Of a stretch of DNA of 64,000 nucleotides, positions 1 through 64,000 are shown in pieces. This DNA is from an uncultured delta proteobacterium (GTDB taxonomy: Bacteria > Myxococcota > Myxococcia > SLRQ01). Every line of letters starts with the position of its first letter. The stretch's first letter is position 1. The stretch spans positions 576,001 through 640,000 of the forward strand of contig CAVSGM010000001.1 in NCBI GenBank assembly GCA_963727485.1, read 5' to 3'. Under the pieces are notes generated by a model. That model was given only the letters and a program-made list of their open reading frames with translations, searched no databases and was not told the origin of the DNA. The position numbers and the translations under genes were made by a program.

Positions 1-15
1 GTCTCCGTATCCCAT
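1..15 (-). CDS. 5' end of a gene running off the window (MGYGD...), possibly a vWA-domain protein co-transcribed with the kinase-like gene
   Basis: ATG at 15 on the minus strand preceded by an AAGGAG RBS, just after the stop of the kinase-like gene; only 5 codons visible. Confidence 0.35.
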
Positions 16-38
16 GGGCTTGGGACTCCTTCCGGGGG

Positions 39-1058
39 TCAGGGGTCGGTGGGCAGGACCAGCGGGTGGAAGCTCGGGGCGCCGAAGCACGCGCGGGCGA
101 GCTCGCCCACGGTCTCCCGGAGCTGCCAGGCGGTGACGGTCCGGCCCGGTGGGGGATCGTCCGCCGCCACCTCCGCCAGGAGCCCGGCGAGGGGGGCGGG
201 GATGGTGTCCGGGACCCGGCCGGAGCGGCCGTCGCCGCCGAGGGCGAAGGCCACGCAGCGGGCGCTCATGATCAGGTCGGCGCGGCGGCTGCGCACCTCG
301 GGGCCGTCGGGGTAGAGATCCGGGTGGCGCGCCGGCGCCCGCTCGACCTTCGTGCCCTCGGCGCCGGCGTGGACGAAGCCGGCGAGGCGGGCCCCGTGCT
401 CCCCGTCCTGCACCAGCACGTGCTGGGGGAGCACTGCGCCGTGGCACACGCCGTGCTCGTGGACGACGTGGAGGATCTCGAGGAGCCGGCGCCACAGCCA
501 CGGCCCCACCTGGGGGGCCACGCCGCCGGGCCAGGCCGCCCGGACGTCCTCGAGGGTGTGGACGAAGCCCGGCGTCCAGCGGAACACCGCCCCGTAGCCG
601 CCCGCGTGGAGGTCGTGGAGGGGACCGGCGGCGACGGGATCGGGGAGGCGCCGGGCGAGCTCGGGGGCATCGGCGGCGACCTGGGCCTGGAGGCGGCCGG
701 TCAGCGCCACCTCGTGGTCGAGGCGCGGGGCGTCGGCGGCATCGCGCAGCACCTTGAGGAGCACCCGCTCCGAGGGGAAGCGCGCCCGCTCGGCGAGGTA
801 GACCACCGAGGTGTCGCCCTCGGCGAGGCGGCGCAGGGGCGCGTAGTGGACGCCCTCGAGGGTGGTCCAGGTGTCGTAGCCGTTTGCCGCCGGGTCGTTC
901 CAGGCCTCGAAGGCCGCCCGGAACCGCGCCCGGCTCACCACCGAGGGATCGAGGCGGACGGTGGTGCCGCAGAACTCGCAGACGGTGCTGCGGGCGAAGC
1001 GGCTGGGCGGGGTGAGGGCGGCCCCGCAGCGGGGGCACTCGAGGACCGAGGCGTTCAC
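39..1058 (-). CDS. Zn-ribbon plus divergent Ser/Thr kinase-like protein
   Basis: C-terminal part of ORF 39..2519; GTG at 1058; CPRC...CEFC ribbon, LAEGDTSVVYLA (Gly-loop-like), VLLKV lysine, VCHGAVLPQHVLV in place of HRD. Confidence 0.7.
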   Translation of the reverse strand: MNASVLECPRCGAALTPPSRFARSTVCEFCGTTVRLDPSVVSRARFRAAFEAWNDPAANGYDTWTTLEGVHYAPLRRLAEGDTSVVYLAERARFPSERVLLKVLRDAADAPRLDHEVALTGRLQAQVAADAPELARRLPDPVAAGPLHDLHAGGYGAVFRWTPGFVHTLEDVRAAWPGGVAPQVGPWLWRRLLEILHVVHEHGVCHGAVLPQHVLVQDGEHGARLAGFVHAGAEGTKVERAPARHPDLYPDGPEVRSRRADLIMSARCVAFALGGDGRSGRVPDTIPAPLAGLLAEVAADDPPPGRTVTAWQLRETVGELARACFGAPSFHPLVLPTDP

Positions 1059-1212
1059 GGGCGAGGGAACCCTACCAGATCCCCGGGCGGCCCTCTGGGG
1101 GAGGTCACGGGGACGGCGCCGGCGCTTTGACCGCAGCTCGGCGACCCGGCTATCGTCGGCACCTTGGAGCCGGGGGGCTAAAGAACATCCAGCACCTGCC
1201 GAACCAGGAGGC

Positions 1213-2172
1213 ATGATGCCGAGACCCGCAGCGCCCGTTCCCCCGGCCCCGGTCGACGAGGAGGCGGAGCTCCAGCGCCAGGAGACCGAGCTCGCCCGGC
1301 GCGAGGCCGATCTCGCCGGCCGCGAGGAGGCGGTGGCCGCGGCCCTGGGGCGGGCCCAGGCCCGCTTCCAGGCCCTGGAGGAGAAGCTGGTGGTCCTCGC
1401 CCGCGACGGGGCCCCCGGTGCCGACGCGCTCCTGGGGCGCCTTCCGTCCCTGGCCCCGCCCCCGGGAAGCCGGGATCGCGAGGCCGCCCGCCAGGCCCGG
1501 CGCCAGGCCCTCGCCGCCCGGGCGGCCGCCCTCTCCCACCGGGAGCAGGCCGCCGGGCTCATCTCCCAGTCCCTCGCCGGGGCGGTGAAGCAGATCGAGG
1601 CCGGGGAGACCGAGGCCGGTCGCCTCGCCCAGGCCCAGGACACGGCCCGCCAGCAGGCGGCGGCCCAGGCCCAGGCGGCGGCCCAGGCCCAGGCGGCGGC
1701 CCAGGCCCAGGCGGCGGCGCCCAGGCCCAGGCGGCCGCCCGGACCGCGCCGGCGATCCCCGCGGCCGCCGACGCGCCCCACGGCACCCCCATCGCCCGGA
1801 TCCACCCCCAGGCCCCCGACCGGCCCGGGCCGCCTCGCATCGCCCCGCGGGTGCGCCTCGACGCCCAGGTCGACCTCCAGGGCGACACCAACTTCTACGT
1901 CGGCTTCGCCCAGAACGTCTCCGCCGGCGGCCTCTTCGTCGCCTCCTTCGACTTCCACCCGGTGGGCACCGAGGTCGACGTCGCCTTCGCCCTCCCCGAC
2001 GGCACCCGGATCCAGACCCGCGGCACGGTGCGCTGGGTCCGGGAGGTGAACGACGCCACCCCCGACGTCTGGCCGGGGATGGGCCTCGAGTTCCAGGCCC
2101 TCCACCCGGAGGCCGAGGCGGCGATCCAGCGGTTCATCGCCGAGCGCGAGCCCCTCTTCTACCCCGACTCGA
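1213..2172 (+). CDS. Coiled-coil protein with C-terminal TIGR02266 (myxobacterial PilZ-like) domain; apparent frameshift near 1720 and stop lost near 2170
   Basis: AGGAGG RBS before ATG 1213; frame of ORF 1851 gives TNFYVGFAQNVSAGGLFVAS...GTVRWVRE...PGMGLEF...REPLFY; removing one C at about 2170 gives GAC TGA. Confidence 0.75.
1651..1735 (+). repeat. 18-bp coding tandem repeat encoding (AQAQAA)n
   Basis: GCGGCGGCCCAGGCCCAG repeated about 4 times; the frameshift sits in the last copy. Confidence 0.8.
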
Positions 2173-2519
2173 TCCCCGTCGCGCCGCATGCCCCTCGGAC
2201 CCACGGGGTCCAGCGCCGCGGCGACGGCGGCGGCCTCACGGGCGAGGGCCGCGACGTCGATCCCCGCGGGGGTCCCGTCGACCCCGGCGAGGGTGTCGGC
2301 GCCCCGGGCGAGGACCCGCCGGGCGCCGACCCGGTTGCCCCGGGCGAGGTGCACCCAGCCGGCGGCGACCTGGGCCAGCCCCTTCCACAGGGGCCGCTCG
2401 CCGGCGGGGGTCGCCGGGTCACGCCACCTCGCCTCGAAGGCCTCGTGGGCCGCGAAGGGCCGGCCCGCCTCGAGGTCGGCGAGGGCCGCGCGGGCCCGGG
2501 GATCGGGGGTGGCCCTCAA
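2159..2519 (-). CDS. DUF309 family protein
   Basis: FAAHEAFEARW...LWKGLAQVAAGWVHLARGNRVGA motif; the same one-base correction near 2170 restores a TAG at 2159. Confidence 0.75.
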
Positions 2520-3265
2520 GGCGCCTCGAGGCCCGCGAGGAACTCGAGGAGCACCGCATCGAAGGCCAGTGGCCGCTCCAGGCTCGAGAGGTGGCCCGCC
2601 TCGGGGATCACCTCCAGCCGGGCGCCGGGGATGGCGCCGGCGAGCTGCCGGGCGGTCTCCGGTGGCGTGAGGGTGTCCTCGGCGCCGACGACCACCAGGG
2701 TGGGCACGTCGATCTCCGGGAGCAGCGGGGCCGAGTCCGGGCGGTCGCGCATGGCCTCGAGGGCCCGGGCGACGCCCTCGGGGTCGGCGCCGGCCACCCG
2801 GTCGCGCACGCTTTCGACCACCGTGGGCCGCTGGTGGCGGCTGGTCTCACCAAGGAGCGCCGGGACCAGGGTGTCCGGGAGCCAGGCCACGCCCTCGGCC
2901 CGGGCCCGGGCCGCCTGGGCGGTGCGCCGGGTGCGGCCCGGGTCGTCGTCGGCCTCGGCGCGGGTGTCCACCAGCACCAGCGCCGCGACCCGGTCCGGGT
3001 GCCGAGCGACGAGGCGCAGGGCCACGTAGCCGCCCAGGGAGCAGCCCACCACCACCGCCCGATCGAAGCCCGCGTCGTCGAGGTCCCGGACCACGGTGTC
3101 GGCGAAGGACCCGAGGTCCGCGGCCCCCGGCGCGCGTCCCCCGAAGCCCGGGAGGTTCGGCGCCAGGGCGGGACCGAGGCGACCCAGGCTGGCGAGCTGC
3201 GGCGCCCACATGGTGCCGTCGAGGGGGAAGGCGTGGAGGAGCACGACGGGAGGTCGACCGGCCAT
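2516..3265 (-). CDS. Alpha/beta fold hydrolase (PcaD/MhpC-like)
   Basis: LLHAFP, GCSLGG nucleophile elbow, VGAEDTL, AGHL. Confidence 0.9.
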   Translation of the reverse strand: MAGRPPVVLLHAFPLDGTMWAPQLASLGRLGPALAPNLPGFGGRAPGAADLGSFADTVVRDLDDAGFDRAVVVGCSLGGYVALRLVARHPDRVAALVLVDTRAEADDDPGRTRRTAQAARARAEGVAWLPDTLVPALLGETSRHQRPTVVESVRDRVAGADPEGVARALEAMRDRPDSAPLLPEIDVPTLVVVGAEDTLTPPETARQLAGAIPGARLEVIPEAGHLSSLERPLAFDAVLLEFLAGLEAP

Positions 3266-3286
3266 GCCGGGACCATAGGACATCCG

Positions 3287-4879
3287 TCAGGGCGATGCCG
3301 GCGCCCGGGGCAGGGTGAGGGTGAAGGTGGTCCCGGCCTCGGGGTCGCTTGCGGCGTCGAGCCGGCCACCGTGGGCGGCGGCGCACCCCTGGACCAGGGT
3401 CAGGCCCAGGCCCAGGGCCCGGCGCGGGGTGCCCCGGGTGACGGGCGCGACCAGGGCCCGGAGCTGATCGGCCGGGAGGGGCGGGCCGGCGTTGGTCACC
3501 GATATCGCCACCTGCTCTGGGGTGCCCCTCACCGCGAGCCGCAGGGGCTGCCCCCGGGTCCCGTGGTGGCAGGCGTTGTCGATGAGGTGCCGCACCGCCC
3601 GGCGGACCAGGTCGGCGTCGAGCTCCGCGTTGGTGTCCCCGGTGACCTCGAGGTCGATCCCCCCGCCCTCGGAGGCGGCGAGGGTCGCCACCAGCTCTCG
3701 GACCAGCTCCCCGACGTCCACGGCGGTCGGTCGCAGGGGCAGCCGCTCCCCGGCGCCGACCCGGTTGGTGAGGAGGACGTCCTCGAGCTGCCGATCGGCG
3801 GCGTCCACGCTCCCGGTGATCCGCGCCGCCAGCTTCGCCGTCCGGGGGGCGTCGTCGGGGCGTCCCTCGATGGCCTGGGCGGTGAGGCGGATCGCCGCCA
3901 GGTGACCCCGGAGATCGTGTCCCAGGTGGCTCACCGCCTCCTGGCGCAGGCGCACCTCGCCCTCGAGGCGATCGACGAGGGCGAGCCGCGTCTGGTCGAG
4001 GCGGGCGAGGTCGAGGAACACGGCCACCCGGCCGGCGAAGCGTGCGAAGCGCCGGGTCTCGAGGAAGCCGAAGCCGCGCGGCCGCGTCGAGGTCACGTAG
4101 ACCACCCCCAGGGGCCGCCCCCGGGAGAAGAGCCGCGCCGCCAGGCCGTCGACCATCCGGTTCTGGCGCAGGGCCCGGGCCACCGCCGGGGCCTCGTCGG
4201 TGGCCGAGAGGACCCGGGGCGCGTCGTCGCCGGTCACCAGGTCCACCAGGGCCGGATGGCCCAGGGGCTTGGGATCCGGCAGGCCCCGGGCGGCGGCGAG
4301 GGCGAGCTGGCCGCTGTCGGTGTCGAAGAGGAAGAGGGCGCCGGCGGAGGCCCCCACCGACTCCAGGAGGGCGTCGAGGGCCGGGAGGATCCACCTCGGC
4401 GGCGACTCGACGCCGTCGCCGTGGGACACGTCGTCGAGGCGCCGGAGGAGCCGGCGCTCGGCGGCGATCCCCGCCTTCACCCGCTCGAAGAACACGCCCA
4501 CGGTGGCGGCGCAGGTGGCCCCCACCGCCAGCTGCAGCCGGCTCATCTCGGCCGGGGACGGCCGCGCGTCCTCGGGGAGGGCGCCGAGGACCTCGACCAG
4601 CACCTGCTCCAGGACCAGATGCTCGGCGACGCTCTCCTCGAGGTCGAAGCCCGGGCGCAGCTCGCTGGCCTGGTGGGCGCGGTGGAGCGCCGCCAGCGCT
4701 GGCGCGTCCTCGGGCCCGTTCTCGAAGACCTGGGCCAGGTCCGAGAGCAGGGCGCCGAGGTGGTCCGCGAGCTCCAGGCGGGTCACCCCCCGGGCGGACG
4801 CGGCCCGTCCGGCGACCTCGCGCCACCGGTGGCGGATCTCCCCCTCGTGGGCGCCGAGGACGGCGGCGAGCCCGGGCAT
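3287..4879 (-). CDS. GAF sensor histidine kinase (start uncertain, up to 4924)
   Basis: GHDLRGHL H-box, LIDNACHH N-box, GLGLGL G-box; N-terminal helical domain plus GAF-like region. Confidence 0.85.
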   Translation of the reverse strand: MPGLAAVLGAHEGEIRHRWREVAGRAASARGVTRLELADHLGALLSDLAQVFENGPEDAPALAALHRAHQASELRPGFDLEESVAEHLVLEQVLVEVLGALPEDARPSPAEMSRLQLAVGATCAATVGVFFERVKAGIAAERRLLRRLDDVSHGDGVESPPRWILPALDALLESVGASAGALFLFDTDSGQLALAAARGLPDPKPLGHPALVDLVTGDDAPRVLSATDEAPAVARALRQNRMVDGLAARLFSRGRPLGVVYVTSTRPRGFGFLETRRFARFAGRVAVFLDLARLDQTRLALVDRLEGEVRLRQEAVSHLGHDLRGHLAAIRLTAQAIEGRPDDAPRTAKLAARITGSVDAADRQLEDVLLTNRVGAGERLPLRPTAVDVGELVRELVATLAASEGGGIDLEVTGDTNAELDADLVRRAVRHLIDNACHHGTRGQPLRLAVRGTPEQVAISVTNAGPPLPADQLRALVAPVTRGTPRRALGLGLTLVQGCAAAHGGRLDAASDPEAGTTFTLTLPRAPASP

Positions 4880-4936
4880 GTGCACCTCCGCTGCGAGCCT
4901 AGGGCCCGTTCCGGCGGTCGCCACCCGGGCCGCCGG

Positions 4937-6100
4937 TCACCCCTCGACGAAGCTCTCCTGGTAGCCCGCATCCTCCACGGAGACGGCCGCCTCGGTGAGC
5001 TCGAGGGGCCTCACGCAGTCGAGCATCACCGCCAGCTCGCTGGTCTGACGGTGGCCGATGCTCCCCTCGTAGGCGCCCGGGTGGGGGCCGTGGGGGAGAC
5101 CCGCAGGGTGGAAGGAGATGCTCCCCGGCCCGACCCCGCGCCGGGAGGTGAAGTCGCCGCGGACGTAGAAGAGGAACTCGTCCACGTCGACGCTGGAGTG
5201 GGGGTAGGGGCAGGGGATGGCGTCGGGGTGGAAGTCGACCATCCGCGGGACGAAGCTGCAGATGAGCGCGCCCCGGGTGCCGAAGGTCCCGTGCCAGGTC
5301 GGCGGCAGGTGCACCAGCCCCGCGCGGGGCTGGAAGTTCAAGATGGGGAAGATGAAGGGGTAGACGCTCCCGTCCCAGCCCACGACGTCGAGGGGCGAGT
5401 GGTCGACGGTGAACCCGTGGAAGGCGCCGGCCTTCTTCACCACCAGCTTCCGGATCCCCTCGTCCATGGGCCCCAGGTGCTCGGGGCGCTTGAAGTCCCG
5501 GGCGCAGTAGGGCGCGTCCATCTTCAGCTGGCCCACCTCGTTGCGCCACTGCTCCAGGAGGTGCAGGGCGCCGAGACACTCGATGGACAGCCAGGTCTGG
5601 CGCACGCCGTCGTCGGGGATGAAGCGGTGGGGGAGGCCCCGGGGCACGGCGACGTAGTCGTCGGCCTGGTAGCGCAGATCGCCGAGGACCGAGCGCAAGG
5701 TCCCGGTGCCCTCCTGGACGAAGTAGAGGTCGTCGCCGTCGGCGTTGGCGAAGTACACCGGGTCGGCGGCGTCCGGGGTCACCAGGGAGAGGACCACGTC
5801 GTCGTTGAACATCAGCGGCACCCGGGCGTCCACCGGCGCCCCGCCCCGGCGCTCGAGCTCCGGCGTCCGGAAGTGGCGCTTGGCCAGCGGCCTCGGCGCC
5901 GCCGCCTGGGGGAGCGTCCACCCGTGCTCCGCCGGCCCCAGGTGGTGCTCGTGGGGCCGACGCAGGTGGTAGGCGATGGTGTAGGGGCCGTCGAAGCCGG
6001 CGCGGGTGATGCACTCCTCCCAGCGCAGGTTCCCCTCGGCGTCGCGGAAGGCGATGTGGTGCTTGGGCGGCACCTCTCCTCGGACGATCCGGTCGAGCAT
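4937..6100 (-). CDS. hmgA: Homogentisate 1,2-dioxygenase
   Basis: FANADGDDLYF, HLPPTWHGTF, CSFVPR, PYPHSSVDVDE, HPAGLPHGPHPG; ATG overlaps the hppD stop. Confidence 0.95.
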   Translation of the reverse strand: MLDRIVRGEVPPKHHIAFRDAEGNLRWEECITRAGFDGPYTIAYHLRRPHEHHLGPAEHGWTLPQAAAPRPLAKRHFRTPELERRGGAPVDARVPLMFNDDVVLSLVTPDAADPVYFANADGDDLYFVQEGTGTLRSVLGDLRYQADDYVAVPRGLPHRFIPDDGVRQTWLSIECLGALHLLEQWRNEVGQLKMDAPYCARDFKRPEHLGPMDEGIRKLVVKKAGAFHGFTVDHSPLDVVGWDGSVYPFIFPILNFQPRAGLVHLPPTWHGTFGTRGALICSFVPRMVDFHPDAIPCPYPHSSVDVDEFLFYVRGDFTSRRGVGPGSISFHPAGLPHGPHPGAYEGSIGHRQTSELAVMLDCVRPLELTEAAVSVEDAGYQESFVEG

Positions 6101-7248
6101 CAGGCGCGGCGCTCCTTCATCTGCTCGCGCTCGATGCTCTCGAAGAGGGCGCGGAAGTTCCCGGCGCCGAAGTGGTCGTCGCCCTTGCGCTGGATGAGCT
6201 CGAAGAAGAAGGGCCCGGCCTCGCTCTCCTTGTAGAGGCCCGCCGAGTCCCGGAGGAAGATCTGGATGAGGTAGGCGTGGTCGGCGGAGCCGTCGACCAG
6301 GATCTCCAGGTCCCGCAGCTCCTCGATGTCCTCGTCGATCTCCTTGATCCCGAGCTTCTCGATGCGCTCGGGGAGCAGGTCGTAGTACGAGCCCGGGGTG
6401 GGCATGAACTCGACGCTGCGCGCCCGCAGGCCCTTCACGCAGCCGACCAGGTCCGGGGTGTGGAGGGCGGCGTGCTGGATGCCCTCGCCGCGGTTGTCCT
6501 CGACGAAGATCCGAATCTGCGAGTCGTGGAAGTTCGGGCGCTCGGGCTCGTTGTTGGCGAACTTCACCCCGCTCTCCGGGTCGTACATCACGATGGAGCG
6601 CAGCCCCGAGCCGGCGTCGCCGCCGCCGACGTCGGTGGTGTGGAACTCCACGTCCCAGAACTGCTTCCAGCCCATGACGTGCTCGAGCCACAGGAGCATG
6701 GGCTTCATGGTGCGGAAGTTGGCGGTGAGGTGGTCGATGTGGGTGAAGCCGAAGGCGTTCTGACCGCCCTGGGGCTCGGCGTGGGACTTCAGGCCCGCGT
6801 AGGTCACCGTCTCGCCCACCCGCTCCACGAACTGGAAGTTGGTGTCGCCGAAGGGGGTGGTGATCGCGAAGGTCTTCACCTCGCCGCCCTCCACCGCCCG
6901 GGTCTCGACGCTGGTGATGGGGGTGCCGCCGTTCCCCTCGATGACCCGCAGGGCCCGGTCGGCGTCCTCGACCTCGAAGACCACGGTGCCCACGCCGTCG
7001 GGGTGGCTGTTCAGGTAGTGCCAGGCCCGGCCACCCTCGCCCACGGGCTCGGAGCAGAGGATGAGGCAGTCGCCGGCCTGGAAGAGGGCCGAGCGCTGGC
7101 GCGAGCGCTTCTCCGCCTCGGGGGTGGAGGCGGCCACCTCGGCGAAGTCCATCTTCTCCTGGTAGAAGCGCCGGGAGCGCTCGAGGTCACGGACGTAGTA
7201 GTGGAGCGACTCGATGCGCTTGATGCCGACGGTCTCGGTGGTGGCCAT
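6100..7248 (-). CDS. hppD: 4-hydroxyphenylpyruvate dioxygenase
   Basis: IDHLTAN, GEGIQHAAL, LIQIF, PFFFELIQRKG...FGAGNFRALFESIEREQ; GGAGG RBS. Confidence 0.95.
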   Translation of the reverse strand: MATTETVGIKRIESLHYYVRDLERSRRFYQEKMDFAEVAASTPEAEKRSRQRSALFQAGDCLILCSEPVGEGGRAWHYLNSHPDGVGTVVFEVEDADRALRVIEGNGGTPITSVETRAVEGGEVKTFAITTPFGDTNFQFVERVGETVTYAGLKSHAEPQGGQNAFGFTHIDHLTANFRTMKPMLLWLEHVMGWKQFWDVEFHTTDVGGGDAGSGLRSIVMYDPESGVKFANNEPERPNFHDSQIRIFVEDNRGEGIQHAALHTPDLVGCVKGLRARSVEFMPTPGSYYDLLPERIEKLGIKEIDEDIEELRDLEILVDGSADHAYLIQIFLRDSAGLYKESEAGPFFFELIQRKGDDHFGAGNFRALFESIEREQMKERRA

Positions 7249-7289
7249 GGGGTTCCTCCGTTCGCGGTGCGTCAGGTTATCCACTCGGG

Positions 7290-7931
7290 TCAGGCGGCGC
7301 CCGTGGGGGCGTCGGGCTGGCGGTCGGGGTGGGCGGCCTGGAAGGCCTCCCTCTCCTGGCACGCCGCCTCGACCCGGGTGAGGGTGGGGTAGGGGGCGAG
7401 GTCCACGCCGTAGCGGCGGGCGTTGTAGAGCTGGGGGACGAGGCAGCAGTCGGCGAAGCTCACCGCGTCGCCGACCAGGTAGGCGCCGGCGGTCTCCTTG
7501 GCCATGGCCTCGAGGGCCGCGAGGCCCCGGGCGATGAAGCTCGCGGCCCAGGCCTGCTTGTCCTGGCCCAGGGCCTCGAGCTGCTTGAGCACCGACGCGT
7601 TCTGCACCGGCTGGATCCCGGCGTTGACCACCTCGGCGAGCTGGCGGACCCGGGCCCGGGCGAGGGCGCCCTCGGGGAGCAGCGGCGGCGCGGGGTGGGT
7701 CTCCTCGAGGTACTCGAGGATGGCGAGGCTCTGGGTGATCGCGGTGCCGTCGCCTGTGACCAGGGTCGGGACCTGGCGCAGGGGGTTGAGGCGCCGGTAG
7801 GCCTCGGCGTGCTGCTCACCGCCGCCGCGCACCAGGTGCACCGCCTGGTACTCGTAGGCGAGGCCCTTGAGGTTCAGGGCGATGCGGACGCGCCAGCTGC
7901 AGGAGCTGCGCCAGTAGCTGTACAGCTTCAT
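7290..7931 (-). CDS. maiA: Maleylacetoacetate isomerase (GST zeta class)
   Basis: YWRSSCSWRVRIAL, QSLAILEYL, IQPVQN, AAHPDRQPD. Confidence 0.95.
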   Translation of the reverse strand: MKLYSYWRSSCSWRVRIALNLKGLAYEYQAVHLVRGGGEQHAEAYRRLNPLRQVPTLVTGDGTAITQSLAILEYLEETHPAPPLLPEGALARARVRQLAEVVNAGIQPVQNASVLKQLEALGQDKQAWAASFIARGLAALEAMAKETAGAYLVGDAVSFADCCLVPQLYNARRYGVDLAPYPTLTRVEAACQEREAFQAAHPDRQPDAPTGAA

Positions 7932-7934
7932 CCG

Positions 7935-8912
7935 TCAGCCCTCGACCACGGTCTGGTCGATGCACCCGAACACGCTGCGGCCGGCGCCGTCGAGCATCTC
8001 GATCTGGATCCGGTCGCCGACCTTCATGAACGGGGTCACCGGGGCGCCCTGGTCGAGGGTCTCCCGGGTCCGGCGCTCGGCGAGGCAGGAGACGCCCCTT
8101 GCCGGGTCGGCGTTGGAGATGGTCCCGCTGCCGAGGATGGTGCCCGCGGTGAACGCCCGGGTCCGGGTGATGTGGGCGAGGAGGTCGTGGAAGGAGAAGT
8201 GCATCTCCGGTCCCGCCTCGGGGTCGCCGGCGAGCTCGCCGTTGAGCACCGAGCGCAGGCGCAGGTGGACCCGGCCGCCTTGCCAGGCGTCGCCGAGCTC
8301 GTCGGGGGTCACCGCGAACGGCGAGAAGGCGGTGGCGGGCTTGGACTGGAAGAACCCGAAGCCCTTCTTCAGCTCGCCGGGGACCAGGTGGCGCAGGGTC
8401 ACGTCGTTGCAGAGCATCAAGAGGCGGATGTGCGACCCGGCGTCCTCGGCGGCGACGCCCAGGGGGGTGTCGTCGAGGATGGCGCAGATCTCCCCCTCGA
8501 AGTCGAGGCCCCACTCGGGGTCCACCAGGGCGAGGTCGTCGGTGGGCCCGAGGAGGACCCCCGAGCCGCCCTGGTAGACCAGCGGGCTGGTCTCCACGTC
8601 GGCGGGGGGCTCGGCGCCCCGGGCCTTTCGCACCAGGATGATGTGGTTGATGTAGGCCGAGCCGTCGACCCACTCGTAGGCCCGTGGCAGCGGCGGGGCG
8701 AGCTGCCCGGGATCGAGGGGCACGCCGGCCACCTTGCCGCTGGCGAGGTCGGCGGCGAGGGCCTCGAGGGCGCCCTCCACGTGGTCCCAGTCGTCGAGGG
8801 CGGCCTGGAGGGTCGGAGCCACGTCGGTGGCGGGGGCGCAGCGTGTGCCGCTGGGGTGGACGACGACCAGGGCGCCGTCACGGCTTCCGTCTCGGAGGGT
8901 GGCGAGTCGCAT
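7935..8912 (-). CDS. Fumarylacetoacetate hydrolase family protein
   Basis: PLPRAYEWVDGSAY, LDFEGE, NDVTLR, FQSKP, GTILGSGT; first gene of the tyrosine catabolism operon. Confidence 0.92.
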   Translation of the reverse strand: MRLATLRDGSRDGALVVVHPSGTRCAPATDVAPTLQAALDDWDHVEGALEALAADLASGKVAGVPLDPGQLAPPLPRAYEWVDGSAYINHIILVRKARGAEPPADVETSPLVYQGGSGVLLGPTDDLALVDPEWGLDFEGEICAILDDTPLGVAAEDAGSHIRLLMLCNDVTLRHLVPGELKKGFGFFQSKPATAFSPFAVTPDELGDAWQGGRVHLRLRSVLNGELAGDPEAGPEMHFSFHDLLAHITRTRAFTAGTILGSGTISNADPARGVSCLAERRTRETLDQGAPVTPFMKVGDRIQIEMLDGAGRSVFGCIDQTVVEG

Positions 8913-8989
8913 GGGCTGCGGGTATCACGCGCGCGCCGGGACCGGCAACCTCGGGCGCCTCGGCTCGGTGGAGGTCGGACGCACAGCGG

Positions 8990-9592
8990 TCAGCGCCGCC
9001 ACCAGGCGAAGGTCGAGGCCGTGGGGTCCCAGTAGACGTGGAACGCCGGGCATCGGCCGTCGTCCACCCGCACCCCGCGCAGGGACGGATGGGCCCGGGC
9101 GAAGCGGGCCCCGGCGACGACCCCGGTGCACCCGGGCGCCTGGCCGGCGCCCTGGCACCCGAGCTTCGCCAGGGGCGGGTGCACCGTCTCGGCGGTGAGG
9201 GTCACCTCGGCGCGGCACAGGGATCCCGGGGCGTGGGGCCTCACCGGGAGGCGGATGAGGCGCACCGGGCCCGGGCGGGTGGTGGGCCCGGCGATGAGCC
9301 CCAGGACCACGGCTCCGCCGGTACGCCCCCGGTAGACCTGGTCGGTGACGCCGTCGCCGGTGAGGTCGGCGGCGAGGACCGGCAGGGGCTGCCAGGTCAC
9401 GTCGGGCGCGGCCGCGCGCAGGGCCTCGGTGGGGTCGGGAGCGGACGGGCCCAGGGCGCCCGGGTCGGACCCCAACGGCCGGGGACCGGTGGCGCAGCCG
9501 GCGGCGAGGATCACCGCCCCGGCGAGGGGGAGGACGCCGGCGAGGGCGGCCGGCAGCCGGGCGAGCAGGTGACGACGGGCACCCACAATCAC
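8990..9592 (-). CDS. Hypothetical lipoprotein
   Basis: Hydrophobic leader ending [15 protein letters not shown] loop; GTGA overlap with the upstream VOC gene. Confidence 0.6.
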
Positions 9593-10056
9593 ACCGCGTG
9601 GGCGCCGATGACCTCGGGCGGGGCCTGCACCAGCTCGATGAGCACCCCGGCGCCGCCCACCGGGCTGGCGTCGTTGCCCTTGGGGTGGATGAAGCACACG
9701 TCGTGGCCGGCGGCGCCCTGGCGGATGCCCCCGGGGGTGAAGCGCACGCCCTTTGCCGAGAGCCAGTCCACCGCCGCCTCGAGGTCGTCGACCCACAGGC
9801 CGATGTGGTTCAGGGCGGGCTCGTGGACCTTGGGCCGGCCGTCCGGGTCCACCGGCTGCATCAGGTCGACCTCCACCGCGGTGGGGCCGTCGCCGAGGCG
9901 GGCGATGTCCTCGTCGACGTTCTCCCGCTCGCTCTTGAAGTTCCCGATCTGCGGGAGGCCGAAGAGGTCCAGCCACAGGTGGCGGAGGGCGTCCTTGTCG
10001 GGGCCGCCGAGGGCGACCTGCTGGAGGCCGAGGATGCGGAAGGGACAATCGGGCAT
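9589..10056 (-). CDS. VOC/glyoxalase family protein (methylmalonyl-CoA epimerase-like)
   Basis: [51 protein letters not shown]. Confidence 0.9.
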
Positions 10057-10156
10057 GGTCGCTCCTGGGGCTCGGGGAGGGGGCAACATAGATCGGCGCG
10101 GGCGGCGTGTCTTCCGGGCGGCCGGCCCCGGCTGGTTCTGGGTTAGGCTGTAGCCC

Positions 10157-13100
10157 ATGACCCGGTCCCGCCTCCTCTCCGTCGCCCTCACCCTCGCCCT
10201 CGTCCCGGCCTGCGCCCACGCGCCCGGGCTCGCCTCCGGCGGCGGGCCCGGCGGCGCGCCCTTCGCCGCGTCCCCGGCGGACCTCCTCGCCGCCGCCACG
10301 GCCGCCGGCCGCCCGGGCGACGCCCAGACCACGACCCTCTTCGAGGGCGTCCACTACACCCTCGACCTCCAGGGCCGGCAGGTGTGGGACCTGTGGCGCG
10401 TCCTCCAGGTCCACACCGACGACGCGGTGCGCGCCCACGGCATCCTCCGGGTGGGCTTCGAGCCGGGCTACCAGGACAAGCCCCTCATCGAGGCCCGGGT
10501 GATCACCAGCGACGGGCGGGTCCACCGCCTCGACCCCACGACCCTCTCGGTGCGGGGCGCAAGCGACGACGCCGACCAGGAGAATCGACGGCAACCGGGA
10601 CCTGGTCGCGCCCCTGCCGGCGGTGGCCCCGGGCGCGGTCATCGAGGAGCACGTGCGCATCACCGACCGCAAGGTCCTCGATCCCGGGAGCGCCTACGGC
10701 CGCTACCTCATCGGCGACCGGATCCCGGTGCAGGCCACCCGCATCGAGCTCGACGCCCCGGCGTCGCTGCCCCTCCACTACCTGGTCGCCGGGCTCCCCA
10801 AGGCCCACCCGGTGGTCACCACCCGGGCGGGCCACACCCACCTGGTGCTCACCGTGGGGCCCCGGAAGGCGGTGGACGACCTCGAGTCCGACGCTCCCAC
10901 CGACCTGGTGCAGTGGCCCTACTTCGCGTTTGCCACCGGGCAGAGCTGGCAGGCGGTGGCCACCGTCTACGCGGGTCTCGTCGACCGGCAGATCGCCGGG
11001 GCGGACCTGAAGGCCCAGGTGGCCAAGGCCGTCGCCGGGGCCCAGGGCCGCCGCGCCCGCATCGACCGGATCCTCGAGAGGCTCTCCTCGCGCATCCGCT
11101 ACACCGGCATCGAGCTGGGCCAGGGCGCCATCGTCCCCCGGACCCCGGCCCAGACCCTGGCCCGGGGCTTCGGCGACTGCAAGGACAAGGCGGCGCTGGT
11201 GGTGGCCTGGCTGCGAGCCGCCGGGATCCCCGCCCACGTGGCCCTCCTCGACACCTCCGACCGCCACGACGTCGACGCCGCGCTCCCGGCCCTCGGGGTC
11301 TTCGACCACGCCATCGTCTACGTCCCCGGGACCCCGGCCCTGTGGATCGATCCCACCGACCGCGAGCGCCCCGCCGGATCCCTGCCTTCCGGGGACAGCG
11401 GGCGCCTGGCCCTGGTGGCGGCTCGGGCGACCACCGGCCTCATCCGCATCCCCGCCGCCCGCGCCGCCGACAACGTGTTCTCCGACCACCGGGAGCTCGA
11501 CCTCCCGGACATCGGCTGGGCGAAGATGACCCTCAAGCGCACCTTCGTCGGCCGCTTCGCCGCCACCTACCGCAGCGCCCTGGCAAAGGGCAGCGAGAAG
11601 CGGCTCCACACCCACCTCGAGGGCTTCGTGAAGCGCCGCTTCCAGGCGAAGGCCCTCGACCGCCTCACCCATGGCCCCCTCGACGACCTCGAGGCGCCGG
11701 TGAAGATCACCCTGGAGATGGACCGCGCCGGCCGGGGCCGCAGCGACGGGCTCCAGTCGGCGGTGGCCGCGGTGCAGGACGAGAGCCTCTTCGACTTCCT
11801 CCCCGACTACCTCACCGACTCCGCCGACGCCTCGGCCCCCGAGCGCAAGACCGAGCTCATCCTCGCCGAGCCCTACGTCGCGAAGATCCACTACCGGATC
11901 GTGCCCCCGGCGGGGATGACCGTGCGCCACCTGCCCCGGGACGACGGCTTCCAGGTGGGCCCGACGCGCTTCACCCGCCACTTCCACCGGGCCGCCTCGG
12001 GGGGGGTGACCGTGGACGAGCGCTTCGACACCGGCGACGGGCACCTCACGCCCCACCAGGCCCGGGAGCTCCACCTGAAGGTCCACGCGGAGATGCGTCA
12101 CCCGCCGCGCATGGTCTACTTCGAGCTGAAGCCGGCGGTCGACCTCGCCGCCGGGAAGGCCCGGGAGGCCTTCGCCGGCTACCGCAAGCTCGCCCACACG
12201 CCGCCCACCGCCCTCGACGCCGCGCGTCTCGCCGAGGGGCTGCGCAGCTTCGGCCTCGGTGCGCTGGCCAGGCAGTGGGCCCGGAAGGCGACCACCCTGG
12301 ACCCCAAGAGCGTGATCGCCTGGACCGAGCTGGGCCACACCCTCACCGCCGACGTCTTCGGGCGCGAGTTCCACCGGGGCCTCGATCGCGCGGGCGCCAT
12401 CGCCGCCTACCGGCACGCCCTGTCCCTCAGGGAGACCGCCCTCATCCACCAGAACCTCGGGGCCCTCTACGAGCGCAACGACGCCGGCGTGTCCTTCGGC
12501 CCCGGGGCCGATCTCGCGAAGGCCATCGTGGAGCTCCGCGCCGCCCGGAAGCTCAATCCCGCGCCCCACCGGGACCTGGCCCTGATGGGCGCCCTGCTCC
12601 ACGCCGGCAAGTACGACGCGGCGGTGAAGGTCGGCGAGAAGGCCTCCGCCTCCCACCGGCGCAGCCTCCTGCTCCTCTCGGCGTTGGCGCTCCGGGACGG
12701 GGTGGACGCCGCGCGCACCCGGGCCTCGCAGCTCGCCAGCGACGGCAACCCCTCGCTGCTCCTGATGCAGACCACCGGGGCCCTCCTCGCCTTCCGCGCC
12801 TACCCCCAGGCGGTGGCCCTGGCCCGGAGCATCGGCTTCGAGCGCCTGGGGCAGGTGGGCACGCTGCTGGCGAGCATCGGGGACCGGCTGCGTCGCACCG
12901 ACGCGGTGAAGCCCGGCCCCGGGGCCCTGGGCCTGGTGCGGGCCCTGGTGCCCCAGGCCACCGGCGTCGCGGGCGGATCCCTGCGCCGGTGGCTGACGCC
13001 GAGGCTCTCGGAGCGCATCCCCAAGGACATGGTCTTCCCCGCCTTCTTCAAGGTCCCCGGGGCGCCGGACACGAGCCTCGCCGCCCTGGAGAGCATGGTG

Positions 13101-14276
13101 CCCGGCCTCATGGGCGACATCGCCAACGCCATCGCCGTGCTCGAGGACGACGGCGTGGTGGGAGGCGTCCACCGGATTCGCGTGACCACCGCCGACGACG
13201 AGGACGCGGGCATGGCCTACTACGTGGTCCAGGAGAAGGGCGAGCCCCGGCTCCTGGCGAGCGGCCGGTTCACCGCGCCGCTCGGCCGGGCCGCCCTCGA
13301 CGCCCTCGACGCCGGCCACCTCGACGACGCCCGCAAGCTCCTGGACTGGGCCTACCAGGGTGTCACCTCGCCGCCGGCCAGCCTCCCCGGTGAGCCCTTC
13401 GACGGCCTCTGGGGCAAGGACCAGCCCCGAAAGGTCGAGGACGCCCGGCGGGCGGCCCTGGTGCTCCAGGCGGTGGGCTTCCACCCGAAGCCGGCGCTGC
13501 GGCCCCTGGCGGCGCTCCTCGCCCACACCCCGAAGCGGGCGCGGAAGCGCCGCGACGCCCTCGCCCTGGCCCTCGCCGTGGGGTCGGCGACCGCGGGCCG
13601 GACGAAGCAGGCGGTGAAGCTCGCCGAGGGCCTCCTCACCCACCACGACGACGAGGCCTGGCGGCGTCTCGCCTTCTCCTTCGCCCTCCGGGACCACGGG
13701 GTGAAGCTGGCCCGCGGGCTCCTGCGCAGCGTGGGCAAGGCGCACCCCGACGAGCGGGCGGTGGTGGAGGCCCGGGAGTACGTCGCCGTCCGCCGGCGGG
13801 ACCTCTCCGCCGCCACCCAGGCCCTGAAGGCGGCGGTGGACGCCGGGAGCGGCGACGCCGAGGTGGAGAACGAGCTGGCCAACCTGGCCCTCTTCGGGAA
13901 GATCCCCCTCCACCGGGGGCTGGCGCTGGCCAAGGAGGCGGTGCGCCACAGCGGGCGCAAGCAGGACTCCATCCTCAACACCCTGGCGGTGCTCCAGGCC
14001 TTCTCCGGCAAGGACGCCGAGGCCCGGCACAGCCTCCTCTCGACCCTGGCCCTCCACGACGACGGCGCGCCCCTGCCCTCGGACTGGTTCGTGGTGGCCC
14101 GGCTCGAGGAGGACCTGGGCTTCCCCGCCGCCGCCGCCCGGGACTACCTCCGGGTGCGCCAGGAGTGGGACCCGGCCGACCCCGACGGCGCCAACAACTA
14201 CTGGATGGTGGCGAAGAAGCGCCTCGCCGCCCTGAAGGCCAAGGGGATCAAGGTGCCGGCGGCCCCCCGGCCCTGA
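10157..14276 (+). CDS. DUF3857 / transglutaminase-like / TPR exported lipoprotein; apparent frameshift near 10590
   Basis: Signal ...[27 protein letters not shown] (Cys-His-Asp triad); TPR-like helices; joins ORFs 10157 and 10623. Confidence 0.85.
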
Positions 14277-14359
14277 GGGGCGCGGCTTCGACCCTCGCCT
14301 CGGCGCATGGTCCGCGCGCGCCCGCCGGGCTACATTGGCCGCCACCCACCGGAGGGACC

Positions 14360-14773
14360 ATGCACCATCGCGCGCGCTTCGAGATCGAGACCGAGGGACG
14401 GGGAACCGTGGACCTCACCGAGCGGGTCCAGGCGGCCGTCGCCGACTCGGGCATCCGCGAGGGGCTGGCCACCGTCTTCCTCCACCACACCAGCGCCTCG
14501 CTGATGATCTGCGAGAACGCCGACCCCGACGTCCGCGCGGATCTCGAGCGCTTCCTCTCGCGCCTGGTCCCCGACGGCGACCCAATCTTCGCGCACACCG
14601 ACGAGGGCCCCGACGACATGCCCTCCCACGTGCGCACCCTCCTCACCCGCACCTCCATCGGCCTCCCGGTGGCCGAGGGGCGGTGCGATCTCGGGACCTG
14701 GCAGGGGCTCTACCTCTACGAGCACCGCCACCGCGGCCACCGGCGGCGGGTCTCGGTGACCGTGGTGGGATGA
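14360..14773 (+). CDS. yjbQ: YjbQ (UPF0047) family protein
   Basis: HTSASLMICENADPDVRADL, HTDEGPDDMPSHVR, LGTWQGLYLYEHR. Confidence 0.92.
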   Translation: MHHRARFEIETEGRGTVDLTERVQAAVADSGIREGLATVFLHHTSASLMICENADPDVRADLERFLSRLVPDGDPIFAHTDEGPDDMPSHVRTLLTRTSIGLPVAEGRCDLGTWQGLYLYEHRHRGHRRRVSVTVVG

Positions 14774-14829
14774 CGTCGGGTGCCCTGGCCCCGCCGGGTC
14801 GGTGCTAGAGTGGGCCCAAAGGGGGGGCG

Positions 14830-15417
14830 ATGGGTTACGTACGAGACTACCTGGACGGCTTGCCGGCGGGCATCGAGTCCTACCCGGACCAGCGCGCCAA
14901 GGCCTCCGCCTACCGGGCGTTCCTCGAGGGCCTGCCGGCGGGCGACCTGGCCGGGGCCCTGCCGGCTCCGGTGCGCCACCTGGTCACCGATCCCGAGCCG
15001 GTGACCGCCTGGATCACCGAGGTCCACGCCAACGTCCTCTACCTCGCAGCCGTGGACGTCCTCTTCGACGGCGAGGCCGACTTCCTCGACCACTACGAGC
15101 GGATGAACGAGCGGCTCCTCGGCGGGCCCCTCTACCGGATGCTGATGAGGGTCGCCTCGCCCGGGATCATCGTCCGGGGCGCGGCGGCGCGGTGGGACAG
15201 CTTCCATCGGGGGGTCACCCTCGAGGCCGAGGGCACCGGGCCCAACGCCGCCAAAGTGACCCTCACCTGGCCTCCGGCGATCTACACGCGCCTCATCGCC
15301 GAGGGCTACGCCCGCGCGTTCGTGGTGGCCCTGCGCCTGGCCGGGGGCAAGGACGCGGCCCTCGAGCTCACGGAGTTCACCGCCACCGGCGCCCGATACC
15401 GGGGCACCTGGGGCTGA
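14830..15417 (+). CDS. Myxobacterial DUF2378/TIGR02265-like protein, paralogue 1
   Basis: 195 aa; YRMLMRVASP...RWDSFHRG; terminal W; paralogous to the next gene. Confidence 0.6.
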   Translation: MGYVRDYLDGLPAGIESYPDQRAKASAYRAFLEGLPAGDLAGALPAPVRHLVTDPEPVTAWITEVHANVLYLAAVDVLFDGEADFLDHYERMNERLLGGPLYRMLMRVASPGIIVRGAAARWDSFHRGVTLEAEGTGPNAAKVTLTWPPAIYTRLIAEGYARAFVVALRLAGGKDAALELTEFTATGARYRGTWG

Positions 15418-15464
15418 CCGGCGGGGTTCCCCCAGGTCCAGCGGCCAGGGTAGCCTTGCACGGC

Positions 15465-16052
15465 ATGTCGTACCTGCAGACCTACCTCGACGCCCTGCCC
15501 CAGGGCGAGGAGTCCTACCCCGACTACCTGCAGAAGGCTGCGGTGTACCGGCAGTTCCTGGACCTGATGCCCATGGCCCCGGTGGCCGACGTGCTCCCGG
15601 CGCCCCTGCGCCACCTGGTCCTCGACCCCGAGCCGGTGAGCGCCTGGATCCCCGAGGTCCATCTCAACGCCGTCTACCTCGCCGCCCGGGACGTGGCCTT
15701 CGTCGATGACCAGGCCTACCGCGACCATTGGCGGAGAGTGAACGAGACCCTGCTCTCCGGCCGGCTCTACCGGATGTTGATGCGGGTGGCCTCGCCGACG
15801 GTGGTCATCCGCGGCGCCGGGAGCCGGTGGAGCAGCTTCCACCGCGGGGTGGGCCTGCACCTCGACAGGGTCGATCAGGGCCAGCTCGCGGCCCGACTCA
15901 CCTACCCGGCGCACCTCATCCCCGAGCCCCTCGCCGAGAGCTACGCCATGGCCCTCCAGGTGGCCCTGGAGGTCGCCGGGGCCCGGTCCGCGCGGATCGT
16001 CGCGCAGGCCTACACGCCCACCGAGATCAGCCTCGTGGGCAGCTGGTCCTGA
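15465..16052 (+). CDS. Myxobacterial DUF2378/TIGR02265-like protein, paralogue 2
   Basis: 195 aa, colinear with paralogue 1 (YLDxLP, DPEPVxAWIxEVH, LYRMLMRVASP, WxSFHRG). Confidence 0.6.
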   Translation: MSYLQTYLDALPQGEESYPDYLQKAAVYRQFLDLMPMAPVADVLPAPLRHLVLDPEPVSAWIPEVHLNAVYLAARDVAFVDDQAYRDHWRRVNETLLSGRLYRMLMRVASPTVVIRGAGSRWSSFHRGVGLHLDRVDQGQLAARLTYPAHLIPEPLAESYAMALQVALEVAGARSARIVAQAYTPTEISLVGSWS

Positions 16053-16544
16053 TCAGCCGCCCCGGCGCTCGAGGACCCGGAACACCAGCCCCGGGGTCTC
16101 GCCCTCGCGCCTCGAGGTCTCCTGCCACTCGGCGGGATCGAGCTCGGGGAAGGTGGTGTCCCCCTGCACCTGGAGGGGCACCTCGGTGAGGTAGATGCGG
16201 GTGGCCAGCGGCAGGGCCAGCCGGTAGATGGCGCCGCCGCCGATGATCATCGGCAGCGCGTCGGTCTCCCGGGCGGCGGCGATGGCGGCGGCGAGCTGGT
16301 CGAAGACCTCGGCGCCCTCGAGGGTGAGGCCCGGGCGCCGGCTCACCACCAGGTTTCGGCGCCGGGGCAGCGGCCGGCCCACCTCGTCCCAGGTGCGCCG
16401 GCCCATGATCACCGCGTGGCCGGTGGTGAGGTGCTTGAAGTACTTGAGATCCTCGGGGAGGTGCCAGGGCAGGCCCCCCTCACGCCCGATGATCCGGTCC
16501 GGGCTCACGGCGGCGACGAGCGCCAACGGCGCGCGCGCGGACAT
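16053..16544 (-). CDS. folA: Dihydrofolate reductase
   Basis: LPWHLPEDLKYFK, VIMGRRTW, PLPRRRN, IIGGGAIY, GDTTFP. Confidence 0.95.
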   Translation of the reverse strand: MSARAPLALVAAVSPDRIIGREGGLPWHLPEDLKYFKHLTTGHAVIMGRRTWDEVGRPLPRRRNLVVSRRPGLTLEGAEVFDQLAAAIAAARETDALPMIIGGGAIYRLALPLATRIYLTEVPLQVQGDTTFPELDPAEWQETSRREGETPGLVFRVLERRGG

Positions 16545-17386
16545 CAGACGGCGACCTCGGCCTTGATGTGCGGGTGGGGGTCGTAGCCCTCGAGGCGGAA
16601 GTGCTCGTACTCGAAGTCCTCCAGACGGGTCACCGAGGCCTCGAGGTGCATGGTGGGCAGGGCCCTGGGCTCCCGGGTGATCTGGAGGCGCGCCTGCTCC
16701 AGGTGGTTCCGGTAGAGGTGGGCGTCGCCGAGGCTGTGGACGAAGGTGCCGGGCTTCAGCCCGGTGACCTGGGCCACCATCAAGGTGAGCAGGGCGTAGC
16801 TGGCGATGTTGAAGGGCACCCCCAGGAACACGTCGCCGCTGCGCTGGTAGAGCTGGCAGGAGAGCTCCCCGTCCTGCACGTAGAACTGGAAGAGGGTGTG
16901 GCAGGGGGGCAGGGCGACCTGGTCGGCCTCCTTCGGGTGCCAGCCGCTGACCACGATCCGCCGGCTGTGGGGCCGCTCGCGGATGAGGGCGACGGCCCGG
17001 GCGATCTGGTCCACGCCGTCGCCTTCGTAGGTGCCGTCGGGGCGGAGGGTGGCGCCGAAGTTCCGCCACTGGTGGCCATAGATCGGCCCCAGGTCCCCTT
17101 CGGCGCGGCCGAAGCGGGCGCACTGCTCGGCGGTGGACCACGCGTCCCAGATGTGGACCCCCTGCGCCCGCAACCAGTCCGCGCGGGTCTCGCCCCGGAG
17201 GAACCAGAGCAGCTCGTAGATGATGCTCTTGAGGTGGAGCTTCTTGGTGGTGAGCAGGGGGAAGCCGGCGCCGAGGTCGAAGCGCATCTGGTGGCCGAAG
17301 ATGCCCACCGTGCCCACGCCGGTCCGGTCCTCGCGCGGGCGCCCCTCGTCGAGGATCGTCCGCAGGAGATCGAGGTACTGCTTCAC
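16544..17386 (-). CDS. thyA: Thymidylate synthase
   Basis: [52 protein letters not shown]. Confidence 0.97.
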
Positions 17387-17407
17387 CGTGCCCTCCTCTC
17401 CCCCGGG

Positions 17408-18493
17408 CTAGTGGGGCACCACGAAGTCCTTGATCACGCCCATGTGCTGCATGCTGGGGGCGGCGCTGTCGGACTGCACCACCGGGCTCACCGCCGTCAG
17501 CGGGGTGAACACCCGGCTGTCGAAGACCAGGCCGTCGGGGAAGGTGTCAGGGCCGACGACCGTGGGCACCTGGTACTGGGCGAGGTCGGTGTCCGGGGCC
17601 ACCCAGTCGTAGGGCTTGGCGCGGCTGGCGTTGGTGCCGCCGTTCCCCGCCTGGTCCACGGGCTCGGTCCCGGTGGTGACCACCACCGCGCCCAGGGTCG
17701 AGAGGCAGGCCTCGGTGCGGCTCGAGGTGTTGAAGTCGCCGCCGATGGCCAGGTAGTCGCCGGCGGGGACGTTCGCCTGGATGGCCGTGACCAGGTCGTG
17801 GGCCTCGGTGTTCCGGGCGCCGCTGGAGCGGGTGAGGAGGTGGACGCTCACCACCCAGAGATCGGTGGGCCCCGGGAGGTCGACGTGGGCCCAGGCGAAG
17901 TCCCGGTTGGAGACGCTGGGGTCGGTCCACTCGCCGGAGGCGACGATGGGGAAGCGGCTGGCGATCCCGTTGGGGATCTGCTCGTTGTCGGTCTCGCGGT
18001 AGTAGGCGTAGCTGGCGCCGAAGGCGGCGTCGATGAAGCCGCGGATCTCGGAGGGGGTGTCCCCGCCGACGTTGAACTCCTGGATCATCGCCACGTCGGG
18101 GTGGAGGCCCTTGAAGATGTGGATGCCCGGGTCGAGGTAGCTCTGGTAGTTCCCGCTGGTGAGGTTGCCGGTCATGATCCGCAGGTGACCGTCCCAGCCG
18201 GTGGTCGTCCCGCCGTCGGTCACCGTCCCGCCGTCGGTGGCGGTCCCACCGTCGGTGGCGGTCCCGCCGTCGGTCACCGTCCCGCCGTCGGTGGCGGCCC
18301 CGCCGTCGGTCACCGAGCCGCCGTCGGTGGTCGTCCCGCCGTCACTCACCGTCCCGCCGTCCCCGGCGCCCCCGTCGGTGACGGCGCCGCCGGCGTCGGC
18401 GAGGGCCCCCCCATCTCCGCCCCCGGCGGCGTCGGGCCCGCAGGCCGGCAGGAGGATCACCAGGAAGGCGGCGAGGACGAATCGGCGCATCAT
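17408..18493 (-). CDS. Endonuclease/exonuclease/phosphatase (EEP) family lipoprotein with TDGG linker
   Basis: LPAC lipobox; RIMTGN, DVAMIQE, VSVHL, GGDFN, YDWV, MQH. Confidence 0.85.
   Translation of the reverse strand: MMRRFVLAAFLVILLPACGPDAAGGGDGGALADAGGAVTDGGAGDGGTVSDGGTTTDGGSVTDGGAATDGGTVTDGGTATDGGTATDGGTVTDGGTTTGWDGHLRIMTGNLTSGNYQSYLDPGIHIFKGLHPDVAMIQEFNVGGDTPSEIRGFIDAAFGASYAYYRETDNEQIPNGIASRFPIVASGEWTDPSVSNRDFAWAHVDLPGPTDLWVVSVHLLTRSSGARNTEAHDLVTAIQANVPAGDYLAIGGDFNTSSRTEACLSTLGAVVVTTGTEPVDQAGNGGTNASRAKPYDWVAPDTDLAQYQVPTVVGPDTFPDGLVFDSRVFTPLTAVSPVVQSDSAAPSMQHMGVIKDFVVPH
18200..18400 (-). repeat. Imperfect 18-bp coding repeats (xTDGGT) forming a lipoprotein linker
   Basis: About 11 DGG units at 6-aa period. 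Confidence 0.75.
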
Positions 18494-18503
18494 CGTTCCT
18501 GGT

Positions 18504-19370
18504 CTACCCGGAGAGGCCGGTGAGGGAAAGGCTCACCTCCCAGAGGCGCCGGCCGGCGTCGTCGTCCCGGGCCGCCTTGGACGGGGTGACCTCCCTACGG
18601 TCCGAGAAGTAGCGTCCCGAGACCTCGGCGGCCTCGGGGCTCGCCGCCAGGAACACCGAGGTGGCGGCCCCGTCGGTGGGGCTCTTCAGCAGCGGCCGGG
18701 CGATGCGGATCGCCACGCCCATGATCCCCTTGAGGTCTCCGTCGCGGCCGAAGCCGCTGCCGATGACCCCCGGGTGGCAGCAGTTGGCCACCACGCCCTC
18801 GCCCTCGAGGCGCCGGGCGAGCTCCCGGGTGAAGAGGACGTTGGCGAGCTTGCTGGCCCCGTAGACCGCGAACGAGGTGTAGGGGCGCTTCTCGAACATC
18901 AGGTCGTCGAAGTCGAGGCCCGGCGACCGGGTGTGGGCCCGGGAGGAGACGGTGACCACCCGCGCCGGGGCGCTGTGGGCCAGGCGCGCCCGGAGGAGGT
19001 GGGTGAGGAGGAACGGCGCCAGGTGGTTCACCGCGAAGGTGGTCTCGTAGCCGTCGGGGGTCTGGGTGCGCTCGGAGAGGATCAGCCCGGCGTTGTTCAC
19101 CAGGACGTCGAGGCGATCGGTGGCGCCGAGGACGTGATCGGCGAGACCGCGCACCGCCTCGAGACGGGCGAGGTCGGCGACGGCGGGCTCCACCCGGTCG
19201 TGTCCCGCGGCCTCGCGGATCCGCCCCACCGCCGCGTCGACCTTGGACGCGCTGCGGCCGTGGACCAGCACCCGGGCGCCGCGGCGGGCCAGCTCGAGGG
19301 CCGTGGCCTCGCCGATGCCGGTGTTGGCCCCGGTGACCAGGACCACCTTTCCTTCGAGGTTCGCGCTCAT
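18504..19370 (-). CDS. SDR family oxidoreductase (retinol dehydrogenase-like)
   Basis: TGANTGIG, NNAG, VSS, YGASK, HPG. Confidence 0.93.
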   Translation of the reverse strand: MSANLEGKVVLVTGANTGIGEATALELARRGARVLVHGRSASKVDAAVGRIREAAGHDRVEPAVADLARLEAVRGLADHVLGATDRLDVLVNNAGLILSERTQTPDGYETTFAVNHLAPFLLTHLLRARLAHSAPARVVTVSSRAHTRSPGLDFDDLMFEKRPYTSFAVYGASKLANVLFTRELARRLEGEGVVANCCHPGVIGSGFGRDGDLKGIMGVAIRIARPLLKSPTDGAATSVFLAASPEAAEVSGRYFSDRREVTPSKAARDDDAGRRLWEVSLSLTGLSG

Positions 19371-20551
19371 GGGCCGAGGTTGTCCCAGCTGGGGTCGTCG
19401 CCCAGCTCCTGGCCCAGCCAGGCGCCCAGCGAGGTGCTCCCCACCGCCTGGGTGGTGAGGCTCCCGTGGAGGAAGGTGTGGCTGGTGCCCGACTGCAGGT
19501 ACATCTTGAAGTTGGGCGCGCCCGCCAGGACGTTGTCCCGCAGGTTCGTCAGCCCGGCCTCGAAGTCCGCGGCGGGCATGGCGTCGGGGTAGTTGCACTG
19601 CGGGCTGTAGCCGTAGCTGAAGAAGAGCCGGATGGTGCCGTCGTGGGTGTGGGAGAGCAGGGACAGGCGCCGGCCCGGGAACTTCTTCGCCAGGTAGGGG
19701 GCGAGGTTCACCAGGCCGCCGCCGTTGGGCTCGGTGCAGGCGGCGCAGTCCTTGGGGAGGGTGGCGTCGAGGTTCCAGATGCTCCGCCACTGCTGCTGGA
19801 GGCAGGGCTTGAGGTACTGGTCGCTCATCGGGGGCCCCGAGTCGTCGATGAGGTCGACCGGGGTGCAGCCGAAGGCGGTCTGGGTCTGGTCGTAGTTCCA
19901 GGCGGCGCCGAAGCCCCCGGCGCTGGAGCCGGCGAGGACCACCAGCTTGTCCTGCTCGAAGGTGGGCACCAGTCGCTGGAGGTACTGGTGGATGTTGGCG
20001 AAGCCCACCTGGGTCCGGCCGCCGTAGCCGTTGGTGGTGTTGCCCGCGTACACGTCGCCGGAGCAGTAGGGGATGTAGACGTAGCTCCAGTCCTTGACCG
20101 GGTTGTCGGGGTTGGTGCGGTTGAAGATCCCGGTGGTCAGCCCCCCGGACTGGGCGTCGAACCTGGTCTTTCCGTAGCCGTTGGGGTTGGCCACGCTCCC
20201 GCAGGTGTAGGGGTCGAAGCAGGCGCCGCCGCCCTCGAGGAAGATGATGACCTTGTCCGAGGCGGGGTTGAGGTTGACCCCGAGGCCCGTGGCCGAGCCG
20301 TCCATGCACCTGGTTCCGGGGAAGTCGACCCAGGTCCAGGTCTCGTCGGGGGCGGTGATCGGCGCCCCGGGTGAGAGCGTGGGATCGGGCTTGCAGGTCC
20401 AGGCGGTGGTGCCGCCGTCGGTGCCGCCGTCGCCAGCGGCGGTGCCCCCGTCGGTGCCCCCGTCGGTGCCGCCGTTTCCGGGAGGCGTGCCGCAGGCGGC
20501 GAGGGCGAAGGTCAGGACCAGGATCAGACCGGGCGGGGTCAATCGGAGCAT
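19367..20551 (-). CDS. Pectin acetylesterase/Notum-like hydrolase lipoprotein
   Basis: LAAC lipobox; CMDGS, FLEGGGAC, YIPYCSGD, GSSAGG. Confidence 0.85.
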   Translation of the reverse strand: MLRLTPPGLILVLTFALAACGTPPGNGGTDGGTDGGTAAGDGGTDGGTTAWTCKPDPTLSPGAPITAPDETWTWVDFPGTRCMDGSATGLGVNLNPASDKVIIFLEGGGACFDPYTCGSVANPNGYGKTRFDAQSGGLTTGIFNRTNPDNPVKDWSYVYIPYCSGDVYAGNTTNGYGGRTQVGFANIHQYLQRLVPTFEQDKLVVLAGSSAGGFGAAWNYDQTQTAFGCTPVDLIDDSGPPMSDQYLKPCLQQQWRSIWNLDATLPKDCAACTEPNGGGLVNLAPYLAKKFPGRRLSLLSHTHDGTIRLFFSYGYSPQCNYPDAMPAADFEAGLTNLRDNVLAGAPNFKMYLQSGTSHTFLHGSLTTQAVGSTSLGAWLGQELGDDPSWDNLGP

Positions 20552-20591
20552 GGGGGCCTCCAGAGTGGGCAGGCAGTCTAGCACCCGGGGC

Positions 20592-22240
20592 TCAGCTTCC
20601 GGCGAAGCGATCCACCAGGGCGCGGAGGGTGGCGGCGTCGAAGGGCTTGGCCAGGTGGCGGCCCTGCATGCGATCGAGGAAGGCGCGGGCGCGCTCGGTG
20701 AAGGCGCCGCCGGTGAGGAACCACATCCGCGCCGCCTGGTCCGGGAAGCGTTCGAGGAGCGCCTCGTGGAGCTCCATGCCCGTCATCTCCGGCATCATCA
20801 GGTCGCAGAGGATGAGATCGAAGCGTTCCCCGGCCTCGAGCTCGGCGAGGGCGGCGGTGGCCTCGGTGTGGAAGAACACCTCGTGGGTGTCCCGGAGCAT
20901 CCGCCGGATCACCGCGCCGATGAGGGTCTCGTCGTCCACCACCAGGACCCGGAGGCGCCGGGGGCGGCCGCCGGCAACTCCGGCGCCGGGGTGCCGGCCG
21001 TCGCCGTCTCCTCCGCGACCGCGGCCGCCTGGGCGGGCGTCGTCTCCTCTTCGGCCGCCGCCGGGATCCGCACCCGGAACCGGGTCCCCACCCCCGCCTG
21101 GCTCTCCACCTCGATGGTGCCGCCGGCCTCCTCGACGATGCCCTTGCACACCGCCAGCCCCAGGCCGGTGCCCACCCCCTCGGGCTTGGTGGTGAAGAAG
21201 GGCTCGAAGATCCGCGGCCGCGCCTCCCGGGGGATCCCCGGACCGTTGTCGATGACGTCGGCGAAGGCGTCGCCCTCGGCGGTGGTGCCGGTGACCAGGC
21301 GGATGGCGTTCGAGGACTCCCGGCCCTCGGGGAGGGCCTGCACCGCGTTGAGCAGGAGGTTGACGAAGACCTGGCCGAGGCGCGCGTCGTTGACCGTCAC
21401 CAGGGGCGGGGACCCGTAGTCCTTGGTGAGGACCGCCCGGTGGCGCAGCTGGTTCCACACCACCCCCAGGGCGGCGTCGAGGACCTGGCGCAGGTCCACC
21501 ACCGCGCGGCCATCGGCGTGGCGGCGTCCCAGGTGCTTCATCTCCCGGGCCAGGGTGCCCACCCGGACCACGCCCTCCCGGGCCTCGAGGAGGCGCTCGC
21601 GGAGGTCGTCGAGACGCTCCTTGCCCCTGGAGGTCTCCTCGAGGCCCTCGAGGGCCTCATCGAGGTTCGCCAGGATCCAGGTGAGGGGGTTGTTGATCTC
21701 GTGGGCGGCGCCGGCGGCCAGGGCGCCGAGGGCGGCGAGGCTCTCGGCGTGCTCGCGCTCCCGGAGGGCCCGGTCGTGGACCTCCTGGACGTCGCGGGTG
21801 GCGGTGATCACCAGGGCCACCCGGCCCTCGACCCGCACCGGCGCCAGGCGGCTCTCCACCAGGCGGTAGGTCCCGTCGCCGCAGCGCACCCGGTAGCGCA
21901 CCGGGAGGCGGTTGCCCTTCACCGCCGGCGGCAGCTCGGCGAGGAAGCGTGCCCGGTCCTCGGGATGGACGTACTCGGCCGGGTGGTGGCCCACCACCTC
22001 GGCCGGGCGGTGGCCCCATCGGGCGAGGCCCTCGGAGAGGTAGAGGTAGACGCCGTCCCGGTCGTGGACGGCGACCAGGTCGCAGGCGTCGTCGAGGGCC
22101 AGGCGCGCCAGGTCCGCCGGAAAGCCGGGCTCGGTGACGCAGCCCCCAGGCGACGCCCGCAGGATTCGGGTGATCTGGTCGACGGTCTCCTGGGACCAGG
22201 CAGCCTGGGCTGCCGACCTCCTGCCGCGATCGGACACGTT
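20592..22240 (-). CDS. PAS hybrid histidine kinase with C-terminal receiver domain; apparent frameshift near 20970 (start uncertain)
   Basis: VHPED PAS, AHEINNPL, NLLLNA, PFFTTK, GTGLGL; VLVVDDE, DLMMPEMTG, KPF in the second frame. Confidence 0.88.
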
Positions 22241-22334
22241 ACCCCCTCTGCCTACTCTCTCTCCGGGATGTCCCACCGGTCAAATCCCCGAGCGTGGACG
22301 GGTGCGGGCAGGGGGGATATGTCCTCCCCACGCC

Positions 22335-23294
22335 ATGGCCGCCTCCCGTCCCGCATCCCCGGCCGAAGCCGTCGCCCCCACCGTGGTGGCCCGAGGTCTC
22401 CAGAAGCGCTTCGGGGACCTCTCGGCGGTGGCCGGGGTCGACTTCGAGATCGCCCCCGGCGAGTGCTTCGGCTTCCTCGGCCCCAACGGCGCCGGGAAGA
22501 CCACCACCATGCGGATGATCTCCTGCGCGGTGCCGGTGACCGCCGGCGAGCTCACCGTGCTCGGCCTCGACGTCCGCACCCGGCCCCGGGCGGTGAAGCG
22601 GCACCTCGGCGTGGTGCCCCAGGAGAACAACCTCGACGAGGAGCTCACGGTCCGCGAGAACCTCATCCTCTACGGCCACTACTTCGACCTTCCGCGGGCC
22701 GAGGCGGCGGCGCGGGCCGATCGGCTCATCGATTTCGTGCAGCTCGTCGACAAGACCGGCGCCAAGGTCGAGGCCCTCTCCGGGGGGATGAAGCGGCGCC
22801 TGCTCATCGCCCGGGCCCTGGTCTCCGAGCCGCGCCTGGTGATCCTCGACGAGCCCACCACCGGCCTCGATCCCCAGTCGCGCCACCACGTGTGGGATCG
22901 CCTGGAGGCGCTCAAGGCCGAGAACCGCACCCTGGTGCTCACCACCCACTACATGGACGAGGCGGAGGTCCTCTGCGACCGCCTGGTGGTGATGGAGCAG
23001 GGGCGGTTCATCGCCGAGGGCCGGCCCCGGCAGCTCATCCTCGAGCATGTGGGTCGCGACGTGGTGGAGGTCGCCGGCCCCGAGGCGGTGCGCCGGCGGA
23101 TCCTCGAGCGCTACCAGGCGAAGGTCGGCGGCGCCGAGATGGTCCGGGACAAGCTCTTCCTCTACACCGGCGACGCCGACGCCCTGCTCCACGACCTCAC
23201 CGGCGGCGGCTTCGAGGGCGTCACCCTCTACGCGCGGCGCGCCACCCTCGAGGACGTGTTCTTGAGGCTCACCGGCCGGGGGCTCCGGGAGTGA
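22335..23294 (+). CDS. ABC transporter ATP-binding protein, NodI-like
   Basis: GPNGAGKTT, LSGGMKRR, ILDEPTTGLDPQ, TTHYMDE. Confidence 0.93.
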   Translation: MAASRPASPAEAVAPTVVARGLQKRFGDLSAVAGVDFEIAPGECFGFLGPNGAGKTTTMRMISCAVPVTAGELTVLGLDVRTRPRAVKRHLGVVPQENNLDEELTVRENLILYGHYFDLPRAEAAARADRLIDFVQLVDKTGAKVEALSGGMKRRLLIARALVSEPRLVILDEPTTGLDPQSRHHVWDRLEALKAENRTLVLTTHYMDEAEVLCDRLVVMEQGRFIAEGRPRQLILEHVGRDVVEVAGPEAVRRRILERYQAKVGGAEMVRDKLFLYTGDADALLHDLTGGGFEGVTLYARRATLEDVFLRLTGRGLRE

Positions 23295-24073
23295 GGACCG
23301 TCCTCGGCATCTCCTGGCGCGGCGCCACCCACGTGTGGTGGCGCAACTTCGTGGTCTACCGCAAGACCTGGAAGCTCAACCTCCTCCCCAACTTCTTCGA
23401 GCCGGTGTTCTACCTGGTGGGGATGGGCATCGGGCTGGGCGCCTACGTCTCCCGGGGCATCGAGGGGATGCCGTACCTGGTCTACATCGCGCCGGGGCTG
23501 GTGGCCTCCTCGGCGATGAACGGCGCGAGCTTCGAGACCACCTACAACGTGTTCGTCAAGCGCCACTTCCAGAAGGCCTACGCGGCGATCACCGCCACCC
23601 CCATCAACATCGAGGACGCGATGGTGGGGGAGCTGCTGTGGGCCACCACCCGGGGGCTGGTCTACGGCGCCATCTTCGACCTGGTGGTGGTGGCGATGGG
23701 GCTCACCGGGATCGGCCGGGGCCTGCTGCTCCTGCCGGTCATCGCCCTGACCAGCCTGGTCTTCGCCGGGGTGGGGATGCTCTTCACCAGCTTCGTGAAG
23801 ACCATCGACGCCTACTCGTTCTACTTCACCCTCTGGCTCACCCCGCTCTTCCTGTTCTCGGGGATCTTCTTTCCCGTCGAGGGCCTGCCCCACTGGGCCC
23901 GGGTCGCCGCCTGGTTCACGCCCCTCTACCACTGCGTGAACCTCGCCAAGGTGGCGGTCCACGGGGGCTTCGGCGCGTCGTCGTGGGTGGATCTCGCCTG
24001 GGGCCTGGCGGTGGGCGCGGCGTGCGCCGTGTGGTCGGTGGTGCGCCTGCGCCGGGGCTTCCTCGCCGGGTGA
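23291..24073 (+). CDS. ABC-2 permease, NodJ-like
   Basis: [23 protein letters not shown]; multiple TM segments; GTGA overlap. Confidence 0.9.
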
Positions 24074-24188
24074 GCGCGCGCCGCTCCGGCCGAGGGGCGC
24101 CCCCGCGTCGCTTGCGCCCGCGCGCCTCGCGGCCTACCCGTGGTCACCGACCTTCTACCGATCAGGACCTGCGATGAGGAGACACGCG

Positions 24189-25166
<978 letters not shown>

Positions 25167-25175
25167 CGGGGAGGT

Positions 25176-25204
25176 GCGCCGGCGTCCGCTGGGGGCGCCG
25201 GCGC
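25176..25204. terminator. GC-rich hairpin between convergent genes
   Basis: GCGCCGGCG ... CGCCGGCGC inverted repeat; no U-tract. Confidence 0.45.
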
Positions 25205-25205
25205 G

Positions 25206-25919
25206 TCAGTTCCCCTCGGCCGCGGCGTAGCAGACGTCGACCACGTAGGTCACCGCGGTCCCGAGGAGGGCCCCGGCGAGGACGTCGGTGAGGTAGTGCC
25301 GATCGTCCTGGATCCGCGAGAGCCCCACGAACCCCGCCACCGCGTACGCCGGCAGCCCCCACTGCCACCCGTAGCGCTGCCACACGAACGTGGCCCAGGC
25401 AAAGGCGCTGCTGGTGTGCCCCGAGGGGAAGGAGCGGTGGTCGTGGCCGTCGGGGCGCAGGCGCCCCACGCCGACCTTGAGGACGCCGGTGAGCCCGGCG
25501 GTGATCGACTGGCTCACGAAGAAGGCCTCGAGGTCGGTCCACCGGCGCGCCCGCTCCGGCTTGGGGCCGAGGGTGGCGAGGCCCAGGAGGGCGGCGCCGG
25601 TGCCGGCGAGGAGGACGGTCGGGGCGTTCTGGCCCAGGACGTCGGCGCCGCCGAGGGGGCGGGCGGTGGTGGCCCAGGCGGTGACCGCCGCGTCCTTGGA
25701 CGGCAGGGCGGCGACCCCGGCGACGACGAGGGAGAAGCTGCCGAGCTTGAGGCCCGCGTGGTCGATCAGGTGGTCCCAGGCCCGGGCGGCGACGGTGCTC
25801 GGGCGGGGCGCCGCGCGGGTGGCGGCGGCGGGCGCCGGCGCGGGGGCGGCCGGCGTCCCGGCGTGGGCGGCGGCGGGGAGCGCCAGGGCGACGAGGAGGA
25901 TCAGGGTGGGGCGGTGCAC
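25206..25919 (-). CDS. PAP2 family phosphatase
   Basis: KVGVGRLRP, SFPSGH, SRIQDDRHYLTDV. Confidence 0.9.
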   Translation of the reverse strand: MHRPTLILLVALALPAAAHAGTPAAPAPAPAAATRAAPRPSTVAARAWDHLIDHAGLKLGSFSLVVAGVAALPSKDAAVTAWATTARPLGGADVLGQNAPTVLLAGTGAALLGLATLGPKPERARRWTDLEAFFVSQSITAGLTGVLKVGVGRLRPDGHDHRSFPSGHTSSAFAWATFVWQRYGWQWGLPAYAVAGFVGLSRIQDDRHYLTDVLAGALLGTAVTYVVDVCYAAAEGN

Positions 25920-25989
25920 GGCCCCGGAGCATACCCGGGTCCGGGCGCTCCCGGCCAAGATGTCACCGTCGCCGGGCGGGCGCCGGGGG

Positions 25990-26374
25990 CTAGTAGCCGC
26001 GCATCTTCACCGCGGCGACCAGGCGACCCATGTTCCGCTCGAGGTAGCTGCGGAAGTCGTCCCGGTCGACGACCATGTCGGAGAGCACGTCGTCGAGGAG
26101 GTCCTCGAACACCCGCGTCTCCGCGTCGGGGAGCCGCCGCATGGCCATGGCGATCTTGAGGAGCGCCACCGGGTAGAGCGGGTCGACGGTCTCACCGCCG
26201 CCGACCGCCTCGGTGGGCTCGCTGCGACCGGCGGGCTCGGCGAGCTCGATCCGGTGATGCTCGGTGGCGGGCGCCGGGGCCCGTGCGGTCTCGTGGAGCT
26301 CGTTCTCGGGTTCCGCCTCGACCACGGCGACGCGGGACTTGAGGCCGCCTGCCCCCAGGTAGCGCTCGGTCATG
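25990..26374 (-). CDS. Hypothetical protein
   Basis: GGAGG RBS before ATG; helical C-terminal domain; consensus promoter upstream. Confidence 0.6.
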
Positions 26375-26423
26375 GGCACCTCCCCCATTCGGGTGTCGAC
26401 GTGCACACCATTCGATGCCTGCG

Positions 26424-26452
26424 ACGCTACGCTGCCATACATCTGCTGTCAA
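26424..26452 (-). promoter_or_regulatory. Sigma70-type promoter TTGACA-N17-TAGCGT
   Basis: Perfect -35 box, 17-bp spacer and TANNNT -10 box on the minus strand. Confidence 0.7.
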
Positions 26453-26552
26453 CAACCCGGCCGATGGTGTTAGATCCGGTGATCGTGCCCGGTGATCGGG
26501 GGTCCGATCGGCTTCCCAGATGGCGCCCCGGTGTGGCACCCTGCGCGGCCGG

Positions 26553-27224
26553 ATGCGGGAGCTGCGCTACATCGTGGTCGAGGGACCCATCGGCGTCGGG
26601 AAGACGACGCTCACCAAGGCCCTCACCAAGCGCTTCGGCGGCCGCACCATCTACGAGGTCGTGGAGGAGAACCCGTTCCTCGCGGACTTCTACACCAACC
26701 GCGACAAGTTCGCGTTCCAGACCCAGCTCTTCTTCCTGCTCTCGCGGTTCCGCCAGCAGGAGGACCTGGCGCAGCAGGACCTCTTCGCCCGGGTCACGGT
26801 CTCCGACTACCTCTTCGCCAAGGATCGGATCTTCGCCCAGCTCACCCTCCAGGGGGCGGAGATGGCCCTCTACGACCGGGTCTTCGACGCCCTGGGGCCC
26901 CGGGTCCCGAGGCCCGATCTGGTCATCTATCTCCAGGCGCGGATGGACGTCCTCCTCGAGCGCATCAAGCACCGGGGCCGGCCCTTCGAGCGCAACTTCG
27001 ACAAGGCCTACCTCAAGGGCCTCGCCGAGGCCTACAACAGCTTCTTCTTCCGCTACGACGAGACGCCCCTGCTGGTGGTCGACACCAGCGAGCTCAACCT
27101 CCGCGACTCCCCCGAGGCCCTCGACGCCCTGGTCCGGGAGGTGAAGTCCATGCGCGGGGGGACCCGGCACTTCGTGCCCCGCCTCGAGGCCGCCGGCGGC
27201 GAAGACGAGCCCTCCGAGGGCTGA
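26553..27224 (+). CDS. Deoxynucleoside kinase (dAK/dGK family)
   Basis: EGPIGVGKTT, ENPFLADFY, QLFFLLSR, PDLVIYLQA, RGRPFE. Confidence 0.93.
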   Translation: MRELRYIVVEGPIGVGKTTLTKALTKRFGGRTIYEVVEENPFLADFYTNRDKFAFQTQLFFLLSRFRQQEDLAQQDLFARVTVSDYLFAKDRIFAQLTLQGAEMALYDRVFDALGPRVPRPDLVIYLQARMDVLLERIKHRGRPFERNFDKAYLKGLAEAYNSFFFRYDETPLLVVDTSELNLRDSPEALDALVREVKSMRGGTRHFVPRLEAAGGEDEPSEG

Positions 27225-27334
27225 CGGCGGGCGGCGGGCGGCCGGGTGATGACACGGCGGCCCCGGTGGACTAGGTTCCCCACCGGCGGGCGCCACGGCC
27301 TCGTGGCCGGGTACCACGCCACGTCCCCCACCAG

Positions 27335-27360
27335 CGCCGACCCGAATCCCACGGGCGGCG
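27335..27360 (+). promoter_or_regulatory. Bulged-A hairpin in the panB leader, candidate pan RNA motif
   Basis: CGCCG-A-CCCG / AATCCCA loop / CGGG-CGGCG, 35 nt before the panB ATG. Confidence 0.4.
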
Positions 27361-27395
27361 ACCCCCAAAATACGCAGCACCTACGGAGGTAAACC

Positions 27396-28262
27396 ATGAA
27401 GAAGGTTACCATCCAGACCCTCAGGCAGATGAAGCAGGCGGGCGACAAGGTCGTCATGGTCACCGCCTACGACGCCACCTTCGCCCGCATCCTCGACGAC
27501 GGCGGCGCCGACGTCCTGCTGGTCGGCGACTCCCTGGGCAACGTGATCCAGGGGCAGGACTCCACCCTCCCGGTCACCGTCGACCACATCGTCTACCACA
27601 CGGCCGCGGTGCGCCGGGGGACGAAGCGGGCGCACCTGGTCGCCGACATGCCCTTCATGAGCTACCAGGCCTCGGTCGACGAGGCGGTGAAGAACGCCGG
27701 CCGGCTCATGGCCGAGGGCGGCGCCGAGTCGGTGAAGCTCGAGGGCGGCGCCGAGTACGCCGAGGTGGTCTCGCGCATCGTCCGCGCCGGGATCCCGGTG
27801 ATGGGCCACCTCGGCCTCACCCCCCAGTCGGTCCACGCCCTCGGAGGCTACGTGGTCCAGGGGAAGACCGACGCCGCCGCCGAGAAGCTCCTCGCCGACG
27901 CGCAGGCCCTCGAGGCCGCCGGGATCTACGCCCTGGTCCTCGAGGCGGTGCCCACCGAGGTCGCCCAGAAGGTCACCGAGGCCCTCTCGGTGCCCACCAT
28001 CGGCATCGGCGCCGGGGTGGGCTGCGACGGCCAGGTGCTGGTCTGCTACGACCTGTTCGGCTTCAACCCCGACTTCAAGCCCAAGTTCGTCAAGCGCTTC
28101 GCCGACGGCTACCAGACCCTCCGGGGCGCGGTGGAGACCTACGCCGCCGAGGTCCGGGGCGGCACCTTCCCCGACGACGCCCACAGCTTCCACAAGCCCC
28201 AGGCGGTGCGGGCGGTGGAGGACGACCCGGGGAAGCTGTACGGGAGCGTCGCCGGGAAGTGA
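27396..28262 (+). CDS. panB: 3-methyl-2-oxobutanoate hydroxymethyltransferase
   Basis: [40 protein letters not shown]. Confidence 0.97.
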
Positions 28263-29201
28263 CCGCGCCGCGCGTCATCGAGACCCGGGCCGGGATCGCC
28301 GCCGCCTGCGCCGAGGCCCACCGGGCCGGACGCACGGTGGCGCTGGTCCCCACCATGGGCTTCCTCCACGACGGCCACGCCGCCCTGATGAAGGCGGCGC
28401 GGCCGCGTGCCGAGGTGCTGGTGGCGACCATCTTCGTGAACCCCACCCAGTTCGGGGCCGGCGAGGATCTCGATCGCTATCCGCGCGACCTCGAGGGCGA
28501 CCTCGCGGTGTGCGCGCCGGGAGGGCGTGGATCTCGTGTTCGCCCCGCCGGATCCCGCCGAGATGTACCCGGAGGGGTTCCAGACCTGGGTGGAGGTCGA
28601 GGAGACGACGAAGCACCTGTGCGGCGCCCGGCGGCCCGGCCACTTCCGGGGGGTGACCACCGTGGTCACCAAGCTCTTCAACCTGGTGCGCCCGGAGGTC
28701 GCGGTCTTCGGCGAGAAGGACTTCCAGCAGCTGGTGACCCTGAAGACCATGGCCCGGGACCTCGACATGGGCATCGAGGTCGTCGGGGTGCCCACGGTGC
28801 GCGAGGCCGACGGGCTGGCGCGGTCGTCGCGCAACGCCTACCTCGACGCCTCGGCTCGCGAGCGGGCGCTGGGCATCGTGCGCGGCCTCCGGGCGGCCCA
28901 GGCGGCGTTCGCCGACGGGGAGCGGCGCGCCGGCGCCCTGCGCGCGGTGGTTCTCGAGTCCGTGTCCGGCGGCGCCGACGAGATCGACTACGTGGAGCTC
29001 GCGGATCCGGTGACTCTGGCGCCCCTGGCGGCGGACGCCGAGTGTGGGGCCGAGACCCGGGCGCTGGTGGCGGCGTTCTTCGACAGCGCCGGCGGCCGCA
29101 CCCGCCTCATCGACAACGCGGCCCTCGGAGACACGAGCTCCATCGGTGGGGCCGCGGTTGACCCGCGTCCCGCGGGCGCGTCCCGGGGGGGCGCCCGATG
29201 A
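28259..29201 (+). CDS. panC: Pantoate-beta-alanine ligase; apparent frameshift near 28520
   Basis: [46 protein letters not shown] across two frames. Confidence 0.95.
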
Positions 29202-29671
29202 GCAAGGAGAAGCCAGGCGCCCCGAAGGGGCGGGTGGTGGCGCGCAACAAGGAGGCGCGCCGCCGCTGGGAGATCTCCGACACCCTGGAGGCGGGCCTGG
29301 AGCTCACCGGCACCGAGGTGAAGGCCATCCGCGACGGCAAGGTGCAGCTCGCCGACAGCTACGCCGTGGTCAAGGGCGACCGAATCTTCCTCCTCAATCT
29401 CCACATCGGCCCCTACGCGCCCGCCGGACCCTACGCCCAGCACCAGCCGACGCGGACCCGGCGCCTGCTGCTCAAGCGCGCCCAGATTGAGAAGCTCATC
29501 GGCCAGATGGCCCAGAAGGGCTACAGCCTGGTGCCCCTCGACGTGCACTTCCGCGGCGCCTGGGCCAAGGTCGAGCTCGGTCTCGCCCGCGGCAAGAAGA
29601 CCGAGGACCGCCGCGAGGAGATCAAGAAGCGCACCGCCGACCGCGAGATGGCGCGGGCGTTCAAGCGCTGA
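29198..29671 (+). CDS. smpB: SsrA-binding protein
   Basis: NKEAR, EAGLELTGTEVKAIR, RTRRLLL, LARGKK. Confidence 0.95.
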   Translation: MSKEKPGAPKGRVVARNKEARRRWEISDTLEAGLELTGTEVKAIRDGKVQLADSYAVVKGDRIFLLNLHIGPYAPAGPYAQHQPTRTRRLLLKRAQIEKLIGQMAQKGYSLVPLDVHFRGAWAKVELGLARGKKTEDRREEIKKRTADREMARAFKR

Positions 29672-29688
29672 GCGGGCGGGCTGGGGAC

Positions 29689-30006
29689 GCGGACGCCGGG
29701 TGATGCGGACGCCGGGTGATGCGGACGCCGGGTGATGCGGACGCCGGGTGATGCGGACGCCGGGTGATGCGGACGCCGGGTGATGCGGACGCCGGGTGAT
29801 GCGGACGCCGGGTGATGCGGACGCCGGGTGATGCGGACGCCGGGTGATGCGGACGCCGGGTGATGCGGACGCCGGGTGATGCGGACGCCGGGTGATGCGG
29901 ACGCCGGGTGATGCGGACGCCGGGTGATGCGGACGCCGGGTGATGCGGACGCCGGGTGATGCGGACGCCGGGTGATGCGGACGCCGGGTGATGCGGACGC
30001 CGGGTG
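29689..30006 (+). repeat. Perfect tandem array of the 16-bp unit GCGGACGCCGGGTGAT (19 full copies plus 14 bp)
   Basis: Read and counted directly; no spacers and no variant copies. Confidence 0.97.
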
Positions 30007-30026
30007 TCAGACCCGGATTGTAGAAT
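30005..30026 (+). promoter_or_regulatory. PafBC/RecA-NDp-like promoter TGTCAG-N10-TAGAAT, overlapping hairpin CCGGGT-GTCAG-ACCCGG (30000-30016)
   Basis: Exact spacing of the TGTCGG-N10-TANNNT consensus; 38 bp before the RAYT-like ATG. Confidence 0.6.
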
Positions 30027-30064
30027 CAGTGCTCAATCAGGTTGGGACCGATCGGGGGAATTCG

Positions 30065-30808
30065 ATGTCACGTCAGCAGCCGAAGCCGAAGCCGAAGCCG
30101 AAGCCGCACTCGCACTCGTCTCGACGCACGCGCAGCGCCCGTCGCTCATCGGGTGGCCGCAAGCAGCTCGAGCTGGAGCTGCGGACGTGGGGCGGTCGCC
30201 GGCGGGGCGCCGGCCGCAAGCCCGCCGGCGACCGGTCGGGCGTGTCCCACCGCCGCCGCCAGGCCGTCGCCTCCAGTCACCCTGTCCACGTCACCCTGCG
30301 CGTGCGCCGGCACGTGTGGAACCTGCGGGCCCGCCGGTGTCGGCGGATCCTCGAGGCGGCCTTCGCCTCGGCCCGCGAGCGGAACGGTCTGCGGCTGGTC
30401 CACTACTCCATCCAGGGCAACCACGTGCACCTGCTGGTCGAGGCCCGGGGTCGCGAGGCCCTCGCCCGCGGCGTCCAGGGGCTCTCGGTGCGCATCGCGC
30501 GGGGGCTCAACCGGCTGATGTCCGCCCGAGGCAAGGTGCTCTCGGACCGCTACCACGCCCACGTGCTCCGTACCCCCAAGGAGGTGCGCCACGCCCTGCG
30601 CTACGTCCTGCGCAATGCCGATCGGCACGGCCTCCGGTGGCGGACCGGACCCCGGGGGCCGAAGGTGGATCCCTGCTCCTCCGGGCGCTGGTTCGACGGG
30701 TGGAAAGGCGATCTGGAGCCCGAGTCCTCGCCCCGGCCGGTGTCTCCGCCCGGCACCTGGCTGCTTCGGGTGGGCTGGCGCCGCCACGGTCTGCTGCCCC
30801 TCGCGTGA
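30065..30808 (+). mobile_element. RAYT-like (IS200/Y1 HUH) tyrosine transposase/nuclease
   Basis: HVTLR, YSIQGNHVHLLVE (HUH), DRYHAHVL, ALRYVLRN (catalytic Tyr); basic N-terminus GGRRRGAGRKP; no tnpB. Confidence 0.85.
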
Positions 30809-30837
30809 CGGGGTCCCCTTGCGTGACGGGGTCCCCT
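30803..30837 (+). repeat. Direct repeat GCGTGACGGGGTCCCCT x2, overlapping the RAYT stop codon
   Basis: Copies at 30803-30819 and 30821-30837. Confidence 0.85.
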
Positions 30838-30899
30838 GCGCAACCGGGAGCCCGGCCCTTGCCAGGTGTCCTTCGCCCAGGTGCCATTCGGCATCGCTC

Positions 30900-30965
30900 G
30901 GCCGTGCCAAACGGCGAGCGTGGCCGTGCCAAACGGCGAGCGTGGCCGTGCCAAACGGCGAGCAT
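30900..30965 (+). repeat. REP-like 22-bp unit GGCCGTGCCAAACGGCGAGCGT x3, each containing a GCCGT-GCCAA-ACGGC hairpin
   Basis: Three tandem copies, the last with one mismatch. Confidence 0.9.
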
Positions 30966-30991
30966 GGCGCTTGCCGCCCCGGCCGACTCGC

Positions 30992-31312
30992 CTAGGTGCC
31001 CTTGAGCCCCCCGTGCTCCGGGCACGGGCACAGCTCCCGCAGGAACTCGAAGGTATAGATCCCGGTGTCGTGCCCGTCGGAGAACTTGAAGCCGATGGCG
31101 TACCCGCCGACCAGCGTCATGTCGGTCACGGCCGCGTCGAGGCCGTCGTGGAACACGTGGCCGCCACCGTGGCCCTGACAGCCGGCGCAGGGGCAGTGGC
31201 CCCGCAGGTAGCGCATGGGGTAGCGCGAGACGTGGCCGTCGCTCCAGGTGATCTGGACCTCCTGGCGGCCGCGCTCGGCGACGACGTCCTTGGGCTTCAC
31301 CAGCTCGCTCAT
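30992..31312 (-). CDS. DUF971 (GBBH-like N-terminal) protein
   Basis: WSDGH, LRGHCPCAGC, VGGYAI, FSDGHDTGIY. Confidence 0.9.
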   Translation of the reverse strand: MSELVKPKDVVAERGRQEVQITWSDGHVSRYPMRYLRGHCPCAGCQGHGGGHVFHDGLDAAVTDMTLVGGYAIGFKFSDGHDTGIYTFEFLRELCPCPEHGGLKGT

Positions 31313-31428
31313 GGTCGAGAGGGTGGGCCGGGCCCGGCCCCGCGTCAATCGGATTCCGGCACCCAATCCGCCGATTTCGGGCCCGCCGAGGCGGACTTTG
31401 GCGCCGGGCGGGGTATACAGATGGGCCC

Positions 31429-32478
31429 ATGCACGGCCTGCTCCTCGTCAACCTCGGCACCCCCGACGACACCTCCACCCGGGCGGTGCGCCGCTACCTC
31501 CGGGAGTTCCTCTCGGACCCGCGGGTCATCGACCTCTCGCCTCTGGGGCGCTGGCTCCTGCTCAACGCCATCATCCTGCCCTTCCGCCCGGCGAAGAGCG
31601 CCGAGGCCTACCGCAAGATCTGGAACGACCGGGGCTCGCCGCTCCTCCACCACGGCGTCAATCTCGCAAAGCAGGTGCGCAGCCGTCTCGGCGCTGGATG
31701 GGAGGTGGCGCTGGGGATGCGCTACGGGAGCCCGCCGGTCGACGGCGCCCTGAAGCAGCTCGAGGCCGCCGGCTGCGACCGCGTCGTGGTCCTCCCGCTC
31801 TACCCCCAGTACGCCTCGTCGAGCACCGGCTCCACCCTGGAGAAGGTCTACGAGCTCGCCGGCACCCGGGAGAACGTGCCCTCACTGTGCGCCGTCCCCG
31901 CGTTCCACGCCGACCCGGGCTTCCTCGACGCGGCGGCCAAGGTCGCCCGCGCCGCCCTCGAGGGCGTCGAGGTCGACCACGTGCTCTTCAGCTTCCACGG
32001 CCTCCCCGAGCGGCAGGTGCGCAAGGCCAATCCCACCGGCAGCCACTGCCTCGCCTCCGGCAGCTGCTGCGACCAGGACGTCCCGGCGAACGCCCACTGC
32101 TACCGCCACCAGTGCTACCTCACCGCCCGGGCCCTCGCCGCGCGCCTCGCGCTGGCCGACGACGGCTACAGCGTGAGCTTCCAGTCGCGCCTCGGACGCA
32201 CGCCCTGGATCCATCCCTACACCGATCACGTGCTCCCCGAGCTCGTGGCCAAGGGCGTCAAGCGCCTGGCGGTGCTCACCCCGTCGTTCGTCGCCGACTG
32301 CCTGGAGACCCTGGAGGAGATCGGCATCCGCGGCCGCGACCAGTTCCTCGCCTGCGGGGGCGAGCACTTCGTGCAGGTGCCCTGCGTCAACATCGACGCC
32401 GACTGGGCCGAGGCGGTCGCCGGCCTCGCGCGCCAGGCCGCCGGTGAGGGCGCCGCCTCACCCGTCACCGCCGCCTGA
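31429..32478 (+). CDS. hemH: Ferrochelatase
   Basis: LVNLGTP, YLREFLSD, GSPL, MRYG, PLYPQY, FSFHGLP, FQSRLG, DCLETLEE. Confidence 0.97.
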   Translation: MHGLLLVNLGTPDDTSTRAVRRYLREFLSDPRVIDLSPLGRWLLLNAIILPFRPAKSAEAYRKIWNDRGSPLLHHGVNLAKQVRSRLGAGWEVALGMRYGSPPVDGALKQLEAAGCDRVVVLPLYPQYASSSTGSTLEKVYELAGTRENVPSLCAVPAFHADPGFLDAAAKVARAALEGVEVDHVLFSFHGLPERQVRKANPTGSHCLASGSCCDQDVPANAHCYRHQCYLTARALAARLALADDGYSVSFQSRLGRTPWIHPYTDHVLPELVAKGVKRLAVLTPSFVADCLETLEEIGIRGRDQFLACGGEHFVQVPCVNIDADWAEAVAGLARQAAGEGAASPVTAA

Positions 32479-32525
32479 CGCCGGCGCGCATGGCGCGGGC
32501 CCGCCGCGCGTGATAACCATCGATC

Positions 32526-33410
32526 ATGGTCCAGGTCGTCTCGGCCGGGCATTGCACCGTCGATCACATCGGTGTCGTGGGGCGCTACCCGGCCCTCGAC
32601 CGCAAGGAGGAGCTGGAAGCCTTCTCGGTCCAGGGCGGCGGTCCGGCGGCGACGGCGGCGGTCACGCTCGCGACCCTCGGGGTCGCCACCGCCTTCGTGG
32701 GCAAGGTGTCCGACGACGACTTCGGCCGCTTCGCCCGCCAGAGCCTCGAGGCCACCGGCGTCGACTGCGCGGCGCTGTTGACCACCCCGGGGCGGGTGTC
32801 CCCGGTGAGCTTCGTCGCCGTGGAGCGTGAGAGTGGCAAGCGCACGGTGTTCTGGACCCGCGGCGACGTGCCGCGCCTCGAGCCCGAGGAGGTCGACCTC
32901 GCGGTCCTCGACGGGGCCCGGGTCCTCCTGGTCGACGGCCACCAGCCCGAGGCCCAGCTCCGCCTCGCCCTCGAGGCCCGTCAACGCGGCCTGGAGGTGG
33001 TGGTCGACGCCGGCGCGCTCCACCCCGGCATCGAGGCGCTGGTGAAGGTGGCCACCACCGTCGTCGCCTCCGAGCGCTTCGCCGCCGAGCTCGCCGGCGC
33101 CCCGGACCGGGCGGTGCAGGCGATCCTCGACCTCGGCCCCAGGGCGGTGGTCATCACCCTGGGCGAGGACGGGTCGGTGGGCCGCGAGGGCCCCCACTCC
33201 GAGGTGGTGGCGCCCTACCCGGTGGAGGTCGTGGACACCACCGGCGCTGGCGACGTGTTCCATGGGGCCTACGTCTATGCCTGGCTGCAGGGGTGGGGGC
33301 TGCGGCGGCGGATGGAGTTCGCCAGCTGCGCCGCCGCCCTCAAGTGCCGCCAGCTCGGCGGCCGAGCGGGGATCCCCACCCTGGCCGACATCGAGGCGGT
33401 GGTCGGCTGA
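32526..33410 (+). CDS. PfkB family carbohydrate kinase
   Basis: GGGPAATAA, FVGKVSDD, DTTGAGDVFHG. Confidence 0.93.
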   Translation: MVQVVSAGHCTVDHIGVVGRYPALDRKEELEAFSVQGGGPAATAAVTLATLGVATAFVGKVSDDDFGRFARQSLEATGVDCAALLTTPGRVSPVSFVAVERESGKRTVFWTRGDVPRLEPEEVDLAVLDGARVLLVDGHQPEAQLRLALEARQRGLEVVVDAGALHPGIEALVKVATTVVASERFAAELAGAPDRAVQAILDLGPRAVVITLGEDGSVGREGPHSEVVAPYPVEVVDTTGAGDVFHGAYVYAWLQGWGLRRRMEFASCAAALKCRQLGGRAGIPTLADIEAVVG

Positions 33411-33435
33411 CCGCCGCGACACCCGGGAGCCACCC

Positions 33436-33672
33436 ATGAAGATCCGGATCACCTACTGCGGGGCTTGAGGCTACCTCCCACGGGCCACCGGTCTGGCGGC
33501 CAACATCGAGGAGCGCCTGGGCATCACCGACGTCGAGCTGGTGCGCGGCGCCAGCGGGGTGTTCGATGTCCACGCCGACGACGAGCTGGTGTTCTCCCGC
33601 CATGAGGCGCGCCGCTTCCCCGACCCCGAGCCCGACGTCCTGGCGCCCCTGCGGGCGAGGCTCGGACGATAG
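33436..33672 (+). CDS. SelW/SelT/SelH (Rdx) family selenoprotein with a CxxU motif; UGA at 33466-33468
   Basis: MKIRITYCGA-U-GYLPRATGLA...GASGVFDV...LVFSR...RFP; GGAG RBS; frame stays open to TAG 33672. Confidence 0.85.
33483..33501 (+). promoter_or_regulatory. Candidate bacterial SECIS hairpin
   Basis: GGCCACCGGUCUGGCGGCC starting 14 nt after the UGA, with GGUC near the apex. Confidence 0.55.
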
Positions 33673-33675
33673 GCG

Positions 33676-35253
33676 ATGAGGGCGTGGTTCCCAGAGGCGA
33701 GGTGTGTCCTGGCGTCGGCGCTCGCCGCCGCCGTGCTGCTCCCGGCGGTGGCCTCGGCCGAAGCACCGGGAGCACCTGCCGGAGCGCCTGCGGGCCACCC
33801 CGCGCCCGCCCGAGCCGGCCACGGCGCAGCGCCTCCGCCCCGGGCCATCCACTACCGCTTCAACGTGGACGGGAAGCTCACCCGCCTCACCGCCCGGGTC
33901 TGCTTCGACGGCGCGCCCCCGGCCCACCTCTACCCCGGCACCTCCCGGTACCTGCGCTTCCTCACCGCGGCCAGGCGCCTGCCCCGGGGCCCGAAGCTCC
34001 CGGTGGACCGGGATGGCCTCGACCTCGACGGCGTCCCCGCCGGCGCGTGCATCCGCTACCGGATCGACCTCGCCGCCGCCGTCGCCCATCCCCCGACCCA
34101 CCAGGTGCTCCGGGTGGGCACCGACCTCCTCGCCACCCCGGACCTCTGGCTGTGGCACCCGGAACCGGCGCCCCAGGACCTGCCCATCACCGCCCGCTTC
34201 CGCCTCCCGCGCGGGATGCACGTGGCGGTGCCCTGGCCCCGGGCCGGGCGGGGCTACCGGGTGCCCTGGACCACCTTCCCCTGGCGCGTCGACGCCGCCT
34301 TCGGCCACTTCCGCACCCGGGCGGTGAAGGTGGACGGCGGGGTCCTCCACGTCACCGCCCTCGGCCACGATCTCGAGGCCCCCGAGGCGGCGGTGCTGCG
34401 CTGGGTGCGCCACTCCGCCGAGGCGGTGTCGACCCTCTACGGCCGGCTGCCCGAGCGCCGGGTGCAGCTCCTCCTGGCCCCAATCCCCGGCCAGGAAGAC
34501 GTCCTCTTCGGCGCCACCGGCCACGGCGGCGGCCCGGGGATCCTGGCCTGGGTGGGCACCGAGACCACCGCCAAGGCCCTGAAGGACGACTGGATCCTCC
34601 CCCACGAGCTCATCCACGTGGGCCAGCCCCACCTCCCGGCCAAGGCCGCGTGGCTCTTCGAGGGGCTGGCCACCTACTACGGGCCCCTGACCCGGGCGCG
34701 CGCCGGGCTCATCTCCCCGGAGCGCGCCTGGTCGCTGCTGGTCGACGGCTTCGGCCGGGGCCACAGCGAGCAGTCCACCCACACCCTCGCCGACGACAGC
34801 GCCCACATGGACCAGCGCCACAACTACTGGCGGGTCTACTGGGGCGGGGCGGCGATCCTGCTCCAGACCGACGTGGCCATGCGTCGCCAGGGCACCCCCG
34901 GGGGCCTCGACGCCCTGGTGAAGGTCCTGTGGCGCGACGAGGCGGCCCACCGCGCCGAGGACGCCGGCGGGGCCGAGGATCGCCTCGACGCCGCGGTGCC
35001 CGGCAACCCCCTGCGCAGAATCGCCACGGAGGCGCTGGGGTCGACCGGCTTCCCCAAGGTGGCGAAGACCCTGAAGTGGCTCGGTGTCGAGGTGGGCCCC
35101 GGGGGCGAGGTCACCCTCTCGGACACGGCGCCGGGGGCGGCGGTGCGCCGGGCGATGACCGCGCCGTCGGGGACGCGAACGGCGCCGCGGCTCCAGGCCG
35201 GGCACCCGCCGGCGAAGGCGGGGATGGCGGTGCCGGCAAAGCGCCGGCGCTAG
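33676..35253 (+). CDS. Secreted gluzincin metallopeptidase (M61/M1-like)
   Basis: Signal peptide; PHELIH (HEXXH) plus WLFEGLATYY; downstream VYWGG. Confidence 0.75.
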   Translation: MRAWFPEARCVLASALAAAVLLPAVASAEAPGAPAGAPAGHPAPARAGHGAAPPPRAIHYRFNVDGKLTRLTARVCFDGAPPAHLYPGTSRYLRFLTAARRLPRGPKLPVDRDGLDLDGVPAGACIRYRIDLAAAVAHPPTHQVLRVGTDLLATPDLWLWHPEPAPQDLPITARFRLPRGMHVAVPWPRAGRGYRVPWTTFPWRVDAAFGHFRTRAVKVDGGVLHVTALGHDLEAPEAAVLRWVRHSAEAVSTLYGRLPERRVQLLLAPIPGQEDVLFGATGHGGGPGILAWVGTETTAKALKDDWILPHELIHVGQPHLPAKAAWLFEGLATYYGPLTRARAGLISPERAWSLLVDGFGRGHSEQSTHTLADDSAHMDQRHNYWRVYWGGAAILLQTDVAMRRQGTPGGLDALVKVLWRDEAAHRAEDAGGAEDRLDAAVPGNPLRRIATEALGSTGFPKVAKTLKWLGVEVGPGGEVTLSDTAPGAAVRRAMTAPSGTRTAPRLQAGHPPAKAGMAVPAKRRR

Positions 35254-35988
35254 CGCGGTCCGATCACCAGCCCCGCGCCCACCGCCTGCGCGATCGCCGC
35301 CTCGGCGAGCTCCGCCGGGGCGCCCATGGCCGCCGCCGCCTCGGCGGGGTCGAGGCCCTCGTGGACCACCTTCACCGCGAAGAGCAGGTCGTCGGTGGCG
35401 CGCAGGTAGGCGGCGTGGTGCCGCTCCGGGTGCCGGAACACCAGCATCACCTCCGGCGGAATCCACCGGCTCGGGCACGGGCCAGTCGGCGGGGAGCGCG
35501 TCGGCGTCGTAGGCCTCGGCGAGCTCCAGGACCGGGTAGCCCAGCGAGAGGATCGAGAGGGTGGGGTTCAGGACCGGGGCCTCGAGGGCCTCGGGCTCGG
35601 GGATGACCTCGGGGTTCACGAAGGCCACGAACTGCTCCCACTCGAAGGCGGCGAGGTCGGCGTGGAAGGCGGTCACCCCCGCGAGCCCCGCGGCGGCGCG
35701 CTCGGCGACGTAGCCCGGGAAGGCCTCGGCGGCGCGGTTGAGCTCCCAATGGGTCGCCGGGTGGGCCTCGAAGTACCCGTCCTGGAGCGCCTCCCAGCTC
35801 GCCTCGGAGACCAGCCGGCGCACCATGGGGAAGTCGGCGTCGAGGACGTCGTCGACGTGGCCGCGGACGAAGCGCTGGTAGATGGCCAGGCGCCCGGGGT
35901 CGACGCCGGCCTCGGCGGCCGCCCCCTCGACGTCGCCGCCCCGGAAGGCCCGGTGCAGGGCCGCCTGCACCTCGCTCAAGGTCGCCAC
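35250..35988 (-). CDS. DUF2063 (HvfC/BufC-like) MNIO partner protein; apparent frameshift near 35455
   Basis: RLAIY, DFPMVRRL, FPGYV, DLAAFEW, NPTLSIL; overlaps the DUF692 stop. Confidence 0.8.
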
Positions 35989-36896
35989 GTGGCCACCTTC
36001 CCCAGGACCGACTCGCCCACGGCGCGGATGCGGTCGTTCTCGTCGGCGAGCTCGGCGATGGGCGGGATGTCGTTGTCGCGCTCGAGCAGCGTCGACACCG
36101 GGCCGGTGAGCCCGAGGGTGAAGGCGTAGAGCTCGTAGACGGGGTCGATGATCGGCGCCCCGTGGGTGTCGATGATGACGTCGTCCTCGACGGTGTGGCC
36201 GGCGAGGTGGATCTGGCCCACCCGGTCCAGGGGCAGGGCGGCGAGGTGCTCGCGGGCGTCGTAGCCGTGGTTGGTCGCGTTGACGTAGACGTTGTTCACG
36301 TCGAGGAGCAGGCCGCAGCCGCTCTGGCGCACGACCTCGGAGATGAACTCGGCCTCGCTCATCTCCGAGCCCTCATAGGCGACGTAGTAGCTGGGGTTCT
36401 CCAGGAGGAACGGCACCTTGGTGCGCGCCTGGACCTGGTGGACCCGGCGGACCACGTGCGCGAGCGCCTCCTCGGTGAAGGGCAGCGGGACCAGGTCGTA
36501 GTACTCGACGCCGAAGCCGGCGGAGTAGCACAGGTGGTCGGAGAACCACCGCATGTCGTACCGGTCGACGAGGCCGAGGAGCGCGTCGAGGTAGTCCTGG
36601 TTGAGGTCCTCGAGGCCGCCGATGTTCAGGCCCACCCCGTGCAGCGCCAGGGGCCAGAGCTTCGCGGCGCGGTCGAGGACGGCCCGGGGCCGGCCCCCGA
36701 AGGCGGCGAAGTTGTCGCCGAGGATCTCCAGCCAGTCGATCCGGTCGCGGTAGTCGAAGATCTCGTCGAAGTGCTCCCGGCGCAGGCCGACGCCGTAGCC
36801 GAGGAACGGCGTGTCGTGGTCGGCGAGGCGGGGGCCGGTCGCCGGGGCGGGCGCCGGCAGGCGGGGCTTCAGCTGGGGCTTGGGCGTGGGCTGCAT
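35976..36896 (-). CDS. DUF692 multinuclear non-heme iron oxidative enzyme (MNIO)
   Basis: GVGLRREH, LHGVGLNIG, SDHLC, LENPSYY, LLDVNNVYVN, IHLAGH, IDTHG, LERD. Confidence 0.93.
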   Translation of the reverse strand: MQPTPKPQLKPRLPAPAPATGPRLADHDTPFLGYGVGLRREHFDEIFDYRDRIDWLEILGDNFAAFGGRPRAVLDRAAKLWPLALHGVGLNIGGLEDLNQDYLDALLGLVDRYDMRWFSDHLCYSAGFGVEYYDLVPLPFTEEALAHVVRRVHQVQARTKVPFLLENPSYYVAYEGSEMSEAEFISEVVRQSGCGLLLDVNNVYVNATNHGYDAREHLAALPLDRVGQIHLAGHTVEDDVIIDTHGAPIIDPVYELYAFTLGLTGPVSTLLERDNDIPPIAELADENDRIRAVGESVLGKVATWRP

Positions 36897-36934
36897 GGGC
36901 GTCCGGTGGAACTTGGTCCGGGGCCGCCCCAAGG

Positions 36935-38464
36935 TTACGGCGGCCCTGGGAGAAGATAGCCCGCCGGCGCGTGGGGATCACGGGGGAGGCGACCGGCGGC
37001 GACCTCGGCCCTTGGGGGGATCACCCGCGTGCCCTCGCGCCACCTTCGCCAGGGGCCGCCGCCGTCGCGGCAGCCGCAGCTCGCCCGGTCGTGGTCGGTG
37101 CACCAGAGATCGAGGTGGAGGTAGTGGTCGAAGGGCCTCGCGTGGGTGGGCGCGTGGAGGACGATCCCGGCGATGGTGAGCAGGGCCTCGGAGGCGCCGG
37201 CGCGCCGCCCGGCGGCCAGCAGGCCCGCCTCGAGGCCCTTGGACACGAACACGAAGCGCAGGTGCCCGTGCCCCTCCGGACGCGCCCTCCCGGTGACCGG
37301 GTCCACCACCCCGATGGCCGGGTCCTCGAGGAGGGCGGCGACGAGCTGCCAGGTGCGGTCGAAGTCCACGTGGTAGGCGGCGGGGGGCACCGGGCAGAGC
37401 GCCTCCTGGAGCCCGCCCCGGATCCGGCCGCGGACGCAGCCCGCCGGCGGCGGGTCGCCCGGGTCGAGGTAGAGGCGCCGGGTGCCCGCCTCGCTCGTGC
37501 CCTCGTCGTCGAAGCGGAGGGTGCTCTCCACCGCCGGGACCGGCTGACCTGCGGTGTCGTCGACGAAGAACGCGAGGTCGGCGGCGCGCCCGGCGCCATG
37601 ACTGTGGCCGTAGATCCCCGGGTGGAACGGGTCCTGGTGTGCCTGGGAGCCAGTGGGGCCCGAGAGGTTGAGGACCATCAGGGGCGGGGCGCCCGGGGCT
37701 CTCGTCGCGGCCCCGGCGCGCTCGATGGCGGCGATGAGGGCGTCGGTGCCGAAGTCGAGGTGCCGGTGGGGGAAGAGCTGGGCGAAGCCGGGGCCACGCA
37801 GGGGGAGCTCGGCGGGGTGCTCGAGGGGGCCGGTGGTGCGGGCGCCGGCGCTGCACGAGGGCGCCTTGGCCGGGCGGGGCGTGGGCGGGGCCGGGGCCAG
37901 GAGGTCGGCGGTGCCCCGCGGGGGACGGTGCCGGGGGCCGGGCTTCTTCGCGCGCCGGGCCGCCCGCAGCGCGGTGTGGAGGGCGGTGTGGGGATGGACC
38001 TCGGCGTCGGCGTTGGCGACCCGGTGGGTCCCCCGCCACCCGGGGGGCAGGGCGGTGAAGGCGGCGATGGCCGGGAGCGGCGGCCGGCCGTGGCTTGGCG
38101 CCGCCGGCCGGGTCGGCATCGGGGGCACGAAGCGCTGCCACAGGAGCACCACCGCGGCCAGCAGCAGGGTCCCGGGGACGAAGGCGAGGCACAGGGCGAG
38201 GGCCGCGGCGCCGAGCCCCCGGGCCATCCGTCGCAGCCGGGGCCGGGGCCGGCGGAGCACGTCCGCGGCGCGCTGGGGCATGCCCACCAGGGTCCTCCAC
38301 GCCACCCGGCCGGCGGCGAGGGCCAGGGAGACCGACGCCGCGATGGCCTGGCCGAGGCGGCTCCAGGTCCCGGCGCCTTCATGCAGGCGCCCGACGGTGC
38401 GCGCCCGGCGGTCGGCGAGCCAGATGACGACGGCGGTCTCGGTGGTGTCCTCGGCGGGGGGCAT
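36935..38464 (-). CDS. Membrane-anchored MepA-like (penicillin-insensitive murein endopeptidase) protein
   Basis: N-terminal TM pair; FGTDAL, SHGAGRAAD (Hx6D), DFDRTWQLV, HYLHLDLWC. Confidence 0.65.
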   Translation of the reverse strand: MPPAEDTTETAVVIWLADRRARTVGRLHEGAGTWSRLGQAIAASVSLALAAGRVAWRTLVGMPQRAADVLRRPRPRLRRMARGLGAAALALCLAFVPGTLLLAAVVLLWQRFVPPMPTRPAAPSHGRPPLPAIAAFTALPPGWRGTHRVANADAEVHPHTALHTALRAARRAKKPGPRHRPPRGTADLLAPAPPTPRPAKAPSCSAGARTTGPLEHPAELPLRGPGFAQLFPHRHLDFGTDALIAAIERAGAATRAPGAPPLMVLNLSGPTGSQAHQDPFHPGIYGHSHGAGRAADLAFFVDDTAGQPVPAVESTLRFDDEGTSEAGTRRLYLDPGDPPPAGCVRGRIRGGLQEALCPVPPAAYHVDFDRTWQLVAALLEDPAIGVVDPVTGRARPEGHGHLRFVFVSKGLEAGLLAAGRRAGASEALLTIAGIVLHAPTHARPFDHYLHLDLWCTDHDRASCGCRDGGGPWRRWREGTRVIPPRAEVAAGRLPRDPHAPAGYLLPGPP

Positions 38465-38657
38465 CGGGTCTCCTCCGACACGCGGCCGTGGCGCCCATGC
38501 CACGAAATCCAGGTCCACCGCGCGTCTTCGGGGGGTAGTGCACCGGCCGTGCCGGTCCCCTGGGGTACCGACGCCGGGCTCGACATCCCGGGCCCCCCGA
38601 CTTACGTTGGCGCCTGGATGGGCGTCCCGAAGGGGCCGCCCCGCTCCGTGAAAACCT

Positions 38658-39011
38658 GGGGGCGAACTGGCTTCGACGAGGGTAGTGAAGCGCAGGTCGC
38701 ATGCCGTGGCTCCGCAACCACGTCAAAAGCGGAAACAACACAAAAGCCAACCACGACGTTGAGCTCGCCCTCGCGGCCTAAACACCCGTAGAGAGCCGTT
38801 CCGCCCACCTTCGCCCAAGGGGTGGGGTCGGGGCGTAACTTATTGGGCTGGCTGACCGTCGCGCCCGGACGACGGCCGGTGAGACTTTTCCGGGACCGCG
38901 CTGGGAAGGCCCTGTCGATGGGACCTTCCGGCGTCAAAGCAAACATCGACTAAGCATGTAGTGGCCTTCGTGGAGCGCTTTCGGACGCGGGTTCGATTCC
39001 CGCCGCCTCCA
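38658..39011 (+). ncRNA. ssrA: tmRNA, tag peptide ANHDVELALAA (38746-38781)
   Basis: 5' GGGGGCGAACTGGCTTCGAC; 3' GACGCGGGTTCGATTCCCGCCGCCTCCA; tag ORF ending ALAA-TAA. Confidence 0.97.
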
Positions 39012-39247
39012 CTCTATTGGTCCCAGGGTTCCGTACGCGGGGCCGAGCCTGGTGCTCGGCCCCGCGTCGTTGTGTCCGGGGGCTGGTCTGCCTGTCGGGA
39101 CGCGACGCCAGAGGTTGGCTCGCCGCCCGGGAGGGGCGCGCGTGCGGTCGCGTCGCCGGCCGGCCGAGCGCCTGGTCCCACGGAGGAGAGCCTCGCGGCG
39201 CGGCGGGGGGGTGACGGGGCCGGCTCCGGCTCCGGCCATGGCTCCGG

Positions 39248-42200
39248 CTACGGCGTCACGGTGAACGCCACCGGCGGGGACACCGCCTGGCTCGCCGGAG
39301 TGTAGTACGGATAGGCCACCGTCGCCGGGGCGCGCAGGTTCCCGGCCATCGTCGCCACCGCCGAGAACCGCAGGCTCCGGGTCTGACCGGCGGCCAGCCG
39401 CGTGAGGTAGAGCACCACGCCACTCTTGCCCTGCTCCCACCGGGAGATGAGGCGCTGGGCCACCAGGCTGTCGAGGGTCGAGGTCACCGGCTGCATGCCC
39501 GGCGCCAGGCCCACCTGCACCAGGACCTGGTCGAGGTTGCCGGTGTTGGCGTTGGCCACCGCGACGTCCACCAGGTCGGTGCCGCCGACGGCGAGCTGGG
39601 TCTGGCCATGGGTGACCGCCACGCCCACGCCCCCGGCGGTCTTCCCGCCGGCCCAGTCGAGGTGGTGCACCCCGGTGACCTGGTACATGAGCTTGCCGGT
39701 GCCCTGCATGGTGGCCGCGACCTGGTGCGCGCCGGTGGTGGCGAAGCTCGAGAGATCGAGGGTGCGCACCACGTCGCTGTCCTGCGGGGTCACGGTGATC
39801 GTCCCGGCGCTCTGGCCGTCGACGGTCACGGTGAGGGTGGCGTTCACGTCGGGCTTCCCGGCGCCGGTGACGCTCTCGGTGAAGGCCCGGAGCGCCTGCA
39901 CCGTGGACTGGGTCTGGCCCCAGACCCCCAGCGCGTTCTTGTGGGCCACCAGGTAGGCCAGCGCCCCGCCCGCGGCGTCGGGGTAGGCGCCGGCGCGGAT
40001 GAAGGCCTGGGCCGCCACCGCGGTGGTCTCGAGGCCGGCGCTGTCGCCGGTGGCGCCGGTCCACGAGTGGAGGTCCGGTGCCTTCCAGGTGTAACGGCCC
40101 TGGGCGTCGACGGTGGCCTCGCCGTCGAGGGTGGAGAGCGCCGCCGCGGCCTCGCTGCTCCCGGCCTCGGTCAGCGCCCGGGAGACGATGGCCAGGGTGA
40201 AGGGCGCCTGGATGCCCGCGCGCACCCTCGAGGCGAGGTACTGCTCGCCGTGGGCCACCACCGAGTCGTGGCCGCCGGCGACCGCGAGGGCCTCCACCGC
40301 GAAGGCGGTGACGATGGCGGGATCCTCGGAGAGGAACTCGTCGCCCATGTGGAGTGCGTCGCCCTTGGGCCACGAGCCGTCGGCCTGCTGCTGCGCGGCG
40401 AGCCAGTCGGCGTTCTTGGTGACGATGCCCTGGTCGATGTCGATGAGGCCGTCCATGTCGTGGAGGATCCGGATGCCCAGGGCGGTGAGGATCTTGTTGC
40501 CCGGGGTGTCGTCGCCCCACCAGTTGAACCCGCCCTGGGGGCTCTGGTAGCTGACCAGCAGCTCGTAGCCCGCCTGGATGTCGTCCAGGACCTGCTTGCG
40601 CATCTCGGCGGTGCCGCTCCCGGTGGCCTGGTAGTAGCGGGCCACCATCACGTCGGGCCAGGTGGAGCTGGTGGACTGCTCGAAGCAGCCGTGGGGCTGC
40701 TTGACCACCGCGTCGATGCCCTCCACCGTCTGCGCCATCACGCCGGGGTAGACCTTGAAGGCGAGGTGGTCGCTGCCGGGGATGGCGTCGGCGGGGAAGG
40801 TCACCGTGGTGCTCACCGTCCCCGGCTTCAGGGTGCCCGACTGGCCCTGGTCGACCTCCTGGCCCCCGGGCTGGACCAGCAGGGTCCGGGACACCGCGTC
40901 GTGGAGGCTCGCGCCGTCGGCGGCCACCGAGAAGGTGTGGGTGCCGACCCCGCTCGCCTGGACGGTGAAGGTGGTGCCCTTCACCTCGCCGGGCCCCAGG
41001 TCCACGGTCTGCGAGGGCGCCGAGACCAGGGTGTACCAGCTCGCCGGCTGGGCGGTGACCGTCACCGACTGGGGATCCTGCGTGTAGTTGTAGACGGCGA
41101 CGGGGACCTGGAGCTGGTCCCCGCGGGTGATGGCCGGGGGCAGGGTGACGTCCACGAAGAAGCGCTGGAAGACGTCGAGGTTCCCCGAGCCGTCGCCGAC
41201 CCGGCCGTCGAGGGTGCTGGCGGTGGCGGCGACCTTCCAGTCGGTGATGCTGTCGGCGGCGGTGACCGGCACCGTGGCGTGCCCGCTGGGGTCGGTGATG
41301 ACCGCCGGCTGGAAGAGCAGGGTCTCGGGGAAGTAGCTGCGCACGTGCATCGCCGGGGTCGCCGGCGCGGGACCGTTGGTGCCCGGAGCCGCGGCCCCCG
41401 TATCGGCGGTGCCCCCGGCGGCGCCGCCCATGGCCGGGGCGCCGAAGCCGCCCCAGATGCCGCCCTGGTCGTAGTACCCGCCGTCGGAGAGGAGCTGGTA
41501 GAGGTCCAGGTCGGTGGAGAGGTCGTCGCCGGTGCCGCGCACCTCGTCGGGCCCCGCGGACACCAGGTGCACCGAGAACCGGGTCTGATCCGCCGAGGCC
41601 GTCAGCGGCTGGCCGAAGGCGTCGCCCATGCCCCGGGCCGCCTGGATGACCACGCTCGGCGCGTTCTGGGCGGTGAGGCTGCCCGCCTTCACCTCGCTGA
41701 CCATCACCGCACGCAGGGCCGCCACGTCCCGGTCGAAGGCCGGCTGCACCTGGTCCTTCAGCTTGGGCAGGGCGTCGCGCCAGGAGTCGCCGTCGATGCC
41801 CCAGGCCGGGTGCGGCCCGGCGGCGGCGAAGAGGAAGCGCGCGGCGGCCTGGCGGTCGGCGCCGCTGCCGCCGAGGATCTCGCGCGCCGCGTGCCCGGCG
41901 ACCGGGGCGGGCACCTCGCCGGCGAAGGCGAGGTCGGCGGCGTCGTGGCCCGGGGCGCCGGCGCCGAGGGCGAAGACCGCGGGGTCGACGACGGACACGC
42001 CCACCGCGGCGGGGACGCCCTGGCCGGAGGCGTCGTCCACCTGGATGTCGAGGGCCCCGGACTGCCCGGGAGCCAGGGTCGAAGGGGCGCTCACCTTCAC
42101 CGCGAGCTGCCGGTGGGCGTCGACGAAGATCGTCCGGGAGGCGTGCAGCACCCGGCCCGCCGACGAGGCAGCCGACGCCTCGACGACGAGCGCCCCGGAG

Positions 42201-43993
42201 AGGTCCGCGGGGATGGGGAGGTCGACGGTGGCGAGGCCGCTGTGGAGCACCACGTCCCGGGTGCTCACCACCCGCCCGCCGCTGGCCACGTCGAGGGCCA
42301 GGTGCGAGGGCGCCCCGGGGGTGGCCTGGAGGTCGAGGTGCGCGGTGTCACCGGCGGCGTAGACCGTGTGATCCGCGGAGAGGGACAGGCCGGTGCGGGC
42401 GCCGGCGGTGAGGGTGAGATGGGTCGTGCCCGTCCGCCCATCGGGGGCGGTGGCCTTCAGGTCGAGGTCCTTCGCCCCCAGGGTCCCGATGAAGGGGATG
42501 GCGCCGAGGCCCGAGGCGCCGACCTTCACCGTCCCCAGGCCGAGGGCGGTCACCGTCGCCGCCACCGGGTGGCCGGTGGGGTCGCTCACCGCCACCAGCA
42601 CCTGCGCCGGCAGCCCCACCACCCCGGTCCCGTCGGTCACCGCGGACACCAGCAGGTCGCCGCTCGCCACCGGGAGGGTTCTCTGGGCGTCGACCTCCTG
42701 GCTGGCGGTGTCGGTGACCTTGGCGGCCACCGTGACCTGGTCCTGGGCCCCGCCCGCGGCGAGGCTCGGGGGGAGGCCGAAGGTGAAGTCGAGGCTGCCG
42801 CCGGTGAGGGTGCCGGTGGTGGTCGCCAGGGCGTTGCCGTCGACGTCGGCCTCCACGGTCACCTGGCCGGCGACCTCGCGGCCGAAGAAGTACTGGGCGT
42901 GGACGGTGCCGGTGACGGTGTCGCCGGGCGCGTAGTGGTCCTTCCCGGTGGTGAGCTTCACCTGGAACTTGGGGAGGCTGTAGCGGGCGACGGTCACCTG
43001 CCGCACGGCGCTGCCCCCCTCGGCGCCCACCTTCACCCGCCAGGCGCCGAAGTTCACCTGGGAGGCGAGCGGCAGGCGGGTGGCGGCGATGCCGTAGTCG
43101 TCGGCCTTCACCACCTGGTGGAAGACCTTGTTGCCCTTGGCGTCGATGGCCTCGAAGGTCACGTCGGCGCCCGCGGCCGGGGCGTGGTCGATGCGCGAGA
43201 GGCACAGGGCCCGCAGGTGCATGGTCTGGCCCGGCTGGTAGCGCGGCTTGTCGGTGGTGAGGAGCACCGCCTCGGCGTGGGTCACCTTCGCGTCCCGGGT
43301 GAGGTCCGCGGTGAGGCCGCCGGCGGTGGCGGTGGCAAAGAGGGTGCCGGCGGAGGGATTGGCGGGGGCCGCGAGGGGGATGACGACGCTCCCGTCGGCG
43401 GCGGTGGTGCCCTGGCCGAGGGCGACGGCGGTGCCGTCGGTGGGGGTGTAGCGCACCTCCACCGTGGCGCCTTCCAGGGGCGCGCCGGTGGCGGGGTCGC
43501 GCACGAACGCCCGGGCGTAGGTCGACGCACCGGCGGGGAGCTCCGCCGGGGCCAGGAGCTCGAGGTCGGCGCGGGGGAGGGTGACGTAGAGGTCGCGGGC
43601 GCCGTGGATGCGCCCGGCGGCGGTCGAGACCTCGTAGCGCACCAGGTAGCGGCCGAGGGCGGCGCCGGTGATCGAAGGGTCGAGGCCGGGGACCCGGAGC
43701 GCCACCGTGCGCGTCTCGTGATCGAGGTCGAGGTCCACCGACCGGCTGCCCACCGGGGCGTCCTGCTTCCCGGCGAGGTCGACGAGGGTGAGGGTGAGCC
43801 GCCCCTGGACGTGGGCGGTGGCGACGAGGGGCACCGAGAGGGTGGCGGCGCCATCGGCGACCTGGCTTCTCATCTGCGTCTCGTCGAAGGAGAGGCCCGG
43901 GATCCGGGTCACCTCCGGCGCCGGCAGGGAGCGGCCGCCGGTGCAGGCGGCGAGGACGGCGAGCAGGACGACCGGGACGAGACGGATGCGCAT
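39248..43993 (-). CDS. Alpha-2-macroglobulin family lipoprotein with thioester motif
   Basis: LAAC lipobox; TDKPRYQPG, YSLPKF, VRSYFPETLLF, DSITDW, PHGCFEQ, YPYY; GGAGG RBS. Confidence 0.92.
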   Translation of the reverse strand: MRIRLVPVVLLAVLAACTGGRSLPAPEVTRIPGLSFDETQMRSQVADGAATLSVPLVATAHVQGRLTLTLVDLAGKQDAPVGSRSVDLDLDHETRTVALRVPGLDPSITGAALGRYLVRYEVSTAAGRIHGARDLYVTLPRADLELLAPAELPAGASTYARAFVRDPATGAPLEGATVEVRYTPTDGTAVALGQGTTAADGSVVIPLAAPANPSAGTLFATATAGGLTADLTRDAKVTHAEAVLLTTDKPRYQPGQTMHLRALCLSRIDHAPAAGADVTFEAIDAKGNKVFHQVVKADDYGIAATRLPLASQVNFGAWRVKVGAEGGSAVRQVTVARYSLPKFQVKLTTGKDHYAPGDTVTGTVHAQYFFGREVAGQVTVEADVDGNALATTTGTLTGGSLDFTFGLPPSLAAGGAQDQVTVAAKVTDTASQEVDAQRTLPVASGDLLVSAVTDGTGVVGLPAQVLVAVSDPTGHPVAATVTALGLGTVKVGASGLGAIPFIGTLGAKDLDLKATAPDGRTGTTHLTLTAGARTGLSLSADHTVYAAGDTAHLDLQATPGAPSHLALDVASGGRVVSTRDVVLHSGLATVDLPIPADLSGALVVEASAASSAGRVLHASRTIFVDAHRQLAVKVSAPSTLAPGQSGALDIQVDDASGQGVPAAVGVSVVDPAVFALGAGAPGHDAADLAFAGEVPAPVAGHAAREILGGSGADRQAAARFLFAAAGPHPAWGIDGDSWRDALPKLKDQVQPAFDRDVAALRAVMVSEVKAGSLTAQNAPSVVIQAARGMGDAFGQPLTASADQTRFSVHLVSAGPDEVRGTGDDLSTDLDLYQLLSDGGYYDQGGIWGGFGAPAMGGAAGGTADTGAAAPGTNGPAPATPAMHVRSYFPETLLFQPAVITDPSGHATVPVTAADSITDWKVAATASTLDGRVGDGSGNLDVFQRFFVDVTLPPAITRGDQLQVPVAVYNYTQDPQSVTVTAQPASWYTLVSAPSQTVDLGPGEVKGTTFTVQASGVGTHTFSVAADGASLHDAVSRTLLVQPGGQEVDQGQSGTLKPGTVSTTVTFPADAIPGSDHLAFKVYPGVMAQTVEGIDAVVKQPHGCFEQSTSSTWPDVMVARYYQATGSGTAEMRKQVLDDIQAGYELLVSYQSPQGGFNWWGDDTPGNKILTALGIRILHDMDGLIDIDQGIVTKNADWLAAQQQADGSWPKGDALHMGDEFLSEDPAIVTAFAVEALAVAGGHDSVVAHGEQYLASRVRAGIQAPFTLAIVSRALTEAGSSEAAAALSTLDGEATVDAQGRYTWKAPDLHSWTGATGDSAGLETTAVAAQAFIRAGAYPDAAGGALAYLVAHKNALGVWGQTQSTVQALRAFTESVTGAGKPDVNATLTVTVDGQSAGTITVTPQDSDVVRTLDLSSFATTGAHQVAATMQGTGKLMYQVTGVHHLDWAGGKTAGGVGVAVTHGQTQLAVGGTDLVDVAVANANTGNLDQVLVQVGLAPGMQPVTSTLDSLVAQRLISRWEQGKSGVVLYLTRLAAGQTRSLRFSAVATMAGNLRAPATVAYPYYTPASQAVSPPVAFTVTP

Positions 43994-44214
43994 GGTTCCC
44001 CTCCAGGGCGCCGGGACGTGGCGCCGCGAGGGGAGTGCATCAGCAAGCCATGTGCCAGCGGTTCCGGCGCGCGGGCATCCGAGGGATGTCGCGGCCTTGC
44101 GCTCGCCGGGCGCAGCGGGCGGCAACCGTCGTGGTCACGGATTCCTAGAGTGCTCACGGGAATCCCCGACAGTCGTGTCTTGCCTGGCGGGGTCGGCCCG
44201 GGACGCCGGGGCGC

Positions 44215-44623
44215 TCACCCGCGCGACTGGACGAGCTTCCACCCGTTGCCCGAGGGGTCGCGGAAGCTCGCGTCGACGCTGCCGTAGCGCTCCACCGGCG
44301 CCTGGGTGAACTCGACCCCGCGCTCGCGCATCGGCCGCGTAGGCCTTCTGGCAGTCGTCGACCACCATCACCAGCGGCGGCATGGCGCCCTTGGCCACCA
44401 GCGCCCGGAGGGTCCGGGCGGTGTCGGCGTCGACCATCGGCGACTCGGGGACGAAGAGGCCGAGCTGGAACGACGGCTGGTCCGGGTGCCGCACCGTGAG
44501 CCACCGGTAGTCGCCGTTCTTCACGTCGGTGTGGACCTGGAAGCCCACCTTCCCCACGTAGAACTCGAGGGCCTCGTCCTGGTCCTGCACGTAGATCCCC
44601 ACGACCTCGACACCCTGGCTCAT
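44215..44623 (-). CDS. VOC family protein; apparent frameshift near 44330
   Basis: IYVQDQDEALEFY, YRWLTV, VDDCQKAY, then GVEF...FRDPSGNGWKLVQ in another frame. Confidence 0.85.
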
Positions 44624-44645
44624 GACGGCACTCCTCGTTCCCGGG

Positions 44646-45107
44646 CTACTTCTTCTTCCTGGAGAGGTTGAACGCGACGGCGGCCTGGACGAGCTCGGCG
44701 AACGCCGCCTCGTCGAGGGCGTCGCCCTCGTACAGGTCGATGGCGCGCCACTTCCCGCCGCCGAGGCCCGCGTTGAACAGGCCGTGGGGGTCGGGGAGCT
44801 GGGCGCCGTCGTTGAAGGTCAGCTTGACCTTGTCCTTGTGGGCGTTGGTCACGGCGAGGATGCCCTGGTGCGAGTAGACCGGGCTGCCCATCCACTTCCA
44901 CTCCTCGACGACGTCGGGGTCGGCGGCGTGGAAGAGCGCGCGGATGCGCGCGAGGAGCGCGCCGCGCCAGTCGTCGCGCTCGGCGAGGTAGGCGTCGATG
45001 CGCTCGGAAGCGGGGACGTCGTCGCCGGCGGCGGCCTTCTTGGGCCGGGCCTGGGTGGGCCGGGCCTTGGTGGCCTTCTTCTTCGTGCTCTTCTTCGTGG
45101 TGGGCAT
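44646..45107 (-). CDS. DUF1801 (YdhG-like) protein
   Basis: DWRGALL, EEWKWMGSPV, KVKLTF, DPHGLFN, RAID. Confidence 0.85.
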   Translation of the reverse strand: MPTTKKSTKKKATKARPTQARPKKAAAGDDVPASERIDAYLAERDDWRGALLARIRALFHAADPDVVEEWKWMGSPVYSHQGILAVTNAHKDKVKLTFNDGAQLPDPHGLFNAGLGGGKWRAIDLYEGDALDEAAFAELVQAAVAFNLSRKKK

Positions 45108-45118
45108 GGGGCTCCTCT

Positions 45119-45589
45119 TCAGCGCACGGCCTGCTTCACCAGCGCGACGATCGCGGCCTCCACCTGTGGCGTCAACGCCTGGAGCGCATAGGACGTCGGC
45201 CACAGGTCGCCGTCGTCGAGGTGGGCCTGGTCGCTGAAGCCGAGGGTCGCGTACCGGGTCTTGAACTTCTGCCCGCTCTGGAAGAAGCAGAGCACCTTGC
45301 CGTCCTTGGCGTACGCGGGCATCCCGTACCAGGTCCGCGGCTCGAGGGATGGTGCGGTGGCCCGTATCAGCGCGTGGAGCCGCGTGGCCAGGTCGCGATC
45401 GGGCTCGGACATCTCGGCGATCCTGGCGAGGACCTCCGCCTCCCCGCTGACCTGCTTGCCCTTGGCGCCGCGCGCCGCCTTCAGCTCCCGGGCGCGGTCC
45501 TTCATGGCCGCGCGCTCCTCGGCGCTGAACCCGTCGCCGGCGCCGTCCTTGCCGCTCGCGCGCCGGGTGGTCTTCTTCTTCGTGGCCAT
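45119..45589 (-). CDS. DUF1801 (YdhG-like) protein
   Basis: FSAEERAAMK, TWYGMPAY, CFFQ, RYATLGFSD, WPTSYAL. Confidence 0.85.
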   Translation of the reverse strand: MATKKKTTRRASGKDGAGDGFSAEERAAMKDRARELKAARGAKGKQVSGEAEVLARIAEMSEPDRDLATRLHALIRATAPSLEPRTWYGMPAYAKDGKVLCFFQSGQKFKTRYATLGFSDQAHLDDGDLWPTSYALQALTPQVEAAIVALVKQAVR

Positions 45590-45597
45590 GGTCTTCC

Positions 45598-46058
45598 TCA
45601 CGCAGGCGCCGGCGAGGCGACCGCGGGGTGCGGGCTCTGCCGGCGACGCCACAGTAGGTACGAGCCGGCCCAGAGCACCCCGGTGCCCACCGCCCAGCCC
45701 CAGGCCTGCGGGCCGTCGCCCACCACCAGGTGCGCGACGAGCGCCGAGGCGAGATCGATGGCGAAGCCGGCGTAGGCCCACTCCTTGAGCCGCGCCGGCA
45801 ACGGCGCCAGGAGCAGCACCACCCCGGCGAACTTCGCCCACGAGAGCTCCACCCGGAAGTAGTCGGGGAAGCCGAGGTGGGTGAACGCCGCGGCCACCTG
45901 GGGCAGGTGCAGCTGAGCGTAGCCGGTGAAGGTCATCTGCAGGCAGAAGACGCCGGTGACGATCCAGAAGGCGATGGCGAGGCCCCGCCCGGTCTTCGCT
46001 GACTCCGCCGGGGCGCGACCGGTGCCTGCGTGCGAGTCTGTTCGCTGGTCTGGCTCAT
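45598..46058 (-). CDS. DoxX family membrane protein (5' end frameshifted or fused)
   Basis: FWIVTG, HLGFPDYFR, RLKEWAYAGF, AHLVVGD. Confidence 0.8.
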
Positions 46059-46530
46059 GGGTCCTCCGTGTGGTCGGACCCGTTGGTATCGCGGCCTCCC
46101 GTCGCCGCTTCTCCGAAACTGCAATCCTCAGGTCCGGCCTGTTGGCGGCGCTGAGGAAGCAGGGGGGCACGTGCTCCAGCCGGTGGACGGCCGCCCGCTC
46201 GCGTACCCGTCGCTCCCCGGGGCTCTCGCCGGTGACGTCGCGGAAGGTCCGCCCGAAGGTGCCCAGGCTGCTCCACCCGGCCTGGAGGGCGACCTCGGTG
46301 ATCGACAGCTCGGTGTCCCGGAGCAGGGCGGCGGCCCGCTCGATGCGCCGGGTGAGGAGGTAGCGGTGCGGGGGCACCCCGAACGCCTCCTTGAACGACC
46401 GGGCGAAGTGGGCCTCGGAGACCCCGCTCACCCGGGCCAGCCGCGCCACCGGCCAGTCCTCGTGGGAGGCGGCGTCCATGTGGTCCTTGGCGCGCAGGAG
46501 GCGGCGGAGGAGCTCGGGGTCCTGGGGCAC
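46055..46530 (-). CDS. AraC family transcriptional regulator
   Basis: RRLLRAKDHMD, SEAHFARSFKEAFG, RRIERA, SLGTFGRTF; GTG at 46530; as sequenced it reads through into DoxX. Confidence 0.88.
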
Positions 46531-47058
46531 GGGCGGGATGATGCGTGGAGCCGGTGTCGTGGGCAAGGGCTGGCGGGCTGCCGCTCCAGACCCGTGTAAG
46601 GCTATCCGGCTGCCGAGGCGGCTTACGACCCGCCGCCCAACGACTACGCCTTCTCGAGGGATGAGCAGTTCCACGTGTATCGACTCCGGAACGAGCCGGC
46701 GGTCGCTGTCTTCCAGCGTAGGCACGAGAACATGATCCTTCCCTGCTCCACGGAGAGGCCTACGTCCGCACGCCGGGCGTCCGGTTCTGTCGCAAGGGCG
46801 CGGGTTGCCAGCTCTTCCTCGGCGCCACACGTGACTTGGAATCGCCCTTGCCGACTGCATGCGCGTCGCTGTGAGTCAACCGGCGCCTTCAGCGGCTGTC
46901 CGGGTGTGACGCTTACCGATGGTTCAAGCGCCACATGTGAGCTCCGGCTGGCCCTGCAAGGGCAATCGTTAAGTAAAGTACCCTAGTATACATGATGAAG
47001 TGGTGCTAGCCTCCAGAAGCCAGCCATGGGTTGTCATCGAAAACTCGGAGGCGAAGAC

Positions 47059-47616
47059 ATGCGTGGGAGCTGGGATTGGTCCGAGGAGCAGCTGCAGCGG
47101 GCGTTTGCGGAGGGACTGCAGGAGGCCAGTAATGTTGCCAAATGCTGGAACGAGAGACCCTGGACGGTCTGGACGCAACTTGCGTCAGCTGCGTTGGGTT
47201 CGGCCGCTGGTAAAGCGGCCAGCGACCGCGGGGGCATAGGCGATATCCAAGTTGCCTGGAAAGGGCATCCGGATGCTCACGGTCGCAGCGAGTACCTAAG
47301 CCTGGATGTCGCTGTCTACGACAATGACAACTGGAACTCTCTGTTCTTCGCTGCCGAACATGAGAACAACTACGATGCAGAGAAGATCGAGTACTGCGCT
47401 TGGAAGCTACTCCTGGTTGACTCGGAGATTCGGGTCCTGGTCGCCTACTTTGGTGTACACGGAGGCTACGCAGGTTTCGACGAACTCGTTGCAGGAGTTG
47501 ACTCGGTGCCGAAGTCCCACCCTGACAAGGCGCTTTACGTCGTGGCCGCGAACGCCAACGCCCACTTGGAGGATGGGGAGATGCCGGACTACAGCGTAAG
47601 AAAGCTGGCAAACTGA
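47059..47616 (+). CDS. Hypothetical protein, possible PD-(D/E)xK-like nuclease fold
   Basis: GGAGG RBS; EYLSLDVAVY...AAEHEN...WKLL; lower GC than the flanks. Confidence 0.55.
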   Translation: MRGSWDWSEEQLQRAFAEGLQEASNVAKCWNERPWTVWTQLASAALGSAAGKAASDRGGIGDIQVAWKGHPDAHGRSEYLSLDVAVYDNDNWNSLFFAAEHENNYDAEKIEYCAWKLLLVDSEIRVLVAYFGVHGGYAGFDELVAGVDSVPKSHPDKALYVVAANANAHLEDGEMPDYSVRKLAN

Positions 47617-47626
47617 GGGGTGCAGG

Positions 47627-48076
47627 ATGGATGGTTCTTCAGTCGTGGAGATGAAGAAGCTCACGGAGGAGTTCTTCTTCCAACATTGGGCGGGCAACGA
47701 CCCTCCAGACTGGTCAGAACCTTGGGAGATGATAGGGCCTACTCCGAATCACCAACTCCAGGGCTGTTATGCAATCGCCACTCCATCCAACCGGGTGGTC
47801 TATGTTGGCGTGGCGGTTAGTCGTGGTGCAGGAATGTACCGGGGCTTTGGCCTCTCGAACCGCATCAATGCTCACACTCGTCGGCTTCCAAAGAAGTCGG
47901 GAGATCCTCCGCACATCTTCCGGTACCGGTTCATCGAGCGCTGGCAAGAGTGGGGCGCGGACCGCATCTACACCATCGGCTTTGAACGCAAGGTTGCCTA
48001 CCTGGCCGTTGCTTTGGAGGTGTTTCTGATCAACGGGCTCGTTGGATTGGCGAACTCCCAGCGGCCCGCGTCCTGA
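47627..48076 (+). CDS. GIY-YIG-like nuclease
   Basis: GCY-x10-YVG, LSNRINAH, ALEVFLI, terminal N. Confidence 0.6.
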   Translation: MDGSSVVEMKKLTEEFFFQHWAGNDPPDWSEPWEMIGPTPNHQLQGCYAIATPSNRVVYVGVAVSRGAGMYRGFGLSNRINAHTRRLPKKSGDPPHIFRYRFIERWQEWGADRIYTIGFERKVAYLAVALEVFLINGLVGLANSQRPAS

Positions 48077-48164
48077 CTTAGTCCTCAGGCCGGCCGTGAG
48101 CCCGGTGGTCCACTCACCTCATGCGGTCCCCTGATGAGGCTGGGCGCCTACGCAGGGCCAGAGC

Positions 48165-50267
48165 CTAGACGGTGAAGCCGACTGGGAGGCCCGATGCACT
48201 CGACTGAAAAACCTCGCCCCGGATGCGTCGCAGCACCTCCGCGAGCCCGGGCCGTTCCCCCAGCACCCGCACCCGTCGCGCCACCACCGCCACGTCCCCC
48301 GCGGTCACCCCCTGGAGCCGCCGCATTGCCCGGGTCACCGCCCCGCGCTCCCCAGGCGTCAGCGCCCGCTCCAGCACCTCGCCGACCAGCACCGCGAGCC
48401 CCGCCGCATCCAGCGGCTTGAGCTCCACCTTGAACAGGAAGCGACGCAGCGCCGCGGGGTCGATCTCGTCCCAGAGGTTCGTGGTGCACGCGACCACGCC
48501 GCCAAACGACTCGAGCTGCTGCAGGACCTCGTCCACGACGGACAGCTCCCAGCCGTGGGTGGCGCCGCGGCGGTCGCGGAGCAGGGCGTCCACCTCGTCG
48601 AAGAGGAGCACCGCACCGGTGGCCTCGGCCTCGCGGAAGGCGTCGGCGATGGCGCGCTCGGTCTCCCCGAGAAAGCTGCCCAGGAGGTCCGAGCCCCGCC
48701 GCGCCACGACCGGCCGCCCCATCCGCCACGCGAGGTACCGGACGTAGGCGCTCTTGCCCGTCCCCGGCGGCCCGTAGAGGCACAGGGAGATCCCGCCGGC
48801 GCCCGGCGTCCACCCGGCGAGTTGGTCCGCCAGGGAGGCCGAATCCTCGGAGGCCCGCACCGCCTCCAGCTTGTAGCTGGCAGGCTCGAAGGTCACCGGG
48901 GCGCGCACCGGCCTGCCGGTTACCAGGGCCACCGAGGGCGCGAGCACCTGCTCCAGGGTCTCCCGCGACACCCCGCCGTCCTCGGAGACCAACCGCGCCG
49001 CCGACACCGCCGAGGCGAGCTGCGCCGGGGCCGCGTCGTAGCGGTTGGCGATGGCCTCCACCTCGACCTCGCTGAGGCCAGCGCCCCCCTCACCCAGGTG
49101 CCGGCGGAGCACCTGCTGGCGCTCCGGTGCCCCCAGCGACGGGAAGCGGATCACGTACCCGAAGCGCCGGAGAAACGCCGGGTCCATGTCGTCCACGTCG
49201 TTGGAGATCCAGATGGTGGGCACCGGGTTGCCCTCGAGGATGGCGTTGAACCACTGCTTGGACATCAGCGCCGCCGACGCCCCGGGGAAGATGCTCTGGA
49301 CGAAGACGTCCTCGAGCTCGTCGAAGAGGAGCAAGGCCGGCGTCCGGGCCAGGAGCTGGTGGCCGAGCTGGAGCGACGAGAGCCGGTCGCTCGCCGACGG
49401 CGTGCGCCCACTGCCGTCGGAGAGGCCGGCGACGTAGAGAGGCACCTCGAGGCGGCGAGCCAGGAGCCGCGCCAGCTCGGTCTTGCCGGTGCCGGTGGTG
49501 CCCACCAGGAGCACGTTGACCCCGCGGCGGCGGGTCTCGAGCGCCCGGCCCAGCAGGCGCTCCGCCAGCTCGACCTCGTCGGCGAGCCGGGCGAAGTCCG
49601 AGACCTCGAGGGTCGGAGGCGGCGCCGGGTCGAGGTAGTGGCGCAGCAGCTGCTCGGCGTCGAGCCCGGGCATGCGCACCAGGTCCGAGAGGCCCTCCTT
49701 GATCTCGATGTTGGCATCTCGCCAGTTGGTCTCGATCCGGCGCGCCAGCCCCCCAGCGACCAGGGGCGCCCTGCCGTGCGTGGCCGCGAGCACATGGGTC
49801 ACAGGCACCGCCAGCGCGTCGGCGATGCCCTCCGGCCCCTGGGGCTCGTGGCTGCGCAACGAGGCGAGGAAGTCCCGAAGGAGCCGGCTGGTACGCAGGG
49901 CGACCAGGTAGGTGAGCACCTGTCGGTCCAGGGTGCCGAGGTCGGCGATTCGTGCCAGGGTCCGGAGGCTGGTGCGCACGGGCTCGTCGGGCTCGGGTAC
50001 CGGGCCGGGCTGCGTGATCCGGGTGCGCAGGTGCCGCCGAACCCGCTCTGTCGCCGTGGCAGGATCCCGTGCGGCGCGTGTTCCACCGACCAGGGCCTGG
50101 AAGACCGGCGATTCGTCGAGCACCTCCGCTGCCAGCTCGTCCAGGCCGTTGGGCCCCACGACGAGCAGGAGGTTGTGAGCCCAGGCGAGGACGCACGGCC
50201 CGAACGGGTCGTTGGCGAGGGCTGGCGGCAGGGCGTGCTGCGCCGGGGATCGGGGCCGCGGGCTCAT
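48165..50267 (-). CDS. Tandem-domain AAA+ ATPase
   Basis: GTTGTGKT / LLLFDE / DPAFLRRF and GPPGTGKS / LLFDE / TTN / DPAALRRF. Confidence 0.92.
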   Translation of the reverse strand: MSPRPRSPAQHALPPALANDPFGPCVLAWAHNLLLVVGPNGLDELAAEVLDESPVFQALVGGTRAARDPATATERVRRHLRTRITQPGPVPEPDEPVRTSLRTLARIADLGTLDRQVLTYLVALRTSRLLRDFLASLRSHEPQGPEGIADALAVPVTHVLAATHGRAPLVAGGLARRIETNWRDANIEIKEGLSDLVRMPGLDAEQLLRHYLDPAPPPTLEVSDFARLADEVELAERLLGRALETRRRGVNVLLVGTTGTGKTELARLLARRLEVPLYVAGLSDGSGRTPSASDRLSSLQLGHQLLARTPALLLFDELEDVFVQSIFPGASAALMSKQWFNAILEGNPVPTIWISNDVDDMDPAFLRRFGYVIRFPSLGAPERQQVLRRHLGEGGAGLSEVEVEAIANRYDAAPAQLASAVSAARLVSEDGGVSRETLEQVLAPSVALVTGRPVRAPVTFEPASYKLEAVRASEDSASLADQLAGWTPGAGGISLCLYGPPGTGKSAYVRYLAWRMGRPVVARRGSDLLGSFLGETERAIADAFREAEATGAVLLFDEVDALLRDRRGATHGWELSVVDEVLQQLESFGGVVACTTNLWDEIDPAALRRFLFKVELKPLDAAGLAVLVGEVLERALTPGERGAVTRAMRRLQGVTAGDVAVVARRVRVLGERPGLAEVLRRIRGEVFQSSASGLPVGFTV

Positions 50268-50274
50268 CCCCCGT

Positions 50275-50306
50275 TCAATACGCCCCCGGTGTGACAGTCC
50301 GGGTCA
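50275..50306 (-). promoter_or_regulatory. PafBC-like promoter TGTCAC-N10-TATTGA with an overlapping TGAC-N7-GTCA palindrome
   Basis: The -10-like box ends 7 nt before the ATG at 50267; the last base deviates from TANNNT. Confidence 0.45.
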
Positions 50307-50413
50307 GACGGAAACCCGCCGGGTGATTCCTGGCTTCACCGGGCCAGCAGCGCGAGACCCGGGTAGAGTAGAACCCGCGTACTCTAATCCCTTGGACGGG
50401 GGGCTCGGCACAG

Positions 50414-50884
50414 ATGGACATCTACAGCATCGGAACCTTGCTCGTGGCTGGTGCGGCGCTGATCGCCTCGATCGTGAGCGTCCTGGAGATGCGTCGGCAG
50501 CGGCGCAACGACATCAAGCCCGTGCTTGCGGTCATCGAGAAGACGGCGTTGGACAAGGACACGGGAAAAAGAAGCTTGCACCTGTTTCTGGTGAACATGG
50601 GCCGGGCCGCTGCGCTGGATGTCCAGGTCACAACAGACCCGCCCGACCTGGTCAAGAAGCCTCACCAGACAGTCGTGGCACCAAACCGGCGGATCAAGCT
50701 GGCCTCGAACTACGAGCCGGAAGTCCTGCCATCCTTGAAGCTCGAAGCGGAGTACTCCGACCTGGACGGAACCACCTACCTGGATACGATTCTGGGGCAA
50801 CAAGGTGCAGCCGAGCGATGGCGGGGCGCGGCATGTCATCGAGCGGTGCCCTCGGAAGGACTCGAAGCGGCGGGCAAAGGTTGA
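50414..50884 (+). CDS. Hypothetical protein with N-terminal TM helix
   Basis: TM segment followed by NMGRAAALDV; lower GC. Confidence 0.6.
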   Translation: MDIYSIGTLLVAGAALIASIVSVLEMRRQRRNDIKPVLAVIEKTALDKDTGKRSLHLFLVNMGRAAALDVQVTTDPPDLVKKPHQTVVAPNRRIKLASNYEPEVLPSLKLEAEYSDLDGTTYLDTILGQQGAAERWRGAACHRAVPSEGLEAAGKG

Positions 50885-50971
50885 CAGGCCCTCCACCGAG
50901 CAGAGTCCCACCCCCAATGTGGGGCTGGGCTAGCGTCAGGAAGCGTCAAGACGAGGGAGGGACCAGGATTC

Positions 50972-51535
50972 ATGGCCGAACACTTCAAGTGGTTCTCTGA
51001 CTGGCAGGGCCGTCACGTCCAGTGTGGCTGCGGATGGTCAGGCGAGCTGACCAGCGACGCGGGGGATCCGTACGAGTCGCTCCTCGAAACGAACTGCGGT
51101 GCCCCGGGTGCGATGCCCTGCTCGCCACGGTCAGCTATCCCATGGAGGACGAGATCGAGGCGGCCAAGGACGCGGGTGACCCGCAGGCCATCGGGATGTG
51201 GGACCGGGTCCTGGCGGTGCGCGTGCGGCGCGCCCGACAGCTAAGACACAGGACATCGATGTCGACGCGCTTCCGGACCTGGCGGGCGACGCGCTGATCT
51301 TCGAGTTCGACGCGGAGAAGGTCGATGACGAGCGCTGGTACGTCGTTCGTCACGAGGACGTGAGCTGTGGCGAGAGCTCTCGGCCTGGGAGGATTGGCCT
51401 CGCTTCAACGCGATCAAGGACCTCCTCAAGGCTCGGTACGGCAGCCAGTTCCATCGGATCGAGCCCACCCAGGCCGCGGAGACGTCCCTGCTCGGCGACA
51501 GCATCTCGGCAATCTCCAAGCTCGAGTTCTCGTAG
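50972..51535 (+). CDS. Hypothetical Zn-ribbon protein, several apparent frameshifts
   Basis: CGCGWSG...CPGC, then WEDWPRFNAIKDLLKARYG...LLGD stitched across frames. Confidence 0.5.
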
Positions 51536-51576
51536 CTGGGGAGGGTCCAGGGGCCGCGCCCGCGGTTGTCCCCGGC

Positions 51577-51598
51577 TGTCACACCCCTGCACTACACT
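51577..51598 (+). promoter_or_regulatory. PafBC/RecA-NDp-like promoter TGTCAC-N10-TACACT
   Basis: Exact consensus spacing; 32 bp before the Mre11-like ATG. Confidence 0.6.
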
Positions 51599-51630
51599 GT
51601 GCCCCTCACGCGCGATCCCCGAGACCCGTC

Positions 51631-52922
51631 ATGCCCCGCCTCCTCTTCGTCGGCGACATCCACCTGGGCCGCAGGCCCACCAAGCTCCCGGACGACCTCG
51701 CCGGCCTGCGCCCCGCGGACCTGGGCCCGGCGGCGGCGTGGAGCGCCACGGTGGCGCACGCCCTGGCCGAGCGGGTCGATGCGGTGGTCCTCGCCGGCGA
51801 CGTGGTCGAGTCCCTCGGCGACCGGTTCGAGGCCTACGGCCACCTTCAGGGCGGGGTCGAGCGACTGACCAACGCGGGCATCCGGGTCATCGGGGTCGCC
51901 GGCAACCACGATGTCCGGGCGCTGCCCCACCTCGCCGAGCAGGTGCCCGGGTTCCAGCTCCTGGGCGCCGGCGGGACCTGGGCGCACGCCGACGTCACAG
52001 GCGCTGACGGGGCCACGGTCCGCCTGCTGGGCTGGCCGTTCCCCGCCGAGCGGCACCGGCGCGATCCGCTGGACGGGCCCCAGGTGCCCGCCGCTGAGGG
52101 CGTCGCCGTCCTCGGGGTCCTCCACTGTGATCTCGAGGGGCCGCCGACCAGCCCCTACGCCCCGGTGCGCCGGGTCGACCTCGAGCGCCAGTCGGTCGAC
52201 GAGCTGGCTCCTCGGGCACGTGCATCGCCCGAGCGATCTGTCGGGCGACCGGCCCTCGGGTACCTGGGGTCCCTCTCGGCCCTCGACCCCGGCGAGCCCG
52301 GCGCCCACGGGCCCTGGGGGGTCGAGGCCGACGGGCCCGGGGGGTTGGGGCCACCCAGGTGCCGCTGGCGCCCATGCGCTACGAGCAGCGCGCCCTCGAC
52401 GTCTCCGAGGTCGGCGCCGACGGGGGGCATTCCCCCGAGGCCGCCCTGGAGCGCGCGGTCCTCGTGAAGCTGGCCGAGGTCGCCGAGCAGTGCGACGCCG
52501 AGGACGCGGACGCCAAGGTCGTCGCCTGCCGCCTGACGCTCACCGGGCGGTCGGCGCACCACGCGGCTTTCGCCCGGGCTGTTGACGCGGGGCTCGCGGC
52601 GCTCTCCCAGAGCCTCGGCGCCCGCCAGGTCTACGTGGAGAAGATCGTCGACGAGGCGGCGGCGGCCCTCGACCTCAAGGCCCTCGCCCGGGGATCGAGC
52701 CCGCCCGAGCTCCTCGCCCGGCGCCTGGTGGCCCTGGAGGCCGGGGGCGAGGCCGCGGCCGAGCTGGCCGCCGGGCCCGGGAGCAGCTGAGGGCCACCGC
52801 GTCCCAGCCCGCCTTCGCCGACCTCGGCGAGGAGCCCCTCGATGACACCGCCCTCCGCCGCCACCTCCTCCGCGCCGGCCGCGAGGCCCTCAGCGCCTCC
52901 CGCCCAGAAGGAGGACCGGTGA
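51631..52922 (+). CDS. Mre11/SbcD-like metallophosphoesterase (YhaO-like), frameshifted
   Basis: GDIHLG, LAGD, GNHD, LH, LGHVH, GS...DPGEPG across frames. Confidence 0.85.
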
Positions 52923-55900
52923 AGCTCAAGGGCCTCGCCGTGCGCCGGCTCCACGACCTCGGCGGGTTCCAGGTCGACGATCTCGCCCCGGGCCTGAACC
53001 TCCTCGTCGGGCCCAACGGCTCGGGGAAGACCTCGGTGATGAACGCCGCGCGCGCGGTGCTCTGGGGCACGCCCAGCTGCCCCACGCGGAACTGGTCACC
53101 GTGTGGGACGACGGGCGGGACACCTGGCGCGCGGCGCTGGTCGGCGGGGCGGCCGGGTGGCAGCGCGGGGGCGTCGACGTGCCCCCGCCGGAGGTCCCCG
53201 ACGCCGCCCTCGCGGCGAGCTCGGCGGCGGGCCTGCGCGAGCTGCTCACCGGGGGCGAGACCGAGCAGGCCCTCCTCGACCGGGTGCGGCGGCAGATGGC
53301 CGGGGGCTACGATTCGCGGGCCTCCTCGAGGGCTACGCGGGCAAGCGCTGGCCGGGGCGCGCGGAGCAGAAGGCGCTCCGGGAGCAGCGCGAGGCCAAGC
53401 GGGCCATCGAGAGGCGGCGGGCCGAGCTGGCGCGGCGTGAGGACGGCCTGGCGGCCCTGCGGCAGCAGCGCCTCAGGGCGCTGGCGGCAAGGGACGAGGC
53501 CGAGCGCCTGGGCAGGCCCTGGAGCGCGCGCGGGTCGCCGCCGAGCGCGCCGCCGCCGAGCAGCGCGTCGCGGGGTTCCAGGACGGGGTGACGGTGGCCA
53601 CCGCCGACGCCCGCGATTACCTCCGGGAGTGGGACGAGGGCCTGGCCGAGGCCCGGCGCGCCGCCGACGCCGCCCGCCACTATTCGACCGGGCCGCCGAG
53701 GCCGCCCGGGCGGCGGGGATCGACGCGCCGCTGGAGGGCGGGGACTCTCGCTGCCGCGCGCGAGCACGCCCGGCAGGTGCGCGATCGCGCCCGGGACGCG
53801 GCCGAGGCAGGGCGCGCCGCCGAAGCCGCCCGCGCCGAGGTCGCACGGGCGCGGCAGGCGCTGGCGCCGGACCCTCGACCCCGAGGCCGCCGGGCCCGCC
53901 CCGACCTCGACCTCGACGCGGTGCAGGCCTGGGCAGAGGACGTCCTCCGGGCCCGGGCGGCGCTGGACGAGGTGGAGGCCCGGCTCGCGGTCGTTGCCTC
54001 GGACCTCGAGGGGCTCGGCCCCGTCCCCGACGTCGCCGAGGCCGAGGCCCTGGGGCGCGCCGCGGCTCCCCTCGAGGGGGCGGCGGTCGCCGGCGCCGGC
54101 GCCAGGTGGCCCGCGTGGCGCCTGGGGCTCGGGGGGCATCCTGATGGTGGCCGGCGGCGCGCTCGCGGTGCTGGCGAGCCCCTGGTCGATCGCCCTTTTC
54201 GGCTTGGGGGTCGGGCTGCTGGTCGGGCTGCTGGCGGTGCCCCGGCTCCATATGGCGGCGCCGCGGCGGCGCAGGCGCGGTGGCCCGGCGGCGTCGACGC
54301 CCCGGCGAGCTGGGATACCGCCGACGTCGCCGCGACCCTGGACCAGCTTCCCGGCGCGCCGGGCCGCCGCCGACCAGGCGCGGATCCTCGAGGACGCCCG
54401 CTGGCGCCTCACCCACGCGCGCTGCCGGGCACCACACCGAGCTCGAAGAGCTCACCGCCCGGCGGGACGACCCGCCGTCGGCATCGACGTCGACCCGCAG
54501 CCAGGCCACCCGCGCCTCGCCGACCTCCTCCGCCGCCTCGCCGAGTGGCGCGCTGCGGCCGGGGGCGGCGGCGGCGAGGGGGTCGAGGCCGACCGACGCC
54601 GACGCCCGGCTCGCCGAGGCCACCGCCGCCCTCACCGCCGCGCTCGGTCGCCTCGGTCGGCGGCGGGGTCCCCGTAAACGAGGCCGAGGCGAGGCTCGAC
54701 GCCCTCGACACCCAGAGCCAGGCCCTCCGCGCCGCCCGGCGCGACGAGGCGCTGACGCCCGCCGGCGCCTCGACGAGCAGGAGGCCAGGGCCACCCGCCT
54801 CGAGGCCCGGATCCAGGCGCTCCTCGACGCCGCCGGGGTCGGGGACCTGGGCGCCGACGTCGCCGGGCCCGCCCCTCGACGAGCTGGCCGGCCAGCGCCC
54901 GGGCGTGGGAGGCCGCGCGCGAGGAGGCCGGGCGCCTCGCCCACCGCGCCGGCGAGCCTGAGGCCGCCCTCGCCGATGACCCCACATCGCTCGACCTCGG
55001 CCGCCCGGCCCTCGAGGCGCGCCTGGGCTACGCCGACGCCCGCGCCGGGCGCCTCGAGGAGATTGTCGCCGAGATCTCCCGCACCGAGGCGGCCCTGGAG
55101 GCCGAGCGCGGCTCCCAGGACTACGAGGACGCCCTCGCCGAGGTCGCCGCCGCCGAGCAGAGGCTGGCCGACGTCCGCGACGGCGCCCTCCACGACGTCG
55201 CCGCGCGCCCCCTCCTCGAGGACGTCCAGGCCACCCACGCCGAGAAACAGACCCGGGGGCGTCCCAGCGGGCCCGGGCGCTCTTCACCCGCTTCACCCTG
55301 GGGCCGCTACTACCTCGCCCTCGGTGGTGCGGGCACCGGGCACCTCGAGCTGCGCGCGGTGGACACCGAGGCCCTCGGGGGCGCCGGGCTCGGCCTCGCC
55401 GCCCTCTCCGACGGCACCAGGATGCAGCTGCTCCTGGCGACGCGCGTCGCCTTCGCCACCGGCGAGGAGCACGGCCGGCCCCTGCCGCTCTTCCTCGACG
55501 AGTCGCTCACCGCCACCGATCCCGCGCGCTTCGGGGCGGTGGCCGACGCGGTGCTGGCGCTGGCCGAGGACGGCCGGCAGATCTTCTACCTCACCTCGGA
55601 TCCCGCCGACGTGGCGCGGTGGCAGCAGGCGTGCGCGCGGCGGGGTGCCGTCGCGCCGCGGGTGGTGGATCTCGCCCGGGTGCGACAGGTCGAAGGCGCC
55701 CTCGACCCGGCGGACCTGGCGCTGCCGGTGGCGCCCGAGGTCCCGGCGCCCGACGGCCACGACGCCGCCGAGTACGGCCGGCGCCTGGGCGTGCCCCGCT
55801 TCGACCCCTTCGCCGGCGGCGACTCGGTGCACCTCTTCCACCTCCTCCGCGACGACCTGCCCCTGCTCCACCGGCTCCTCGCCGAGGGGCGGGTCACGCA

Positions 55901-56390
55901 GCTCGGGCCCCTGCGCCGGGTCCTCGCCCTCGATGGCGCCGGGCTCCTCGCCGACGGCGAGCGGGCGCGGGTGGCGGCCCTGGGCGAGGTCGCCCGGGCC
56001 TTCGCCGAGGCCTGGCGGGTGGGGCGGGGGAGGCCGGTGGACCGGGCGGTGCTCGAGGCCAGCGGCGCGGTGAGCGACGCCTTCATCGACAAGGTGACCG
56101 AGGTCGCCGCCGAGCTTGGGGGTGACGCCGCGGCGCTGCTCTCGGCCTTCAACGCCGCGGGCGCCGACCGCGACGATCGCCTCAAGGGCTTCCGCAGCAA
56201 GTCCCTGGAGCAGCTCGAGGCCTACCTCCGGGACGAGGGCCATCTCGACGATCGTGCCCGGCTCCCGGAGGCCGAGATCCTCGCCCGGTGTCGCGACGCC
56301 GTCGCCGGCGCCCTCGACGGCGGCGCCCTGGACCCGGGCGACGTCGCCCGCACCGTCCGGGCCCTGGAGGCGGCGACCGGCGCGCGCTGA
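52919..56390 (+). CDS. Rad50/SbcC-like coiled-coil ATPase (YhaN-like), many apparent frameshifts
   Basis: GPNGSGKT Walker A, coiled coils, central hydrophobic hairpin, LSDGTRMQL signature, FLDES Walker B. Confidence 0.82.
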
Positions 56391-56399
56391 CCGGCGCCG

Positions 56400-58015
56400 T
56401 CAGGCCCCCGGGCCCAGGGTCGCCACGAAGAACGTCCGCAGCGCCCCGAAGAGCTCGCCGGAGGCGGCCTGGTACTCCTCCGCGTCGGCCTCGTCCTGGG
56501 GGGACTGGTCGTTCCAGGAGCCCATGCCTCCGAACACGTCGGCCACGTCGCAGGCGAGAAGCGCGCGATGCCTCTCGGGCGCGGCGCCGGCCCGGCGAAG
56601 GATTGCCAGGTCGCCGAGCTTGTCCCCATAGACCTTCCGCGCCATCTCCGAGAACCCGGCGGCCTCGAGGGCGGCGAGGTCCGCCGCGGGATCCGGCGCC
56701 CGCGACAGGCCCTGGGCGTCGAGGACGAAGGCGGCGAGCTTGAAGGCCTCGGCGAACGGCGAGCCCATGCGCTCGGCGATGGCCTCGGTGCGCGTGAGCG
56801 CTGACCGGAACCGATCCCGCGCCGACGCCGCATCGGGGGGCGCCGGCACCTCGGCCAGGGGTCCCTGGGGCTCGAAGCAGTAGAGGGTCCAGGGCCCGGG
56901 GTTGGGCGCGAAGTGGAGCCGCTCCCCGGCGGGGAGGTAGTCGCGGCGCGCCTCCGGGTCAAGGGAGTCGACGAGGGTCCCGACCTTGCCCGAAAGCGCC
57001 GAGGGCACCTCCAGCTTCGTATCGGCGAGGCGACGGCCATCTGCACCGCCGTCAGGTACATGTTGCTCATGGCCCGCAGCTCGTCCGGGTCCATGACCAG
57101 GAGGCGCTCGGGCACGCCGGCGGAATCCGCCGGGGCCCGGTCGGGATCGGTCTGGGTCATGACCTTCTGGATCCGCGCCCACGCCGCCTCGGCGCAGGGC
57201 AGCGACGACACCCAGGCGACAATCTCCTCCCCCGGCACCGGCTCCAGGAGCGAGAGCCGGTCGTCGGAGGGGATCGACGCCCTGGCCGCCTCGGGATCCG
57301 TCTCGGCGAGGTAGCGGCGCTCGAAGGCGTCGGGATCGCGCCGGACGAAGAGGTCTTCCTCGTCGGGCCCGATGTCCAGGGTCTCTCCGAGCTCCCAGGC
57401 TCCGGAGCTGCACCGCGTTGAGGACCGAGTACCCCGCGCCGCCGAGCGCCCACCGCCGAGCAGGGGGTCGGCGGCCGAGGCGTCGAGGTCGGCGTCGGGG
57501 ATGGGCGGCCGCTGGTTCATCTCGGTGAACTCGTCGAGCTCGCGCCGCGCCGCCTCACGCAAGGCCTCGGCATGGGGCTGGCGATCGAGCCAGGCGAGAA
57601 ACTGCGCCGAGGTAATAGTGTGCTCGGGGCTGGAGAGGTACTGGAGGACGTAGCGCGCGGCGGGCACGCCCTCGGTGCTGGCGCCAATACCGAGGACCTG
57701 GATCATCGCGCCGGCGAAGGCGGCGAATGTGGGTCTCGGCAATCCCCGGTCGGGCGACGGGCTGGGCGTGGAGCACCCAGGCGGCGACCGGCCCGCCGCC
57801 CGGGTGGCGTCAATCCAGGGGAGCAGCCCCCCACGGTGCGGCCGTCGGCGAGGGTGCCGCCCACCGAGAGGCGGCCAGGGCTGCGCGGGTGGAGCAGGTC
57901 GTAGGCCGCGCAGCCCTCGAGGCGGAGGCTCGCGCCGCCGGGTAGTCGGCCTCGGGGCGCTGGAGGAGGAGCACGGTGAGGGACAGGAGGAAGTCGTCGA
58001 GGTGCATCGGTCCAT
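56400..58015 (-). CDS. Hypothetical protein(s), frameshifted, with C-terminal FGGMGSWND motif
   Basis: Protein-like segments in ORFs 57810, 56222 and 56400; may be one or two genes. Confidence 0.45.
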
Positions 58016-58068
58016 ATGAGGCCTCGGCCTTGCCAGCGTTCAAGTGCGCCGGCGGCGGCAGGGGGCCC

Positions 58069-58098
58069 TTGTCAACTCCGATGAGCCGCGTGTACGCT
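58069..58098 (+). promoter_or_regulatory. Sigma70-like promoter TTGTCA-N18-TACGCT
   Basis: Upstream of the lipoprotein at 58141. Confidence 0.4.
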
Positions 58099-58140
58099 CG
58101 CGAACCATGACAACCGAACGCCTCATGGCGGGGGGTCGAC

Positions 58141-59654
58141 ATGCATCGGCTGGTGCTCGTGGCGGTGGCTCTGGTCTCGTTGACGGCATGCGGCGGCGGA
58201 GGCGGTGACACCGGGGGAGGGGACGGGGGGAGCGGCGCCGCCGACGGTGGCGGAGGTGGCGGCGGTGGCGGTGGCGGTGGCGGTGGCGGTGGCGGCACCA
58301 CGCTTTTCGCCGGCGCCATGTTTGCCGACTACGGCCCGGCGGCGTCGAACTCGCACCAGCCGGACCTGGTGGTGGACGCGGCCGGCATCACCCACCTCGT
58401 CTACACCGGCTACACCCCGAACGACGCCAACGTCGACCCGGTGCGCTACGGCGAGTGCGCCGCCAACTGCCAGGTGGACGGCTCCTGGACCTTCACCACC
58501 CTGGGCAAGGTGGGCGCCTTCGGCGGGCGAACGCACCTGGCCGTGGGTTCGGACGGGCGCGCCCACGTGGTGTGGACCGAGCAGCAGTCCATCGACGGCG
58601 TGGCCACCCTGCACTACGCGACCTGCGCCAGCGGTTGCGCCGACGCCTCGGCCTGGCAGCAGGGGGCCATCGAAGTGCAGAACGGGCCGAGCACCCCGGC
58701 GCCGTTCCTGGTCTACGGCCACAGCCTGGCGCTGGACGCCCAGGGCCATCCCCGCGTGGTGTACCGGCGCGACTGGCCGCAGGAGCACACCTTCTTCGCC
58801 CAGTGCGACGCCAACTGCACGCAGCCGTCCTCGTGGTCGGTGGTGCAGCTGAACGCGTCACCGACCTTCGCGGCCGAGCTGGATCCCGCGGCGGCGTGGC
58901 GCACCTGATGGCCACCTATCTCGACACCATCCTCTACTACCAGGAGTGCGCCGGCAGCTGCGCCAACGCCGGGAGCTGGACGGCGCCCGCGCCCACCTTC
59001 TTCGACAGCACCCAGTTGGTGCTCCCTAACTTCGACGCCCAGGGGCACCCGCGGCTGCTCTTCGACCAGGGCAGCGCCAACTCCACGGACTCCGGGGTGA
59101 AGGCCCACAATCGGACGGTGAACTACGCGTGGTGCGACGCCAACTGCACCATCGGCACCAGCTGGGCCGGCTACGTGATGCCCTTCGACCTGGACACGGG
59201 CAAGGACGGCCTGGCGCTCGCCCACGACGCCGACGGAACACCGGTGATCGCCGTCGAGAAGCCCAACAGCAATCTCCTGGTCGCCACCTGCACCGGGTCC
59301 TGCGAGTCGACGAGCGCCAACTGGATCGGGCAGACGGTGGACTCATCGGACCTCTTGGCGGCTGCCACCAACGCGCCGCAGCCCACCTGCGACCCCGGGT
59401 ATGCGCCGGCTGCCTTCTGGTATCCGGGCGACTCGGTGCGCCTCGCCTTCGACGCCGCCGGCAACCCCCGCCTCGCCTACGAGGCCTACGTGCTGCCAGA
59501 AGTGCGGAGGCGGCAACCCAGCGGAGGCCGTGCGCCTGACGCGCTACGCTTCAAATCCCACGGCAGCGGTCGTCGCGAAGGGAACGCCGGAACCGGTCCA
59601 GGGTGGGGATGTGGCCGAAGTCCACGGAGCTCACCGTTCGCCGGAGACTCGTGA
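58141..59654 (+). CDS. Cys-rich repeat lipoprotein (probable beta-propeller), frameshifted; end approximate
   Basis: LTAC lipobox, poly-Gly linker, six CxxxC...W units, LALDAQGHPR-type blades. Confidence 0.7.
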
Positions 59655-59760
59655 AAGCCTGCGAACGTCCCTGCGCGCATCGGCGTGCCTGGGCACCGCA
59701 TCCGCCACCGTCGCCCTAATCGACGCTGCCGGCGAGCGGGGCGGGCTCGATGGAGACACG

Positions 59761-60060
59761 ATGGGGGACGTTGGGCCCAAGGGCGCGGCCCCGGTGGACC
59801 GGGGGACAATCGCGCGCGAGGTGATCGCGCGTCTGGCCGCGGCGGCGCACGTGGACGCCAAGGACGTCAGCGAGCACGACTCGCTGGAGCTCGACCTCGG
59901 CTTCGACGCCGACGGCAAGCGGACCCTGGCGGCCGACTACGACGCCGTCATCCACGCGCACCACGGCGAGCCGGTCACCATGGACGACGCCGGGCCCTCA
60001 AGACGGTGAAGGACGCGGTGGACCTGGTCTTCCATCACGGCGGCGGCCACGACGGCGGGG
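59761..60060 (+). CDS. Acyl-carrier-protein-like small protein lacking the conserved Ser; frameshift near 59995
   Basis: GGAG RBS; DSLELDLGFDA...LKTVKDAVDLV. Confidence 0.5.
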
Positions 60061-60974
60061 GCGACGCGCAGCGCCTCATCCCCCTCGCGATCGCGTGCCT
60101 GGCCCTGGCGGTGTCGCCGGTGGCCCGCGCCGACGGCGGCGCCACGGCCGGCGCGAAGCAGCCGTCCACGATCGCCGCCCTCCTCGGCCACCTGAAGCTC
60201 CGCCGGGGCCTCGACGACAAGAACCTCCTGGCCAGACCCGCGGACCTGGCGGTCACCTGGCCGGGGACCGGCCCGCGACCTGGGCGGTCGACGGCGCCCT
60301 GTCGGCGACGGGCTGCGCCGTGTGCGCCGGCGCCGGGGTACAGCTCGAGCTCGGCGGGGGCGTCGAGTACCACCGGGACACCGAGCTCTCCGCCCCCAAG
60401 AACCTCTTCGCCGCCGGGCTGACCGCCGAGCTCTATCTGGGCCATCTCTCCGACGTCGTGAGCCACGACCTCAAGGCGAGCCTCGAGTACCACCGCGACG
60501 TCGTCGCCGACACCGGCAGCGCCGTCGCCTACCTCGACTACGTGCCCCTGGGGCCGCTGGCCATCGGCCGGGTGTGGCCCTCGCCGCGCTCGAGCGTGTT
60601 CTCCGTCCTCGCCCTGGAGTGGGCGCCGACCTTCAGCCTCGAGTGGGGCAACACCTTCGCCGGCGGGGACCGGCGGCCGCGGCCAGGTGCTCCGCGTGCG
60701 CCTCCAGGGCGAGCTGCGGGTCTACCTCGCGCCCAGGGCGCTGCGGGAGCAGCTCTTCCTCCACGTCTCCGCCGCCCTCCGCGACACGGTGGCGAGCAGC
60801 CAGCGCACCGAGCCCGCCGGCCACCGCTCGCATCTCCTCACCGCCGGGCTCACCGGCTACGTGGACGCGAAGCACCACGTGGCCCTCTCGCTCCAGTACC
60901 TCGACGGCGCCGACCCCCGCGAGGGCCAGGCGTCACAGCGCTACCTGCGCCTCACCTTGAGCCTCAAGCTCTGA
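60060..60974 (+). CDS. Secreted / outer-membrane beta-strand protein, frameshifted
   Basis: Signal peptide ...VARA; alternating beta strands; ends LTLSLKL. Confidence 0.5.
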
Positions 60975-60991
60975 ATTCGGAGAACCGCGCG

Positions 60992-62467
60992 ATGCCCCGA
61001 CCGCGCACCCGCCCCAGCACGTCTTCGTCCTCATGCTGGAGAACCGGTCGTTCGATCACCTCTTCGGGTTCTCCGGCCTCACCGGCACCGACGCCGAGAC
61101 CGGCGCGCCCACCCGGATCGACGGCCTCACCGGTGCCGAGGCCAACGTGTTCCAGGGCAAGAGCTACCCGGTGCAGCGCGTCGCCGACTACGTGATGCCC
61201 GTCGACCCCCAGCACGAGTTCGAGAGCGTGCTCGACCAGCTCTGCGGCCCCGGCGTGGCCTACGCGCCGCCGTACCCGCCCATTGACGGCTCGGGGTTCG
61301 TCGGACTCGTATGCCCACTCCGGCGGCGGCCGGTGATCCGGGCGAAATGATGAAGTGCTTCGACACCGCGCGCCAGCTCCCAGTGCTCTTCGCCCTGGCG
61401 CAGACCTACGCCCTCTGCGACGCGCTGGCACGCGTCGATGCCGGGGCCGACCATCCCAACCGGCTGTTCGTTCATGGCGCCTCCGCCGCGGGCCTCGACC
61501 ACAGCCCCAGCGTGCCCGAGCTCGTGGAATGGGAGACCACCGGCCTCGAGCTTCTCCACGGGACCCTCTTCGACCGGGGACCGAGGCGGGCCGGCACTTC
61601 CGCATCTACGCCGGTGAGCGCCTTCCCGCTGGTGGCCACGCTCAAGGGCATCAGCGCCCTGCGGGTCCACGACGTGAACGAGCTCGCCGCGGACCTGAAG
61701 GACCCCGCCTTCCCCGCCGACTACGTGTTCATCGAGCCCAGCTACCACATCGCCCCGGGCTACCGGGGCGGTAGCAGCATGCACCCCCTCGCCGACGTGC
61801 GCGACGGCGAGCGCCTGGTGAAGCTGGTCTACGAGGCGGTGCGCGGTTCGGCCCACTGGGAAGACTCGGTGCTCGTCGTCACCTGGGACGAGCACGGCGG
61901 GTTCTATAATCACGTGGGGCCCCCGCCAGCGCCGTGCCCCCGCCGACGGCAGCGCCACCTCGCCGCTGAACCAGCACGGGTTCTCCTTCGCGCGGTACGG
62001 GGTGCGGGTGCCGGCGGTGGTCGTCTCGCCGCGCATCCAGCGGAGCACCATCGACCACCGCCTCTACGACCACGCCTCGATGGCCGCGGACCCTCGGGAG
62101 CTCTTCGGCCTCAAGCCGCTGACCAACCGCGATGCCGCGGCGCAGAGTCTCCTGCCGCTGCCTCGCCCCGGGCACGACCCGGTCGCGGATTATCCCGCCG
62201 AGCCGCCCCGCACGACCGGCTGCGCCGGTGCCCCGGGGGTTCACGGCCACGGGCGCCACGCGGACGAGGCGCGGTGGCCCGGCCCGACGAATCCCGTCGA
62301 ACGACGGCGCGCTGCCGGCGTTCGTCCACGTGGCGCTGCGTCAGCACCTCGAGCGGGAGCCGCAGCAGGTCGACGCCCACCTGTCCCGGGTCGAGAGCTC
62401 GAGACGCGCGGCGACGCCCAGGCCTACCTCAGGACGCCCAGGCGCGGCTCGGGACGGGAGCAGGTGA
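60992..62467 (+). CDS. Phosphoesterase family (phospholipase C/AcpA-like), multiple frameshifts
   Basis: HVFVLMLENRSFDH, PNRLFVH, FIEPSY, MHP, TWDEHGGFY, GVRVPAVVVSP, YDHAS. Confidence 0.85.
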
Positions 62468-63956
62468 GCGGCGCCGCGCCCCGAGGGAGCCCGCCGCCTC
62501 GCCCTGGCGCTGTTCGGCCTGGTCCTCGGCGTCTACCTCCTGGGCTACCGGGGCCCGACCGCCGGCGACGACCTCATCCACCTCCAGGCCTGCGACGCGC
62601 TGGTCACCCGCGGCACCCTGGGCTTCCCGGTGAGCGAGTACGACCCGGCGCGCCGGCCGCTCCTCCGGATGTTCTTCCGCCGCGGGGTGAACGGCGAGGT
62701 GTACGGGGCGCTGCCGCCTGGGCTGCCGGTGATCTCGGCGCCGCTCTGCGCCGCCGCGCGGTGGCTCGCCGGACCCGCCGCCGGTGCCCTCGTGGGCGCG
62801 GCGCGCTTCGGCGGTCACCCGGAGGTGTCGCTGGCGCGCCTGCGCACTAATCCCCTGGCCTTTGCCGCGGGCCTGGTCAACCCGCTCGCCTGCGCCGCGG
62901 TGGTCCTCCTCTTCTTCCTCGCCGGCCTCGACGCCGGCGCCGAATCCGAGGTGGGCGGCGACGGCGGCCCTGGCCCTCGGCCTCGGCACCTTCCTCTGGG
63001 TCTACGCGGAGAGCTACTGGACCGAGCCGCTGTGCCTCCTGGCCCTCTTCGCTGGTCTGCTCGCCCTGCGCCGGGACGCCGAGGGGACCGGATCGACGGC
63101 CCTGGGGATCCTCGGCGGAGCGCTCCTCGGGGCCGCCGCCCTCTTCCGCTACGAGGCGTCGGCCATCGGGGCGGTGCTCCTTGCCGTCGCCTGCGTCCGC
63201 CTCGCCCGGCGCCGGGGCCCGCGGGCGCTGGTGGGCCCGCTCTCGGGGTGGGCCGCGGGCATCGCGGTCCTCGCGGGGTGGAACTGGCACCGCTTTGGCA
63301 ACGCATTGGTCACCGGCAACCCCCACGGCCACCTCCGCACCCTCGTCGGAGGTCACGTCCTCGGGCGCCTGGCCTTCAGCATTCCGGCGAACCTGGCGAG
63401 CCCCGAGCAGGGCCTCCTTGTCTTCGCCCCGCCGGTGGCGGTGGCCCTGTGGATCACCGCCCGCGCCTGGCGCCGCCTCGATGTCTGGGAGCGCACGGGG
63501 ATCCTGTTCTCCGCCGGTCTCCTCGTCTTCTACAGCGCCTTCGTCCTCTGGCAGACCGATGACGCCTGGGGCCCGCGGTTCCTGGTGCTGGTGCTCCCCT
63601 TCGTGCTCCTGCCGGTGCTGCGCCACGGCAGCCGCGCCGCGCGCCGGTGGTTCGTGGGCGCGGCAATCCTCGGCGCCGCGGTCCAGGTCGCCGGGGTGCT
63701 CACGGTGATCACCAACGCGACCATCATGTGGCTCATGGACTGGCCGCAGCAGACGCGCCTGGGCTGGTTCTTCCGCTCGGAGATCCTCAAGGCCTGGGCC
63801 CGCCTCGCCCACCACGGAGTGGACGCCTTCTGGTGGTCCCGGTCGCCGGGGGGCCTGGTGGCGGCGGCGGTGCTCGGAGCGACGGCCCTCGGCGCCGCCA
63901 TGGCTCTTTTCACCGCCCTCCGGCGCCCGGCGACCGCCTCCCCCGCAGCGCGCTGA
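62464..63956 (+). CDS. GT-C/PMT-like integral membrane glycosyltransferase, frameshifted
   Basis: Multiple TM segments; YAESYWTEP, WNWHRFG, SPEQGLLVFAP, AWGPRFL. Confidence 0.7.
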
Positions 63957-64000
63957 TCCCCAGCATTCCCCCGAGATCACCGCCAGCGCCCCGAAGGTCA

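What the first reader, a model, noticed from the sequence alone, without database searches (positions are those of the whole stretch)
29689..30967. RAYT-like HUH nuclease enclosed by three kinds of tandem/hairpin repeat, including a perfect ~20x16-bp array
Seen: right after smpB there are 19 full copies plus 14 bp of GCGGACGCCGGGTGAT. The last unit runs straight into a hairpin (CCGGGT-GTCAG-ACCCGG), so the unit contains most of that hairpin's left side. Then comes an intact HUH/Y1 gene with no tnpB, followed by 2x17-bp and 3x22-bp repeats. The 22-mers carry GCCGT-GCCAA-ACGGC, so hairpins on both sides share a GT-GYCAR-AC core. Known: RAYTs cut ssDNA at flanking REP hairpins and propagate REP/REPIN/BIME elements, usually as inverted pairs. 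Inference: here the enzyme may amplify short direct repeats next to its own recognition hairpin (nick-primed slippage or rolling circle), making a self-contained repeat-expanding locus unlike classical REPIN/BIME layouts.
Basis: partly seen in the sequence, partly recalled or inferred. Interest (0 to 1): 0.8.

Follow-up and report, generated by a model that had tools for sequence, protein, structure and literature searches.

The report
Damage-promoter transposon with amplified companion repeat
This is one inserted copy of a widespread single-gene, single-strand-DNA transposon family that carries a predicted DNA-damage promoter, and the 20-copy repeat in front of it is likely a locally amplified piece of the family's own palindromic companion repeat; that the enzyme itself builds such arrays is possible but unproven.

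Summary
The repeats and the gene are real. The gene is one of eight copies of a Y1/HUH (RAYT-like) family in this genome, inserted between smpB and a GBBH-like gene that lie 7–29 bp apart in two related genera. The left 'hairpin' overlaps a PafBC-type promoter, TGTCAG-N10-TAGAAT, also found before recA, imuA and lhr, 7 of 7 full-length copies and 25 of 74 homologue leaders. The 22-mer carries a GCC-ANNY-GGC box of the kind that is paired at Xre–RES operon starts. New: the 16-mer matches the arm of a 130-bp palindrome (14 copies, 10 loci; corrected p about 0.004). Nine of 10 palindrome loci lie beside a family tag, TGCYSAATCAAG, which also sits 24 nt behind the array. Long arrays are not a family trait: two sets of homologue flanks (129 and 77 loci) show no enrichment, and a pre-set test of 'arrays 5′ of the tag' gave 0 of 10. 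Best reading: REPtron-like mobile element whose own repeat was expanded locally, likely by slippage; enzyme-driven growth about 25%. The scan has noted RAYT-linked tandem arrays on other DNA. The array was not checked in reads.

The parts
29198..29671 (+). smpB, left flank of the insertion (not part of the element)
   Evidence: Pfam SmpB E 2e-52; followed by the GBBH-like gene after 29 and 7 bp in G002 and G003
29672..29688 (+). 17-nt GC-rich lead-in, resembling the outer arm of the companion palindrome
   Evidence: seen by eye against the half-palindrome upstream of paralogue C2:718k; not tested statistically
29689..30006 (+). perfect 16-bp x 19.9 tandem array; unit matches the core of one arm of the 130-bp companion palindrome (17 of 19 nt to the closest arms)
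   Evidence: 19.2 bits; all 25 other genome 19-mers at this score are arm-like; 2 of 20000 shuffles; 13 of 3000 after correcting for 77 windows
30000..30016 (.).
   Evidence: 10 of 200 shuffles fold as well
30005..30026 (+). predicted PafBC-type DNA-damage promoter TGTCAG-N10-TAGAAT
   Evidence: matches tGTCgg(N10)tA(N3)T (PMC8635444); 15 genome hits at N10 against 0-4 at six other spacers; before recA, imuA, lhr; PafB and PafC orthologues in the genome
30030..30041 (+). family tag TGCTCAATCAGG (consensus YGCBSAWTCAAG), predicted enzyme recognition or left-end site
   Evidence: 41 of 126 homologue leaders against 1 of 93 controls; within 130 nt of 9 of 10 palindrome loci
30065..30808 (+). Y1/HUH transposase-like gene (P0001); H120, H122 and Y180 invariant; N-terminal RxWGGxRxGAGRKP and C-terminal WLLRxGWRRHG extensions
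30797..30837 (+). 18-bp x 2.3 repeat across the stop codon; unique in the genome, no match to the palindrome
30883..30915 (.). pair of GCC-ANNY-GGC boxes 23 bp apart, of the type found at Xre-RES operon starts
30900..30963 (+). 22-bp x 3 repeat: tandem copies of the second box and its flank; probably length-variable
   Evidence: 52-nt (22+30) pieces lying wholly in the repeat in 4 of 8 runs laid
30992..31309 (-). GBBH-like_N gene, right flank of the insertion (not part of the element)
   Evidence: Pfam E 2e-24; synteny in relatives

Best explanation
The 1.3-kb stretch is one inserted copy of a multi-copy, single-gene Y1/HUH element with a predicted PafBC (DNA-damage) promoter, and its 16-bp array is likely one arm of the element's own companion palindrome that was joined to the promoter by a deletion and then likely expanded head-to-tail by host replication slippage. 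Shown: insertion at an otherwise 7-29-bp gap, eight genomic copies, intact catalytic residues, the promoter motif, the family tag, and the match of the unit to the palindrome arm. Inferred: PafBC switches the gene on when ssDNA accumulates; the enzyme binds ssDNA at or near the tag, cuts and rejoins it through Tyr180, and so moves both the gene and the tag-plus-palindrome module (a REPtron/REPIN-like pair). Inferred: in sister copies the order is palindrome, box pair, promoter, tag, gene. Here the rest of the palindrome and the box pair are missing in front of the promoter, leaving one arm whose two GTG ends lie 16 bp apart, a ready substrate for slippage. The 22-mer likely arose in the same way from one box of an Xre-RES-type operator pair. 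The enzyme brings the repeat material and may seed the first duplication, but it is not needed to keep the arrays growing.
For: Empty site 29 and 7 bp in G002 and G003 against 1320 bp here. Seven further copies, 68-83% nt identity among the 7 full-length ones, one clade at SH-aLRT 95 in a quick tree. G009 holds 20 matches with pairs up to 90-98% identical at different sites. Family in 51 of 301 class genomes. Promoter motif before 7 of 7 full-length copies and 25 of 74 new homologue leaders and 12 of 30 recA genes; PafB with both DNA-reading arginines, and PafC, present. Unit matches the palindrome arm; palindrome loci carry the tag in 9 of 10 cases against 79 of 3000 random windows; 3 of 12 palindrome or half-palindrome loci lie within 700 bp of a family gene (p about 3e-5). 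No array enrichment in homologue flanks: upstream 2 of 85, downstream 1 of 97, controls 1 of 59, 1 of 76, 1 of 86, 0 of 59; upstream 4 of 70, downstream 1 of 74, controls 1 of 67, 3 of 72.
Against: Slippage alone does not explain why the two stringent non-coding arrays with most copies both lie upstream of family genes (2 of 12 arrays in 0.43% of non-coding DNA; p about 0.05 without the index case), nor arrays ending 9-29 nt 5' of the tag at five other sites. The deletion history is inferred from paralogues, not seen. The end of the unit also resembles the pre-promoter bases of two paralogues, so its origin may be mixed. The looser motif GTC-N12-TAnnnT is not enriched over other spacers (114 against 65-115). 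Element ends, target site and any activity are not shown; no RNA data.
Confidence: 0.55

Rival explanations
1. The enzyme itself builds the arrays: bound at the tag, it nicks a short way 5' of it, the 3'-OH primes synthesis, and a second cut and strand transfer add one unit per round, so tandem arrays of whatever sequence lies there grow on the 5' side of the tag after DNA damage.
For: Arrays end 24 nt (window), 9 nt (L081, 17 x 10.9), 29 and 21 nt (L085, 14 x 5.9 and 14 x 9.3), 21 nt (L316, 12 x 10.2) and 13 nt (C11, 11 x 3.6) 5' of the tag. In one search, 3 of 15 arrays were 5' and 0 were 3' (about 0.15 expected). Whole palindrome modules are tandem at 3 of 10 loci. A matching model exists for E. 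coli BIMEs (PMC3333891 passages).
Against: L081 and L085 were found after looking. Pre-set tests: 1 of 76 tag-like sites 5' against 0 of 78 3' (most sites were coding background); 0 of 10 arrays in 77 new loci, with low power; own genome 2 against 2, the 3' ones being coding repeats. Six of 8 copies here and nearly all homologues lack long arrays.
Confidence: 0.25
2. The array is an ordinary variable tandem repeat that arose by chance in a long GC-rich spacer; its likeness to the palindrome arm and its place next to the gene are coincidence.
For: The genome has 12 stringent and 39 looser non-coding arrays, most far from family genes. The 22-, 18- and 9-mers show no match to the palindrome.
Against: Corrected p about 0.004 for the 16-mer match; the other 25 genome 19-mers at that score are all arm-like; the array sits where sister copies carry the palindrome.
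Confidence: 0.12
3. The perfect 20-copy length is an assembly or polishing product; the real locus has fewer or less uniform units.
For: The array was not checked in reads, and 100% identity over 318 bp can result from consensus polishing (general knowledge).
Against: It lies inside a 1.25-Mb contig without N between unique, syntenic flanks. Exact pieces of the gene and flank exist in independent runs.
Confidence: 0.08

Closest known systems
RAYT / TnpA_REP REPtrons with REP, REPIN and BIME repeats (E. coli TnpA_REP, PDB 4ER8)
   Same: Same fold (best Foldseek hit, E 2e-6; profile hit E 5e-4 with HUH and Tyr aligned); no tnpB; linked to a dispersed, intergenic, long imperfect palindrome that forms tandem clusters, as REPINs and BIME-2 do.
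   Different: Multi-copy and self-spreading, whereas tnpA_REP is mostly single-copy with no evidence of mobility. All 109 aligned members score below the NF047646 cut-off judged by the query (43.8 against 80) and by the best member E 8e-17. Tyr motif is YxxxNA, not YxxxNP. The tag is a 12-mer 30-100 nt from the palindrome, not a GTAG at its foot. Only 14 palindrome copies. Damage-type promoter.
IS200/IS605 elements (TnpA_IS200; IS608, ISDra2)
   Same: Y1/HUH core (Foldseek E 4e-5), single-gene unit without terminal inverted repeats, many copies at unrelated sites.
   Different: 247 aa with long N- and C-terminal extensions against about 150 aa; no YxxxQ motif; NF033573 17.8 bits against cut-off 55; no conserved subterminal hairpin at the right end found.
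TnpA_Y1 subclasses 2.1 (TIRYT) and 2.3 of PMC6006769
   Same: Similar length (2.1 median 238 aa), NHVH motif, several divergent copies per genome, prevalence of 2.1 in delta-proteobacteria.
   Different: No YxxxNP, no W[EQ]/FQ motif (this family has DRY/DRF), no C-terminal HTH hit in Pfam, no terminal inverted repeats.
PafBC regulon (sigma adaptation, mycobacteria; motif also noted in M. xanthus promoters)
   Same: Exact motif and spacing; pafB-pafC pair; sites before recA, imuA, lhr, and looser ones before uvrA and a RadA-like gene.
   Different: Here the motif heads a mobile HUH gene. One search for PafBC with transposase and insertion sequence listed only an Acinetobacter WYL paper.
Xre-RES toxin-antitoxin operator
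   Same: The box pair lies at the start of the genome's Xre-RES operon and of 5 of 11 Xre-RES loci, 0 of 10 other Xre loci; a 4:2 complex binding two sites is described (PMC12204516 passages).
   Different: This genome has 17 pairs at 23 bp and 4 at 22 bp, many beside HUH genes or between convergent genes; 10 strict sites against 0-1 in 300 class genomes. I did not see the P. putida operator sequence.

Membership tests
TnpA_Y1 (HUH/Y1) superfamily | HUH motif plus one catalytic Tyr on the Y1 core fold | tested here: met
   H120, H122, Y180 invariant in 109 sequences; Pfam Y1_Tnp over cut-off; model pLDDT 85.8 matches 4ER8 and IS200 TnpA
TnpA_Y1 (HUH/Y1) superfamily | ssDNA cleavage and strand transfer | not testable with these tools
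   needs biochemistry
RAYT / TnpA_REP (class 2) | YxxxNP tyrosine motif | tested here: not met
   YxxxNA in 61 of 109; NP not among the ten commonest; definition
RAYT / TnpA_REP (class 2) | NCBIfam NF047646 curated cut-off | tested here: not met
   43.8 bits against 80; all 109 members match only weakly
RAYT / TnpA_REP (class 2) | gene flanked by a cognate palindrome that is also dispersed in intergenic DNA | tested here: met
   in this genome only: 14 copies at 10 loci, 3 of 12 loci or half-loci next to family genes; no full-length match in 300 class genomes; long palindromes upstream of 14 of 107 homologues against 4 of 92 and 8 of 105 controls
RAYT / TnpA_REP (class 2) | GTAG-type tetranucleotide at the foot of the hairpin | tested here: inconclusive
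   arms carry GATG before a short CGG..CCG stem inside the long stem; no GTAG; function untested
RAYT / TnpA_REP (class 2) | single copy, not self-mobile | tested here: not met
   8 copies here; up to 20 in G009 with 90-98% identical pairs
IS200/IS605 | YxxxQ motif, short core-only TnpA | tested here: not met
IS200/IS605 | conserved subterminal hairpins at both ends | tested here: inconclusive
   left hairpin weak and not kept in paralogues; a GACCC..GGGGTC stem in some G009 leaders (by eye); no shared right end
TIRYT / subclass 2.1 | terminal inverted repeats and C-terminal HTH | tested here: not met
   no terminal inverted repeat among the 25 longest pairs shown; no HTH Pfam hit
PafBC-dependent promoter | tGTCgg(N10)tA(N3)T with PafB/PafC in the genome | tested here: met
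PafBC-dependent promoter | PafBC-dependent, damage-induced transcription | not testable with these tools
   needs RNA or reporter data
Xre-RES operator | paired palindromic boxes at the xre-res start | tested here: met
   sequence and position only: 5 of 11 against 0 of 10 (21 of 25 loci examined); binding untested

The most novel reading that the evidence does not exclude
An undescribed, very large clade of self-mobile HUH elements is wired into the PafBC DNA-damage response and writes short tandem arrays on the 5' side of its 12-bp tag, copying whatever sequence lies there. It would be a stress-induced tandem-repeat generator that also spreads Xre-RES operator pairs through the genome.
Probability: 0.22. 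Interest if true: 0.8.

Novelty: new variant of a known kind. Interest (0 to 1): 0.52.

Why it matters
How REP/BIME arrays grow is still open, and the enzyme-driven models are untested in vivo. This family offers a compact test: a defined tag, a companion palindrome, natural arrays just 5' of the tag, and a predicted promoter that can be switched on by DNA damage. Independently of the array, it is a large Y1 clade (982 clusters at 50% identity with E<1e-30) that fits none of the motif definitions I checked. It combines IS-like self-spread with RAYT-like companion repeats and often sits under a PafBC-type promoter. I found no description, which cover open-access full text only.

Tried and rejected
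Shared GT-GYCAR-AC hairpin: rejected. 16-mer or 22-mer as exact dispersed REPs: unique to the locus in the fixed rotation; only other rotations revealed the palindrome. 22-, 18- and 9-mers as palindrome pieces: no match (863, 1638 and 1429 of 3000 shuffles as good). Tandem arrays as a family trait: no enrichment; controls are mostly coding and many loci come from short-read assemblies, which can hide arrays. 'Arrays lie 5' of the tag': seen post hoc, not replicated in pre-set tests. Tag as a host regulon box: 0 of 30 relatives' recA leaders have it. Tag copy number against gene presence: the 12-mer is mostly coding background, so the comparison was uninformative; a refined 17-mer hit only 4 of 281 genomes. 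Box pair as one ssDNA hairpin: box orientations vary and spacers are unrelated (by eye), which fits a dsDNA operator better. Palindrome outside this genome: only short partial hits. Rfam: 0 hits in three loci. Viral contigs: 0 hits for the 22-mer and for two 16-mer units. No RNA holder listed. Small-share runs were laid; no contig spans the locus. ESM Atlas gave no result. My early note that no homologue has the PafBC motif (5 of 104 with a loose form) was overturned.

Full report
1. Observation. The array is perfect, period 16, 29689-30006, 19.9 copies, and the exact unit occurs only here in the 5.55-Mb, 73% GC genome. The ORF 30065-30808 gives an intact 247-aa protein with Pfam Y1_Tnp over cut-off. 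The downstream repeats have periods 18 (not 17) and 22. The two small hairpins fold only slightly better than shuffles (10 and 8 of 200).

2. The protein. H120, H122 and Y180 are invariant in 109 homologues (109 of the 151 proteins held, picked by length). The model (pLDDT 85.8) matches E. coli TnpA_REP 4ER8 best (E 2e-6), then IS200/IS605 TnpA, and a profile aligns HUH and Tyr to 4ER8. It misses the NCBIfam cut-offs for RAYT (43.8 against 80) and IS200 (17.8 against 55). Its Tyr motif is mostly YxxxNA (61 of 109), neither the YxxxNP of class 2 nor the YxxxQ of class 1 in PMC6006769 (abstract, passages and part 1 of section 15 read). The family is large: 982 clusters at E<1e-30 and 51 of 301 class genomes.

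3. It is a mobile, multi-copy element. The genome has seven further copies, one internally deleted. The seven full-length ones are 68-83% identical and form one clade (SH-aLRT 95, quick tree of 97 rows). G009 has 20 matches; among the 19 regions fetched, pairs reach 90-98% identity at unrelated sites, and shared sequence is limited to about 100-130 bp of leader plus the ORF. In 2 of 4 related genera smpB and the GBBH-like gene are 29 and 7 bp apart, against 1320 bp here; in the other two the spacing or orientation differs. None of the four has this family.

4. The left 'hairpin' is a promoter motif. TGTCAG-N10-TAGAAT (30005-30026) matches the PafBC consensus tGTCgg(N10)tA(N3)T (PMC8635444 passages). 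TGTCRG-N10-TAnnnT occurs 15 times, against 0-4 at six other spacers. Seven of the 15 head the seven full-length copies. Others head recA (beside a LexA-like box), imuA behind lexA, and lhr; a looser form precedes uvrA and a RadA-like gene (18 hand-picked downstream genes of about 80 loose sites were scanned, 5 were repair genes). The loose form is not enriched over other spacers. A pafB-pafC pair is present (E 4e-21 and 1.5e-29 to 7P5X chains). The motif precedes 12 of 30 relatives' recA and 25 of 74 new homologue leaders, though a loose form was in only 5 of 104 of the first, mostly metagenomic set; kin are not independent. PafBC sites in M. xanthus promoters were mentioned before (PMC9705874 passages); passages of PMC12288472 gave no motif.

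5. The 22-mer holds an operator-type box. GCC-ANNY-GGC boxes come in pairs 23 bp apart directly upstream of five paralogue promoters, with a degenerate pair at a sixth. The window has none upstream but one pair downstream (30883, 30906), whose second box is repeated twice more. The genome has 17 pairs at 23 bp and 4 at 22 bp, and 4 at all other spacings from 11 to 40; a strict pattern finds 10 sites here and 1 each in 3 of 300 class genomes. One pair overlaps the start of the Xre-RES operon, and pairs at 21-23 bp mark 5 of 11 Xre-RES loci and 0 of 10 other Xre loci (4 partial loci left out). Two-site binding by Xre-RES is described (PMC12204516 passages), but I did not see its sequence. Why this genome has so many pairs is unexplained. 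In 4 of 8 runs laid, a 52-nt piece (22+30) lies wholly in the 22-mer, at depth 1.9, 10.2, 8.1 and 5.1, without flanks in the last three. I infer longer arrays in some populations; coverage is very low. Run X8 has a 151-nt piece with 5 differences joining the repeat's end to the GBBH-like gene.

6. The 16-mer comes from a companion palindrome. Flank comparison showed a 130-bp imperfect palindrome (z -6.1) with 14 copies at 10 loci, tandem at three, plus half copies. One rotation of the array matches an arm at 17 of 19 nt. A matrix from 20 arms scores it 19.2 bits; only 25 other 19-mers in the genome reach that, all arm-like; 2 of 20000 shuffled units and 7 of 20000 intergenic 16-mers do. Correcting for all 77 windows of the element gives 13 of 3000. 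The palindrome belongs with this gene family: 3 of 12 loci or half-loci lie within 700 bp upstream of a copy, and 9 of 10 loci have the family tag within 130 nt (one mismatch allowed, three windows each; background 79 of 3000 per window). The tag, YGCBSAWTCAAG, is in 41 of 126 homologue leaders against 1 of 93 controls and lies at 30030-30041. The palindrome has no full-length match in 300 class genomes.

7. Does the enzyme make arrays? Against: flanks of 129 homologue loci show arrays upstream in 2 of 85 and downstream in 1 of 97, controls 1 of 59, 1 of 76, 1 of 86, 0 of 59; 77 new loci gave 4 of 70, 1 of 74, 1 of 67, 3 of 72 (12 of 89 dropped as already seen). For: the two stringent non-coding arrays with most copies in this genome (16 x 19.9, 9 x 12.3) both precede family genes, 2 of 12 in 0.43% of non-coding DNA by my own rough gene calls (p about 0.05 without the index case). 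Arrays end 9-29 nt 5' of the tag at L081, L085 (twice), L316 and C11. In one search the count was 3 of 15 arrays 5' against 0 3', but found post hoc. Pre-set tests gave 1 of 76 against 0 of 78, 0 of 10 arrays and 2 against 2. The pattern is suggestive, not established.

8. Mechanism. Most likely (0.55): damage induces the gene through PafBC; the enzyme acts on ssDNA at the tag and moves the gene and tag-plus-palindrome modules; at this copy a deletion left one arm beside the promoter and slippage expanded it. All steps after the sequence anatomy are inferred. Enzyme-driven growth 5' of the tag (0.25), chance repeat (0.12) and assembly effect (0.08) are the rivals.

9. Comparison and novelty. 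It works like a REPtron with REPINs: tandem REPIN clusters and tandem REP arrays are known (PMC3116915 passages), as are nick-primed and rolling-circle models of BIME amplification (PMC3333891 passages; also cited in 10.1101/2024.07.17.603846 passages). It is not a member of the RAYT class by motif, cut-off or copy number (PMC8266576 abstract and introduction; PMC5581495 passages), nor of IS200/IS605 or TIRYT (PMC3733652 passages). The family, its tag and its PafBC-type promoter were not found (listings and abstracts' starts only). No supplements were read; those of PMC6006769 and PMC5581495 could list members. Earlier scan notes report RAYT-linked tandem arrays elsewhere; I did not test them. 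Verdict: new variant of a known kind, interest 0.52.

Noticed in passing
G000:C2:1119793 and 20 further pairs: An Xre-RES-type operator pair is multiplied in this genome only (17 pairs at 23 bp, 4 at 22 bp), with unrelated spacers, beside HUH genes, between convergent genes and inside genes. Either an expanded regulon or a spread by the element; unexplained.
   Followed up: partly
G000:C1:180826-180862: This recA promoter has a LexA-like box, the PafBC motif and the family tag at the same spacing as the HUH leaders, while 0 of 30 relatives' recA leaders have the tag; the element's leader may have been exchanged with it. The gene reads frameshifted near codon 277 in the assembly.
   Followed up: partly
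L044, L052, L054, L061, L071, L160, L161, L166, L171 and others: Repeats like IS481-family ends (label recalled, not tested) lie just upstream of 13 of 115 homologues against 3 of 107 controls, some with a divergent MPW[KN]E start; possible target preference.
   Followed up: partly
L085 (metagenome contig): A homologue surrounded by at least six tag-bearing modules on both sides, two with 14-bp arrays just 5' of the tag: the best natural example for a bench test.
   Followed up: partly
G000:C4:87974 and 88013: Two tags 39 bp apart, in frame inside a transposase-like ORF.
   Followed up: no
G000:C11:159695-159744: Box pair, PafBC motif and tag-like sequence with no HUH gene behind them: a likely leader remnant.
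   Followed up: partly
G000:C1:641190-643057, just past the window's end: A second, more divergent pair of adjacent WYL genes; not compared with PafBC structures.
   Followed up: no
window 28259-29201: panC appears split over two frames (ORFs 28259-29161 and 28527-29201): frameshift or assembly error.
   Followed up: no
G000:C1:105817-106344, C11:298717-299062, C2:1689784-1692256: Other arrays: 127 bp x 4.1, 110 bp x 3.1, and a 74-bp-period CRISPR-like array.
   Followed up: no
window 30078-30106: A 6-bp x 4.8 in-frame repeat encodes PKPKPKPKP at the protein's N-terminus.
   Followed up: no
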